Part shown: positions 1 to 18,266 of the stretch, in pieces | How positions within the stretch are numbered: the first letter of the stretch is position 1 | How the letters are laid out: every line of letters begins with the position of its first letter | IMG/VR virus record: IMGVR_UViG_2698536651_000007 | Source of the DNA: a virus | Taxonomy: Duplodnaviria > Heunggongvirae > Uroviricota > Caudoviricetes | Length of the DNA stretch: 18,266 bases | Direction: 5' to 3' (one strand) | Notes under the pieces: model-generated | Database searches by the model: none | Seen by the model: only the letters and a program-made list of their open reading frames with translations | What the model was told of the DNA's origin: nothing | Position numbers and translations under genes: made by a program

Positions 1-333
1 GGTTTCCACCACTTCAGCGGAGTCTCTGGCATTTTTCAGCTCCTGTGCGTCGGCCTGCGCACGCGTAAGTCGATGGCGTTCGTACTCAATAGTCCCTGGC
101 TGGAGATCTGTCTCGCTGGCCTGCCGCAGTTCTTCAACTTCCCGGCGCAGCTTTTCGTTCTCAATTTCAGCATCCCTTTCGGCATACCATCTTATAACGG
201 CGGCAGAGTCATAAAGCACCTCATTACCCTTGCCACCGCCTCGCAGAACGGGCATTCCCTGTTCCTGCCAGTTCTGAATGGTACGGATACTCGCACCGAA
301 AATGTCAGCCAGCTGCTTTTTGTTGACTTCCAT
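1..333 (-). CDS. nu1: Terminase small subunit Nu1, N-terminal 111 codons; CDS runs off the window start
   Basis: Reverse complement of 301-333 reads ATGGAAGTCAACAAAAAGCAGCTGGCTGAC ([10 protein letters not shown]) and stays in frame to position 1 (…[10 protein letters not shown]), matching lambda Nu1 as I recall it. Not in the ORF track because it is truncated by the window edge. Confidence 0.9.
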
Positions 334-560
334 TGTTCATTCCACGGCCAAAAACAGAGAAAGGAAACGACAGAGGCCCAAAAGCTCGTTTTCAGCACCT
401 GTCGTTTCCTTTCTTTTCAGGGGGTATTTTAAATAAAAACATTAAGTTACGACGAAGAAGAACGGAAATGCCTTAAACCGGAAAATTTTCATAAATAGCG
501 AAAACCCGCGAGGTCGCCGCCCCGTAACCTGTCGGATCGCCGGAAAGGACCCGCAAAATG
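334..560. other. Lambda-type cos region: cosN cohesive-end sequence at 511-522 (aggtcgccgccc, reverse complement of GGGCGGCGACCT), cosB between cosN and the Nu1 start, cosQ side at about 523-560
   Basis: Near-identity by eye to the lambda left-end sequence (GGGCGGCGACCTCGCGGGTTTTCGCTATTTATGAAAATTTTCCGG…) in reverse complement, immediately upstream of Nu1. Confidence 0.8.
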
Positions 561-721
561 ATAATAATTATCATCTGCATGTCACAACGTGCATCTACGC
601 CATCAAACCACGTCAAATAATCAATTATGACGCAGGTATCATATTAATTGATCTGCATCAACTTAACGTAAAAACAACTTCAGACAATACAAATCAGCGA
701 CACTGAATACGGGGCAACCTC

Positions 722-955
722 ATGTCAACGAAGAACAGAACCCGCAGAACAACAACCCGCAACATCCGCTTTCCTAACCAAATGATTGAACAAATTAACA
801 TCGCTCTTGAGCAAAAAGGGTCCGGGAATTTCTCAGCCTGGGTCATTGAAGCCTGCCGCCGGAGACTGTGCTCAGAAAAAAGAGTTTCTTCTGAAGCAAA
901 CAAAGAAAAGAGTGACATTACTGAATTGCTCAGAAAACAGGTCAGACCAGATTGA
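722..955 (+). CDS. ynfO: Small basic protein (77 aa), possible ribbon-helix-helix fold; ynfO-like
   Basis: ATG at 722. The segment NIRFPNQMIEQINIALEQKGSGNFSAWVIEACRRRL has the beta-strand/helix/helix pattern of Arc/CopG-type proteins. Same position as the small ORF next to cos in lambda and K-12 Qin (from memory). Confidence 0.55.
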   Translation: MSTKNRTRRTTTRNIRFPNQMIEQINIALEQKGSGNFSAWVIEACRRRLCSEKRVSSEANKEKSDITELLRKQVRPD

Positions 956-1012
956 AGCAATTTAGATAATCGTGCAGACTACGCCCCCTCATATCACATG
1001 GAAGGTTTATCT

Positions 1013-1423
1013 ATGGATCAGGTAGTCATTTTTAAACAAATATTTGATAAAGTTCGAAACGATTTAAACTATCAATGGTTTTATTCTGAGCTAAAACGTC
1101 ACAATGTCTCACATTACATTTACTATTTAGCCACAGAGAATGTTCATATTGTATTAAAAAATGATAATACAGTGTTATTAAAGGGCCTAAAAAACATTGT
1201 GTCTGTCAAATTTTCAAAGGATAGGCATCTTATAGAAACGACCTCTAATAAGCTGAAATCCAGAGAGATCACATTTCAGGAATACAGAAGAAACCTTGCT
1301 AAAGCAGGAGTTTTTCGGTGGGTTACAAATATCCACGAACAAAAAAGATATTACTATACCTTTGATAATTCATTACTATTTACTGAAAGCATCCAGAAAA
1401 CTACACAGATCTTACCACGCTAA
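1013..1423 (+). CDS. ydfO: DUF1398-family prophage protein (136 aa), ydfO-like; an in-frame ATG at 998 is a possible alternative start
   Basis: Translation [18 protein letters not shown]…[32 protein letters not shown] closely parallels the lambda right-end ORF (MAQVAIFKEIFDQVRKDL…). GGAAGG lies 7 nt upstream of the ATG at 1013. Confidence 0.8.
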
Positions 1424-1574
1424 ACCATAACGTCCGGCTTCTCTCACTCCTGAGCCGGACTGCATTGGTTTAATAAAAACCATCAACAATTGTGATTTAG
1501 ATATTCGGAACCATTCAAATATAACAAAACCCCGTAAAAACGAGGTTTATGGATAAATTTTATTATTGAATACA

Positions 1575-1748
1575 TCAGATTAAATTAATCTTGACATCAT
1601 AGCTTTCAAGACCCGTCATTTTTTCCCGTGCGGTAAACTGAATACTGGTAACTTCTTTCCCGGTCTTTTTCTTAAGTTCAATAATTTTTTTTGTTATATA
1701 TTCAGAAATATCTGCTTCTGCTTTTGTTTTTAAGTTTTCAATATTCAT
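1575..1748 (-). CDS. gnsB: GnsB-like small protein (57 aa; 58 aa if the adjacent ATG ending at 1751 is used)
   Basis: Reverse-complement translation MNIENLKTKAEADISEYITKKIIELKKKTGKEVTSIQFTAREKMTGLESYDVKINLI matches GnsB as recalled. Absent from the ORF track because it is under 60 aa. Confidence 0.8.
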   Translation of the reverse strand: MNIENLKTKAEADISEYITKKIIELKKKTGKEVTSIQFTAREKMTGLESYDVKINLI

Positions 1749-1919
1749 CATTTCCTCTTTTAGTCTGTTATGACTTTCCAGTTACACAGTAAGTCGATTA
1801 TATGGTGCAAACGTGTAAAAGATAAGATGAAACATCGCAATAATCAACATACGATAGTCTAAATTTTACACAAACAGACAAAGGGAATTTTCCTGAATTA
1901 TCAATGCAATAGCATCAAA

Positions 1920-2075
1920 TCAACTCAAGAGCCTTATTGCTGCTTCCAGAATTTCTTCTGAAGTAACATGTCGATCCGCGGCTACATAAATGACTTTATG
2001 ATCTCCGGTCAGAGATGGAAACCCTGCGGCCATTACAGTAAGGTGTGTTTTTTCGCCATTTGGATATTCACGCAT
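1920..2075 (-). CDS. ynfN: Small prophage protein, ynfN-like (51 aa); start uncertain, frame is open up to 2192
   Basis: Start chosen at MREYPNGEK… by recall of a 51-aa K-12 product. No strong SD at any candidate start; in-frame alternatives at 2096 and 2150. Confidence 0.45.
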   Translation of the reverse strand: MREYPNGEKTHLTVMAAGFPSLTGDHKVIYVAADRHVTSEEILEAAIRLLS

Positions 2076-2192
2076 GATGGTGTTAACTCCAGTCATCGCT
2101 GGCACTACCACTGCTGGTTCAGAGTTAAAAAAAACTATGATTTTTTTCATGATGTTACCGTAGTATGTGAGTATCCATCGAATAGACACCAA

Positions 2193-2215
2193 GCAAAAAA
2201 GCTCCCGAAGGAGCC
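2193..2215 (-). terminator. Intrinsic terminator on the minus strand downstream of cspI (stem gctcc/ggagc, UUCG loop, U6 tract)
   Basis: Minus strand reads ggctccttcgggagcTTTTTTgc; hairpin plus U-tract seen directly. Confidence 0.5.
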
Positions 2216-2421
2216 TTCATTTTCACTTTTTTAAATCCAACGACAGACGGCTGGCATTTAAGTATTGTGAAATATTATCAAATGTAATCATCATTGATTT
2301 ACAAAAGATACATTTTGCCCCGAAAGGATTCATGTCAGAAACATCAAAAGATGATGTTCTATACTGGGAACCATGACAACACGGGCATCTAAAGTGAATA
2401 TGGTTTGTAATATTGTCTACC

Positions 2422-2634
2422 TCAAAGCGCCACTACATGAACAGCGGCAGGACCTTTAGGTCCGTTCTCAATACCAAATTCAACTTCCTGATTCTCAGTT
2501 AATGTTTTGAAATCGTTGCTCTGAATTGCTGAGAAATGGACAAACACATCTTTGCTGCCATCTTTCGGCGTGATGAAACCAAAACCTTTTTCAGGGTTAA
2601 ACCATTTCACTAAACCAGTCATTTTGTTAGACAT
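2422..2634 (-). CDS. cspI: Cold-shock protein CspI-like (70 aa, CspA family)
   Basis: [70 protein letters not shown] carries the RNP1/RNP2 cold-shock-domain motifs (KGFGFI, VFVHF). Confidence 0.9.
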
Positions 2635-2996
2635 AATTATTACCTTTTGAAGAAATTAGCCCTTGGGCAGAATGGTCCGAAAAAAAATATCAGAGAGAAA
2701 AACCAACAAGGAAATCTCAAGAGGTACAAATAATAAAATTATAACAATGACTGCTTCAGATAAATTTGTAACAAACCAGAACACCATTAACGCATGATTA
2801 ACCACCCATAGCAAGGATTACTTTTGTAAAGAAAAACACAGCAATGAAAGAATAGCTTTATTTATTAATAAAACGTGTCATTCTGATTAAGACCTTTTAT
2901 CTTACCCTTAAGATTTCAGGAATTTTGGCTCATGGAAGAGTCCTTTTTATTTAAATTTTACATTCCGCGATGTAAATGTTCCGATTTAATATTACC

Positions 2997-4020
<1,024 letters not shown>

Positions 4021-4024
<4 letters not shown>

Positions 4025-4332
4025 AGATATTTATGATGAGGACGCTCGTGCTTATTGGCAGGATTTTCAATCTTAAAGGAGTACTGATGCTGCAGATAAG
4101 ACTCAACTTTTTCTGACAATTTTTCTGCTACTTCCAGGAAGACTTGCCGGACGCTCCTTCTGGCTGCTGCCTCATAAAACTCCAGCGCAGCTCCTTCAAC
4201 ACGGTCCATGGCGACATCCAGGTCAAAAATTTCACCGTCAAAGCGTTCTTTGTCCTGTAAGGCTACAGTTACCGTAACTTTATTCTCAAAATTACGGACT
4301 CCTTTCACAACCAGTTCATAGTCTTGAGTCAT
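4021..4332 (-). CDS. ydfR: Conserved prophage protein between holin and endolysin (ydfR-like, DUF1327 by recall)
   Basis: ATG with GAGGAGAG SD; 103 aa; the ATGA junction couples it to the endolysin. Confidence 0.75.
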
Positions 4333-4336
4333 TGGA

Positions 4337-4552
4337 TTACTCTCCTCTCGCAGCCTTACGCCTGTCTTCTTTAATCTTGAAATAAAGATTTGTCAGATAC
4401 GTCAGCAGGCCAAAAACCAGGCTACCCAGCACACCGATTGCAGCCCACTGTGACGGAGTTACTTTATCGAGTAACTGCAATGCCCAGAAACCAGCATTAC
4501 CCGCCGATGTGCCATAGGCAACACCTGTTGTTAACTTATCCATTGATTTCAT
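4337..4552 (-). CDS. essQ: Class II pinholin, phage 21 S-like, with dual-start motif M-K-S-M
   Basis: [71 protein letters not shown] has two TM segments and matches S21 as recalled. GGTGAGGA SD upstream of the first ATG; the ORF-track 5' extension has no RBS and is rejected. Confidence 0.85.
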
Positions 4553-4771
4553 ATCCTCACCCCGATGTACACGGATGGTGCAATATGTTTGAAAAGATCG
4601 GAGTCTACGGGGTAGTTTTGACAGCACACGTTGTTCTCAACGGCGCTAAAAAAACATACACATTAAAAATGTGGGTAATTATTTTGAAAGAAAGTCATAT
4701 ATAAAATAATAATACGAGAAATGTTTTCATATTTAGTGTACTGTATACGGCCATTTATACAGGAAAAGCCT

Positions 4772-4942
4772 ATGTCAGAACGTAAAAACTCAAAATCACG
4801 CCGTAATTATCTCGTTAAATGTTCCTGCCCAAACTGCACCCAAGAGTCAGAACACAGTTTTTCAAGAGTACAAAAAGGTGCCCTTTTGATCTGCCCTCAT
4901 TGCAACAAAGTATTCCAGACAAATCTTAAAGCTGTAGCCTGA
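4772..4942 (+). CDS. Small zinc-ribbon protein (56 aa; C-x2-C … C-x2-C)
   Basis: AGGAAAAG SD 3-4 nt before the ATG at 4772. MSERKNSKSRRNYLVKCSCPNCTQESEHSFSRVQKGALLICPHCNKVFQ has two CxxC pairs. May correspond to a K-12 small protein (ynfU?), recalled only weakly. Confidence 0.5.
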   Translation: MSERKNSKSRRNYLVKCSCPNCTQESEHSFSRVQKGALLICPHCNKVFQTNLKAVA

Positions 4943-5005
4943 TTGATTTTATTAGTAACAAGTATTTTTTATATTTTAATAATATATTTAAAGCAGATAA
5001 TAAAA

Positions 5006-5023
5006 AACCCGCCTGAGCGGGTT
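5006..5023 (-). terminator. Intrinsic terminator downstream of cspB on the minus strand (stem cccgc/gcggg, followed by UUUUUUAUUAU)
   Basis: Hairpin aacccgc-ctga-gcgggtt with a strong T-tract on the minus strand and a weaker one on the plus strand. Confidence 0.6.
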
Positions 5024-5305
5024 TGAGATTGTGGTGCTTTTTGTGGGAGTCATCCACTTACGCACTTTGTTTTGCCATGCCAGCAGTTAGCTTCTGCTGT
5101 AAAACTATTCATGCAGCAAACCTGCACTTCACCACAATGGTTAGCATACTTTTCCTGATTAAGATTTTGCCAAATATGCTAGCCATTGTTTCATGTATTG
5201 GACCTCCTTACTTTTTATTAAAGAGATCCAATATTCACTACTCTGTCCGTATCTCTACTCAGGCATCAGCCTTCTTCGTTATCGTATACAGACGAGCGAT
5301 GAATT

Positions 5306-5521
5306 TTAATCAGTAATGATGACATTTGCTGCTGCAGGACCTTTAGCACCACTCTCTATAGAGAAGGTAACCTTTTGACCTTCAAATAAGGTTCGATAAT
5401 TATCATTCTGAATCGCAGAAAAATGCACAAACACATCTTTACTACCATCAACAGGAGAAATAAAGCCGAAACCTTTATCAGCGTTAAACCATTTTACTAA
5501 ACCAGTCATTTTATTTGACAT
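5306..5521 (-). CDS. cspB: Cold-shock protein CspB-like (71 aa)
   Basis: [71 protein letters not shown]. Confidence 0.9.
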
Positions 5522-5821
5522 TCTACATTCCTTAACTTGAGCCTTTCGGCATAAATGGTTTGCATAACAGAAACGACTTCGTACTTAATTGGAGAGACTC
5601 AAAGAAGGAATAAGTGAATAACACCTGAAATGAGAACTGCTTTAGTAAACTACTTCGTATATCGTCTGTTCTTCAAACCGACGCAATCATTAACGCATAG
5701 TTGAACATATGAAGCAATGTTTATTTTAGACATCCAGCCATCTTCAACCCCATCAAAAAACTATAGCTTTCTTCAGGAACGTGTGTATAGTGCGCCAAGT
5801 TATCAGTATTAAGGAATTTTT

Positions 5822-6034
5822 TTGTCCCGTAAAATGACAGGAATTGTCAAAACCTTTGACGGCAAAAGCGGCAAGGGTCTTATCACCCCATCCGATGGTC
5901 GTATCGATGTCCAGCTTCATGTTTCAGCGCTCAATCTCCGCGATGCAGAAGAAATTACCACCGGATTACGCGTGGAATTTTGCCGGATAAATGGTCTGCG
6001 TGGCCCTTCAGCTGCCAATGTTTACCTTTCATGA
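5822..6034 (+). CDS. cspF: Cold-shock-domain protein CspF/CspH-like (70 aa), TTG start
   Basis: [77 protein letters not shown] 6 nt before the TTG. Divergent from cspB. Confidence 0.85.
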
Positions 6035-6088
6035 GCTATATTAAAGCTTTAATTTCAGGCCCCATCGGATCACACATGGAGAGTTTTT

Positions 6089-6178
6089 ATGAATAACCCC
6101 GTCTGTCTTGATGACTGGTTGATTGGCTTTAAAAGCTTATGCTGTACTTTGGCCGTAATAGCTCTGCTAATAATATAA
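6089..6178 (+). CDS. Candidate 29-aa hydrophobic small protein
   Basis: GGAGAG SD (6078-6083) 5 nt before the ATG at 6089; translation [29 protein letters not shown]. Below the ORF-track size cutoff. No homology evidence. Confidence 0.3.
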
Positions 6179-6326
6179 TAAGCAGACTCATTGTGTTTAG
6201 GGACATTGTACTGGAAGAAAACATTTTAAACATCAGGCAAATAACCAAGTCACCAGCTAAATAATAAGTTAACAGACATGAGTCCCGGGATGAGATTCAA
6301 CATTACCATTGCCCCATTTAAAGCAC

Positions 6327-6350
6327 AAAACCCGCTCATCAGCGGGTTTT
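6327..6350. terminator. Bidirectional intrinsic terminator (10-bp stem aaaacccgct/agcgggtttt, loop catc); candidate tR' on the minus strand and cspF terminator on the plus strand
   Basis: Perfect hairpin with T-tracts on both strands. Confidence 0.65.
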
Positions 6351-6395
6351 CTACTTTTTCTTAACGTCGGGTATACAAAGCCCATCGTTGAAAAA

Positions 6396-6424
6396 ATTTT
6401 ATCCATATTTTTTGAAAAATGCAA
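6396..6424 (-). promoter_or_regulatory. Candidate late promoter pR' (minus strand: -35 TTGCAT, 17-bp spacer, -10 TAAAAT) immediately downstream of Q
   Basis: Reverse complement of 6396-6424 reads TTGCATttttcaaaaaatatggaTAAAAT. Lies about 30 nt after the Q stop and about 45 nt before the terminator, the arrangement expected for a Q-dependent pR'/qut/tR' unit. Confidence 0.45.
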
Positions 6425-6455
6425 ACATCATGTCGCCATCTTCAGCAAAAATCAT

Positions 6456-7208
6456 TTATCTCGTCACCTTCCTCAATTGCGCTTCCGCGTATGCTTCTTC
6501 CTGCCAGCACTTTGTTACCAGTTTACCAATGACGTCCGCATACCCCTTATACCACTGATAATCGGTCAGGTCTGGTACCAGCTTCTGGACATGACGTCGT
6601 GCCAGCGTGGTCGGTAAACGACTAAACCGGTTTCCATTACAACGCCCACAAATCTTATATACCGGTACGCCATGAAACCGGGTTCTTTTTTCATCCAGAA
6701 CAATCCCTTTACCCTTACACCCTCTGCACGCTGTGCTGGCTTCGCCCTTACCATGGCAATGCTGACATAGTTCCTTCACCCATTCTTCCTTGATTACAGA
6801 TTCCCCGCGTCTGTAGTGTTTCACCACTTCGCGCAATACATTATAAAATCCCGTACCTGAACAATGCTCACAGCGAGCCTTACTTGCCGCAGACCTGGAG
6901 TAATCAGCAAAGGCAAAACTCACGAGGTAAGGAATAATCTGTAACCGGATTTCTTCACTCAATTTGTTCAATGTCGGGTTATCCAGTGCCATCGCGTAAT
7001 TTAGCAGGCCTTCAATCGCAAACTGAGGGTCCTGAACACCAACTTTTGCCAGAAATAAGGCCAACCCAAGTGGTGCTTTCGACTGCACCATCCCCTGCGC
7101 TGCCATTACATCCGTAATTGTTAAACAACCGGTGCCTGTCGCTGGAGCGTCATCGCTCAATTTTGGAGATTTTGGGGAGTAATATTTTGGTAAGGCTTCA
7201 AGGTTCAT
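6456..7208 (-). CDS. quuQ: Late-gene antiterminator Q (phage 21/82-type, 250 aa)
   Basis: MNLEALPKYYSPK… with four CxxCxGxG-like repeats (CEHCSGTG, CQHCHGKG, CRGCKGKG, CGRCNGN). GGAGAA SD before the ATG at 7208; the ORF-track upstream extension is rejected. Confidence 0.85.
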   Translation of the reverse strand: MNLEALPKYYSPKSPKLSDDAPATGTGCLTITDVMAAQGMVQSKAPLGLALFLAKVGVQDPQFAIEGLLNYAMALDNPTLNKLSEEIRLQIIPYLVSFAFADYSRSAASKARCEHCSGTGFYNVLREVVKHYRRGESVIKEEWVKELCQHCHGKGEASTACRGCKGKGIVLDEKRTRFHGVPVYKICGRCNGNRFSRLPTTLARRHVQKLVPDLTDYQWYKGYADVIGKLVTKCWQEEAYAEAQLRKVTR

Positions 7209-7221
7209 GCTCGTTCTCCAC

Positions 7222-8271
7222 TTACGCCAGTACGCCAATTGTCAGCGCGCGATCGATAAAACGAAATATCAGCTCCAGTTGGGAGCCATACTTATCTTCA
7301 AATGCCACTGTATCCGTATGCAGCTCGTTGTGATGCTTTCTGCACAAAGGCAACACAAAGAGATCATGTGCTTTTGTTCCCATTCCGCCCTGCCCGTGAC
7401 CAATCAGATGATGCGGATCGTCGGCTGGCATACCGCAGCAAGCACACGGCTGTGTCTTAACCCAACGTGTGTATTTCTCCTTAACCCAGCGGCGACGTTT
7501 AGGCAGCTTCATGAAAGATTCCGGAGACTCTGGATCAACGGTGATGCTTACCACCGTCTTTTCCTGTGGTGATTTTTGTTGCTGGTGGGCGTAAGGCAAC
7601 GGTGCAAGATTTTTTGTGCGTTGTTTCAATATGCTGGTGGCGGTCTGCTCTCCCGGTACGATGTCGCTTTCGCGGTACACCGAGCAGATTTTTTCCGCTG
7701 GTAATCCCAGCGAACGACGCGATACAGCCTCAGGTAGTGCATCCACCACCTGATTGCAGACCGCCCACCAGGATAATTCAGCCAAAGATAATTCCCGCTC
7801 CTGCGTACCGCTTATTGCGTGACGGATGACGTCAATCACCCATGCTGTCAGATTTTGTTGAGCAAGCAGCTCCAGTGATTCCGATGTCTGGTCACGCAGT
7901 TGGTTGTCGCAGTGCCAGCACAACACCATTGCGCCGGTACCATAACGGTGAATGACTGTTTCAGTGTGATGGTAATCGCCATTAGGCCACTGGCAGGATG
8001 TAACATGACGTAATAGCCAGTCGGACAATGCGCCAACGCCGCCAGCAGCACGAATCACCCGTTCGTTACTAAAAAACGGCAGCAATGTTTTGTCTTCCGC
8101 CAGCGGCTGGCGAACGGCAGGAACGACTCCGGATGGCAGATTACGCATGCTTTTTGGTTCCGGTTCCACCAGCACTCGAGGATTATGAAATATCTGTATG
8201 GATTCACGGCCCGGCTTAAGGACCACCAGCCCAAGCTCAGGCACCAGAACAGGTCTAAGTAATACCCGCAC
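7222..8271 (-). CDS. ydfU: DUF968-type prophage protein (349 aa) with C-terminal HNH-like Cys/His motif; GTG start
   Basis: GGAGGT SD immediately upstream of the GTG at 8271. C-terminus CACCGMPADDPHHLIGHG…CRKHHNELH. Same position as ydfU in K-12 Qin (recall). Confidence 0.75.
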   Translation of the reverse strand: MRVLLRPVLVPELGLVVLKPGRESIQIFHNPRVLVEPEPKSMRNLPSGVVPAVRQPLAEDKTLLPFFSNERVIRAAGGVGALSDWLLRHVTSCQWPNGDYHHTETVIHRYGTGAMVLCWHCDNQLRDQTSESLELLAQQNLTAWVIDVIRHAISGTQERELSLAELSWWAVCNQVVDALPEAVSRRSLGLPAEKICSVYRESDIVPGEQTATSILKQRTKNLAPLPYAHQQQKSPQEKTVVSITVDPESPESFMKLPKRRRWVKEKYTRWVKTQPCACCGMPADDPHHLIGHGQGGMGTKAHDLFVLPLCRKHHNELHTDTVAFEDKYGSQLELIFRFIDRALTIGVLA

Positions 8272-8272
8272 G

Positions 8273-8551
8273 TTACCTCCAGATCCGTTGCTGGAAAGTG
8301 CGGGACGCACGTGGTGGGCGTTCGGAATAAGGCAGCCTGACAGAGATTATCCAGTGCCGATAGTCGAGACTGAGAGCTTTCTTAACCTCGAACCCGCGCC
8401 TGCGGTAAGAATGAATCAGCCATTCGGCCTGTTCTGCAGTGCATGGAGGGTGCTGGAACCATTCAGACTTGAATGCGTGAGAATACCGCCCGTGCGTGCA
8501 GGCAAGAACGGGCGAATTATCAGAATTGTAATATTTTGCGTTGCGTGCCAT
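8273..8551 (-). CDS. Hypothetical 92-aa protein, translationally coupled to ydfU
   Basis: ATG at 8551 preceded by GGAGAA at 5-nt spacing. Its stop is 1 nt from the ydfU start codon and contains the ydfU SD. Confidence 0.55.
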   Translation of the reverse strand: MARNAKYYNSDNSPVLACTHGRYSHAFKSEWFQHPPCTAEQAEWLIHSYRRRGFEVKKALSLDYRHWIISVRLPYSERPPRASRTFQQRIWR

Positions 8552-8617
8552 CGGTTTTCTCCGGTGGCACGGTGTTACTCAGCGGGAGTTCAGCCCCGCG
8601 CAAGATTGTAGATGAGT

Positions 8618-8869
8618 TTATTCTCCTGAAAAAGCAGAAAAGCCAGCTTTTATTCCGATCTCTTTCAATGCCTGTAATGAAGTGACAAACTCACCTTCGC
8701 GCAAGATAAATCCGTCCGTGACCCGAGCATCCACAAAATTAATTAACGCAGCCCCATTCTTTCGCAAACACATAATGCGGTAATGACTAACAAGATTTCC
8801 ATTTTCAACGCACACAGCATAGAGGCCATCTTCACAAAAAATTTTACGCAGTTCTTCGATGTTCATCAT
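8618..8869 (-). CDS. rem: Rem-like prophage protein (83 aa)
   Basis: MMNIEELRKIFCEDGLYAVCVENGNLVSHYRIMCLRKNGAALINFVDARVTDGFILREGEFVTSLQALKEIGIKAGFSAFSGE, with GGAAGGA SD. Matches K-12 Rem by recall. Confidence 0.8.
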   Translation of the reverse strand: MMNIEELRKIFCEDGLYAVCVENGNLVSHYRIMCLRKNGAALINFVDARVTDGFILREGEFVTSLQALKEIGIKAGFSAFSGE

Positions 8870-8999
8870 CAGAATCCTTCCGGATAATTAGCTCTCCCCT
8901 TTAAGGGACCATCCCTCTTATCCCTGCGCGCTACTTAAGTATTTTTGATTCTATTCCGGCACCGTCCAGAACTTCAAACGCGTTGAAAATAAAAACAAA

Positions 9000-9017
9000 A
9001 ACCCGCCGAAGCGGGTT
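9000..9017 (-). terminator. Intrinsic terminator downstream of hokD on the minus strand (stem cccgc/gcggg, UUCG loop, then UUUUUGUUUUUAUUU)
   Basis: Hairpin aacccgc-cgaa-gcgggtt with a long T-tract on the minus strand. Confidence 0.6.
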
Positions 9018-9085
9018 AAGTGCGGGTGCGTTGAGGATGCCTGCCACATCAGAGGTGGCGAGGGATTTCTCCCCCGCCGGGTCTC

Positions 9086-9241
9086 TTACTCCTCAGGTTC
9101 GTAAGCTGTGAAGACAGCGACCTCCGTCTGGCCGGTTCGGATTCGTACCTCGCAGAGGTCTTTCCTCGTTACCAGTGCCGTCACTATGACGGTTAAACAG
9201 ATGACGATCAGGGCGATTAACATCGCCTTTTGCTGCTTCAT
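9086..9241 (-). CDS. hokD: Hok-family membrane toxin HokD/RelF (51 aa)
   Basis: Reverse-complement translation MKQQKAMLIALIVICLTVIVTALVTRKDLCEVRIRTGQTEVAVFTAYEPEE. Not in the ORF track (under 60 aa); the + strand ORF 9108-9329 is its antisense. Confidence 0.9.
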   Translation of the reverse strand: MKQQKAMLIALIVICLTVIVTALVTRKDLCEVRIRTGQTEVAVFTAYEPEE

Positions 9242-9312
9242 AGCCTGCTTCTCCTGTCAACGCAAAGCAGAAGTGTCACCTTCGGTGCGAAACAGAGATG
9301 TCATGCTTTGGT

Positions 9313-9600
9313 TCAGAGAATGCGTTTGACCGCCTCGCTATATACTTCCGAGCGTTCTCTTTTCCCAACAGAAATCACGAAAACGACAACTTTCTCGTCT
9401 ATAACCTGGTATACAAGGCGATAGCCTGAAGACCGGAGCTTAATCTTGTAACAATCAGGCATACCACGGAGCTTGTTTGCTTCAATCCGGGGTGACTCAA
9501 GTACTTCAACCAGCTTCTTTTTCAACTGTTCACGTACCGTCGAGCCCAGCTTTCGCCATTCCTTTAGTGCCCGCTCGTCAAAATCCAGAAAATACGCCAT
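9313..9600 (-). CDS. relE: RelE mRNA interferase toxin (95 aa)
   Basis: MAYFLDFDERALKEWRKLGSTVREQLKKKLVEVLESPRIEANKLRGMPDCYKIKLRSSGYRLVYQVIDEKVVVFVISVGKRERSEVYSEAVKRIL. Confidence 0.9.
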   Translation of the reverse strand: MAYFLDFDERALKEWRKLGSTVREQLKKKLVEVLESPRIEANKLRGMPDCYKIKLRSSGYRLVYQVIDEKVVVFVISVGKRERSEVYSEAVKRIL

Positions 9601-9839
9601 CAGAGTTCATCCAGCGTCACACGTACTGGCTTAGGATTACGAAGCCGTTCTTTCACTATCTCCACAAGTTCAGCATCTTCATCACTCAGGAGTGTCTGTT
9701 TGAACGGCAAGCGTTCATTGTCAGCGATATACTCGAGCATGAGACGAAGCGCTTCAGAAGGAGTTACACCCATTTTTTCAAGCGCGGCGTAAGAACGCGC
9801 TTTAAGTTCATCGTCAATACGCAGGTTAATGCTACCCAT
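9600..9839 (-). CDS. relB: RelB antitoxin (79 aa, RHH); 1-nt overlap with relE
   Basis: MGSINLRIDDELKARSYAALEKMGVTPSEALRLMLEYIADNERLPFKQTLLSDEDAELVEIVKERLRNPKPVRVTLDEL. Confidence 0.9.
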   Translation of the reverse strand: MGSINLRIDDELKARSYAALEKMGVTPSEALRLMLEYIADNERLPFKQTLLSDEDAELVEIVKERLRNPKPVRVTLDEL

Positions 9840-9852
9840 GTCTTACACCTCT

Positions 9853-9877
9853 TGTAATTACAAATGTCATTACAAGT
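9853..9877 (-). promoter_or_regulatory. relBE promoter/operator (relO) with palindrome ttgtaattacaa and a repeated attacaa motif
   Basis: Palindromic TTGTAA/TTACAA element directly upstream of the relB start, consistent with the known RelB2-RelE operator architecture. Confidence 0.5.
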
Positions 9878-10010
9878 ATCGCACTACAACATGCTTAGGG
9901 CAAGTCACGAAGGAAGTCAGAAAGTAGTCGTAAGAACGGTGATCACTGTCCGCTTTGTGCCAATAGCGGACATTGCTGGCTCATGGTATGTTAGTTTAAG
10001 GAGGCAGGTT

Positions 10011-11033
10011 ATGCCCTGTATTTCGCTGTGGTATAATAGTTGCGCAATTGATACAAGGGAGCGTTACATCGTGAAAATTGTTTTCGAGGTTAATGGAAAG
10101 AAAGTTCCACTAAAATCTTTAAAATACATAAGCAAAAAAGATCAACTCGAAGTAATGAAAAACTGGTTCTTTGAAAACTTTGAAGATCCGGCAAATGCTT
10201 GTCCGTATGAAAGTAGAGAAGGTGGCTATGCTTACATATATGGCGGGCCGTATGATGCGAGCGAAGAACTACAATCCATCTTCGGTCAATATGTTAAATC
10301 TGAGTATATTGAGGAATTAGTAGATGAATTACAAACACAATGTTTTGACTGGTCTGGAAACTCAAATAATATAGATGATTGGTACGATGATGATATCTAC
10401 GACGCTGTAACGTCTTCCGGTAATCCGTATTTAAAATTCATTGATAATATCGATAAAATAAAAAAACTTGCAAAAGATAAAACTGAACAACAGCAAAAAA
10501 ACCACTTGCTTAGTTTGCTCTACACGAATGTTATTACAGCTTTGGAAACGCTTTATGTTGAGCTATTCATTAATTCTATAGAGAAAGATGATGTCTACAT
10601 AGCCAATTGTATAGAAAAAGGTAAGACTGAATTTAAAGTAAGCAAAGATATTGCTGCGTTGCCTTTCAAGGGTGAACCCATCGAGAAAATTAGGGGAGAG
10701 CTAATCAGGTCAATCAAGGAACACTTGATCAGTGCAAGCTGGCATAGCACTAAAAAGGTAATCGACCGCTATGAAGCTACATTCGATATAAAAGTACAAA
10801 AAGACTGTCCGATAGAAGCTATTGAATTGGCAACCCTCAATCGAAATCACTTAGTGCATCGTGGTGGAAAGGATAAAGAAGGGAACCTCGTAGTGATTAC
10901 AGACCAGGATCTTGAAACGCTGATTGAAAATGCATCGAACCTGGCAATTATGCTCTACAACAGTTTAAATGTAGCAACGAATAAAACCACCATTTTGCAA
11001 CCAGATGACAAACCGTTCATTCATGAATTTTAA
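10011..11033 (+). CDS. Hypothetical protein A of the AT-rich two-gene cassette (340 aa from ATG 10011; 320 aa if GTG 10071 is used); HEPN-like RNxxxH motif near the C-terminus
   Basis: ATG 10011 has AAGGAGG at 6-nt spacing; the alternative GTG 10071 has AAGGGAG and the candidate promoter upstream. Motif NRNHLVHRGG at 10839-10868. Visibly AT-rich relative to flanks. No homolog recognised. Confidence 0.7.
   Translation: MPCISLWYNSCAIDTRERYIVKIVFEVNGKKVPLKSLKYISKKDQLEVMKNWFFENFEDPANACPYESREGGYAYIYGGPYDASEELQSIFGQYVKSEYIEELVDELQTQCFDWSGNSNNIDDWYDDDIYDAVTSSGNPYLKFIDNIDKIKKLAKDKTEQQQKNHLLSLLYTNVITALETLYVELFINSIEKDDVYIANCIEKGKTEFKVSKDIAALPFKGEPIEKIRGELIRSIKEHLISASWHSTKKVIDRYEATFDIKVQKDCPIEAIELATLNRNHLVHRGGKDKEGNLVVITDQDLETLIENASNLAIMLYNSLNVATNKTTILQPDDKPFIHEF
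10029..10037 (+). promoter_or_regulatory. Candidate extended -10 element TGgTATAAT for the downstream AT-rich cassette
   Basis: tgGTATAATag at 10029-10039. It would place a transcription start about 10 nt upstream of the AAGGGAG SD that precedes the GTG at 10071. Confidence 0.35.
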
Positions 11034-11048
11034 TAGCGCAGGTCATAC

Positions 11049-12050
11049 ATGGATATTCGCACACGAAAGACAAAATTTTTAGAGTCGTTAGATTCAACTG
11101 AAGTGATACGCAAAGCAGTAAGTCTCGCTATAGATTGCATTATTGATAATCATAATAGTAATGAAGATACCCCCTTAGTTATTACCAGCTATGATGATCT
11201 CTGTAGAATCCAGGTGCTAAATTATGTACAGGAGTTTTGCGAAGCTGCATTCCCTGATATGGATGAATATTACTTTAGTCCTAACATACTTCGCATCAAC
11301 GGCAAGACTAGTGAAGAAGCTTGTATTAACTTAATTAAACTCTTAAGAAGTACAAAAGGCATGCTATTCTGGTCCGATGCCCCATCGTGGTTCGCTAGCC
11401 TCCCCGACGGATTATTCCATGTTGTTAACATTGATCAAAAAATCGTTACTCGCGGCCTTAATAAGAAAAACTCTAAGCCGACAATAATCAATAAAGATTA
11501 CAGTGTAGATACACTACTATCAGAGCTATTTTTGAATGGCGCACACATGGAGCAACCCAACGTACACAACGTTTCTGAGGGAAACATGAAGTTCTATGAT
11601 GAATGCCATGCTGGATTAATCAGACCAATACCCGCTCCAATAGGCGCGTCATACGATGAAGAGATCACAATTAATTCTCCAGATTGGCAAAAGCTCGCGT
11701 GTGTAGCTTTACGCCGCTATCAGTCGAAGGAATGTCATGACGGAATGCAATGGGATACAACCGATCATGGTTGGACTGATGTAATCGCGTATCCATTCGT
11801 CGAAGAAATACAATCAATGGATAATAGTGGTTATCGACAATGTTTAGTTGGGCTGGTCACAATAAACAATTCAAATGCAAATTCTCCGTACCTATCTACC
11901 GTTTGGATACATCCATTTTATCGCAGGAGAGGGTTATTAAGTAAGTTATGGCCAAAATTACAAGAGTTATATGGAAGTAACTTCGAAATTGAGCGACCTA
12001 ATGAAAATATGAAAGCATTTCTGAAAAGTGCGAAACACGCAGATTACTAA
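11049..12050 (+). CDS. Hypothetical protein B of the cassette (333 aa); possible GNAT-like segment near the C-terminus
   Basis: ATG 15 nt after the stop of A, so probably an operon. …STVWIHPFYRRRGLLSKLWPKL… resembles GNAT motif A (tentative). AT-rich. No homolog recognised. Confidence 0.7.
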   Translation: MDIRTRKTKFLESLDSTEVIRKAVSLAIDCIIDNHNSNEDTPLVITSYDDLCRIQVLNYVQEFCEAAFPDMDEYYFSPNILRINGKTSEEACINLIKLLRSTKGMLFWSDAPSWFASLPDGLFHVVNIDQKIVTRGLNKKNSKPTIINKDYSVDTLLSELFLNGAHMEQPNVHNVSEGNMKFYDECHAGLIRPIPAPIGASYDEEITINSPDWQKLACVALRRYQSKECHDGMQWDTTDHGWTDVIAYPFVEEIQSMDNSGYRQCLVGLVTINNSNANSPYLSTVWIHPFYRRRGLLSKLWPKLQELYGSNFEIERPNENMKAFLKSAKHADY

Positions 12051-12329
12051 TTTATGAATCAGTCTGTGGAGTTAGGGTTGGTGTGAACAAGTAGGGTAAG
12101 AGCCTCAACGTGATGCTATGCCGACCTGCTCCCTGAGAATTCACACAGAAGGCTGCTAGCAATGTCTGCAGATCGCTCTTAGCGGACATTAGCATAGGCT
12201 ATTTACCATAACGCCTCATTACGCGCACCGCCCAGACTGACTCAGCGCGTTTCTGGCATATCCCCGGTAAAACAAGTAACAAACCACCCGAAAATGAACA
12301 CCAGAAACGCGACTTAAGAATCTACCCTA

Positions 12330-13720
12330 TGAATGGATATGCACTCAACCGAATCGATCTTGGTTTCAATCTTTTTTATCGGGATCAGGCTTCTTTTTAG
12401 GTAACTTCGGGGGCTTAACTTGCTGATGACTTTGCGTTCGGCGCGTAAGCCAGGGATGGTCAGCTTTAGGTTTAACATAGTATTTTGAGCGTAAATCAAT
12501 ACGGGCATTATCCACTCGTTCATGGACACTCTTTTCATCATCCAGTGGTATAGGCTCCGGGCCATCAACATACTTTTCCCAGCCCAGCGCTTTCCCGTCA
12601 TACAGAACGTTAATTTCACCGTCAAAGTTCTCGCATACAGTAACAACCGAATGCCTAAGTCGATATCCCCGGCCCTCACTGCGTACCTGAAACGCACTGC
12701 TTTTGTACTGGAAAGTGAGATTTTTAGACAGAACGCGCTTCGCCTGTAGGCTGAAGATATAACCCAGTTCCTCTTCAGAATGGTGCACATCAAGATGAGC
12801 ATTATCAGTAGTACGAGGCGACGTAGCGAACCGGTTGTTATAGGCTTCAATAAAGGTCGGCAACCATGCATTTGCTGTTTCAATATCACTGATATTCTGA
12901 AGCCGCATTTCTTTGACCAGCCTGTCCTGTAGTGTCTGATTGGCGCGCTCTACCCGCCCTTTTGCCTGCGGGCTGTTGGCATGGATTGGCTCGATGCCCA
13001 GTGTCTTTATCGCACGAGTGAACTGGGTCAGCTCACCTTCCCGCTCTGGGTTATTTACCCTGAATATACTGTGTCTATCAGAGTAGAGAGCGAGCGGTAC
13101 GCCATGATCATTAAGGTAACCCCGGAGGGTTTCCATGTAAGCCCGGGTTGTTTCAGCAGGCACAAAACGCAACGCCATCAACGCACTGGTGGCATCATCA
13201 ATGAAAACGATCAGTGTACATCTGGGGCCTCGATTTTCAAACCAGTCATGAGGTGAGCCATCAATCTGGATCAGTTCACCGTAAGATGGTCGTCGCATGC
13301 GGCGTTGATATATACGGGCAATTTTACGACGGCGTTCACGCCATAACCCCTCTTCTATCATCCACTTTCTGAGAGTTTCAACGGATAAAGATAAACCGTG
13401 TATCTCGCGCAATTTTTCGCACGCAAACGTAGGTCCAAAATCAGCGTAACGGCCTTTGAGGAGTGAAATTACTGTTGCTCTGAATTCAGTAGAAAAGGAA
13501 TTATTAGGACGCTTTCCACGTCGGTGGGAAACCAGACCAGAAGGCCCTTCATTTCTATACCGTTGCACCAGACGTTTAACCTGCCGAATAGAAATGCCAA
13601 TGCGTGCCGCAGCTTGTTCCTGAATAATCTGAAGTCGGTGGAGTTCCTTATGACTCATCGTAACAGTCTCTTTGATCATGAAAAATCCCCCAGAGAATTG
13701 TCTGGGGACATTTTAGAATG
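12330..13720 (-). mobile_element. Insertion sequence carrying the DDE transposase; termini not resolved, so coordinates are a minimum approximate extent
   Basis: Transposase gene present; no convincing terminal inverted repeats or target-site duplication could be identified by eye. Confidence 0.35.
12366..13679 (-). CDS. DDE (rve/integrase-core) transposase with N-terminal HTH; IS481/ISNCY-like
   Basis: 437 aa. HTH-like N-terminus (ARIGISIRQVKRLVQRY), DDE candidates (…IQIDGSPHDW…, …IVFIDDATS…, …KGRVERANQTLQ…), basic C-terminal tail. GGGGGA SD before the ATG at 13679. Confidence 0.8.
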   Translation of the reverse strand: MIKETVTMSHKELHRLQIIQEQAAARIGISIRQVKRLVQRYRNEGPSGLVSHRRGKRPNNSFSTEFRATVISLLKGRYADFGPTFACEKLREIHGLSLSVETLRKWMIEEGLWRERRRKIARIYQRRMRRPSYGELIQIDGSPHDWFENRGPRCTLIVFIDDATSALMALRFVPAETTRAYMETLRGYLNDHGVPLALYSDRHSIFRVNNPEREGELTQFTRAIKTLGIEPIHANSPQAKGRVERANQTLQDRLVKEMRLQNISDIETANAWLPTFIEAYNNRFATSPRTTDNAHLDVHHSEEELGYIFSLQAKRVLSKNLTFQYKSSAFQVRSEGRGYRLRHSVVTVCENFDGEINVLYDGKALGWEKYVDGPEPIPLDDEKSVHERVDNARIDLRSKYYVKPKADHPWLTRRTQSHQQVKPPKLPKKKPDPDKKD

Positions 13721-14013
13721 GTTCAAAGGGGACATTACAGCTTGGTGTTAACAATAGCCTGCTTCTCCGTGCCTTTCGGCACGTAAGAGGCTAACCTACA
13801 TGTGTCTAGCATGAAATTGGCCTCAGATTAATGTTAAGCGTCTTGCAGGACGCGTAATGTTAACTGGGGCTTTTCTCTATCTGCCGTTGGTGTCCATGCC
13901 CGAGGCAGATAGCCTCAAGCACCCGCAGTCATTCTACTTAACTAAGATTTCCCCGCAAACCGTTTTTGTCCAGCACAGTAAATATCCAACTAAACCAATG
14001 GAGTTCGCTGTAT

Positions 14014-14193
14014 TTACCGCCAGTATTCAATGCACATGACCGCCATGAACACCCCTAAAAAAAGGGCATTTATATATCCAAATATTAATATCAAAACATC
14101 AACTTTTTCCATATACCTTGCTGTGAAGATGATGGGCATACATGATGCGAACAACCAGAACGCAACAAACAAAAACTGCAATGCGTTTTTCAT
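14014..14193 (-). CDS. Small hydrophobic membrane protein (59 aa, two predicted TM segments)
   Basis: AGGAGG SD 4-5 nt before the ATG at 14193. MKNALQFLFVAFWLFASCMPIIFTARYMEKVDVLILIFGYINALFLGVFMAVMCIEYWR. AT-rich context. Confidence 0.5.
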   Translation of the reverse strand: MKNALQFLFVAFWLFASCMPIIFTARYMEKVDVLILIFGYINALFLGVFMAVMCIEYWR

Positions 14194-14659
14194 TATTCCT
14201 CCTACAATCAATGTGCAATTACATTTAAACACACCTCAATTTGGCCGGACATATAAATATCTAAACCAGAAAAAATCACTTACATAGCGTTACAAACTCT
14301 TTAGTCTAAAGGTTCATCGTAAAACATTCCCCATACTTATCAGTCCGTTCCGCGCCAGGTAGCTCATTGCCTTATCTGGCAACCTGTAATCAGGTTTCCG
14401 CTTTTTCAGTTGGCTGGTCGTTTAACCGACATAGTTAATCCATTAATCTAGTTGCCGGATGTTGGTGGATTTTCGCGTTTTAGTTGTTCATAAAAGTGCA
14501 CAGCTTTAACCAGTTCTTCTGATGTAACTGGGACTGGTGAGGCAGTGAATAAGGCCTGAATTTGATAGTTCGGCCTGTCGTTACAATCCTCTTTTTTCGG
14601 TACATATTTCCAGTCACCAGACCACTACTTCCCCTGAAAGTCCGTATCCGGAGCTTAAG

Positions 14660-16627
14660 TTGCACGCCATTGGGTGGGTTAAGCATAAATGTATTCCTGG
14701 TGCTAAATGGCCCGAAATTCAGGCAGAGATGCGCATCTGGAAAAAACGTCGCGAAGGTGAACGCAAGGAAACCGGAAAATACACGTCTGTTGTTGATCTC
14801 GCCCGCGCCAGAGCCAATCAACAGTACACTGAAAATTCAACAGGAAAAATCAGCCCGGTCATTGCTGCCATTCATCGCGAATACAAGCAGACATGGAAAA
14901 CACTGGATGACGAACTGGCCTACGCTCTCTGGCCTAGTGATGTGGATGCCGGAAACATTGACGGCAGCATCCATCGCTGGGCAAAAAAAGAAGTTATCGA
15001 CAACGACCGCGAAGACTGGAAGCGTATCTCGGCATCAATGCGCAAACAGCCTGATGCCCTTCGCTACGACCGCCAAACTATTTTTGGCCTTGTCCGTGAG
15101 CGTCCGATCGACATTCACAAAGATCCCGTAGCACTGAACAAATATATCTGCGAATACCTGACGACAAAGGGCGTGTTTGAGAATGAAGAAACAGACCTGG
15201 GCACTGTTGATGTTCTCCAGTCATCAGAAACACAAACTGATGCAGTGGAAACTGAGGTATCTGATATCCCAAAAAATGAAACCGCGCCGGAAGCTGAACC
15301 ATCTGTAGAGCGTGAGGGGCCGTTCTATTTCCTCTTCGCAGATAAGGACGGAGAAAAATACGGTCGCGCAAACAAACTCTCTGGTCTGGATAAGGCACTG
15401 GCTGCTGGCGCCACTGAAATCACAAAAGAAGAATATTTTGCCCGAAAAAATGGCACATACACGGGCTTACCGCAAAATGTAGATACCGCTGAAGATTCAG
15501 AACAACCAGAGCCGATAAAAGTTACCGCTGACGAAGTAAACAAAATTATGCAGGCAGCCAATATCAGCCAGCCTGACGCCGATAAGTTGCTTGCTGCATC
15601 ACGTGGTGAATTTGTTGAAGGGATTAGTGACCCGAATGATCCGAAATGGGTTAAGGGGCTCCAGACCCGCGATTCTGTGAACCAGAACCAGCATGAATCG
15701 GAACGGAACTACCAAAAAGCGGAACAAAACAGTCCAAATGCGTTACAAAACGAGCCAGAAACGAAACAGCCTGAACCAGTAGCGCAACAGGAAGTGGAAA
15801 AAGTCTGCACCGCCTGCGGTCAGACCGGCGGCGGCAACTGCCCTGATTGTGGCGCGGTGATGGGCGACGCAACATACCAAGAAACATTCGATGAAGAGTA
15901 TCAGGTTGAAGTTCAGGAAGATGATCCGGAGGAAATGGAAGGCGCTGAACATCCACACAAGGAGAACACTGGCGGCAATCAGCATCACAATAGCGATAAT
16001 GAAACTGGCGAGACGGCAGATCACCCAATTAAGGTGAACGGTCATCACGAAATCACATCCACCAGCAGGACGTGTGACCATCTAATGATCGACCTTGAAA
16101 CCATGGGAAAAAATCCTGATGCCCCGATCATCTCAATAGGTGCAATATTTTTCGATCCGCAAACCGGAGATATGGGACCGGAATTTAGTAAGACTATCGA
16201 TCTGGAAACTGCTGGCGGAGTCATTGATCGGGACACCATTAAATGGTGGCTTAAGCAATCACGCGAAGCGCAATCTGCCATTATGACCGATGAAATCCCG
16301 TTAGATGATGCACTGTTACAATTGCGAGAATTTATCGACGAAAACTCCGGTGAATTTTTTGTTCAGGTTTGGGGAAATGGAGCCAACTTCGACAACACGA
16401 TTTTGCGCCGTTCATACGAACGGCAGGGGATCCCCTGCCCGTGGCGTTACTACAACGATCGCGATGTACGCACAATCGTTGAGCTGGGGAAAGCCATAGA
16501 CTTCGATGCCAGAACGGCTATTCCATTCGAAGGTGAGCGCCATAATGCACTTGATGACGCCCGTTACCAGGCAAAATACGTTTCAGTTATCTGGCAAAAA
16601 CTGATCCCGAGTCAGGCTGATTCTTAA
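14660..16627 (+). CDS. Multidomain protein with C-terminal DEDDh (DnaQ-like) 3'-5' exonuclease domain, central acidic linker and CxxC…CxxC zinc ribbon; start uncertain (TTG 14660 or ATG 14726)
   Basis: Exo I motif MIDLETMG (about 16085-16108), Exo II VWGNGANFDNTIL, Exo III HNALDDARYQ (about 16541-16570); zinc ribbon CTACGQTGGGNCPDCG (about 15806). Same strand and position as exo/bet-type genes upstream of xis-int. Confidence 0.7.
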   Translation: MHAIGWVKHKCIPGAKWPEIQAEMRIWKKRREGERKETGKYTSVVDLARARANQQYTENSTGKISPVIAAIHREYKQTWKTLDDELAYALWPSDVDAGNIDGSIHRWAKKEVIDNDREDWKRISASMRKQPDALRYDRQTIFGLVRERPIDIHKDPVALNKYICEYLTTKGVFENEETDLGTVDVLQSSETQTDAVETEVSDIPKNETAPEAEPSVEREGPFYFLFADKDGEKYGRANKLSGLDKALAAGATEITKEEYFARKNGTYTGLPQNVDTAEDSEQPEPIKVTADEVNKIMQAANISQPDADKLLAASRGEFVEGISDPNDPKWVKGLQTRDSVNQNQHESERNYQKAEQNSPNALQNEPETKQPEPVAQQEVEKVCTACGQTGGGNCPDCGAVMGDATYQETFDEEYQVEVQEDDPEEMEGAEHPHKENTGGNQHHNSDNETGETADHPIKVNGHHEITSTSRTCDHLMIDLETMGKNPDAPIISIGAIFFDPQTGDMGPEFSKTIDLETAGGVIDRDTIKWWLKQSREAQSAIMTDEIPLDDALLQLREFIDENSGEFFVQVWGNGANFDNTILRRSYERQGIPCPWRYYNDRDVRTIVELGKAIDFDARTAIPFEGERHNALDDARYQAKYVSVIWQKLIPSQADS

Positions 16628-16699
16628 TGTTCAACTGTCGCCGGTTGTGACTGGTATTCTGCAACCGGCGCTCGTCTGATGTAAGAGATAAAGAAATCG

Positions 16700-16951
16700 A
16701 TGAGCGAAGTAATCATGATTGTCTCTCCCGGCAAATGGGTATCCGAAGAGCAGTTAATTGCGCTGAAAGGAATAAAAAAAGGTACGTTAAAAAAGGCCCG
16801 GGAAAAATCGTTTATGGAAGGAAGGGAATATAAGCATGTCGCTCATGACGGTATGCCATGGGATAACAGTCCATGCTTTTACAACCTGGAAGAAATTGAT
16901 CGCTGGATTGAGCGCCAGGCATCAGCGAGACCAAGACGTCATCTTACTTGA
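16700..16951 (+). CDS. xis: Excisionase-like protein (83 aa)
   Basis: Small protein immediately upstream of and co-oriented with the integrase; N-terminus MSEVIMIVSPGKWVSEEQL… typical of lambdoid/Rac-type excisionases. Alternative start at 16715. Confidence 0.7.
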   Translation: MSEVIMIVSPGKWVSEEQLIALKGIKKGTLKKAREKSFMEGREYKHVAHDGMPWDNSPCFYNLEEIDRWIERQASARPRRHLT

Positions 16952-16985
16952 CTAAAAGCCACACTAACTAATGAGAGAAGTTGAA

Positions 16986-18266
16986 ATGAAATATCCGACA
17001 GGCGTGGAAAACCATGGAGGGAAATTACGTATCTGGTTTGTTTATAAAGACGTAAGAGTCAGGGAAAATCTGGGGGTTCCTGACACAGCAAAAAACAGGC
17101 GCGTTGCAGGTGAACTACGCTCCTCTGTTTGTTACGCAATAAAAACTGGTGTTTTCGACTATGCAAAACAGTTTCCCTCCTCACGCAATCTGGAAAAATT
17201 TGGTGAGGCCCGACAAGATTTAACCATAAAAGAACTGGCTGAAAAATTTCTGGCACTGAAAGAAACTGAAGTCGCCAAAACATCACTCAACACATACCGT
17301 GCCGTCATCAAAAATATCCTGAGCATAATCGGTGAAAAAAATCTTGCCTCATCGATTAATAAAGAAAAATTACTGGAGGTTCGTAAAGAGTTACTGACTG
17401 GATACCAGATCCCCAAAAGTAACTATATTGTTACACAACCAGGGAGATCGGCTGTAACTGTAAATAATTACATGACAAATCTTAACGCCGTGTTCCAGTT
17501 TGGTGTTGATAACGGTTACCTGGCAGATAATCCGTTTAAGGGGATCTCGCCATTAAAGGAATCAAGAACCATTCCGGATCCTCTTTCGCGGGAAGAATTT
17601 ATCCGTCTTATCGATGCGTGCAGAAATCAGCAAGCAAAAAATTTATGGTGTGTTTCTGTTTATACTGGAGTTCGCCCTGGTGAGCTGTGTGCACTTGGAT
17701 GGGAGGACATAGATCTGAAAAATGGAACAATGATGATCAGGAGAAATTTAGCAAAAGACCGTTTCACGGTACCAAAAACACAGGCGGGAACCAATCGGGT
17801 CATTCATCTTATTAAGCCAGCAATCGACGCTCTCCGGAGTCAGATGACATTAACGAGACTGAGCAAAGAGCATATCATTGATGTTCACCTCAGAGAGTAT
17901 GGCAGAACAGAAAAACAAAAATGCACCTTTGTTTTTCAACCTGAAGTGTCAGCGAGAGTAAAAAATTATGGTGACCATTTTACCGTTGACTCAATAAGGC
18001 AGATGTGGGACGCAGCGATAAAACGTGCCGGACTCCGCCATCGAAAATCATATCAGTCGAGACATACTTATGCCTGCTGGTCGCTGACAGCTGGTGCTAA
18101 CCCGGCATTTATAGCAAACCAGATGGGCCATGCAGATGCGCAAATGGTATTTCAGGTATACGGAAAATGGATGTCTGAAAACAATAATGCACAGGTAGCT
18201 TTGTTAAATACACAGTTAAGCGAGTTTGCCCCAACCATGCCCCATAACGAAGCAATGAAAAATTAA
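16986..18266 (+). CDS. int: Tyrosine recombinase / phage integrase (426 aa; alternative ATG at 16971)
   Basis: Begins MKYPTGVENHGGKLRIWFVYKDV…; C-terminal catalytic region has …RHRKSYQSRHTYACWS… and …GHADAQMVFQVYGKWM… (R, HxxR and Y signatures). Stop codon is the last 3 nt of the window. Confidence 0.9.
   Translation: MKYPTGVENHGGKLRIWFVYKDVRVRENLGVPDTAKNRRVAGELRSSVCYAIKTGVFDYAKQFPSSRNLEKFGEARQDLTIKELAEKFLALKETEVAKTSLNTYRAVIKNILSIIGEKNLASSINKEKLLEVRKELLTGYQIPKSNYIVTQPGRSAVTVNNYMTNLNAVFQFGVDNGYLADNPFKGISPLKESRTIPDPLSREEFIRLIDACRNQQAKNLWCVSVYTGVRPGELCALGWEDIDLKNGTMMIRRNLAKDRFTVPKTQAGTNRVIHLIKPAIDALRSQMTLTRLSKEHIIDVHLREYGRTEKQKCTFVFQPEVSARVKNYGDHFTVDSIRQMWDAAIKRAGLRHRKSYQSRHTYACWSLTAGANPAFIANQMGHADAQMVFQVYGKWMSENNNAQVALLNTQLSEFAPTMPHNEAMKN

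Follow-up and report, generated by a model that had tools for sequence, protein, structure and literature searches.

A lambda-type late-gene cassette (pR'-qut-tR') very probably follows the antiterminator gene of the cryptic prophage Qin in Escherichia coli K-12

The RefSeq record of E. coli K-12 shows zero annotated features between ydfT (quuQ), which it labels as a putative antitermination protein Q, and the opposite-strand genes ynfS and cspF. The question raised by this locus is whether the DNA directly downstream of Q holds a late-gene control unit of the lambdoid type (pR'-qut-tR'), as was proposed in an initial annotation of the window (the whole stretch of 18,266 nucleotides analysed here, to which all positions refer unless a genome coordinate is given). 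The source matched was the Qin cryptic prophage of E. coli K-12 MG1655, with 251 bases around the site 100% identical; the site was also matched in 1629 of 5426 complete E. coli genomes, and was at least 99% identical in 1249 records. Window positions were converted to NC_000913.3 with an offset of +1636033, which a base-by-base match across 201 nt and the location of ydfT confirmed. For coordinates published on NC_000913.2, a further offset of +1976 was used, which we take to hold at this locus from the IS1, IS5 and 1-bp differences between the two versions.

Promoter, pause element and terminator of a 67-nt RNA

The promoter lies on the minus strand, where the initial annotation had placed it: a -35 hexamer TTGCAT (6419..6424), 31 nt after the Q stop codon and kept in relatives and in phage phi80; a 17-nt spacer TTTTCAAAAAATATGGA (6402..6418), which is a putative Q-binding element (QBE) judging by its conservation within Q clusters and by the annotation of phi80; and a -10 hexamer TAAAAT (6396..6401), followed by 6 nt (TTTTTC) and the mapped transcription start site. 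Its description as near-consensus was correct for the -10 hexamer (5/6 matches), but not for the -35 hexamer (TTGCAT vs. TTGACA, 3/6); the weakness of the latter was counted against the main reading. Promoter-like sites were not enriched in the region (13 found vs. 9.5 +/- 2.6 in shuffles), so both hexamers taken alone are within chance.

The composite motif TTG-N20-TA-N3-T-N6-AACGATGGG had a single occurrence in the window and was absent from all 200 dinucleotide-preserving shuffles. The Qin promoter (TTGCAT-17-TAAAAT-TTTTTC-AACGATGGG, the last element starting at 6389) and lambda pR' (TTGACT-17-TAAATT-TGACTC-AACGATGGG) align gap-free across the -35 hexamer, the 17-nt spacer, the -10 hexamer, the 6-nt discriminator and AACGATGGG. 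At lambda pR', the -10-like hexamer AACGAT brings about the sigma70-dependent pause needed for the loading of Q. The same hexamer occupies +1 to +6 in Qin and, with the GGG that follows, forms a putative sigma70-dependent pause element (6381..6389, minus strand), identical to that of lambda pR' and near-invariant in relatives; it is the most diagnostic feature of the site, and it was absent from the initial annotation.

Published K-12 datasets place transcription at these positions. A dRNA-seq start site at 1640446(-) of NC_000913.2 (1642422 in version 3; Thomason 2015 data, tabulated in PMC7876045) corresponded, with the +1976 version offset, to 6389, the first A of AACGAT, and showed a sigma70 promoter active without phage induction; Cappable-seq supplements contained zero entries near the site. 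RNET-seq reads, aligned to NC_000913.2 (Sun et al. 2021, PMC7876045), gave sigma70 pull-down pauses at 1640429 and 1640430 (-), 17 and 16 nt from the start site, which with the same offset are 6372 and 6373 (minus strand). Their scores in delta-greAB cells were 6881 and 5783, the stronger ranking 12th of 12,211 sites and 4th of 407 pauses of the G1d class, and the pause was also present in wild-type cells (score 1186) (PMC7876045). The authors credit pauses of the G1d class to a downstream -10-like element and compare them with lambda pR' (PMC7876045). RNA polymerase with sigma70 therefore initiates constitutively at A6389 and pauses 16-17 nt downstream with sigma70 still bound.

The intrinsic terminator (tR', 6320..6350, minus strand) consists of a hairpin with a 10-bp GC-rich stem and a 4-nt loop (6350-6327), beginning 45 nt past the -10 hexamer as originally described, and of the U-tract UUUUGUGCUUU. 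On the minus strand the core stem is CCCGCU/AGCGGG, followed by UUUUGUGCUUU, and the DNA 3' of the hairpin reads GTGCTTT. The segment 6389-6318 (72 nt) folded at -30.4 kcal/mol (shuffles: -13.4 +/- 2.7; z = -6.4). With its A-tract and T-tract, the hairpin is terminator-like in sequence on both strands; a generic terminator scan called it on the plus strand only, as the UUUU was absorbed into the stem.

A 3' end of the “orphan” class at 1642356(-) is listed three times in a Term-seq file that spans three growth conditions (Adams et al. 2021, PMC7815308, supplementary file 1), and in the two entries inspected the flanking sequence was identical to that of the tR' terminator. This 3' end is 6323, a C in GGGUUUUGUGC, within the terminator U-tract. 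The ends 6389 and 6323 delimit a stable RNA of 67 nt (6323..6389, minus strand), analogous to lambda 6S RNA, both ends of which were detected in uninduced MG1655. Without Q, transcription stops in the U-tract of the 6350-6327 hairpin and yields this RNA. Rfam gave zero families at the gathering threshold in 6250-6460; isrK (RF01394; 16.6 bits vs. a gathering threshold of 50) was a generic match and was rejected, and the other sub-threshold matches were driven by the terminator.

The antiterminator and the conservation of the cassette

The gene preceding the promoter, ydfT/quuQ (6456..7208, minus strand; stop codon TAA at 6458-6456), encodes a protein of 250 aa matching Pfam PF03589 (E = 4e-54) and also PF00684 (DnaJ-type). 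Both of its halves align with Q-lambda (PDB 7UBM, E = 5e-36), to which it is about 42% identical. The N-terminal 44 residues show good conservation, with G39 retained and L in place of V6; in Q-lambda, the N-terminal segment forms the RNA-exit nozzle, or torus. The zinc-ribbon arm has about 45 residues more than that of lambda Q, with two additional CxxCxGxG motifs (DnaJ-like, two-zinc), so that QuuQ contains four CxxC motifs and lambda Q two. The open reading frame is uninterrupted; its product shares 94% identity with the QuuQ-type Q found in other E. coli (P0004), and phages such as SfV and mEp460 carry the full-length 250-aa protein. PF03589 is the Q-lambda family, separate from the Q21 and Q82 families (PMC9388147). 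Phages 21 and 82, named by the initial annotation for alignment, were therefore the wrong comparators, and lambda, P22 and phi80 the right ones.

A scan of viral contigs with QuuQ returned relatives at 94-100% identity alone, too close for covariation, and relatives were gathered by a profile scan of genome contigs and by tblastn across phages; many matches of 33% identity in unrelated genera proved to be lambda DNA and were excluded. The cassette is preceded by QuuQ-type Q genes (63-100% identity) in several phages and in at least ten enterobacterial genera (Escherichia, Shigella, Salmonella, Enterobacter, Mangrovibacter, Kosakonia, Phytobacter, Atlantibacter, Scandinavium and Buttiauxella), the proteins of the last seven being 63-72% identical and all accompanied by the cassette. 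The shared layout comprises the -35 hexamer, a TTC-RR-AAA...TGG spacer, the -10 hexamer, 6 nt, AACGATGGGC (replaced by AATGATAGGC in Scandinavium), a short leader, and a GC-rich hairpin with a T-run. The -35 region reads TTGCA in 14 of the 16 QuuQ-type cassettes, the exceptions being Atlantibacter (TTGTC) and Scandinavium (TTGCT). Terminator stems vary in sequence with pairing always kept, the DNA between the 5' hairpin described below and the terminator is poorly conserved, and the DNA 3' of the terminator differs among the carriers.

Homologues with 80-100% DNA identity from the Q 3' end to the terminator were found in SfV, mEp460, Stx2c-converting phages, 118970_sal3, 2H10 and Tritos. Homology to Qin stops within a few bases past the terminator in SfV, mEp460, the Stx2c-converting phages and sal3; a holin directly follows the cassette in sal3, and methylase and tRNA genes follow it in the Stx2c phages. 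In the SfV record the hairpin already carries an annotation as putative rho-independent terminator, and the promoter and pause element are unannotated in all of these phage records.

The same order of elements was present in more distant phages of the family (P22, phi80, mEp237, and Erwinia, Proteus, Klebsiella and Cronobacter phages) and in distant prophages (Pectobacterium, Citrobacter, Yokenella and E. albertii). The end of the first terminator lay between +50 and +76 in 31 of the 36 cassettes scanned. Enterobacter (+77), Pluralibacter (+163), L106 (+107) and phi80 (+78) fell outside this range, and in lambda no terminator was found in a scan over 260 nt. A short leader is therefore the family norm, with the 194-nt 6S RNA of lambda as an outlier.

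The genes expected behind a late promoter are on the same strand (4552-2997, minus strand) and were assigned by Pfam and RefSeq: the holin gene (4337-4552), ydfR (4021-4332), the lysozyme gene rrrQ (3491-4024) and the Rz gene rzpQ (2997-3494). As originally noted, the lysis genes lie more than 1.8 kb downstream, beyond cspF and cspB; the intervening genes are cspF (5822-6034, plus strand), the small ORF ynfS (6089-6178, plus strand), cspB (5306-5521, minus strand; Pfam and RefSeq) and ynfU (plus strand). Both cspF and ynfS are convergent with pR' and upstream of the tR' hairpin on the plus strand. The cspF/cspB insert before the lysis genes is present in 2H10 and Tritos and missing in SfV, sal3 and mEp460. 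Since 2H10 and Tritos are viable phages with the same order (Q-pR'-tR'-(cspF)-cspB-holin), the 1.8-kb gap does not count against a function as late promoter.

Possible spacer specificity, a possible 5' hairpin and comparison with known systems

The spacer sequence TTC-RR-AAA...TGG is kept within the QuuQ cluster and different between Q clusters, and TTTCAAA (6417-6411) in the Qin spacer is the positional equivalent of the Q site annotated in phi80. Pairwise identities on segments of 20-30 nt were noisy, and some identities of 0.8-0.9 between initial transcribed regions of unrelated cassettes were alignment artefacts; from these values, only the Mantel trend and one pair of cassettes were used. 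Across the 36 cassettes, Q identity was correlated more strongly with promoter-plus-spacer identity (Mantel r = 0.65, P = 2e-4) than with identity at +10 to +30 (r = 0.34, P = 2e-4), in tests that ignore shared ancestry and linkage. In the pair, Klebsiella phage ST16-OXA48phi5.1 and the QuuQ-type cassette of Kosakonia, the transcribed region was 95% identical, the spacer 58% and Q 40%. This correlative case is what would be expected, at the level of sequence, if a Q-specific binding element were coupled to a generic pause module.

The 5'-most four or five bases of the transcript are able to base-pair with a (U)CGUU located about 20-27 nt downstream, and the minimum free energy fold of the Qin transcript predicts a 5'-terminal hairpin (6363..6389, minus strand; +1-4 with +24-27 and +6-9 with +19-22). 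The partner changes along with the pause element: the arms are AACGA/UCGUU (lambda, P22 and Proteus), AACA/UGUU (Pectobacterium, Erwinia and Salmonella phages) or AAUGA/UCAUU (Citrobacter and Yokenella), and U.G intermediates also occur. MAFFT aligned the initial transcribed regions without gaps and with their 3' arms out of register, and a swap test was used instead: the leader carried its own complement in 28 of 35 non-redundant cases (permutation P = 5e-5, uncorrected and ignoring relatedness). Single 5' helices were not significant with respect to shuffles (P mostly 0.2-0.6). These data are suggestive of a conserved 5'-terminal hairpin predicted to overlap the pause element. A dual role of the element, in which AACGAT as DNA would halt the sigma70 polymerase for Q loading and +1 to +4/5 as RNA would form a covarying arm of the hairpin, is an idea that we consider doubtful. 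If it were true, the hairpin at +1 could guard both the 67-nt RNA and the late transcript against 5'-end-dependent decay or, alternatively, act once the RNA is threaded through the Q nozzle.

The Q/pR'/qut/tR' region of lambda shares with Qin a PF03589 Q, the order of elements, the 17-nt spacer, the 6-nt discriminator and AACGATGGG; in both, a constitutive promoter is followed by a pause 16-17 nt from the start and by an intrinsic terminator before the lysis genes. The differences concern the length of the RNA (67 nt in Qin, 194 nt in lambda), the spacer or QBE (different at 6 of 17 positions), the -35 hexamer (TTGCAT in Qin, TTGACT in lambda), the Q protein, with a second zinc site inserted in the arm of QuuQ, and the insertion of cspF/cspB before the Qin holin gene. 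In addition, Qin has TTTTTC where the lambda cluster has a -35-like TTGACT abutting the pause element. Among the cassettes compared, a -35-like TTGAC beside the pause element was confined to the lambda/P22/Pectobacterium/Yokenella cluster, and is a subgroup trait rather than a family-defining one. In the Q-lambda loading complex this TTGAC element is the seat of sigma region 4 (PMC9388147). The combination of TTTTTC and a two-zinc arm points to a possible difference between Qin and lambda in how the arm contacts sigma region 4.

Outside the QuuQ cluster, the most similar promoter was phi80 pR' (TTGCAT-T-TCGCGGAAAAACTGGA-TAGATT vs. TTGCAT-T-TTTCAAAAAATATGGA-TAAAAT in Qin). Annotated in the phi80 record are the pR' hexamers, a Q-binding site immediately past the -35 hexamer and a terminator about 75 nt downstream, and the phi80 Q (gp17) is, like QuuQ, longer than lambda Q and has additional CxxC motifs. 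The phi80 Q and QuuQ nevertheless belong to separate clusters (less than 55% identity), the phi80 pause element is AACGCT instead of AACGAT, and its discriminator is one base longer than that of Qin.

Alternative readings and significance of the Qin cassette

The site is very probably the lambda-type late-gene cassette (pR'-qut-tR') of the Qin prophage, with presumed QuuQ-dependent readthrough. The Q family, the promoter geometry, the pause, the start site, the 3' end and the co-occurrence of Q and cassette in phages bear out the original proposal of a lambdoid unit directly downstream of Q, and correspond to the Q-dependent regulatory cassette of the Q-lambda type defined in PMC9388147. The pause would result from sigma region 2 re-binding the -10-like AACGAT at +1 to +6, as the identity with lambda suggests. 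By homology with Q-lambda, QuuQ, when made, would bind the Q-type-specific element in the spacer TTTTCAAAAAATATGGA and dock on the paused complex; with NusA, its conserved N-terminus would form a nozzle on the RNA-exit channel, and polymerase would then pass tR' and later terminators, antisense to ynfS/cspF. Readthrough would continue via cspB and its terminator, antisense to ynfU, into the holin gene, ydfR, lysozyme and Rz. As Qin is cryptic, K-12 may never express Q, and the short RNA may be all that the cassette now makes.

This last point leads to a reading that is unlikely, though the most serious of the alternatives, in which the cassette is a fossil: pR' and tR' would still be active, antitermination by Q lost, and the 67-nt RNA selected as a trans-acting sRNA. 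The precedent is StxS, a pR'-tR' small RNA of Stx phages and a by-product turned Hfq-dependent regulator (PMC7547250). Like StxS, the Qin RNA is short, constitutive and derived from an antiterminated late promoter in a lysogen, and both of its ends were detected in uninduced K-12, the 3' end with three occurrences. The RNA also contains an A-rich stretch (AAGAAAAAGUAGAAAA) followed by the terminator U-tail, and the identity of at least 99% in 1249 records among the 5426 E. coli genomes would be in line with selection. StxS, however, arises by processing of a longer RNA, binds Hfq and has demonstrated targets (PMC7547250). The Qin RNA matched no Rfam sRNA family (isrK, the best, remained far below its gathering threshold), and the part that separates its 5' hairpin from the terminator is poorly conserved. 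The intact Q reading frame, with 94% identity to other QuuQ-type proteins of E. coli and full length in SfV and mEp460, also speaks against a loss of Q function. A function of the 67-nt RNA as an sRNA would in any case be compatible with the late-gene cassette and not exclusive of it.

Two further readings are highly improbable. The promoter could have arisen by chance beside the terminator of a convergent cspF-ynfS transcript, the hairpin then serving the plus-strand genes: both genes are oriented towards the hairpin, the generic scan put the terminator on the plus strand only, and promoter-like sites were not enriched in the region. Against this, the start site, the pause and the 3' end were all measured on the minus strand, no plus-strand 3' end at the hairpin is present in the curated Term-seq list (PMC7815308), and the cassette is kept beside Q in SfV, mEp460, sal3 and the Stx2c phages, which lack cspF and whose homology ends just past the terminator. 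No more probable is a leader encoding a small protein, in which an AUG at +5, within the conserved block, would open an ORF listed as 6269-6424 (minus strand, 51 aa). The ORF exists in frame with this AUG, but as listed it begins upstream of the start site, the AUG has no Shine-Dalgarno sequence, and the conservation of ACGATGGG is accounted for by the pause element. This reading was rejected, as the 67-nt RNA terminates without reaching a stop codon and as relatives, which have indels and unrelated sequence downstream, do not preserve the frame.

Cassettes of this kind are well known, and the textbook picture is unchanged by the Qin copy, for which the K-12 RefSeq record has no annotation. 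A full-text search for quuQ/ydfT found no paper on this promoter, the word “prophage” does not occur in the main text of the RNET-seq paper (PMC7876045), and the published K-12 start site, pause and 3' end were hitherto unconnected to the Qin cassette. The cassette names and explains these three items of K-12 datasets: a dRNA-seq start, an “orphan” Term-seq 3' end and a sigma70-dependent pause that is among the strongest of the chromosome.

The methylase and tRNA genes that follow the cassette in the Stx2c-converting phages form an arrangement which we take to be the one preceding stx2, the stx genes themselves lying beyond the DNA examined. If this link is true, the Q/qut pair would be relevant to toxin expression. 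In K-12, the Qin cassette provides a native, single-copy chromosomal model for a variant of the Q-lambda family and, because it combines a two-zinc arm with a qut without the -35-like element, could show which of the loading features described for lambda are general.

The zinc-ribbon arm of Q and its distribution

Residues about 113-160 of QuuQ, the antiterminator Q of the Qin prophage (window 6456-7208, minus strand), contained an additional CxxCxGxG pair within the zinc-ribbon arm, bringing the total to four CxxC motifs in Q proteins of the QuuQ type, with a Pfam match of the DnaJ type. The arm of lambda Q has one zinc site and touches the Q-binding element (QBE) and sigma region 4. Among the 36 Q-lambda-family members sampled, 20 had four CxxC motifs and 8 had three, and the two-CxxC form of lambda and P22 was in the minority.

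One group of genome contigs (loci L111-L136) encoded a Q of 207 aa that, like lambda Q, shares 33-34% identity with QuuQ; at L111, the single locus of this group inspected, the DNA downstream of Q matched the lambda late promoter pR'. The contigs were small and came from the assemblies of unrelated taxa, among them Oceanobacillus, Kitasatospora, Bradyrhizobium and Segatella; they are most likely lambda control DNA contaminating those assemblies.

Genes downstream of the late terminator

The small ORF ynfS (6089-6178, plus strand; 29 aa), which encodes a validated small protein (PMC6001520), was flanked by cspF on one side and the terminator hairpin (tR') on the other. Transcripts extending from pR' past the terminator would be antisense to ynfS. 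A minus-strand 3' end inside ynfS, at 1642188 (window 6155), was present in one of the Term-seq lists.

Two cold-shock genes, cspB and cspI, were present as morons within the prophage late operon; the 5' UTR and gene of each matched the cspA thermoregulator of Rfam on the minus strand (5290-5682, 158.8 bits, and 2395-2780, 112.8 bits, respectively). Several cassettes of the Q-lambda family carried tRNA genes (Met/Arg, Asn/Thr, Asn/Arg) downstream of tR', at about 100-150 nt or less from it in L108 (2467-2720), L141 (1368-1523) and L148 (1416-1572), and at about 2.3 kb in L004 (4928-5160). Expression of these genes would require either antitermination or promoters of their own.

Possible departure from K-12 and candidate prophage pauses elsewhere

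Beyond relB, the window seems to be unlike K-12 MG1655: the ORF at 9864-11033 (plus strand) started at the K-12 ydfV start but encoded 389 aa, vs. 101 aa in the K-12 annotation of YdfV. The window may come from a different strain whose Qin-like prophage is less decayed. An Rfam match to the sok antitoxin RNA (13753-13924, minus strand, 104 bits), located approximately 4.5 kb from the hokD-like ORF (9086-9241), points to a second hok/sok locus within the window.

Outside the window, very strong promoter-proximal sigma70-associated pauses were also listed in the RNET-seq table at NC_000913.2 576452(+), 571159(+) and 570856(+). Judging from their coordinates, we take these three to be in the cryptic prophage DLP12, one of them presumably directly upstream of its holin gene. 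Several of the top “host” pauses may be prophage regulatory sites.

Follow-up and report, generated by a model that had tools for sequence, protein, structure and literature searches.

The open reading frame of 92 codons that is found directly upstream of ydfU in the Qin cryptic prophage of Escherichia coli K-12 is, in our assessment, very probably an independent and functional-looking phage gene, i.e., one that belongs to the ‘nin’ (early-right) region of Qin and that would be coupled to ydfU. Here the term ‘window’ is used to describe the whole of the stretch of DNA that was analyzed, 18,266 nucleotides, which is this Qin prophage. The 92-aa gene occupies positions 8273 to 8551 of the window, on its minus strand.

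The 92-aa gene begins with an ATG at 8551-8549, continues through 92 sense codons, and ends with a TAA at 8275-8273. In K-12 its first codon is also its sole in-frame ATG, GTG, or TTG, and an SD, GGAG, is present at 8559-8562 (minus strand), 7 nt ahead of that ATG. Downstream, likewise on the minus strand, is ydfU (7222-8271), which encodes a 349-aa member of the DUF968 His-Me finger nuclease family (Pfam DUF968, E=2.9e-76) and which starts with a GTG at 8271-8269. A single base, C 8272, separates the TAA of the 92-aa gene from this GTG. The minus-strand SD of ydfU, GGAGGT at 8275-8280, consists of the last two bases of a Trp codon, an Arg codon, and the T of the TAA. That is, the GGAGG core of this SD is codons 91-92 (TGG AGG) of the 92-aa ORF, with the spacing from SD to GTG being short, at 4 nt.

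A preliminary description of this DNA had claimed essentially these elements, i.e., an ORF with a good SD and ATG that stops 1 nt ahead of the ydfU GTG, the SD of ydfU as found inside the 3' end of that ORF, and a six-frame ydfU ORF that reaches 13 codons farther upstream in another frame. All of these elements are present, on the minus strand. The 13-codon extension is opened by an in-frame GTG at 8308-8310, and as read from this GTG the six-frame ydfU ORF occupies the +1 frame with respect to the 92-aa ORF. On the other side of the 92-aa gene, the upstream neighbor in K-12 is by annotation rem (8618-8869, minus strand). The gap from rem to the 92-aa gene is 66 nt, given which the 92-aa gene is without coupling on its rem side.

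The length of the ORF by itself proves little, as a 137-aa ORF runs antisense to it. The 92-aa protein nevertheless matches the HMM of phrog_1212, a 66-aa phage family of unknown function, with E=1.7e-35 and 121.9 bits, and with profile positions 1-66 of 66 falling on residues 27-92. Residues that are conserved across the family, that is, W31, C37, T38, Q41, A42, L45, Y49, and R52 along with G53, L60, D63, W67, L73, P74, R81, and W91, are all present in the window protein. Relatives as detected by tblastn are found in 57 phage records, with hosts or phages consisting of Escherichia, Salmonella (Gifsy-2, SPN3UB), Klebsiella, Cronobacter, Yersinia PY54, Edwardsiella, Erwinia, and Hafnia. The protein is conserved at 37-50% identity across phages of Salmonella, Klebsiella, Citrobacter, Yersinia, Edwardsiella, and Erwinia.

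Substitution patterns point in the same direction. When 46 different nucleotide sequences of the 92-codon form are pooled for Nei-Gojobori estimation, dN/dS comes to 0.21 across the entire ORF and to 0.10 across codons 27-92, with variable sites in the latter numbering 13, 19, and 45 at codon positions 1, 2, and 3, respectively. Four of the five alternative frames of this same DNA give dN/dS of 1.2-1.6. The fifth, reverse frame 1, gives 0.32, a value which is read as an artefact since antisense wobble positions in this frame coincide with sense wobble positions. The ATG giving rise to 92 aa is kept, as too is gene length, in 88 E. coli-type loci, including at protein identities as low as 73%. 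Of these 88 loci, 64 share an identical 25 nt upstream of the ATG and 70 retain the GGAG, while internal in-frame ATG, GTG, or TTG codons are absent from 59, with a TTG at codon 73 alone found in 27 more. As judged by its molecular evolution, the 92-aa frame is a genuine small phage gene that evolves separately. Of the two possibilities that had been raised for this ORF, it thus is that of a separate gene, i.e., one with its own family, its own SD and ATG, and subject to purifying selection, which holds.

The protein can be divided into three parts, a core, a tail, and an N-terminal extension. Codons 27-92 (8276-8473, minus strand), as delimited by phrog_1212, dN/dS, and AF2, comprise a conserved core along with a basic C-terminal tail. 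The core is a predicted beta-alpha-beta-beta domain (residues 28-75), with AF2 pLDDT of approximately 90 for residues 30-70. By charge calculation the protein is basic, with a pI of 10.2, and its Arg-rich C-terminal tail (residues 75-92) is more so, with a pI of 11.8. Codons 1-26 (8474-8551, minus strand) instead make up a lineage-specific N-terminal extension, which is present in Escherichia/Shigella-type members only and is missing from the 66-68-aa relatives. That is, the typical phrog_1212 form is approximately 66 aa in length and has a Met at what would be position 27, whereas the window protein has 92 aa and a Phe at that position. All Escherichia/Shigella-type members similarly possess Phe in place of the initiator Met of the short forms, with a start that is found about 26 codons further up.

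The extension is predicted to be disordered (pLDDT<50 for residues 1-22, AF2) and its evolution is close to neutral, with a dN/dS of 0.80 and with variable sites that are spread 18/19/18 over the three codon positions. Indels within the extension are in-frame only, giving rise to 90-aa variants, and across the 88 loci never is there a stop. This is the pattern that would be expected of a translated but unconstrained leader segment, one linking a new start to the conserved domain. The extension probably arose through loss of the ancestral initiator Met at position 27, which is now Phe, with an upstream SD and ATG taking over initiation. Comparison of the extension with DNA found upstream of short-type genes, using blastn-short and tblastx, yielded nothing significant as to its origin.

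The junction with ydfU is strongly conserved. In all of the approximately 86 E. coli-type loci for which the junction was scored, it reads TGGAGGTAA-N-GTG (TGG-AGG-TAA-N-GTG), with the spacer base N being C except in two loci, where it is T. The short-type junction is analogous, at TGGGGGTGA-NN-ATG (TGG-GGG-TGA-NN-ATG). Because TGG-AGG or TGG-GGG ends are kept in both types, the terminal Trp-Arg or Trp-Gly codons can be viewed as doubling as the SD of the next gene. Two of the features by which coupled pairs are recognized are present here, i.e., an upstream stop that is only a few nt away from the start of the next gene, and a downstream SD inside of the upstream coding sequence.

A hairpin is predicted as well for the minus-strand RNA of 8265-8304, one in which codons 83-89 of the small gene are the pairing partner of the ydfU SD and GTG. 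Its MFE is -21.1 kcal/mol, which at z=-1.4 relative to shuffles is matched by 18 of 200 shuffled sequences that fold as well. Every one of 19 E. coli-type junction variants is predicted to form the hairpin, P(paired) being 0.89-1.0 for the start codon and 0.59-0.95 for the SD. Covariation is almost nil, as the region is nearly invariant, and we count the predicted hairpin as no more than supportive of a possible occlusion of the ydfU RBS, one that translation of the upstream gene would relieve.

The anatomy of the junction makes termination-reinitiation coupling of the 92-aa gene to ydfU likely. The small gene would be translated from its own SD and ATG. Ribosomes terminating on that gene would then melt the local hairpin and initiate anew on ydfU, since the last codons of the small gene form the SD and just 1 nt separates its TAA from the GTG. 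Synthesis of the YdfU nuclease would in this way be tied to translation of the small gene, and the same stop/SD/start design is kept where it is NinG or YbcO that is the downstream gene.

The family's downstream partners are DUF968, YbcO/DUF1364, or NinG. DUF968/YdfU and DUF1364/YbcO together make up His-Me finger ‘group 7’ while NinG/Rap constitutes ‘group 24’ (PMC5714182). NinG thus is found downstream of a 66-aa relative in Gifsy-2, and in mEp237 and phiES15 it is a 96-97-aa YbcO/DUF1364 protein along with RusA that are found downstream of the relative. PY54 has an unrelated ORF in this position. For nearly every family member, the gene that follows directly encodes a His-Me finger nuclease. 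In the short subfamily, members that have NinG downstream and members that have YbcO downstream are intermixed, e.g., 88% identity is shared by mEp237 gp051, with YbcO downstream, and a copy from Kluyvera that has NinG downstream. The downstream gene therefore has been exchanged repeatedly while the small gene has stayed.

Upstream neighbors vary too. Among E. coli-type loci the upstream gene is Rem, across a 66-nt gap, in 68 of 88, and is a Hok-like gene, across a gap of approximately 167 nt, in 13. Among short-type loci it is a DUF1367 gene, with a 5-nt gap, in 21, and Rem in none of 24. In many E. coli genomes the block of homology begins at approximately 8568, which is about 17 nt upstream of the ATG and just 5' of the SD, and it is at approximately 8568 that two upstream sequence types meet.

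These observations bear upon several other ways of interpreting the locus. The ORF could be a chance or non-coding feature, with the real gene perhaps instead being the 137-aa plus-strand ORF at 8198-8611. The latter is longer, it matches phrog_2734 (E=3e-27), and the curated K-12 annotation has no gene at the position of the 92-aa ORF. The dN/dS of this plus-strand frame (reverse frame 0) is 1.43, however, versus 0.10-0.21 for the minus-strand ORF, of 89 E. coli-type loci 53 have stops that interrupt the frame whereas 88 loci retain an intact minus-strand ORF, and it is the minus-strand protein which is conserved across phages of six non-Escherichia genera. This alternative consequently is exceedingly improbable. 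The 137-aa ORF is a shadow rather than a gene, and phrog_2734 probably gathers mis-called antisense ORFs.

Just as hard to credit is a second possibility that had been raised in the preliminary description, which is that the ORF represents the N-terminal part of a formerly longer ydfU, as detached by a frameshift. The frames do overlap, and K-12 possesses a GTG 13 codons upstream of the ydfU start. In each of the 88 loci no stop interrupts the ydfU frame over the 25 codons ahead of its GTG, but this openness is uninformative since the stretch hardly varies in sequence. The GTG at 8310, moreover, is present as a start codon in the 29 of 86 scored loci that are K-12-like and is absent from the other 57, in which the first ydfU start is the GTG found 1 nt past the stop; it is, by this comparison, not a conserved ydfU start. 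The profile of phrog_96, the YdfU family, begins at residue 14 of the six-frame ORF, i.e., exactly at the annotated ydfU GTG.

Homologues tell against detachment as well. In orthologous loci the two ORFs are separate, with no uninterrupted full-length ORF being found. No full-length DUF968 fusion is present among approximately 130 close homologues of the 92-aa protein, nor among the 105 relatives (modal length 66 aa) that were recovered by exhaustive profile search of 1.84 billion cluster representatives. The few matches bearing a DUF968 or Q domain are chimeric and no longer than 106 aa. Fused forms of approximately 440 aa are absent from the homologues and the 92-aa sequence has no Pfam match to DUF968. 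The small protein's relatives, furthermore, are free-standing, as found ahead of NinG or YbcO instead of DUF968. The idea of a frameshifted remnant of an ancestral ydfU thus is refuted.

A programmed version of such frameshifting could in principle join the two ORFs into one polypeptide, that is, via a prfB-like +1 shift at AGG-UAA-C. It is indeed the +1 frame that ydfU occupies, the stop comes after an SD-like GGAGG and a rare AGG codon, and synonymous sites have diverged less in the tail (dS 0.23) than they have in the core (0.59). In prfB the SD-like element is found about 3 nt upstream of the P-site codon, unlike here, where it overlaps that codon. Short-type relatives have their downstream gene in the other relative frame (TGA-NN-ATG), so the direction of frameshifting is not conserved, and downstream genes possess their own start codons at a family-typical N-terminus. 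We give this reading next to no credence.

Only slightly less improbable is that the protein is the toxin of a TA pair with Rem. This is what is implied by GenBank ON470583.1, which labels a homologue ‘toxin to Rem’, and the locus is in a region that is rich in TA modules (relBE, hokD). In the record bearing the label, however, the upstream gene is not rem. Adjacency to Rem, as indicated above, is limited to a portion of the E. coli-type loci, and the 66-nt gap to rem is without coupling. Neither PADLOC nor NCBIfam toxin models matched, and the literature searched includes no paper that employs ‘toxin to Rem’ in that sense. The label is treated here as unfounded.

A different matter is whether the gene, real in active phages, is but a silent relic in the Qin of K-12, with both it and its coupling to ydfU inoperative owing to Rho-dependent termination ahead of or inside the gene. 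Qin is cryptic, and ydfU is among those genes that are preceded by the strongest Rho-dependent terminators (PMC9160355). In the Fig. S1 table of that work, covering rho and nusG mutants along with BCM, values for rem range from -0.52 to 0.54 and those for ydfU from 1.4 to 2.77, i.e., ydfU but not rem rises (PMC9160355). The RNA of the 92-aa ORF along with its leader (8280-8640) contains more C than G, and rem RNA more G than C; the C>G bias fits with a Rho loading site here. For the uninduced cryptic prophage this suggests that translation of the ORF is weak or that transcription does not pass through it. Expression in uninduced Qin is probably low or none, as Rho would limit transcription through this stretch. 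Against the gene being a relic, the K-12 allele is intact and is identical in many strains. We view the arguments for and against a silent relic as evenly balanced. As a statement about K-12 only, this reading is compatible with that of an independent phage gene coupled to ydfU.

Two further inquiries into expression can be mentioned. The TRAINSPOTTER supplements have no match to the peptide, to its coordinates, or to ydfU. Promoter-like sites at 8977-8948 (before rem) and at 8632-8605 (before the ORF) were set aside, as three such sites were found versus the 3.1 that would be expected in shuffles.

As to what the protein does, scans of the 92-aa sequence against Pfam (E<=0.1), NCBIfam, and PADLOC gave no match, a profile search of PDB sequences gave nothing below E=0.06, and Rfam has nothing inside of the ORF or of the rem-ydfU gap. 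The sole significant structural neighbor as found using Foldseek versus BFVD is a sequence homologue, Orf QD1 of N15. Foldseek comparison of two AF2 models with the PDB yielded best E values of 0.2-0.3, to generic small alpha/beta folds (PlyG cell-wall-binding domain, R3H, ACT-like), and these matches were not used.

The small protein may act in the same process as do the neighboring nucleases, i.e., on phage recombination or replication intermediates, and as a nucleic-acid-binding accessory to or modulator of the nuclease. Such a role in the nuclease's recombination- or replication-intermediate step is our best guess, one that is weakly supported and held with low confidence. From a different perspective, adjacency to nucleases may merely reflect a conserved nin-region gene order among lambdoid phages. 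Most DUF968, NinG, and YbcO genes, e.g., lambda ninG and DLP12 ybcO, are to our knowledge not preceded by a phrog_1212 gene.

The stronger proposal, that phrog_1212 proteins are dedicated and translationally coupled partners (as DNA-binding specificity factor, chaperone, or inhibitor) of swapped nin-region His-Me finger nucleases, is rather unlikely. If true, it would imply a two-component recombination-nuclease module in lambdoid phages. The constant place of the family ahead of three families of His-Me finger nucleases is in any case a modest lead to function.

The gene has by no means gone unseen. In NC_000913.3 there is no feature at 1644305-1644650, that is, between ydfU (1643255-1644304) and rem (1644651-1644902). 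PGAP annotation of an MG1655 assembly calls the same ORF as WP_012304870.1, a 92-aa "hypothetical protein", followed directly by ydfU, and, among the matches listed, other E. coli records carry this ORF call as well. The claim of the preliminary description that the ORF is ‘unlisted’ consequently stands for the curated NC_000913.3, where the gap is empty, but not for PGAP, which has WP_012304870.1 on the same DNA. The gene, that is, already is known to automatic pipelines and it is the curated K-12 gene list alone that has the gap.

The 551-bp stretch around the ORF is 100% identical to MG1655 and to many other strains, and of 5426 complete E. coli genomes 4320 have a match. The exact 92-aa sequence is present on at least 1000 contigs in public protein collections, named ‘hypothetical protein’ or ‘Prophage protein’ (UniRef). 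A literature search for WP_012304870 found no paper, and among publications mentioning ydfU no title or abstract is concerned with the upstream ORF.

As the 92-aa gene is missing from the curated K-12 reference only, and not from automatic annotation, the finding is an ordinary one. Its value is mainly curatorial, with the NC_000913.3 / EcoCyc lineage being without a gene that PGAP, UniProt, and PHROGs carry. Because purifying selection is clear in thousands of E. coli prophages, the 92-aa gene deserves a locus tag as well as a y-name. The 346-bp ‘intergenic’ gap also is explained, in that the strong Rho-dependent terminator which has been placed there overlaps coding sequence, an overlap that bears on how Rho polarity at the ydfU locus is to be read.

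The 92-aa gene may be compared with a number of better-known arrangements. Closest are its phrog_1212 relatives, examples of which are Gifsy-2 STM1021.1n, mEp237 gp051, PY54 ORF47, and phiES15 gp017, with N15 Orf QD1 a longer relative. Residues 27-92 are homologous to these (37-50% identity), with the same predicted core, a basic tail ending in W-[GR]-stop, and a nin-region location directly upstream of a nuclease gene whose RBS the stop overlaps. Unlike those relatives, the Qin or E. coli type has Phe27, the 26-residue disordered extension, and DUF968/YdfU downstream, and it follows a 66-nt non-coding spacer after rem rather than being found 5 nt behind DUF1367.

Like NinD, NinE, and NinF of lambda and P22, the 92-aa gene is a short ORF that is packed ahead of a nin-region nuclease and Q, and on the lambda map NinF directly precedes NinG. 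A sequence relationship with these small nin ORFs nonetheless was not found, with no Pfam family, NinF included, being matched at E<=0.1, and NinF is Cys-rich, unlike the phrog_1212 family.

The classical translationally coupled pairs, trpE-trpD and trpB-trpA, resemble the 92-aa/ydfU junction in having a stop and start 1 nt apart, an SD within the upstream gene's last codons, and a possible occluding hairpin. The difference is that coupling in the present case is inferred and that its hairpin is statistically indistinguishable from shuffled sequence. In the lambda nin region, lastly, the Rho-dependent terminators tR2-tR4 overlap small nin ORFs. Unlike lambda, Qin has no known N-type antiterminator. 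The Qin locus is a zone of Rho-dependent termination (PMC9160355), and it is like the tR2-tR4 region of lambda in that this zone is located between early genes and Q, over small nin ORFs.

Opposite the 92-aa gene, the minus-strand reading frame lying between rem and ydfU, is a 137-aa ORF (8198-8611, plus strand), which matches phrog_2734 with E=3e-27. This antisense frame displays a dN/dS of 1.43; of the 89 related loci, 53 carry stop codons that interrupt it. Because the ORF that matches it behaves in this manner, phrog_2734 looks like a family that has been assembled from mis-called shadow ORFs.

Synonymous divergence is uneven along the 92-aa gene itself. The N-terminal extension, i.e., codons 1-26 (8474-8551, minus strand), combines a high dN with a low dS (0.24 vs 0.59 in the family core), and dS is likewise low, 0.23, over the basic C-terminal tail (codons 75-92). 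This pattern could stem from differing recombination histories or, alternatively, could reflect constraints acting at the nucleotide level, as with a ribosome-binding site or hairpin serving ydfU.

A very strong Rho-dependent terminator has been described in published data as lying 'upstream of ydfU', with ydfU expression up in rho and nusG mutants as well as with BCM, and that of rem unchanged (PMC9160355). The RNA of the 92-aa ORF, left unannotated in the curated K-12 reference, plus its leader (8280-8640, minus strand) is C>G-biased, a composition that would fit a rut site.

In L047 and L073, both IMG/VR contigs, the 92-aa gene is intact upstream of damaged ydfU alleles, one form being an internal deletion (216 aa, without the N-terminal domain) and the other a frameshift truncation (244 aa). 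Copies of the 92-aa type are themselves disrupted in E. coli ECMA0423 and ECGI0523. A short-type member, that is, one without the N-terminal extension, has lost its stop in Leclercia adecarboxylata (LR590464.1, about 2500-2860); its reading frame continues into a truncated N-terminal part of NinG, giving a 119-aa ORF, probably within a prophage that is decaying.

Upstream, rem (8621-8869, minus strand) matches phrog_340. No Pfam family was found for Rem, and its weak match to the NCBIfam SocB toxin, which at 14.9 bits (E=0.0099) falls below the cut-off of 210, probably amounts to noise. An Rfam match to isrK (8996-9077, minus strand) is sub-threshold, reaching 25.1 bits (E=0.0039) where the gathering score is 50. 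It overlaps an intrinsic-terminator-like hairpin (9017-9000) that lies downstream of hokD, and next, ahead of rem, comes a promoter-like site (8977-8948).

Follow-up and report, generated by a model that had tools for sequence, protein, structure and literature searches.

In an 18,266-nt stretch of viral DNA (the window), the toxin gene hokD follows relB and relE and has no antisense-RNA control region beside it. Comparison with intact hok loci indicates, with a probability of about 85%, that a hok/sok locus of a lambdoid prophage, of which this hokD is the toxin half, was split by a 4.5-kb, relBE-carrying transposon of the IS1202 family. The transposon would have inserted at the Shine-Dalgarno (SD) sequence and start codon of hok with duplication of 15 bp, GGAGAAGCAGGCTAT. 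The SD, the coding sequence, the 3′ fold-back element and the terminator would have stayed at hokD, and the hok promoter, tac, the mok start, the Sok target and the sok gene would have been moved to positions 13754-13924. The loss of the control region from hokD would be due to the relBE element, which inserted just before its start codon and displaced that region by 4.5 kb. As a result of the split, transcription of hokD, located 71 nt behind relE, would occur solely within the relBEF mRNA, which is autoregulated by RelB/RelE and has hokD as its third gene; Sok could not act on this mRNA, and the translational coupling between mok and hok would be broken.

The relB-relE-hokD operon and its transcript

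The window represents an E. coli lambdoid prophage of the Qin type, and the locus is the well-known relB-relE-hokD (relBEF) operon of this species, which is not new; the region 8900-10000 is present (at least 80%) in 1162 of 5426 complete E. coli genomes. Three genes follow head to tail on the minus strand: relB (9839-9600) for the type II antitoxin of 79 aa (NF008412, 133 bits; RefSeq annotation), relE (9600-9313) for the mRNA interferase toxin of 95 aa (TIGR02385, 54.7 bits), and hokD, also called relF (9241-9086), for a toxin of 51 aa. The relE start and the relB stop overlap (ATGA), with base 9600 common to both, and the pair has the layout of a relBE module: a RelB/DinJ antitoxin gene first, an adjacent RelE/StbE toxin gene, and a stop/start overlap. 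The hokD product is a small hydrophobic protein of the Hok/Gef family (Pfam PF01848, HOK_GEF; 82.9 bits with a cut-off of 22 bits). RefSeq annotates exactly these genes in the region, and the three-gene arrangement and coordinates in the original prediction are correct; the gap from the relE stop to the hokD ATG, put there at about 70 nt, measures 71 nt (9312-9242). Directly upstream of relB, a palindrome, CTTGTAATGACATTTGTAATTACAAG, can be read from the sequence (9851-9876, minus strand). This is presumably the relBE operator/promoter region, the function of an autoregulated promoter being taken over from work on K-12 relBE.

The absence of hokD from the ORF track, which had been pointed out from the sequence, would be explained by its size, as 51 aa is below the 60-aa default threshold of the ORF-listing tool. 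The advice against annotating the plus-strand ORF 9108-9329, antisense to hokD, was also sound, since nothing speaks for this ORF: it has no Pfam family, it is unannotated in the three RefSeq E. coli chromosome records that span it, and it is missing from the annotations of the RefSeq matches to window 8900-10000. For annotation, hokD should be called and the antisense ORF left uncalled.

Only one terminator-like site is found on this strand between 8900 and 10000; it lies after hokD (9017-9000, minus strand) and is taken as the intrinsic terminator ending the relB-relE-hokD transcript. The same scan gave no terminator between relB and hokD. A strict consensus scan revealed no promoter-like site near the relE-hokD junction on either strand, but this counts for little because the known relBE promoter escaped it too; the hok and sok promoters were likewise undetected, and the scan is uninformative on weak or atypical promoters. 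Published transcript analyses are more direct. Probes for relB, relE and relF (hokD) detect one full-length relBEF mRNA, deletion of PrelBEF abolishes the induction of this mRNA, which disappears, and the relF part accumulates following toxin-induced cleavage (PMC3598666). The relE-hokD pair has also been described as "cotranscribed," with a 71-bp spacer and no promoter or terminator between the genes (PMC5120126). Sequence and literature thus agree that PrelBE drives hokD within the relBEF transcript, as had been proposed. This interpretation is supported but not new, because both the co-transcription and the truncation of hokD by relBE integration are already published. According to PMC6379469, which cites Ramisetty & Santhosh 2016, a frame that was ancestrally about 70 codons long was cut down to the 51-codon hokD when relBE from a plasmid integrated; this ancestral frame corresponds to mok. 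PMC12214031, with reference to Pedersen & Gerdes 1999, states that hokD lost canonical components through rearrangement, and that the K-12 hok loci except hokB were inactivated by insertion elements or rearrangements removing such components.

The transposon and the two halves of the hok locus

The Rfam model RF01794 (hok leader/sok) extends along the leader of the hok mRNA, from its +1 as far as the AUG of hok. With intact loci (the phages mEp460 and 933W and window 13753-13924), its score is 104-115 bits; next to hokD, it finds no match in 8900-9700 even at E ≤ 10. A relaxed Rfam scan of the same region gave an isrK-like match over the hokD 3′ UTR and terminator, which was discarded as a chance or terminator effect (25 bits versus a gathering score of 50). 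The boundary of homology is sharp. Identity to intact phage hok loci begins 13 nt 5′ of the hokD ATG, where the sequence reads ...GGAGAAGCAGGCTATG; from the duplication onward, hokD and its 3′ UTR are identical to the intact mEp460 locus at 278 of 280 positions (99.3%), and the 3′ UTR is about 99% identical to intact loci in general. Directly upstream, a forced alignment to mEp460 gives 22/50 identical positions with 10 gap columns, which is not counted as homology. Alignment of the spacer (9242-9312) to hok leaders, proposed as a check on the original prediction, thus shows no relationship, and the spacer is largely transposon sequence: its 71 nt are composed of 32 element-internal nt, the 26-nt right inverted repeat (IRR) and 13 nt from the SD region of hok. 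The element-internal part past the relE stop (9281-9312, minus strand) contains UCUCUGU (9298-9292), the complement of the tip of IRR together with the SD of hok.

Of the control elements, little is left at hokD. A remnant of the mok reading frame overlaps hokD (9093-9260, minus strand; ORF list and alignment of 933W mokW) without a start codon, opening with TTG at 9260 after a stop. IRR stands in place of the sok -10 and the sok body, and likewise of the sok +1. Since the sequence diverges directly after the 15-nt duplication, what remains is the presumed sok -35 alone, which is complementary to GAAGCAG and lies inside the duplication. None of the canonical hok-leader, antisense-sok and mok features is found there, and the 3′ fold-back (fbi) element and terminator are present. 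The fbi-like element of the hok mRNA, CCUCAACGCACCC (9024-9036, minus strand), is complementary to the 5′ end of the leader, GGGUGCUUGAGG; its usual partner, tac, is now near 13924. The claim that hokD has no room for a mok/sok control region of its own is borne out by the missing RF01794 match, the missing mok start and the replacement of the sok -10 and body by IRR. As judged from the sequence, hokD is still present as an intact coding sequence without a cognate antisense RNA.

The control region missed in the original prediction is still within the window, 4.5 kb upstream of hokD, across the transposon. The displaced hok 5′ leader with tac, the mok start and the Sok target occupies 13754-13924 (minus strand; RF01794, 104.1 bits, E = 4e-23) and is 98.4% identical to the mEp460 leader, which is contiguous with hok in that phage. 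In the window, the leader ends with ...GGAGAAGCAGGCTAT and is followed by the transposase gene. An orphan sok antisense RNA gene can be mapped from the 933W sokW annotation to 13804-13874 on the plus strand (64/71 identity). Its promoter region, 13754-13803, is retained with 1 nt different from 933W over 50 nt, and gene plus promoter are apparently intact. A truncated mok of 25 codons, the last ones derived from the left inverted repeat (IRL), is seen as an ORF at 13735-13812 (minus strand), the mokW ATG mapping to 13812. The orphan leader and sok (13754-13924) and the transposon ends merit annotation as features. Compared with hok/sok of plasmid R1 and hokW-sokW of 933W/Sp5, the window thus contains the same leader, mok start and sok (13754-13924), and hokD, from its coding sequence through the 3′ UTR to the terminator, shares 93-99% identity with phage hok loci; the difference is that the two halves are 4.5 kb apart, so that Sok would be unable to act on the hokD mRNA and mok-hok coupling would be broken. 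Indeed, the Sok target lies wholly inside the displaced leader, and the relBEF mRNA has only the 15-mer in common with that leader. Sok should therefore not reach the hokD mRNA, as the shared sequence is the 15-nt duplication alone, which is outside the Sok target.

The intervening sequence, 9255-13753, is an IS1202-family (ISEsa1-like) transposon of about 4.5 kb with the order IRL, transposase, variable cargo, relB-relE, IRR. IRR, GGTGACACTTCTGCTTTGCGTTGACA (9255-9280, minus strand), and the 26-nt IRL, TGTTAACACCAAGCTGTAATGTCCCC (13728-13753, minus strand), are identical at 19 of 26 positions, have tips of TGT..., and fall exactly where homology to intact hok loci stops. They are bracketed by a perfect 15-nt direct repeat, GGAGAAGCAGGCTAT, whose right copy (9240-9254, minus strand) comprises the hokD SD and the first two bases of the ATG, and whose left copy lies at 13754-13768 (minus strand). 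IRR adjoins the target duplication at every locus examined. The transposase, a DDE enzyme of 437 aa (12366-13679, minus strand), scores 456 bits with NF033594 (cut-off 250 bits), and the NCBI product name for the transposase of plasmid copies is "IS1202-like element ISEsa1 family transposase." A terminator-like hairpin (13708-13687) is located between IRL and the transposase ATG. The variable cargo, delimited by BLAST against another copy of the element (L001) and the ORF list, covers 9978-12174 on the plus strand with two ORFs of about 314 and 333 aa, for which Pfam and PADLOC gave sub-threshold matches only (HEPN_RES_NTD1 and GNAT in Pfam); K-12-type copies have ydfV-flxA-ydfW instead. The transposase of the ISNCY/IS1202 type and the imperfect terminal inverted repeats of about 24-29 bp are those of the IS1202 family.

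An empty site is provided by phage mEp460 (L002), on which window 13754-13944 matches 2516-2326 (98.4%) and window 7222-9255 matches 4534-2501 (94.6%); leader and hok are contiguous there, and the two window fragments overlap by 16 nt, as expected of a site before insertion. The Qin prophage of K-12 MG1655 represents a further state. It has the same relBEF gene order, 71-nt relE-hokD spacer and IRR, is 99.6% identical in nucleotides to window 8900-9977, and keeps relBE, ydfV, flxA and ydfW, the last of which is a C-terminal remnant of the transposase. IRL, most of the transposase and the hok leader with sok are missing from K-12, whereas the window retains the whole element, with other cargo (9978-12174). 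The K-12 state is a secondary deletion corresponding to L001 12603-15656. Probably, this loss of IRL, transposase and leader is the reason why the older K-12 literature speaks only of rearrangement.

Insertions at other hok genes and alternative origins

At least six further Hok-family genes, plasmid-borne as well as chromosomal, also have the element in their translation-start region, including IncI Pnd-like, IncF Hok and other Hok genes. Copies are present on many enterobacterial plasmids and are 99% identical, or 92.5% for a variant whose cargo is cytochrome b plus a CDF transporter. Both ends of the element could be read in four types of target, and locus-specific 15-nt duplications occur in three of these: Qin hokD, IncI and IncF (L005/L008/L021). 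For example, the IncI Pnd-like junction reads ...GGCAA, followed by the duplication TGGAGGGGCTATGAT and GCCACAG, and the IncF Hok junction reads ...GGCAA, followed by GGAGAAGAAGGCCAT and GAAACTG.

A broader sample was obtained by seeding with IRR (n = 100: 19 species-representative genomes, 76 viral contigs, the window and four loci fetched earlier). The relE tail precedes IRR at all 100 loci, and the 60 nt upstream of IRR are almost invariant across them. The right flank is a Hok-family SD/ATG at about 90% of the loci, with HokD, several IncF, Pnd-like and Buttiauxella types and a HokE-like Kluyvera gene among them; about 70 of the 100 copies are of the hokD type. The insertion site is shifted by 1 nt in IncI and by about 10 nt in the HokE-like Kluyvera gene. 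Where a locus held both ends, the element is 2261-6093 nt long and the 15-nt duplication is nearly always present; in one locus (L006), the left junction carries an additional T. Among the loci seeded with IRL, the left flank is a hok leader at 67 of 68, and no cargo-free form of about 1.6 kb was found in these 68 loci. Non-hok flanks account for about 6-8% of copies. A transposase relative of 80.7% identity (L125) has no relBE at its end and does not lie in a hok locus, and the targeting of hok can therefore not be extended past the group of at least 92% identity.

The elements are almost the same from site to site, and yet the Hok proteins encoded there differ strongly, which argues for independent, oriented insertions into the same functional site and, through these, for mobility of the unit from IRL to IRR. 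From insertions of the same orientation at the hok start, we infer either targeting of the translation-initiation region or very strong selection.

Related behavior is known in the IS1202 family, in which the ISAjo2/ISAba32 subgroup targets XerCD dif sites and some members carry passenger genes (PMC10132070; bioRxiv 10.1101/2022.12.17.520857). The relBE element shares with this family, including tIS such as ISKpn21, the transposase type, imperfect repeats of about 26 bp starting with TGT and oriented site-specific insertion. It differs in its target, the hok SD/start region instead of a Xer site; in its duplication, consistently 15 bp in three target sequences versus 5-6, 16-17 and 27-28 bp in the described IS1202 classes, of which the 16-17-bp class comes near without matching; and in its cargo, which at 1.7-4.5 kb is larger than in its kin and has relBE at its end in every case. 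According to ISfinder, ISEsa1 measures 1609 bp and has no detectable target duplication (PMC10132070). An internal IRR that would fit this length, at about 1.6 kb from IRL, was looked for in both cargo types, with no convincing result. Either a cargo-free form exists, or the right end of ISEsa1 was set differently; a true right end beyond relBE would explain the listing without a duplication. The arrangement can also be compared with other transposons. Toxin-antitoxin modules are known as transposon cargo, e.g., in Tn3-family transposons, and a type II pair beside the transposon end, plausibly stabilizing the element, is common to both cases; here, in contrast, the operon reads across IRR and enters a toxin gene of the target that is unrelated to its own.

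Three other accounts of the locus have to be weighed against a split by transposition. A bare relBE cassette might have entered by non-transpositional integration or deletion, the nearby transposase being coincidental, and earlier papers do describe the integration of a minimal plasmid-derived relBE module (PMC6379469; PMC5120126), just as K-12 has neither IRL nor an intact transposase. However, the inverted repeats and the perfect 15-nt duplication bracket the entire unit from IRL to IRR, the duplications around this unit in other hok genes are different and match their own loci, and the K-12 state is accounted for by the secondary deletion (L001 12603-15656), all of which makes such a cassette very improbable. 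An equally poor fit is a single ancestral insertion into hok that was spread by homologous recombination or gene conversion, without any target preference. The preponderance of the hokD type (about 70 of 100 sampled copies) and the short conserved motifs around the SD that are common to hok loci are what it would predict; yet the duplicated 15-mers vary from locus to locus and agree with the local hok sequence to the left and to the right, the insertion point is displaced by 1 nt in IncI and by about 10 nt in the HokE-like gene, and 99% identity among the elements stands beside strong divergence of the Hok proteins.

It is scarcely credible that the 71-nt spacer or the 5′ coding region of hokD conceals a compact or divergent mok/sok system, which would keep the locus under type I control. 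Such a system could draw on the intact Hok coding sequence and 3′ UTR, and on the presumed sok -35 that the duplication keeps beside hokD, but RF01794 is silent at E ≤ 10, the mok frame lacks a start, IRR occupies the place of the sok -10, +1 and body, no promoter-like site appears on the plus strand, and the spacer consists of transposon sequence that does not vary from one unrelated target to the next. The evidence taken together favors the insertion of an IS1202-family element into hok/sok.

Consequences for HokD and for relBE

Overexpression has shown the HokD coding sequence to be toxic (bioRxiv 10.1101/2025.08.07.668861). Folding of 9312-8993 (MFE -118.8 kcal/mol, z = -3.4) predicts pairing with P > 0.9 for the AUG region and for G59-G60, the first two bases of the SD, and the IRR tip, UGCGUUGA, is predicted to pair, also with P > 0.9, with UCAACGCA (9034-9027) of the hok 3′ fold-back element, at the place normally occupied by the 5′ tac. 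For other targets, a local hairpin is predicted instead, in which the element-internal UCUCUGU (9298-9292) pairs with ACAGGAGA, formed by the IRR tip and the SD. The predictions vary between targets, two SD bases remain unpaired, and an 8-mer match can arise by chance, so that these folds are to be taken as hypotheses. With the mok-coupled translation lost and the SD/AUG region predicted to be paired, in part with the transposon end and the 3′ element of hok, translation of HokD from the relBEF mRNA is probably weak. The element end may help to silence hok through an anti-SD sequence and a tac-like pairing with the hok 3′ element.

No paper describing the targeting of hok, or linking relBE/hokD with IS1202/ISNCY, was found in the literature searched, and we lean slightly towards a hok-targeting, relBE-bearing transposon that is both real and undescribed. 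It also seems somewhat favored that the paradigm chromosomal relBE of E. coli is the cargo of an IS1202-family transposon which specifically targets the translation-initiation regions of Hok-family genes with a 15-bp duplication. If so, insertion would, on balance, always orient relBE into hok, and Hok would leave Sok/mok control for a type II promoter. Targeting of this kind, if real and unreported, would give the ISEsa1 branch a defined right end, duplication length and target, and would provide a natural example in which the toxin of one toxin-antitoxin system has been captured by a second system.

Such targeting would also be a warning that experiments with relBE deletion or relBE induction alter hokD expression as well. 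The window shows the origin of the hokD locus in an undeleted form, absent from K-12, in which antisense-RNA control would have been exchanged for transcription from the promoter of a type II toxin-antitoxin system.

The two halves of the hok/sok locus

A complete hok mRNA leader including the mok start lies at 13754-13924 on the minus strand, where no hok coding sequence follows it, and an apparently intact sok gene with its promoter is found within it on the plus strand (13804-13874). This leader/sok segment, the 5′ half of the hokD locus in a displaced position, carries no annotation in the RefSeq records of this prophage. Between the left terminal inverted repeat (IRL) of the transposon and the ATG of the transposase gene there is a terminator-like hairpin at 13687-13708 (-), which would stop transcription started at the hok promoter from reading on into the transposase gene.

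In hokD itself, the Tyr47 codon TAC is located within a TACG motif at 9100-9103 (-), the reported context of A-to-I mRNA editing (Tyr to Cys) of hokD (PMC5630033, PMC12214031). Its 3′ UTR and terminator are covered by a weak isrK-like Rfam match at 8996-9077 (-) (25.1 bits, E=0.003; gathering score of the model, 50); the hairpin of the terminator probably accounts for this match.

Atypical copies of the transposon and other prophage regions

Atypical right flanks are found in a few copies of the element (loci L016, L055, L057, L007, L011 and L023). The right flank in L016 is the hok leader in inverted orientation, that in L055 is internal hokD sequence, corresponding to a deletion into hokD, and a third kind consists of non-hok DNA. 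Such junctions point to inversion or deletion as a secondary event, or to rare cases of off-target insertion.

Elsewhere in the window, two matches to the cspA-type thermoregulator 5′ UTR (RF01766) at 2395-2780 (-) and 5290-5682 (-), scoring 112.8 and 158.8 bits, belong to cspI and cspB, the cold-shock genes of the prophage. Compared with strain ABW_A32 (L001), about 3.9 kb is absent at ~14644-14646; the corresponding segment (L001 14699-18634) contains an IS66 fragment, dicC, dicA, ydfABC, DicF RNA, dicB and ydfD. The deletion has removed the region for prophage immunity and division inhibition from the window.

Variable cargo and its borders

While K-12 has the ydfV-flxA-ydfW segment at the cargo position, the transposon in the window carries a different, strain-specific cargo at 9978-12174 (+). 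Its two ORFs, one of ~314 aa starting at 10089 (+) and one of 333 aa at 11049-12050 (+), gave only sub-threshold matches, to a HEPN/RES N-terminal domain and to GNAT; a 389-aa ORF call at 9864-11033 borrows its start from ydfV. Klebsiella and E. coli plasmids carry the same 2.9-kb stretch (H84, H85). Each cargo border has an imperfect palindrome, TGTCCGC-N11/12-GCGGACA(TT), at 9947-9976 and 12155-12190, the two forming an inverted pair (I1) of 34 nt with 74% identity, and their GGACATT core is similar to the IRL subterminal repeats (GGGGACATT at 13704 and 13728). The border palindromes may be recombination or transposase-binding sites for cargo exchange.

Follow-up and report, generated by a model that had tools for sequence, protein, structure and literature searches.

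A probable recombinant junction between relBE control DNA and a repeat-bounded two-gene cassette in a caudoviral genome

The 236-bp region at positions 9840–10075 lies in an 18,266-nt stretch of Caudoviricetes DNA, here called the window, between two gene pairs that point away from each other. To its left, on the minus strand, are relB (9600–9839, 79 aa; Pfam RelB, E = 1e-32), which encodes an antitoxin and repressor, and relE (9313–9600, 95 aa; Pfam ParE_toxin, E = 2e-13), an ORF for a type II toxin that is named relE in the collinear Qin prophage. To its right, on the plus strand, are the genes for protein A (10071–11033, 320 aa from its predicted start) and protein B (11049–12050, 333 aa). 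These two genes form the cargo of a 2.24-kb cassette (9947–12188) that has a copy of a hairpin repeat at each end, the two copies being inverted relative to each other. The preliminary description of this DNA had read the region as a divergent control region, and all the motifs that it listed were found again, each in its place, when the window was re-indexed.

The relBE side is K-12 DNA. Window positions 9590–9962 are 100% identical to E. coli K-12 MG1655, including relB, the relO operator and the relBE promoter. The relO operator (9852–9875, minus strand) is made of a pseudo-palindromic half-site, TTGTAATGACAT, and a perfectly palindromic one, TTGTAATTACAA, with no spacing between them; together they hold four [A/T]TGT[A/C]A hexads and stop 12 nt short of the relB ATG at 9839. 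The full 24-bp sequence, TTGTAATGACATTTGTAATTACAA, is an exact match, against none expected by chance. The palindrome ttgtaattacaa (9852–9863), already placed in the relBE operator by the preliminary description, is the perfect right half-site of published relO. On the same strand, the relBE promoter (9875–9903) would consist of a −10 hexamer GATACT (9880–9875) and a −35 hexamer TTGCCC (9903–9898) separated by 17 nt, with a predicted start near 9868. The assignment of these hexamers agrees with the published position of relO, about −10 to +17/+20 and overlapping the −10 box (PMC2812701). The half-site sequences and the hexad motif are likewise published, and relO requires both half-sites with no gap between them (PMC2812701). 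Binding by RelB2-RelE and conditional cooperativity are described in the literature for a K-12 sequence identical to that of the window (PMC2812701), and the native promoter and operator would be repressed by RelB2-RelE here in the published manner.

Base-for-base identity to the K-12 Qin prophage covers positions 9840–9962, a stretch that takes in relO, the relBE promoter and ydfV codons 1–33 (9864–9962, plus strand). It stops at 9962, where the ydfV remnant is fused in frame to cassette DNA; on plasmid NZ_CP069974.1, the same ydfV stretch is called by PGAP as a ydfV pseudogene without its C-terminus. The Qin prophage is collinear with window positions 1–9977 and again from 12175 to the window end, and compared with Qin the cassette takes the place of 1,750 bp that hold the 3′ part of ydfV, IS1 and flxA. 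Cassette homology in the S88 prophage spans 9947–12187, beginning at the very start of the left repeat; the left end falls at 9948 in a Serratia island and at 9950 in a Providencia plasmid, both with a 78–88% identical tail to 12187. The recombination joint consists of the first 16–31 nt of the left repeat, which also occur in K-12 ydfV. Judged by sequence, three parts make up the region: K-12 Qin DNA (9840–9962), a copy of the hairpin repeat (9947–10011) and the protein A leader (10012–10070). Module exchange at the short common sequence (9947–9962/9977) would have swapped the 3′ part of ydfV and flxA for the cassette.

The 5′ end of the cassette occurs in about 217 of 5,426 complete genomes and has relB next to it in 2, and the adjacency to relBE is apparently a rare recombinant. 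We consider it probable that the region is a recombinant junction rather than an integrated divergent control region, and that protein A is made from GTG 10071 in a cassette that sees to its own expression. The sequence comparisons directly show the K-12 identity, the limits of the modules, the orthologous start and the non-coding character of 10011–10070; an active promoter, its start site and joint transcription of the two cassette genes are predicted.

A promoter for the cassette is predicted at the extended −10 element TGgTATAAT (TGGTATAAT; 10029–10037, plus strand), from which transcription would start at about 10043–10046. As bare motifs, this −10 and the strong Shine–Dalgarno (SD)/ATG pair upstream of it are insignificant because their counts are near chance (TGNTATAAT, two in the window against 0.73 expected, with at least two in 28 of 200 shuffles; AAGGAGG-N6-ATG with at most one mismatch, two against 1.0 expected), and their meaning comes from comparative data. 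TGn-extended −10 elements with at least five of six hexamer matches precede the GTG by 39 or 40 nt in five lineages (the window, Serratia, Providencia, Aeromonas and one further contig, L089), and comparable elements are found at −60 in Yersinia and at −28 in E. coli Combat11I9. The classical −35/−10 scan of 9500–10400 called no promoter at the cassette site, because the −35 is poor (at most two of six matches by eye). In both the window and Serratia, the genes upstream of protein A run divergently from it, and in Combat11I9 a hairpin followed by a T-run, identified by eye, lies upstream of the protein A gene, which therefore needs a promoter of its own. The conserved position across lineages supports a predicted promoter that travels with the cassette, and the extended −10 pointed out in the preliminary description, with a start near 10044, is the best candidate. 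Such a sigma-70 promoter, with its weak −35, would give a leader of about 26 nt carrying the SD AAGGGAG; the 320-aa protein A would be translated from GTG 10071, and protein B, 15 nt further on, would follow on the same transcript. ATG 10011 would lie upstream of this transcript and, on this reading, is not the start of protein A. A second TGn element, TGgTATGTT at 9984–9992 within the repeat, could yield a transcript that includes 10011.

The predicted initiation site of protein A (10055–10073) comprises the SD AAGGGAG (10055–10061), a 9-nt spacer (CGTTACATC) and GTG 10071. Starts fall within a few residues of the corresponding valine in all but 6 of 37 aligned homologues (26–88% identity) and in all but two of those with at least 48% identity, and PGAP places the start at this GTG in three E. 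coli contexts (WP_014639476.1). The GTG is present in eight of eight lineages, within CGTT[AG]CATC-GTG-AAA in six and with slight variants in Yersinia and Providencia. From 10071 onward, identity at the three codon positions is 93/95/78% against Aeromonas and 82/91/51% against Combat11I9; third-position divergence sets in at the GTG itself, and the preceding stretch, 10011–10070, contains indels that are not multiples of three. Serratia has 61 nt there instead of 60, a frameshift that puts the ATG out of frame; Aeromonas has ATT in place of ATG 10011 and a TGA stop at the n position of TGn, leaving the GTG as the sole in-frame start codon past the upstream stop; an 11-nt deletion removes the ATG in Providencia; and Combat11I9 reads ATG-TTA-TAA at the corresponding stretch. 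The stretch is thus non-coding in every diverged relative, which argues against the earlier suggestion that an internal promoter yields a shorter isoform. The alternative offered with it, that 10071 is the true start, is favoured by the homologue starts, the codon-position divergence and the conserved GTG, which together support a start at GTG 10071 and a predicted product of 320 aa.

The upstream pair (AAGGAGG-N6-ATG, 9998–10013) looks fortuitous, a chance product of the G-rich repeat end meeting the leader. Its SD (9998–10004) lies in the distal repeat, as seen when the repeat consensus, ending in GGGAgcAGGTCA, is aligned with the window, ending in GGAGGCAGGTTA; its ATG straddles the joint between repeat and leader, and the similarity of Aeromonas to the protein A leader starts at 10012. 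What the preliminary description missed was this location of the strong SD/ATG in the boundary element, together with the ydfV remnant at the opening of the long ORF; the pair itself it had placed correctly. Against the GTG stand, in the E. coli-type sequence, the in-frame position of ATG 10011, its ideal SD and spacing and its intact state in about 200 genomes, which count as one observation because the copies are nearly identical. Several annotation pipelines give 340 aa and some 370 aa, and for initiation the GTG with its 9-nt spacer is weaker than the AAGGAGG/ATG before it.

On a rival reading, two isoforms would be made: 340 aa from ATG 10011 (expected N-terminal peptide MPCISLWYNSCAIDTR) on transcripts started further upstream, by early-operon read-through in S88-type prophages or from TGgTATGTT at 9984–9992, and 320 aa from GTG 10071 on transcripts of the TGgTATAAT promoter. 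Besides the perfect SD and spacing of an in-frame ATG in E. coli-type sequence, the co-oriented DUF977 gene upstream in S88 speaks for such a scheme, as do the common annotation of the 340-aa form and the block CATGGTATGTTAGTTT with its TGn-type −10, which is kept in Serratia, Providencia, Combat11I9 and A38. We nevertheless regard it as unlikely: frameshift, stop or loss of the ATG makes the extension missing or impossible in all diverged relatives, the SD and ATG are accounted for as parts of the boundary repeat, and the extension is modelled at pLDDT below 50, although no aligned sequence spans it. As the extension is absent in relatives and its start signals come from the repeat, any long form would be an unselected by-product. 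A longer protein still, from ATG 9864, is hardly credible. ATG 9864, ATG 10011 and GTG 10071 all share one frame that is open from 9864 to 11033, and the exact 389-aa product is called on four public contigs, which would be expected of a genuine fusion of the YdfV N-terminus to protein A. Its first 33 residues, however, are those of K-12 ydfV, the frame then runs on through the recombination joint and the repeat, and it is closed in S88 and every other context; ATG 9864 moreover falls within the relO operator and the relBE promoter, and no promoter or SD that would serve it is evident. The 389-aa ORF is apparently spurious, made by the in-frame joint of ydfV remnant and cassette.

The preliminary description also allowed for control of the cassette through RelB-RelE autoregulation, whereby relO-bound RelB/RelE, or divergent relBE transcription, would modulate the cassette promoter some 175 bp away. 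The promoters do lie back to back in the window, and the same arrangement is carried as a unit on E. coli and K. variicola plasmids, in copies, however, whose relE is truncated. The adjacency is confined to 2 of the roughly 217 complete genomes with the cassette, and the 5′ region is identical in some 200 genomes without relBE beside it, prophages included. No relO-type array of four hexads was found near the cassette promoter, where a single isolated hexad match in 9904–10075 is at chance level, and relO needs both half-sites unspaced (PMC2812701). Coupling to relBE is therefore very unlikely; the divergent layout would be an accident of module exchange, and RelBE control of the cassette should not be inferred from the arrangement.

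Protein A is predicted to have a HEPN/RES-NTD1-like N-terminal domain and a C-terminal HEPN-type domain. All 38 aligned sequences share R278 and H283 (340-aa numbering) of its R-x4-H motif, RNHLVH. In our own Pfam scan the protein matched HEPN_RES_NTD1 (PF18870) only, at 21.9 bits against a cut-off of 27.4 bits; many of its homologues carry precomputed matches to PF18735, PF18870 or both, and in UniRef it is entered as a RiboL-PSP-HEPN domain protein. Its model is all-helical (pLDDT 80), with no Foldseek match in the PDB at E ≤ 0.001 and nothing from PDB sequence profiles. Protein B has, as modelled, a GNAT fold with the acyl-CoA-binding core in its C-terminal acyltransferase domain (AlphaFold pLDDT 89): Foldseek matches it to HAT1, MYST, aminoglycoside acetyltransferases (AAC) and SSAT with probabilities of 0.9–1.0 and E values of 1e-4 to 4e-3, and Pfam Acetyltransf_1 scores 19.9 bits, just below its cut-off of 20.7 bits. 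Neither protein matches a family in PADLOC-DB v2 or NCBIfam, and PHROGs places them in families of unknown function only. An obligate toxin–antitoxin-like pairing was rejected, each protein being found alone elsewhere: protein A in Aeromonas (L006/L090), Yersinia (L007), a further locus (L009) and E. coli Combat11I9, protein B in Marinomonas, Shewanella and Citrobacter.

The cassette is AT-rich relative to its flanks. In lambdoid prophages its place is between the DUF977 replication module and hok/nin, and further copies are found in a CP4-like island and on plasmids. Strains that carry it include UTI89, S88 and APEC O1. A scan of 11900–12450 found no intrinsic terminator after gene B. Its left boundary repeat (9947–10011, plus strand), the top inverted repeat, is about 66 nt long and comprises the hairpin GTCCGCT-N10-AGCGGAC, ATTGCT and a distal part ending in AGGCAGGTTA; the right copy (12121–12188, minus strand) is inverted with respect to it, matches as an inverted and as a direct repeat, and shares its outer 13 nt with Qin, whose collinearity resumes at 12175. 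The terminal inverted repeats extend over at least 34 nt, and the cassette ends coincide in four contexts. The left copy aligns with a further 28 distinct instances taken from viral contigs. In general form the repeat reads GTCCGCT-N8-12-AGCGGAC-ATTGCT...AGGTCA, and copy number is low, at 1–3 per genome. The flanks showed no target-site duplication, the ORF list holds no transposase gene within the cassette, and no transposase or integrase was found to go with the repeat. Rfam, at gathering and E-value thresholds, gave no RNA family in 9700–12400. Both hairpins fold with z of about −1.8 and the protein A leader is predicted to be unstructured (z = +0.3); because these z-scores are modest for the hairpins and +0.3 for the leader, we claim neither a terminator nor a riboswitch-like leader. 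RNAalifold gave no covariation over 30 instances, and none could show because the search pattern fixed the stem. A likeness of the right hairpin loop (CGCTCTTA) to lambda boxA was dropped, as the loop varies between copies. The repeat may bear some likeness to the ERIC repeat, judged by the ERIC primer sequences.

The region is ordinary except for this boundary repeat; searches of the open-access literature by protein accession, repeat sequence and keywords returned no description of it or of the cassette. It marks a prophage cargo slot and, alone among the elements described, might for that reason open up something new. Tentatively, and with a rather low expectation of being right, we suggest that mobile or exchangeable cassettes of an undescribed class end in this repeat; they would carry self-promoted, defence-looking accessory genes between one hypervariable slot of lambdoid prophages (DUF977 module to hok/nin), CP4-type islands and plasmids, perhaps through recombination that recognizes the hairpin. 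Homologous exchange at the repeats accounts for the data equally well. Public databases list protein A at 320, 340, 370 and 389 aa; of these lengths, comparison with relatives settles on 320 aa, and the 389-aa ORF and the ydfV remnant are artefacts of the recombination joint. The GTG in eight lineages and the near-identical 9-nt spacer in six would fit a tight limit on how much of a putative HEPN RNase is translated, which matters if the gene is cloned or assayed for toxicity or phage defence.

Parts of the locus have parallels in known systems. A short imperfect palindrome at each end of variable cargo is also found in MITEs, REP/BIME, IS200/IS605-type palindrome-ended elements and integron attC, and cassette ends that are identical across unrelated genomic contexts recall repeat-bounded mobile units; in contrast to such units, the repeat has a low copy number, and neither a transposase or integrase to go with it nor a target-site duplication was found. 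The cassette resembles prophage morons, which are accessory genes of prophages expressed on their own, in lying between conserved phage modules, in its AT richness and in its own conserved promoter-like element, and differs from them in the lack of a found terminator after gene B, the inverted hairpin repeats at its edges and its occurrence in the CP4-like island and on plasmids. The domain architecture of protein A is that described for MAE_18760 and RiboL-PSP-HEPN proteins with HEPN/RES-NTD1 (Anantharaman et al. 2013, PMC3710099); compared with MAE_18760-type HEPN proteins, it has neither a PADLOC nor a PDB structural match and is a putative RNase only. The predicted cassette promoter has the perfect TGnTATAAT, the weak or absent −35 and the short leader to the SD of extended −10 sigma-70 promoters, an assignment based on the consensus match and on a position that orthologous loci share. 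Finally, the relBE promoter and relO are the same DNA as in the K-12 Qin prophage, with the same two 12-bp half-sites, the same four hexads and no internal difference; only the neighbour has changed, with the cassette in place of ydfV–flxA from 9963 on.

Three candidate start codons, ATG 9864, ATG 10011 and GTG 10071, share one open frame (a 389-aa ORF at 9864–11033), and the four lengths of protein A in databases (320, 340, 370 and 389 aa) show that the ambiguity of its start is real; comparison resolves it. Among 37 aligned homologues (88% to 26% identity), all but 6 start within a few residues of the valine at 10071, as do all but two of those with at least 48% identity. At the DNA level, the GTG is common to eight lineages—the window together with S88, Serratia, Providencia, two Aeromonas loci, a metagenomic contig, Yersinia and a second E. 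coli locus—and CGTT[AG]CATC-GTG-AAA is found in six of the eight, with slight variants in Yersinia and Providencia. Downstream of 10071, differences fall mainly on third codon positions, with identities at positions 1/2/3 of 93/95/78% in Aeromonas, 88/92/60% in contig L089 and 82/91/51% in E. coli Combat11I9; upstream of 10071, this coding pattern vanishes. The homologue starts, the third-position pattern and its loss upstream argue that protein A starts at GTG 10071, which follows the Shine–Dalgarno (SD) sequence AAGGGAG (10055–10061, + strand) after 9 nt, and is 320 aa long.

The preliminary description, whose motifs were all found in place on re-indexing, had left two options. That of a true start at 10071 is borne out by the homologue starts, the shared GTG and the third-position divergence; that of a shorter isoform made from an internal promoter is not, as the coding pattern is lost upstream of 10071 in relatives. 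The upstream frame itself varies. In Aeromonas, ATG 10011 reads ATT, and TGG becomes TGA at the free 'n' of TGnTAYAAT, closing the frame while keeping the promoter consensus, and after the upstream stop GTG is the sole start codon ahead of the conserved codons. An 11-nt deletion removes the ATG in Providencia, the upstream stretch of Combat11I9 reads ATG-TTA-TAA and the ATG-to-GTG distance in Serratia is 61 nt, versus 60 in the window. Across the initiation region (window 10052–10079 compared with loci L005, L097, L086, L089, L090, L007 and L084), the eight lineages all keep GTG and six keep the 9-nt spacer CGTT[AG]CATC, despite third positions only 50–60% identical. This suggests that the translation initiation region of protein A is under selection, possibly to limit how strongly a putative HEPN RNase is translated.

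The second contender, AAGGAGG (9998–10004, +) followed after 6 nt by ATG 10011, is present as described but appears to be a by-product rather than a conserved start. The left copy of the cassette's boundary repeat spans 9947 to about 10011 and aligns at its distal end (..AAGGAGGCAGGTTA) with consensus ..GGGAgcAGGTCA; the Aeromonas loci, which have no repeat, become similar to the window at 10012. Together these indicate that the SD is part of the repeat and that the ATG was formed at the joint, within 1–2 bases of where repeat and leader meet. As bare motifs, the ribosome-binding and promoter elements are not above chance: AAGGAGG-N6-ATG with up to one mismatch occurs twice versus 1.0 expected, and TGNTATAAT twice versus 0.73.

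The extended −10 element TGGTATAAT (10029–10037, +) is the TGgTATAAT carried by the gene-A-specific leader (10012–10070). A TGn-extended −10 hexamer with at least 5/6 matches stands at −39/−40 from GTG in five lineages (TGgTATAAT in the window, TGgTACAAT in Serratia and Providencia, TGaTACAAT in Aeromonas and TGtGATAAT in contig L089), at −60 in Yersinia and at −28 in Combat11I9; more distant loci have plain TATAAT. A classical −35/−10 scan called no promoter in the control region. The window and Serratia both have divergent neighbour genes upstream, and in Combat11I9 a hairpin and then a T-run were seen by eye ahead of gene A, so gene A would need its own promoter. The conserved position supports the earlier assignment of this element as a promoter upstream of 10071, and we infer that it is −35-independent and sigma-70-type, with transcription starting near 10043–10046 and a leader transcript of ~26 nt with no predicted structure. 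The predicted start coincides with a perfect 8-bp palindrome, TTGCGCAA (10040–10047); kept in Serratia and Providencia and broken in Aeromonas, it could be a candidate operator or chance.

The longest frame has a different origin. K-12 ydfV begins at ATG 9864, and K-12 identity ends at 9962; the PGAP annotation of plasmid NZ_CP069974.1 treats this stretch as a pseudogene, a truncated ydfV, and begins the next gene at GTG. By this alignment, the 389-aa ORF is a chimera of a ydfV start and cassette DNA. A cryptic E. coli prophage of the Qin type, the window (88% covered by 519 complete genomes) has 1750 bp of Qin (the 3′ part of ydfV, IS1 and flxA) replaced by 9978–12174, the inserted module being a 2.24-kb unit also found at other loci. 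This unit is flanked by a DUF977 gene and hokD in the lambdoid prophages of the S88, APEC O1 and UTI89 type, with homology of exactly 9947–12187; it begins at 9948 in a Serratia grimesii CP4-like island and at 9950 in a Providencia plasmid, both with a 78–88% tail to 12187. The joints, 9947–9977 and 12175–12187, are short sequences common to cassette and Qin. K-12 ydfV itself (1398–1703 of K-12 locus L096; window 9864–9977) begins within relO and the relBE promoter and traverses a degenerate boundary-repeat copy, which casts doubt on it as a real protein-coding gene. Elsewhere in the window, Rfam matches comprise two cspA-type thermoregulator leaders (2395–2780 and 5290–5682, both −) and a sok antisense RNA beside an ISNCY transposase gene (13753–13924, −), suggesting a further hok/sok locus in addition to hokD (9086–9241).

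The boundary repeat, inverted at the cassette ends (9947–10011, +; 12121–12188, −), is ~66 nt long with the layout GTCCGCT-N8-12-AGCGGAC-ATTGCT...AGGTCA and the consensus GTCCGCTnTGAGCGAnnAGCGGACATTGCTAACAGCATTCTGTGTGAATCAAcgGGGAgcAGGTCA (instances compared: window and loci L157, L158, L159 and L100–L156). A pattern scan of IMG/VR recovered it from 57 viral contigs, of which only 12 carry this cassette, and its flanks there represent about 30 distinct contexts. Of 5426 complete E. coli genomes, 1071 match the 66-nt consensus, with 1–3 copies each, and 30 of the 30 matches listed are without annotation. In lambdoid prophages, CP4-like islands and plasmids, it also edges unrelated cargo genes. 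One such gene, of 314 aa, is preceded by the repeat and followed by a hairpin both in a CP4-like island and, inverted, in the same prophage slot next to DUF977; strain A20 has a near-empty slot, in which ~230 nt of other sequence lie between the left hairpin and a right-end half hairpin; and in K-12 Qin both positions carry degenerate copies. These three cases indicate that the repeat marks an exchangeable cargo slot. Exchange may rely on homologous recombination at the repeats or on a dedicated mechanism; we found no target-site duplication at the cassette ends, no recombinase going with the repeat and no description of it in the searchable literature. A weak partial match (about 14/22) to its distal part, TGAAT...GCAGGTCA, at 11024–11045 covers the end of gene A and the A–B spacer just ahead of the ATG of B, and may be chance.

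Protein A combines a HEPN/RES-NTD1-like N-terminal region with a C-terminal HEPN-type domain bearing an invariant RNHLVH, and had no match in PADLOC, NCBIfam or PDB; protein B has a C-terminal GNAT fold. An obligate A–B pair is ruled out, each gene being found alone elsewhere: B in Citrobacter, Marinomonas and Shewanella, and A in other E. coli, Aeromonas and Yersinia. The Yersinia copy is in what looks by eye like a P2-like prophage, given Ogr-, portal- and terminase-like genes around it. Providencia rettgeri plasmid pNR1418-2 (3111–5082) has a fragmented A beside an intact B, which fits the absence of interdependence. A 3.3-kb contig labelled MAG Collinsella sp. (JAIHTM010000277.1) matches the E. 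coli cassette at 99.9% DNA identity, encodes identical A and B proteins and has hok/sok-like flanks; its Collinsella assignment is most likely binning contamination.

Regulation of the cassette in the context of RelB–RelE, suggested earlier, is unsupported. Among 5426 complete E. coli genomes, about 217 carry the 5′ region of the cassette, which adjoins relB in two records only, plus one further K. variicola plasmid. The relB–ydfV′–cassette arrangement of the window is also on resistance plasmids NZ_CP069974.1 (E. coli) and NZ_CP114364.1 (K. variicola), consistent with capture from a chromosome like that of the window. In at least the former, relE is truncated and the copy sits amid IS elements and resistance genes, with IS26 downstream of the cassette and ISKpn19, and with qnrS1 and erm(B) close by. 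Further, 9904–10075 holds one lone hexad match, at chance level, versus the four contiguous hexads needed. The two promoters, with start sites about 175 bp apart, would simply be neighbours.

Finally, the relBE side matches K-12 MG1655 base for base (9590–9962). Its promoter elements we take to be −10 GATACT (9880–9875) and −35 TTGCCC (9903–9898), which would put the start site near 9868, consistent with the published footprint. Ahead of the relB ATG (9839, −), the perfect palindrome ttgtaattacaa (9852–9863) was rightly read as part of the relBE operator, although the pseudo-palindromic other half-site was missed; the full relO, TTGTAATGACAT+TTGTAATTACAA (9852–9875, −), is an exact 24-bp match, with 0 expected. 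As dissected by Overgaard et al. (PMC2812701), relO comprises both half-sites as four [A/T]TGT[A/C]A hexads that must be contiguous, tolerates no spacing between half-sites and overlaps the −10 box, extending from about −10 to +17/+20. By sequence, this side is the already known K-12 element; the control region itself is ordinary, and the sole aspect with some novelty is the hairpin-bounded cassette.

Follow-up and report, generated by a model that had tools for sequence, protein, structure and literature searches.

Insertion sequences of the IS1202 family encode transposases with a characteristic signature, a DDE triad accompanied by a DD pair and a Q at position E+7 (bioRxiv 10.1101/2022.12.17.520857). 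The family member most relevant here is ISEsa1 from Cronobacter sakazakii, filed in ISfinder in the ISNCY / IS1202 group. According to ISfinder, as quoted in PMC10132070, ISEsa1 has 1,609 bp, inverted repeats (IR) with 15 of 22 matching positions, no target duplication (TSD) and a 439-aa transposase; PMC10132070 assigns it to a separate small subgroup. The integration of relBE into hokD has been mentioned earlier, without a transposon, in PMC6379469, which cites Ramisetty and Santhosh 2016. In the searches made, the literature on a relBE/hokD transposon and on ISEsa1 biology consisted of element lists and of this statement. A description of transposon ends or of a TSD at the relBE-hokD locus of E. 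coli K-12 was not found in the literature searched.

Here we analysed a stretch of 18,266 nucleotides from a Caudoviricetes virus (IMG/VR record IMGVR_UViG_2698536651_000007), in the following the window. Judged from its sequence, the 437-aa transposase encoded therein very probably belongs to a transposon of 4,499 bp that carries cargo, an ISEsa1-like member of the IS1202 family, which extends from 9255 to 13753. The element comprises, in this order, the right inverted repeat (IRR), relE-relB, a palindromic site B, a passenger cassette, a palindromic site A, a cer-like Xer site, the transposase gene and the left inverted repeat (IRL). It is a single-transposase element with passenger genes between the IRs, i.e. 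relBE, the two-ORF cassette and the cer-like site. An earlier note on this DNA had proposed a separate IS which was inserted downstream of the cassette. This does not hold because cassette and relBE are located inside the same transposon, between its IRs and TSDs. The features are as follows, with the strand in brackets where applicable.

9086-9241 (minus): hokD coding sequence, 51 aa, at the same coordinates as the annotated hokD in L001 and L002; Pfam HOK_GEF, E=1e-23
9240-9254: left copy of the target duplication, ATAGCCTGCTTCTCC, abutting the inverted repeat; a single copy is present in the empty site L005
9255-9280 (plus): IRR, the terminal inverted repeat on the side away from the transposase, TGTCAACGCAAAGCAGAAGTGTCACC, with a TGT terminus
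9313-9839 (minus): toxin-antitoxin module, relE (9313-9600) and relB (9600-9839), from ORFs and colinearity with L001-L004
9945-9974: palindromic cargo-junction site B, ACTGTCCGC-tttgtgccaata-GCGGACATT, from repeat comparison
9975-12160 (plus): passenger cassette, the 'unknown cassette' of the earlier note, with ORF1 up to 11033 and ORF2 at 11049-12050
12161-12190: palindromic cargo-junction site A, AATGTCTGC-agatcgctctta-GCGGACATT, from repeat comparison
12201-12229 (minus): cer/psi-like Xer core, GGTGCGCGTAA-tgaggcg-TTATGGTAAAT, its arms matching the XerC/XerD arms in Table 8 of PMC10132070
12230-12365 (minus): cer-like accessory region, from the Xer core to the transposase stop codon, by similarity to plasmid non-coding DNA
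12366-13679 (minus): transposase, 437 aa, with N-terminal HTH and DDE domain; intact ORF, profile and alignment evidence
13682-13712: further copy of the inner IR motif, GGGGACATT, which together with AAAATCCCC makes up a palindrome, from a search for direct and inverted repeats
13728-13753 (minus): IRL, the terminal inverted repeat beside the transposase start, TGTTAACACCAAGCTGTAATGTCCCC, from comparison of the ends
13754-13768: right copy of the target duplication, abutting IRL, from the empty-site comparison
13754-13924 (minus): leader of hokD with the mok start/sok region, orphaned by the insertion; the Rfam model RF01794 (sok) matches 13753-13924 with 104 bits

The terminal inverted repeats at 9255-9280 and 13728-13753 both start with TGT and match imperfectly, at 19 of 26 positions. 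Each of them abuts one copy of the perfect 15-bp duplication ATAGCCTGCTTCTCC. The left copy covers the Shine-Dalgarno sequence of hokD and the first two nucleotides of its start codon. Among contig stretches, 87 from metagenomes and 59 from viruses contain an exact copy of IRL; IRR resembles the right end of an IS from Hahella, TGTCAACCC... The inner IR motif GGGGACATT is found at 13728 and once more, in a subterminal position, at 13704. The palindrome around it (13682-13712) is positioned just upstream of the transposase start and, by analogy with ISAjo2 (PMC10132070), may be a transposase-binding or autoregulatory site. In the earlier note, terminal inverted repeats and a target duplication had been missed by eye. 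For the section 12051-13860 this was correct, as no inverted repeat there has its halves on either side of the gene; the ends escaped because the second end and the left duplication are located at 9240-9280, about 2.8 kb to the left.

The element interrupts a Qin-type prophage at the Shine-Dalgarno/start region of its hokD gene. The locus carries the parts of a Hok/Gef gene with mok and antisense sok leader, identified by HOK_GEF and the Rfam sok model. About 1,069 complete E. coli genomes have an uninterrupted hokD site with one copy of the 15-mer, and in these genomes the hokD coding part and the mok/sok leader are contiguous. The empty-site junction was read base by base in L005. A comparison with genomes lacking the insertion, as had been suggested, thus yielded the boundaries 9255-13753 and hokD as the disrupted locus. 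As a consequence of the insertion in its Shine-Dalgarno/start region, hokD is split from its mok/sok leader and now is situated directly downstream of relBE, which reads outward across IRR into hokD.

These data bear on the question whether a simple IS of about 1.6 kb, roughly 12161/12175-13753, was inserted beside a pre-existing cassette. The conserved transposase module of about 1,606-1,622 bp, close to the 1,609 bp in ISfinder, would agree with this, as would the start of the similarity to K-12-type Qin at 12175. Yet a search of 11900-14300 for direct or inverted repeats which might bound a 1.6-kb IS yielded none near 12051-12365, nor did a search of the whole window for further IR copies with up to nine mismatches; a duplication was absent there as well. 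Further, the empty-site genomes miss the entire segment 9255-13753 at once, not merely 1.6 kb, and the IRR beyond the cargo is identical or nearly identical at the ends of 13 related elements, 12 of which have direct repeats outside. Even for the 1,609-bp definition, ISfinder lists no TSD (PMC10132070). We consider a simple IS very improbable and retain the 4,499-bp transposon.

The earlier note's assignment of the 437-aa protein as an IS-type DDE transposase was confirmed. The ORF is intact, it matched the NCBIfam model NF033594, 'ISNCY family transposase', with 456 bits (E=7e-137; cutoff 250), and the naming by PGAP relates it to an ISfinder entry. In Pfam, HTH_32/29/28 models matched. The match to rve_3 was just under the cutoff; therefore the label 'rve-type' is valid at the superfamily level. 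D140, DD161-162, D201, E244 and Q251 (E+7) were invariant across nine aligned proteins. Hence, the protein combines an HTH with a DDE domain in which a pair of additional D lies between D1 and D2 and a Q is placed at E+7, as in the IS1202 family. The imperfect IRs starting with TGT (about 24-29 bp in the family), the duplication of 15 bp at hokD (5-6, 15-17 or 27-28 bp, depending on the subgroup) and the extra subterminal repeat of the inner IR motif, as in ISAjo2 (PMC10132070), are also those of the family. Compared with a 446-aa allele, the gene has an in-frame 27-bp deletion after 13617 which removes nine residues of the HTH region. These N-terminal residues are kept in eight of eight aligned relatives. 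Because they are missing here, the transposase of this copy is probably inactive, and the element would be resident, at best mobilisable in trans. PGAP marks identical copies of the 437-aa allele as pseudogenes; the 446-aa (+27-bp) allele, which is found full-length on plasmids, is named 'IS1202-like element ISEsa1 family'.

Relatives with the same two ends and different cargo exist in many Enterobacteriaceae, on plasmids and chromosomes. The 13 related elements have sizes of 2.6-9.1 kb. Perfect flanking repeats were present in 12 of them; they measure 13-16 bp in 11 elements and 10 bp in L023, which is a nested insertion. L079 lacks them. A separate insertion in pndA of IncI1 has a 16-bp TSD, CATCATAGCCCCTCCA, and the empty site is present in 761 plasmids. 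Empty sites and separate insertions, each with a duplication of its own locus, point by comparison to transposition. A Hahella relative, 62% identical, is a plain 1,449-bp IS with TSDs of 15-16 bp in seven of seven copies. The flanks of IRL fell into 51 distinct sequences. About 36 of them were hok leader/Shine-Dalgarno regions, where the element agrees in position and orientation and relBE reads into hok; as a count of events this is inflated by SNP variants of one locus and by vertical inheritance, and we estimate about a dozen different hok loci. In L008, L012, L015 and L026 the end of the Rfam sok match is no more than a base or two away from IRL, and the ORFs following IRR in relatives are Pfam HOK_GEF. 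In non-hok sites, the sequence 5' of the duplication is weakly biased towards G(G/C)CAA / CAA; a strong target consensus was not seen among them.

Of this very insertion, and with an identical junction, E. coli K-12 Qin retains the IRR, relBE, ydfV, flxA and cer-like parts. IRL and most of the transposase were lost by a deletion, and 'ydfW' represents the last 49 codons. One transposition event would account for the relBE-hokD (relBEF) arrangement of K-12 and for the 'rearranged' hokD without sok. Might instead a domesticated or decayed transposase have become fixed in Qin outside of any mobile unit, with relBE and cassette arriving by homologous recombination between hok loci? Most E. coli copies are at the same Qin position, the 437-aa allele has lost nine residues, K-12 retains only a stub, and the integration of relBE into hokD was described without a transposon (PMC6379469). 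However, locus-specific duplications surround the same element at IncI1 pndA and at many hok and non-hok sites, across genera. They require transposition and not homologous recombination. In addition, full-length 446-aa alleles reside on plasmids. Domestication thus has very little probability, and the transposon remains the preferred reading.

Conserved among the relatives are the transposase module and a relBE module about 720 bp long, whereas the cargo that they enclose varies. The relBE module is conserved in 11 related elements and abuts IRR in all relBE-type elements; in the window it is colinear with L001-L004 at 99.9% nucleotide identity, and relE and relB are annotated there. A composite or accidental unit, in which the IR at 9255 derives from a second, decayed IS and the cargo was trapped between two ISs, appears most improbable of all. 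The cargo is variable, and IS110- and IS30-family ISs do occur in the cargo of some relatives, yet the resemblance to an IS end at 9255 is limited to 26-50 bp, no second transposase remnant adjoins, and the relBE-IRR junction and a single architecture are maintained at 69-100% backbone identity. Against the one transposon of 4.5 kb speak the imperfect match of the IRs (19/26) and the repeat length in relatives, which varies between 13 and 16 bp.

cer/psi sites are composed of an 11-bp XerC arm, a centre of 6-8 bp, an 11-bp XerD arm and, adjoining the XerC arm, accessory sequence of about 150-180 bp. A candidate for such a site is contained in the 315 bp between cassette and transposase stop (12051-12365). 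We found no ORF of at least 60 aa wholly within this stretch, in agreement with the earlier note, which had considered it as IS terminal sequence or as a remnant of a disrupted gene. It is neither, but consists of the 3' tail of the cassette (12051-12160), site A and the cer-like Xer site with its accessory sequence (12201-12365). Of 15 elements scanned, 14 have one Xer-like core each, in a constant position; L079, whose transposase module has suffered a large deletion, is the exception. Over 110-150 bp, non-coding DNA from numerous small Col-type plasmids shares 73-78% identity with the accessory region; in all, 3,853 plasmid records gave matches. Judged by the ColE1 cer sequence, these plasmid regions would be cer. 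Conserved blocks are CGTTTCTGG, TTTTCGGGTGGTTTGTT and GAAACGC. A text search of the literature with cer core strings returned no Xer paper.

The cassette is a passenger of the transposon, and the earlier proposal that the insertion had helped to deliver it was right in this respect. Because it is cargo, it should be treated in further studies as transposon-borne and shared with plasmids. It occupies the place of ydfV-3'/flxA of K-12-type Qin and is 100% identical on the plasmids CP069974, CP114364 and CP082081; while identical to CP069974, it has Qin-type flanks in the window. The start of ORF1 is 9864 when called mechanically and 10071 in the PGAP equivalent; 10011 is a further candidate. For the two cassette proteins PADLOC and NCBIfam gave no matches and Pfam only sub-threshold ones. 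At site B the divergence between cargo types starts within the spacer; at site A identity to other elements begins at 12175, again within the spacer. We had considered the cargo segments X and Z of related elements as invertible cassettes between palindromes. This was dropped because, by their ORF content, they are IS110- and IS30-family insertions into palindrome spacers. One-site integration of cargo at the palindromes, in the style of attP x attB, was rejected because the spacers of A and B differ (TAAGAGCGAGAA vs TTCTGGCACAAA). An empty platform was not found among the elements examined.

How might such an element work? The DDE transposase would bind the inner IR motif AATGTCCCC, cleave at the TGT/ACA tips and insert with a stagger of 15-16 bp. 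The toxin-antitoxin module and the cer-like site may serve as maintenance functions for the carrier replicon. The cargo between the two palindromes may have been exchanged after insertion, since a Qin-type backbone holds a cassette which is 100% identical to the plasmid copy. Tentatively, and with more doubt than confidence, one may view ISEsa1-type elements not as ISs of 1.6 kb that lack a TSD but as hok/sok-homing 'maintenance transposons' (transposase, cer-like Xer site and toxin-antitoxin module) with a cargo slot between two 30-bp palindromes of the transposase-binding motif which, alone or with the Xer core, form a device for cassette exchange or cargo loop-out. If true, the palindrome device would be new and would explain how the same Qin-resident element gained different cargo in situ. 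The conserved palindromes and the internal cer-like site at the cargo borders could reveal how small-IS derivatives with long cargo operate or swap it.

How does the element compare with known systems? ISEsa1 is similar in the PGAP name of the 446-aa allele and in the size of the transposase module. As catalogued, by its description, ISEsa1 differs: the hokD unit has 4,499 bp, a second IR beyond the cargo and a 15-bp TSD, and it has no IR near 12161-12365. The catalogue entry of 1,609 bp without TSD (PMC10132070) conflicts with the boundaries 9255-13753. From the catalogue description, one would expect ISEsa1 to have its right end within palindromic site A. Our results suggest that the definition in ISfinder is confined to the transposase module, one part of a larger element. 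Judged by features, the ISTde1 subgroup is similar in its TGT-tipped imperfect IRs of about 26 bp, duplications of 15-17 bp, HTH and DDE domains, DD pair and Q at E+7; its members, however, are described as simple ISs, and no target preference is noted. The ISAba32/ISAjo2 subgroup and the transporter ISs tISKpn21, tISKpn65 and tISRel10 are of the same family and insert site-specifically and oriented beside a maintenance-type site (pdif/xrs), some with a passenger ORF, and have an extra subterminal transposase-binding repeat. They have TSDs of 5-6 bp and are positioned 5 bp from Xer sites, whereas in the hokD element the Xer-like site is internal, a hok translation start is the preferred target and the cargo is modular with several genes. 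After Xer sites, hok loci are a second kind of target for oriented insertion by IS1202-family elements, and again the sequence concerned is typical of plasmids and prophages. Tn7-like elements share a TnsB-like transposase architecture (modelled in PMC10132070), TGT/ACA tips, several binding sites at the ends, homing to a conserved site and variable cargo. In contrast to these, the hokD element has one transposase gene and lacks TnsA/C/D/E; its TSD is much longer, and it is inserted at another kind of target.

In complete E. coli genomes, copies of the transposase gene were 100% identical to the window from position 12175 rightwards and were annotated 'ydfW' plus 'ISNCY family transposase'. 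The majority of the other matches were hok/sok loci of Stx and other lambdoid phages and reached no further left than 13754; an Rfam sok match covers 13753-13924. In the IncI1 plasmid CP074821, relBE-ydfV-flxA-transposase is located between pndA and trbA, and both junctions are CATCATAGCCCCTCCA. In the window the left junction (9240-9280) reads ...CTTC ATAGCCTGCTTCTCC / TGTCAACGCAAAGCAGAAGTGTCACC... and the right junction (13728-13768) ...GGGGACATTACAGCTTGGTGTTAACA / ATAGCCTGCTTCTCC GTGCC.... The two ends agree in 19/26 positions and both start with TGT. A reconstructed empty site, i.e. the hokD coding part, one 15-mer and the leader, was matched in one unbroken stretch at the Qin position of 1,069 genomes, and in one empty hokD site (L005) the junction was confirmed base by base. 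The reconstructed empty pndA site was found in 761 plasmids. Because of the junction repeats, the matching ends and the empty sites, the element is window 9255-13753 (4,499 bp), flanked by the two copies of a 15-bp target duplication. An earlier note had placed an IS at 12051-13860, downstream of the cassette. Nothing inside that interval pairs as ends, as it had reported; the far end lies left of it, and the suspected connection of transposase and cassette was correct, the cassette being inside the same element. The comparison with insertion-free prophages which it had suggested fixed the boundaries by the 1,069 genomes with an intact hokD site.

Features of the element (window coordinates)
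9255-9280: IRR, the terminal inverted repeat away from the transposase
9313-9839: relE and relB, directed outward, towards hokD
9945-9974: site B, a 30-bp palindrome
Between site B and site A: two-ORF cassette
12161-12190: site A, the second palindrome
12201-12229, minus strand: cer/psi-like Xer core, GGTGCGCGTAA-tgaggcg-TTATGGTAAAT
12230-12365: about 135 bp resembling non-coding DNA of many small Col-type plasmids
12366-13679, minus strand: transposase
Between transposase and IRL: second copy of the inner IR motif
13728-13753: IRL, the terminal inverted repeat beside the transposase

It follows from this layout that the 315 bp in which the earlier note saw possible IS terminal sequence or a possible gene remnant consist of the tail of the cassette followed by site A and the cer-like site. 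The Xer core with accessory-like sequence (12201-12365) was present in 14/15 related elements scanned. The similar Col-plasmid regions would be cer, going by the ColE1 cer sequence; a 206-bp query of the cer-like region matched 3,853 plasmid records. The XerC/XerD arms in Table 8 of PMC10132070 agree with those of the element. At the other cargo border, a mechanical 389-aa cassette ORF from 9864 and the putative gene ydfV of K-12 have their first 38 codons in common; both begin in the conserved relB-divergent region and cross site B into the cargo. In the PGAP annotation the cassette gene begins at the position matching 10071 and encodes 320 aa; another possible start is at about 10011, where there is a strong AAGGAGG-ATG.

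As a whole, the window is an E. coli lambdoid prophage of the Qin type (gene order: lysis genes, cspB/cspF, ydfT/ydfU, rem, hokD, relBE, exonuclease, xis, int), 100% identical to many complete genomes except for about 2.2 kb. The cassette was at the Qin hokD site in none of 5,426 complete RefSeq E. coli genomes (best coverage 88%, whole-window comparison); otherwise it was found on six plasmids of Escherichia, Klebsiella, Citrobacter and Providencia. Rfam cspA thermoregulator matches lie on the minus strand at 2395-2780 (113 bits) and 5290-5682 (159 bits), the latter upstream of cspB with a cspF-like ORF nearby on the opposite strand.

Exact-match scans with IRL yielded 146 further stretches. 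Over all loci 51 IRL flanks were distinct, and about 36 were the hok leader/Shine-Dalgarno region (TAGCCTCTT...GGCAAGGAG...), tracing to at least 12 different hok-family loci; at hok flanks relBE was upstream of hok in all but one. At four further loci Rfam sok matches stopped no more than one or two bases from IRL, and the ORFs following IRR were Pfam Hok/Gef. Since insertions outside hok had proper duplications as well, hok loci are strongly preferred as targets but are not the only ones. The sole target bias seen was a weak G(G/C)CAA or CAA directly 5' of the duplicated segment.

Scanning a single genome for each species gave 79 loci, with 13 Enterobacteriaceae elements having both IRs (2.6-9.1 kb). 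Perfect direct repeats flanked 12 of the 13 (13-16 bp in eleven, 10 bp at a nested insertion, L023); at L079 the repeat was absent. The transposase module of about 1.6 kb is common to related elements, the relBE module of about 720 bp to most. Two Scandinavium elements (L025, L039) carry a TacA/TacT-like pair in place of relBE, an 88-aa antitoxin and a 163-aa GNAT toxin in the distal 1.1 kb or so by IRR. Some toxin-antitoxin module at the IRR end seems to be the rule. Between the modules at least 10 kinds of cargo were observed, e.g. flxA, a CDF transporter, an ars operon, and LysR-regulated transporters/dehydrogenases. A Hahella relative, 62% identical, is a simple IS of 1,449 bp (15-16-bp duplications in 7/7 copies), and for this reason the cargo-bearing form is a derived clade.

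Every related element had two AATGTCCGC-N12-GCGGACATT sites, one precisely at each border of the cargo; elsewhere in the 1.38 Mb of DNA scanned there were none. A relaxed scan of 15 extracted elements detected 37 palindromes, comprising the cargo-border sites and the one at the transposase start, versus 1.2 expected in shuffles. Their arms agree in 8/9 positions with the inner IR motif AATGTCCCC, the presumed transposase-binding part of the IR. Rather than serve in recombination, the palindromes could be internal transposase-binding sites aiding synapsis of the distant ends, or operators. Cargo types diverge from inside the palindrome spacers. Plasmid CP069974 carries a cassette 100% identical to the one in the window, where the flanks of the cassette are Qin-type; another Qin-resident copy (L220) has a different cargo at the same insertion site. 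On these comparisons the cargo appears to have been replaced after insertion. The left crossover falls within 9768-9963 and the right one within 12175-12225, where half of site A and, from the Xer core, the XerD arm and central region are located. The replacement would fit any of three routes: Xer-mediated recombination together with homologous recombination, recombination at the palindromes, or short-tract homologous recombination. Cargo inversion between the palindromes was rejected; the segments concerned are IS110-/IS30-family insertions into the spacers, which in some elements split one of the sites (element coordinates: L009 1621-3113; L011 1607-2822 and 5104-6628). Therefore, the palindromic sites are themselves IS targets. 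A copy of the two-ORF cassette, 91.5% identical, lies at 3177-5488 of L088 (Providencia rettgeri plasmid AP025671); it has no transposase or relBE within 5 kb and is flanked by degenerate palindromes, including A-like and B-like halves 12 bp apart.

K-12 MG1655 (L002) shares the IRR-hokD junction, relBE, ydfV, flxA and the cer-like segment and, of the transposase, the final 185 bp; a deletion joins the equivalent of window 12550 to ydfX/dicC. What is called 'ydfW' in K-12 is the transposase's final 49 codons (window 12366-12515; L002 4175-4324). PGAP carries this name over and then calls the rest of the fully open 437-aa ORF a truncated pseudogene. Co-transcription of relBEF (Gotfredsen and Gerdes, 1998, as cited in PMC5120126) and integration of relBE into hokD (noted in PMC6379469) were described earlier. 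As MG1655 keeps the same junction and element parts, the K-12 relBEF arrangement is a footprint of the element's transposition. In the literature searched on relBE/hokD and ISEsa1 we found no published description of ends, duplication or transposase at relBE/hokD.

The transposase ORF called in the earlier note is real and intact (12366-13679, minus strand, 437 aa; NCBIfam NF033594 'ISNCY family transposase', E=7e-137). Pfam matched HTH_32/29/28, with rve_3 barely under cutoff. Alleles with 27 extra bp encode 446 aa and are named 'IS1202-like element ISEsa1 family transposase' by PGAP. The nine residues missing from the window allele (ESINRHITQ, N-terminal HTH region) are kept in 8/8 aligned relatives, down to 61% identity; because of this loss the window transposase is probably unable to bind its own ends. 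The 70 bp separating IRL from the transposase start codon contain a palindrome, AAAATCCCC-N13-GGGGACATT (13682-13712), which includes the second inner-IR-motif copy and is a candidate autoregulatory site.

ISfinder lists ISEsa1, as quoted by PMC10132070, with 1,609 bp, IR 15/22 and TSD absent. The conserved transposase module has this very length. From those quoted figures, through which the entry is known here, we infer that catalogued ISEsa1 is the transposase module alone. The element belongs to a known IS family; its architecture and target preference were not found described. Alignment with relatives located D140, D201 and E244, DD161-162 and Q251 (E+7) in the transposase, and these DDE, DD and Q (E+7) residues are the reported signatures of the IS1202 family. 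Further traits in common are TGT-ended IRs of about 26 bp and a subterminal repeat of the inner IR motif; duplications in the family are 15-17 bp.

Follow-up and report, generated by a model that had tools for sequence, protein, structure and literature searches.

The window analysed here, by which we mean the whole 18,266-nucleotide stretch of IMG/VR virus record IMGVR_UViG_2698536651_000007, is a Qin-type defective lambdoid prophage of Escherichia coli. Its left part carries the lysis genes, cspB/cspF and the Q-like ydfT, followed by ydfU, rem, hokD and relBE, and its right part an ISNCY insertion sequence, a segment with an ORF and an inverted repeat, a 3'-5' exonuclease gene, xis and int. 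The minus strand of the window represents what is, in the phage, the rightward early (pR/nin) direction; the pR/immunity region of the prophage is deleted from the window. As positions 12550-14644 are absent from the Qin prophage of K-12, neither the 59-aa ORF nor the inverted repeat described below exists in the reference strain. An earlier sequence-only reading had placed the ORF in an AT-rich segment, and the GC content was indeed 0.34-0.36 over 13975-14349 vs 0.44-0.52 in the surroundings.

Two further regions of the window were noted in passing. At 9864-12050 (plus strand), where K-12 lacks 9977-12175, two ORFs stand in place of flxA and the 3' part of ydfV. The 389-aa ORF showed a sub-threshold match to a HEPN/RES N-terminal domain and the 333-aa ORF a sub-threshold GNAT match; PADLOC returned no match for either, and none of the complete E. 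coli genomes in the collection covered positions 9000-15000 at 80% or more. This segment may represent rare cargo inserted into Qin. Rfam cspA-thermoregulator matches were found on the minus strand over the cold-shock paralogues at 2395-2780 and 5290-5682 (113 and 159 bits), the latter at cspB, and such matches are expected for Qin.

For the interval between the IS and the exonuclease gene, the sequence-only reading had proposed a small two-TM membrane-protein gene with a perfect 9-bp inverted repeat just downstream of it. Both the ORF and the repeat are real, and they are two separate elements. On the minus strand the repeat does lie downstream of the ORF, but it belongs to the neighbouring hok locus and not to the ORF. 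We consider it likely that the interval comprises two adjacent minus-strand elements of the nin (delayed-early) region of a Qin-like lambdoid prophage, namely the tac-stem of a hok leader and a genuine 59-aa membrane-protein gene.

The ORF (MKNALQFLFVAFWLFASCMPIIFTARYMEKVDVLILIFGYINALFLGVFMAVMCIEYWR) occupies 14014..14193 on the minus strand, with its ATG at 14193..14191 and its stop codon at 14016..14014. A Shine-Dalgarno sequence, AGGAGG (14198..14203, same strand), precedes the ATG by 4 nt, a spacing on the short side; in about 40 of 139 related loci the motif reads GGGGG, in which pairing is kept via G-U. The predicted product is hydrophobic as described earlier, its Kyte-Doolittle profile rising above 2.0 twice (residues 4-25 and 31-55), and AlphaFold2, run on the single sequence, placed helices at residues 3-24 and 31-58 (mean pLDDT 82.6), a result to be read with the caveat that AlphaFold2 and hydropathy yield a helical hairpin for nearly any hydrophobic peptide. 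Since positive charges are found at both the N-terminus (K2; R2 and K3 in the paralogue described below) and the C-terminus (R59), with a neutral or acidic loop between the helices, we infer an N-in/C-in orientation from the positive-inside rule, and the protein is accordingly modelled as a predicted two-helix inner-membrane hairpin with a short periplasmic loop. The ORF was also considered as a Hok/Gef protein in its own right and rejected as such, as no Hok/Gef profile match was obtained in Pfam or NCBIfam at E-values up to 10 and two hydrophobic helices are predicted, against the single N-terminal TM segment and periplasmic Cys tail of Hok.

A phmmer search against 1.84 billion proteins revealed a 59-aa paralogue with 41% identity (E 1.2e-8), corresponding to UniRef A0A2S5RMW9 and labelled 'uncharacterized membrane protein' by JGI. 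The two proteins align end to end and without gaps, with a BLOSUM62 score of 153 vs −39 ± 15 for shuffled sequences (z = 12.6) and 24 identities vs a maximum of 14 in 100,000 shuffles. The DNA of the two ORFs is 59% identical, with 34, 42 and 28 of 59 matches at codon positions 1, 2 and 3, respectively. This two-clade comparison gave a pS of 0.72, a pN of 0.34 and a significant synonymous excess (Fisher's test on rounded counts, p = 9e-5), corresponding to a dN/dS of ∼0.19 that derives from a single deep comparison between just two clades (Escherichia/Shigella). The flanks of the two loci could not be aligned apart from ∼20 nt past the stop codon.

In the two-clade alignment 23 columns are invariant, with the patterns S17-C18-x-P20-I-I-x-T24, F38-G39-x-x-N42-A-L and a terminal I-E-x-W-R. 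The invariant residues comprise S17, C18, P20, I21, I22 and T24 in helix 1 and F38, G39, N42, A43, L44, V48 and F49 in helix 2, followed by I55, E56, W58 and R59, G47 being near-invariant. The four-residue spacing of G39, A43 and G47 in helix 2 is possibly a helix-packing or self-association motif, as judged from the sequence pattern. Two variants common within the clade of the window, I37M and Y40H, change the residue to that of the paralogue.

The paralogue was present in 1045 of 5426 complete E. coli genomes, where it lies in a remnant of the ttcA/Rac attachment site, flanked by an integrase fragment and uspF, and is preceded only by a weak GGGA as Shine-Dalgarno sequence. A decayed fragment of a hok coding sequence was detected 56 nt past its stop codon. 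As hok sequence thus follows the ORF in both clades, the adjacency of ORF and hok must be ancient. In locus L284 (positions 5236-5300; E. coli CP042246.1) this fragment is homologous to hok codons ∼24-45 and contains an internal stop; in this ttcA-uspF remnant of ∼1000 genomes the decayed hok is without its leader and its N-terminal TM segment (the first ∼23 codons).

Conservation in related prophages, on which the earlier proposal of a membrane-protein gene had been made to depend, was assessed in 116 IMG/VR loci sampled via an upstream non-coding DNA pattern, and thus independently of the ORF itself. The ORF was intact in 114 of them (98%) despite a run of seven thymidines, and ORFs of this clade were found in 1585 of the 5426 complete E. 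coli genomes. The codons also exhibit a position-dependent composition, 31 of the 59 codons having T as their second letter (chi-square p = 0.015), with no T-richness at position 3. A scan of GTDB species representatives added three loci, of which L007, being heavily mutated or error-ridden, was left out of the counts.

Database searches with the ORF protein were otherwise negative. Scans of the 59-aa form and of a 72-aa form against Pfam, PHROGs, NCBIfam and PADLOC returned nothing, no PADLOC defence or exclusion family matched either clade, a sequence profile search of the PDB gave no relative, and Foldseek against BFVD found generic helical hairpins only (best E = 0.77). Word-indexed homology searches with the single sequence and with the two-clade profile revealed no relatives outside Escherichia/Shigella. 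A literature search for the peptide sequence gave no papers, and no RefSeq feature was located under the ORF among the matches listed (70 rows). The protein therefore belongs to no described family and constitutes a new, narrowly distributed member of the small phage-borne membrane peptides. Two other frames over the same DNA were considered and rejected. The 72-aa form, a GTG extension of the ORF, is not conserved in the paralogue. An antisense frame of 83-85 aa (14030-14287, plus strand), entered as 'hornerin' or 'hypothetical protein' in phage GenBank records, has no Shine-Dalgarno sequence and is not open in the paralogue, so its annotation is probably a mis-annotation.

The strongest rival to a genuine gene is a chance open frame of 59 codons in an AT- and T-rich non-coding spacer, in which T-richness alone would account for the hydrophobicity. 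Such a frame would be expected to escape a RefSeq/PGAP call, as was the case among the matches listed, and to show neither a family match nor a promoter; indeed, a scan detected no convincing sigma-70-like promoter for the ORF in either clade. The variation within the clade of the window fits it as well. Divergence there is at most 2.2% and no lower than in the adjacent 75 nt of non-coding DNA upstream, and 12 of the 13 segregating substitutions are non-synonymous and one is synonymous, so that recent purifying selection is not demonstrable. Many frameshifted or IS-truncated variants of the ORF were present in public protein sets. Scoring of the same 13 substitutions in all six frames gave no convincing alternative, a minus-strand frame with 7 of 13 synonymous being interrupted by stops. 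A chance frame, however, explains neither the second clade, in which length, start and stop are identical at 41% protein identity and a dN/dS of ∼0.19 while the flanks are unalignable, nor the fact that this is the sole frame open in both clades, nor the codon-position periodicity, nor its integrity in nearly all of the neutrally sampled loci in the face of the T7 run. We therefore regard the chance frame as unlikely. The ORF very probably encodes a protein that has been under selection, and the most likely interpretation of the 59 codons is a real, uncharacterised small membrane-protein gene of Qin-like lambdoid prophages, which upholds the earlier proposal of a small two-TM protein gene in the early (nin) region as very probably genuine.

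In intact relatives the ORF is situated in the nin region, where it has the same orientation as the O/P-like replication genes that precede it and as hok, ydfU, rusA and Q that follow it, and in most relatives it lies directly upstream of a complete HokD-type hok/sok locus. From the co-orientation with the rightward early operon and the lack of a recognisable promoter of its own, we infer that the ORF would be translated from read-through, antiterminated early transcripts during lytic growth or induction. Since the window has lost the immunity/pR region, expression of the ORF there is doubtful. Toxins, exclusion factors and membrane modulators have repeatedly been found among the small hydrophobic proteins of prophages, and T4 Imm, pinholin S21 and GhoT are examples of small two-TM membrane peptides of known function from phages or prophages. 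Our best guess for the ORF protein is a small oligomerising accessory protein in the membrane, such as an exclusion or membrane-perturbing factor. Any specific activity, be it as a toxin, an exclusion factor or a membrane modulator, can be assigned only with low confidence; no family match supports the earlier suggestion of a toxin or superinfection-exclusion factor.

The constant position of the ORF before hok offers a concrete and testable hypothesis, namely that the 59-aa protein is functionally coupled to hok/sok, either as a Hok modulator or immunity factor or as a second toxin under the same module. A hok leader, complete or cut by the IS, directly follows the ORF in all 138 of 138 loci of the clade of the window, and the decayed hok remnant past the stop of the paralogue extends the association to the second clade. 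No terminator was found between the ORF and the hok promoter, and the ORF and hok would each give rise to a small peptide of the inner membrane. Inheritance of a short block from a common ancestor can nevertheless explain the linkage, and other hok loci (933W, plasmids, K-12 hokB and hokC) have unrelated upstream neighbours. Furthermore, at the locus of the paralogue more than 1000 genomes keep an intact ORF next to a defunct hok, which argues for a Hok-independent role or for no selection. Functional coupling is thus possible and not favoured, and we rate it as rather improbable. A slightly less probable form of the same idea is that the ORF protein and the downstream hok/sok make up one prophage module, in which the protein gates, antagonises or cooperates with Hok or acts as a second toxin produced by read-through. 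If that were true, the leader and sok in IS-cut copies would constitute an orphan antitoxin against incoming HokD-type elements.

The second element, the inverted repeat, was confirmed as a perfect 9-bp repeat whose arms are 18 nt apart and which is accompanied by a T/U tract on neither strand, its left arm (ctatctgcc on the plus strand) lying at 13877-13885 and its right arm (ggcagatag on the plus strand) at 13904-13912. Six distinct perfect 9-bp inverted repeats were counted in the window, amounting to 10 nine-mer hits vs 2.7 ± 1.9 hits in dinucleotide shuffles. On its own the repeat is statistically unexceptional, and its significance comes not from its length but from the Rfam match that encloses it. 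This match, to RF01794 ('sok'), which models the 5' leader of the hok mRNA together with the region targeted by Sok, runs from 13924 to 13753 on the minus strand with 104.1 bits (gathering threshold 59; E 4.3e-23) and covers model positions 1-157 of 157. The arms of the repeat correspond to model positions 13-49, the core of the first long helix of the model. In agreement with this assignment of 13753..13924 (minus strand) to the 5' leader of a hok-family mRNA, a megablast search against phage genomes showed that positions 13754-13967 are 92-93% identical to the annotated hokW/mokW/sokW of phage 933W and relatives.

The minimum free energy (MFE) structure of the first 62 nt of the leader (−28.5 kcal/mol) coincides exactly with the tac-stem of the Rfam model and has the 9-bp repeat in its middle, which, together with covariation, defines the tac-stem hairpin of the open conformation at 13865..13924 (minus strand). 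In the RNA the right arm forms the 5' half and the left arm the 3' half of the core helix. For the first 35 nt an alternative, metastable 5' hairpin was predicted (nt 3-29; −18.8 kcal/mol), and this hairpin was also contained in the predicted MFE structure of the 172-nt leader. In order to examine conservation of the helix, nine distinct hok leaders were aligned, comprising those of the window, phages 640R1 and 933W, K-12 hokB and hokC, and four distinct ones from plasmids. The 9-bp helix was 97.5% paired across the nine leaders, a value that fell to 38-49% when the partner strand was slid by 1-3 columns. Compensatory changes were observed at two of the nine pairs (A-U/U-A and C-G/U-A), with G-U intermediates at a third. 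Over all 16 pairs of the tac-stem, pairing was 97.2% in the nine leaders and double changes occurred at three pairs. The pairing, the compensatory changes and the RF01794 match together identify the repeat as an RNA switch element.

The roles of the tac, ucb and fbi elements in the hok mRNA switch have been summarised previously (PMC9841398). In the nascent transcript the 5' end (tac) is paired locally in a metastable hairpin; in the full-length mRNA tac pairs with the 3' fbi element, and ucb sequesters the mok ribosome-binding site; and the 3'-trimmed mRNA refolds to a tac/ucb stem that permits mok/hok translation and Sok binding (PMC9841398). According to the predicted folds, the window sequence encodes the first and the last of these three states, the metastable hairpin and the tac-stem. 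With the repeat as tac-stem core, refolding after processing would, in a complete locus, free the mok ribosome-binding site and expose the Sok target. An intrinsic terminator, which would require a GC-rich stem with a U-tract, had already been doubted for the repeat, and in keeping with this a scan gave no terminator-like site at 13877-13912, and neither strand has a T-run after it. The earlier suggestion of a protein-binding or recombination site, under which the DNA of the repeat would be recognised by a repressor, recombinase or transposase or would be a hot spot of recombination, could be taken to gain from the two perfectly palindromic 9-bp arms, the 18-bp spacer, the missing U-tract and an IS end ∼125 bp away. 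It is very improbable, as the repeat lies within a full-length RF01794 match, forms the thermodynamic core of the 5' hairpin of the leader, recurs as the same helix in hok loci of plasmids, chromosomes and phages without a nearby IS, varies by compensatory and G-U changes that preserve RNA pairing and not the DNA sequence, and has a length that is not rare among inverted repeats of the window. The inverted repeat is a known RNA structural element, the core of the hok tac-stem, nothing substantive speaking against it, and the result is corrective in that an apparent DNA-binding site turns out to be a textbook RNA switch element.

The remainder of the locus was mapped by comparison with its homologues. 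The +1 of the hok mRNA would correspond to G13924, preceded by a putative promoter at 13931..13959 (minus strand) with a −10 TAGAAT at 13936..13931 and a −35 TTGCGG/TTTGCG at ∼13959..13953; the assignment follows from position and from conservation with 933W hokW, and a consensus promoter scan did not flag it. A putative Sok-like antisense RNA gene was located at 13804..13876 (plus strand) by alignment to annotated sokW (933W) and sokC (K-12), with which its sequence is collinear, and homology places its promoter at GTGCCT (−35, 13769-13774, plus strand) and TAACCT (−10, 13792-13797). The −35 reads GTGCCT here vs TTGCCT in 933W and 640R1 and TTGACC in K-12 sokC (hokC locus), and this T>G may be a down-mutation in an antitoxin promoter that was left without a toxin to control. 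The mok frame starts at an ATG at 13812 and is truncated to 25 codons (MLDTCRLASYVPKGTEKQAIVNTKL*; 13735..13812, minus strand) as it runs into IS sequence.

This ISNCY-family insertion sequence extends over 12366..13753 (minus strand), with a transposase of 437 aa at 12366..13679, and abuts the hok leader at 13753|13754, such that the G of the hok ATG and everything beyond it are replaced. Convincing terminal repeats that could define the ends of the element were not found. The window is collinear with the intact hok locus of vB_EcoS-640R1 through promoter, leader, sok region and mok start up to ...GCAGGCTAT. Past ...GGAGAAGCAGGCTAT, 640R1 reads G AAG CAG CAA (Hok: MKQQKAM...), whereas the window reads IS sequence. 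Neither a hok coding sequence nor a hok 3' UTR or fbi element was present after the leader, from which a transcript would continue into the IS. [quoted passage not shown] With the hok ATG onward replaced by ISNCY no toxin can be made from this copy, and the stem is a relic; the hok/sok locus is decapitated, a remnant and not a working toxin-antitoxin system. Among 101 IMG/VR loci found via the DNA pattern upstream of the ORF, 75 had a complete HokD-type hok coding sequence after the leader, and 24 shared the IS junction of the window, indicating that the IS-cut state is a common derived allele. The window positions 12366-12515 (minus strand) correspond to K-12 YdfW (b1567), which matches the final 49 codons of the ISNCY transposase, intact here with 437 aa; YdfW is therefore an IS remnant and not a gene of its own.

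The leaderless hokD (relF) coding sequence is found at 9086..9241, on the same strand as the orphan leader and 4.5 kb from it. Both the coding sequence and its 3' flank are nearly the same as in the 3' half of the hok locus that vB_EcoS-640R1 carries intact. The orphan leader with sok and the leaderless hokD correspond to the 5' and 3' halves of the 640R1 hok locus, including neighbours: the small ORF upstream is kept with the leader half, and the 92-aa ORF and ydfU downstream are kept with the hokD half. K-12 has the hokD half only. A split of the hok locus by a single insertion was considered, and the flanks fit it, but both pieces keep the same 15 nt, GGAGAAGCAGGCTAT, so that one step is insufficient.

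These results do not overturn current understanding; their value lies in better annotation and in a candidate for small-protein study. The Qin variant of the window carries the 5' half of a hok/sok locus, a half that is wholly missing from E. coli K-12. Next to it lies what is very probably a member of an unnamed small membrane-protein family, which between about a fifth and a third of the complete E. coli genomes contain and which RefSeq leaves unannotated among the matches listed.

Compared with known hok/sok systems, the promoter position, the +1 GGGUGCUUGAGG, the metastable hairpin, the tac-stem, the Sok-complementary region, the sok terminator and the mok start are all collinear in the window, whereas ISNCY has taken the place of the Hok coding sequence, of the 3' fbi element and of most of mok. 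The hokD (relF) gene of the relBEF operon of Qin is related in that the intact hok that follows this leader in relatives encodes a peptide identical to HokD, and differs in that it is located 4.5 kb away behind relBE and has neither hok leader nor sok. The paralogue resembles the 59-aa ORF in its equal length, 41% identity, common invariant positions and the hok-derived sequence directly downstream, but it resides in a chromosomal remnant with no recognisable prophage, has a weak Shine-Dalgarno sequence, and its hok leader is deleted. By analogy only, the ORF protein can be likened to T4 Imm, pinholin S21 and GhoT, which are of similar size (∼55-85 aa), have the two-helix hairpin architecture predicted for it and are likewise phage- or prophage-encoded; it differs from them in having no sequence or profile similarity to described families and in being encoded in the nin region, not in a lysis cassette, with no recognisable antitoxin partner.
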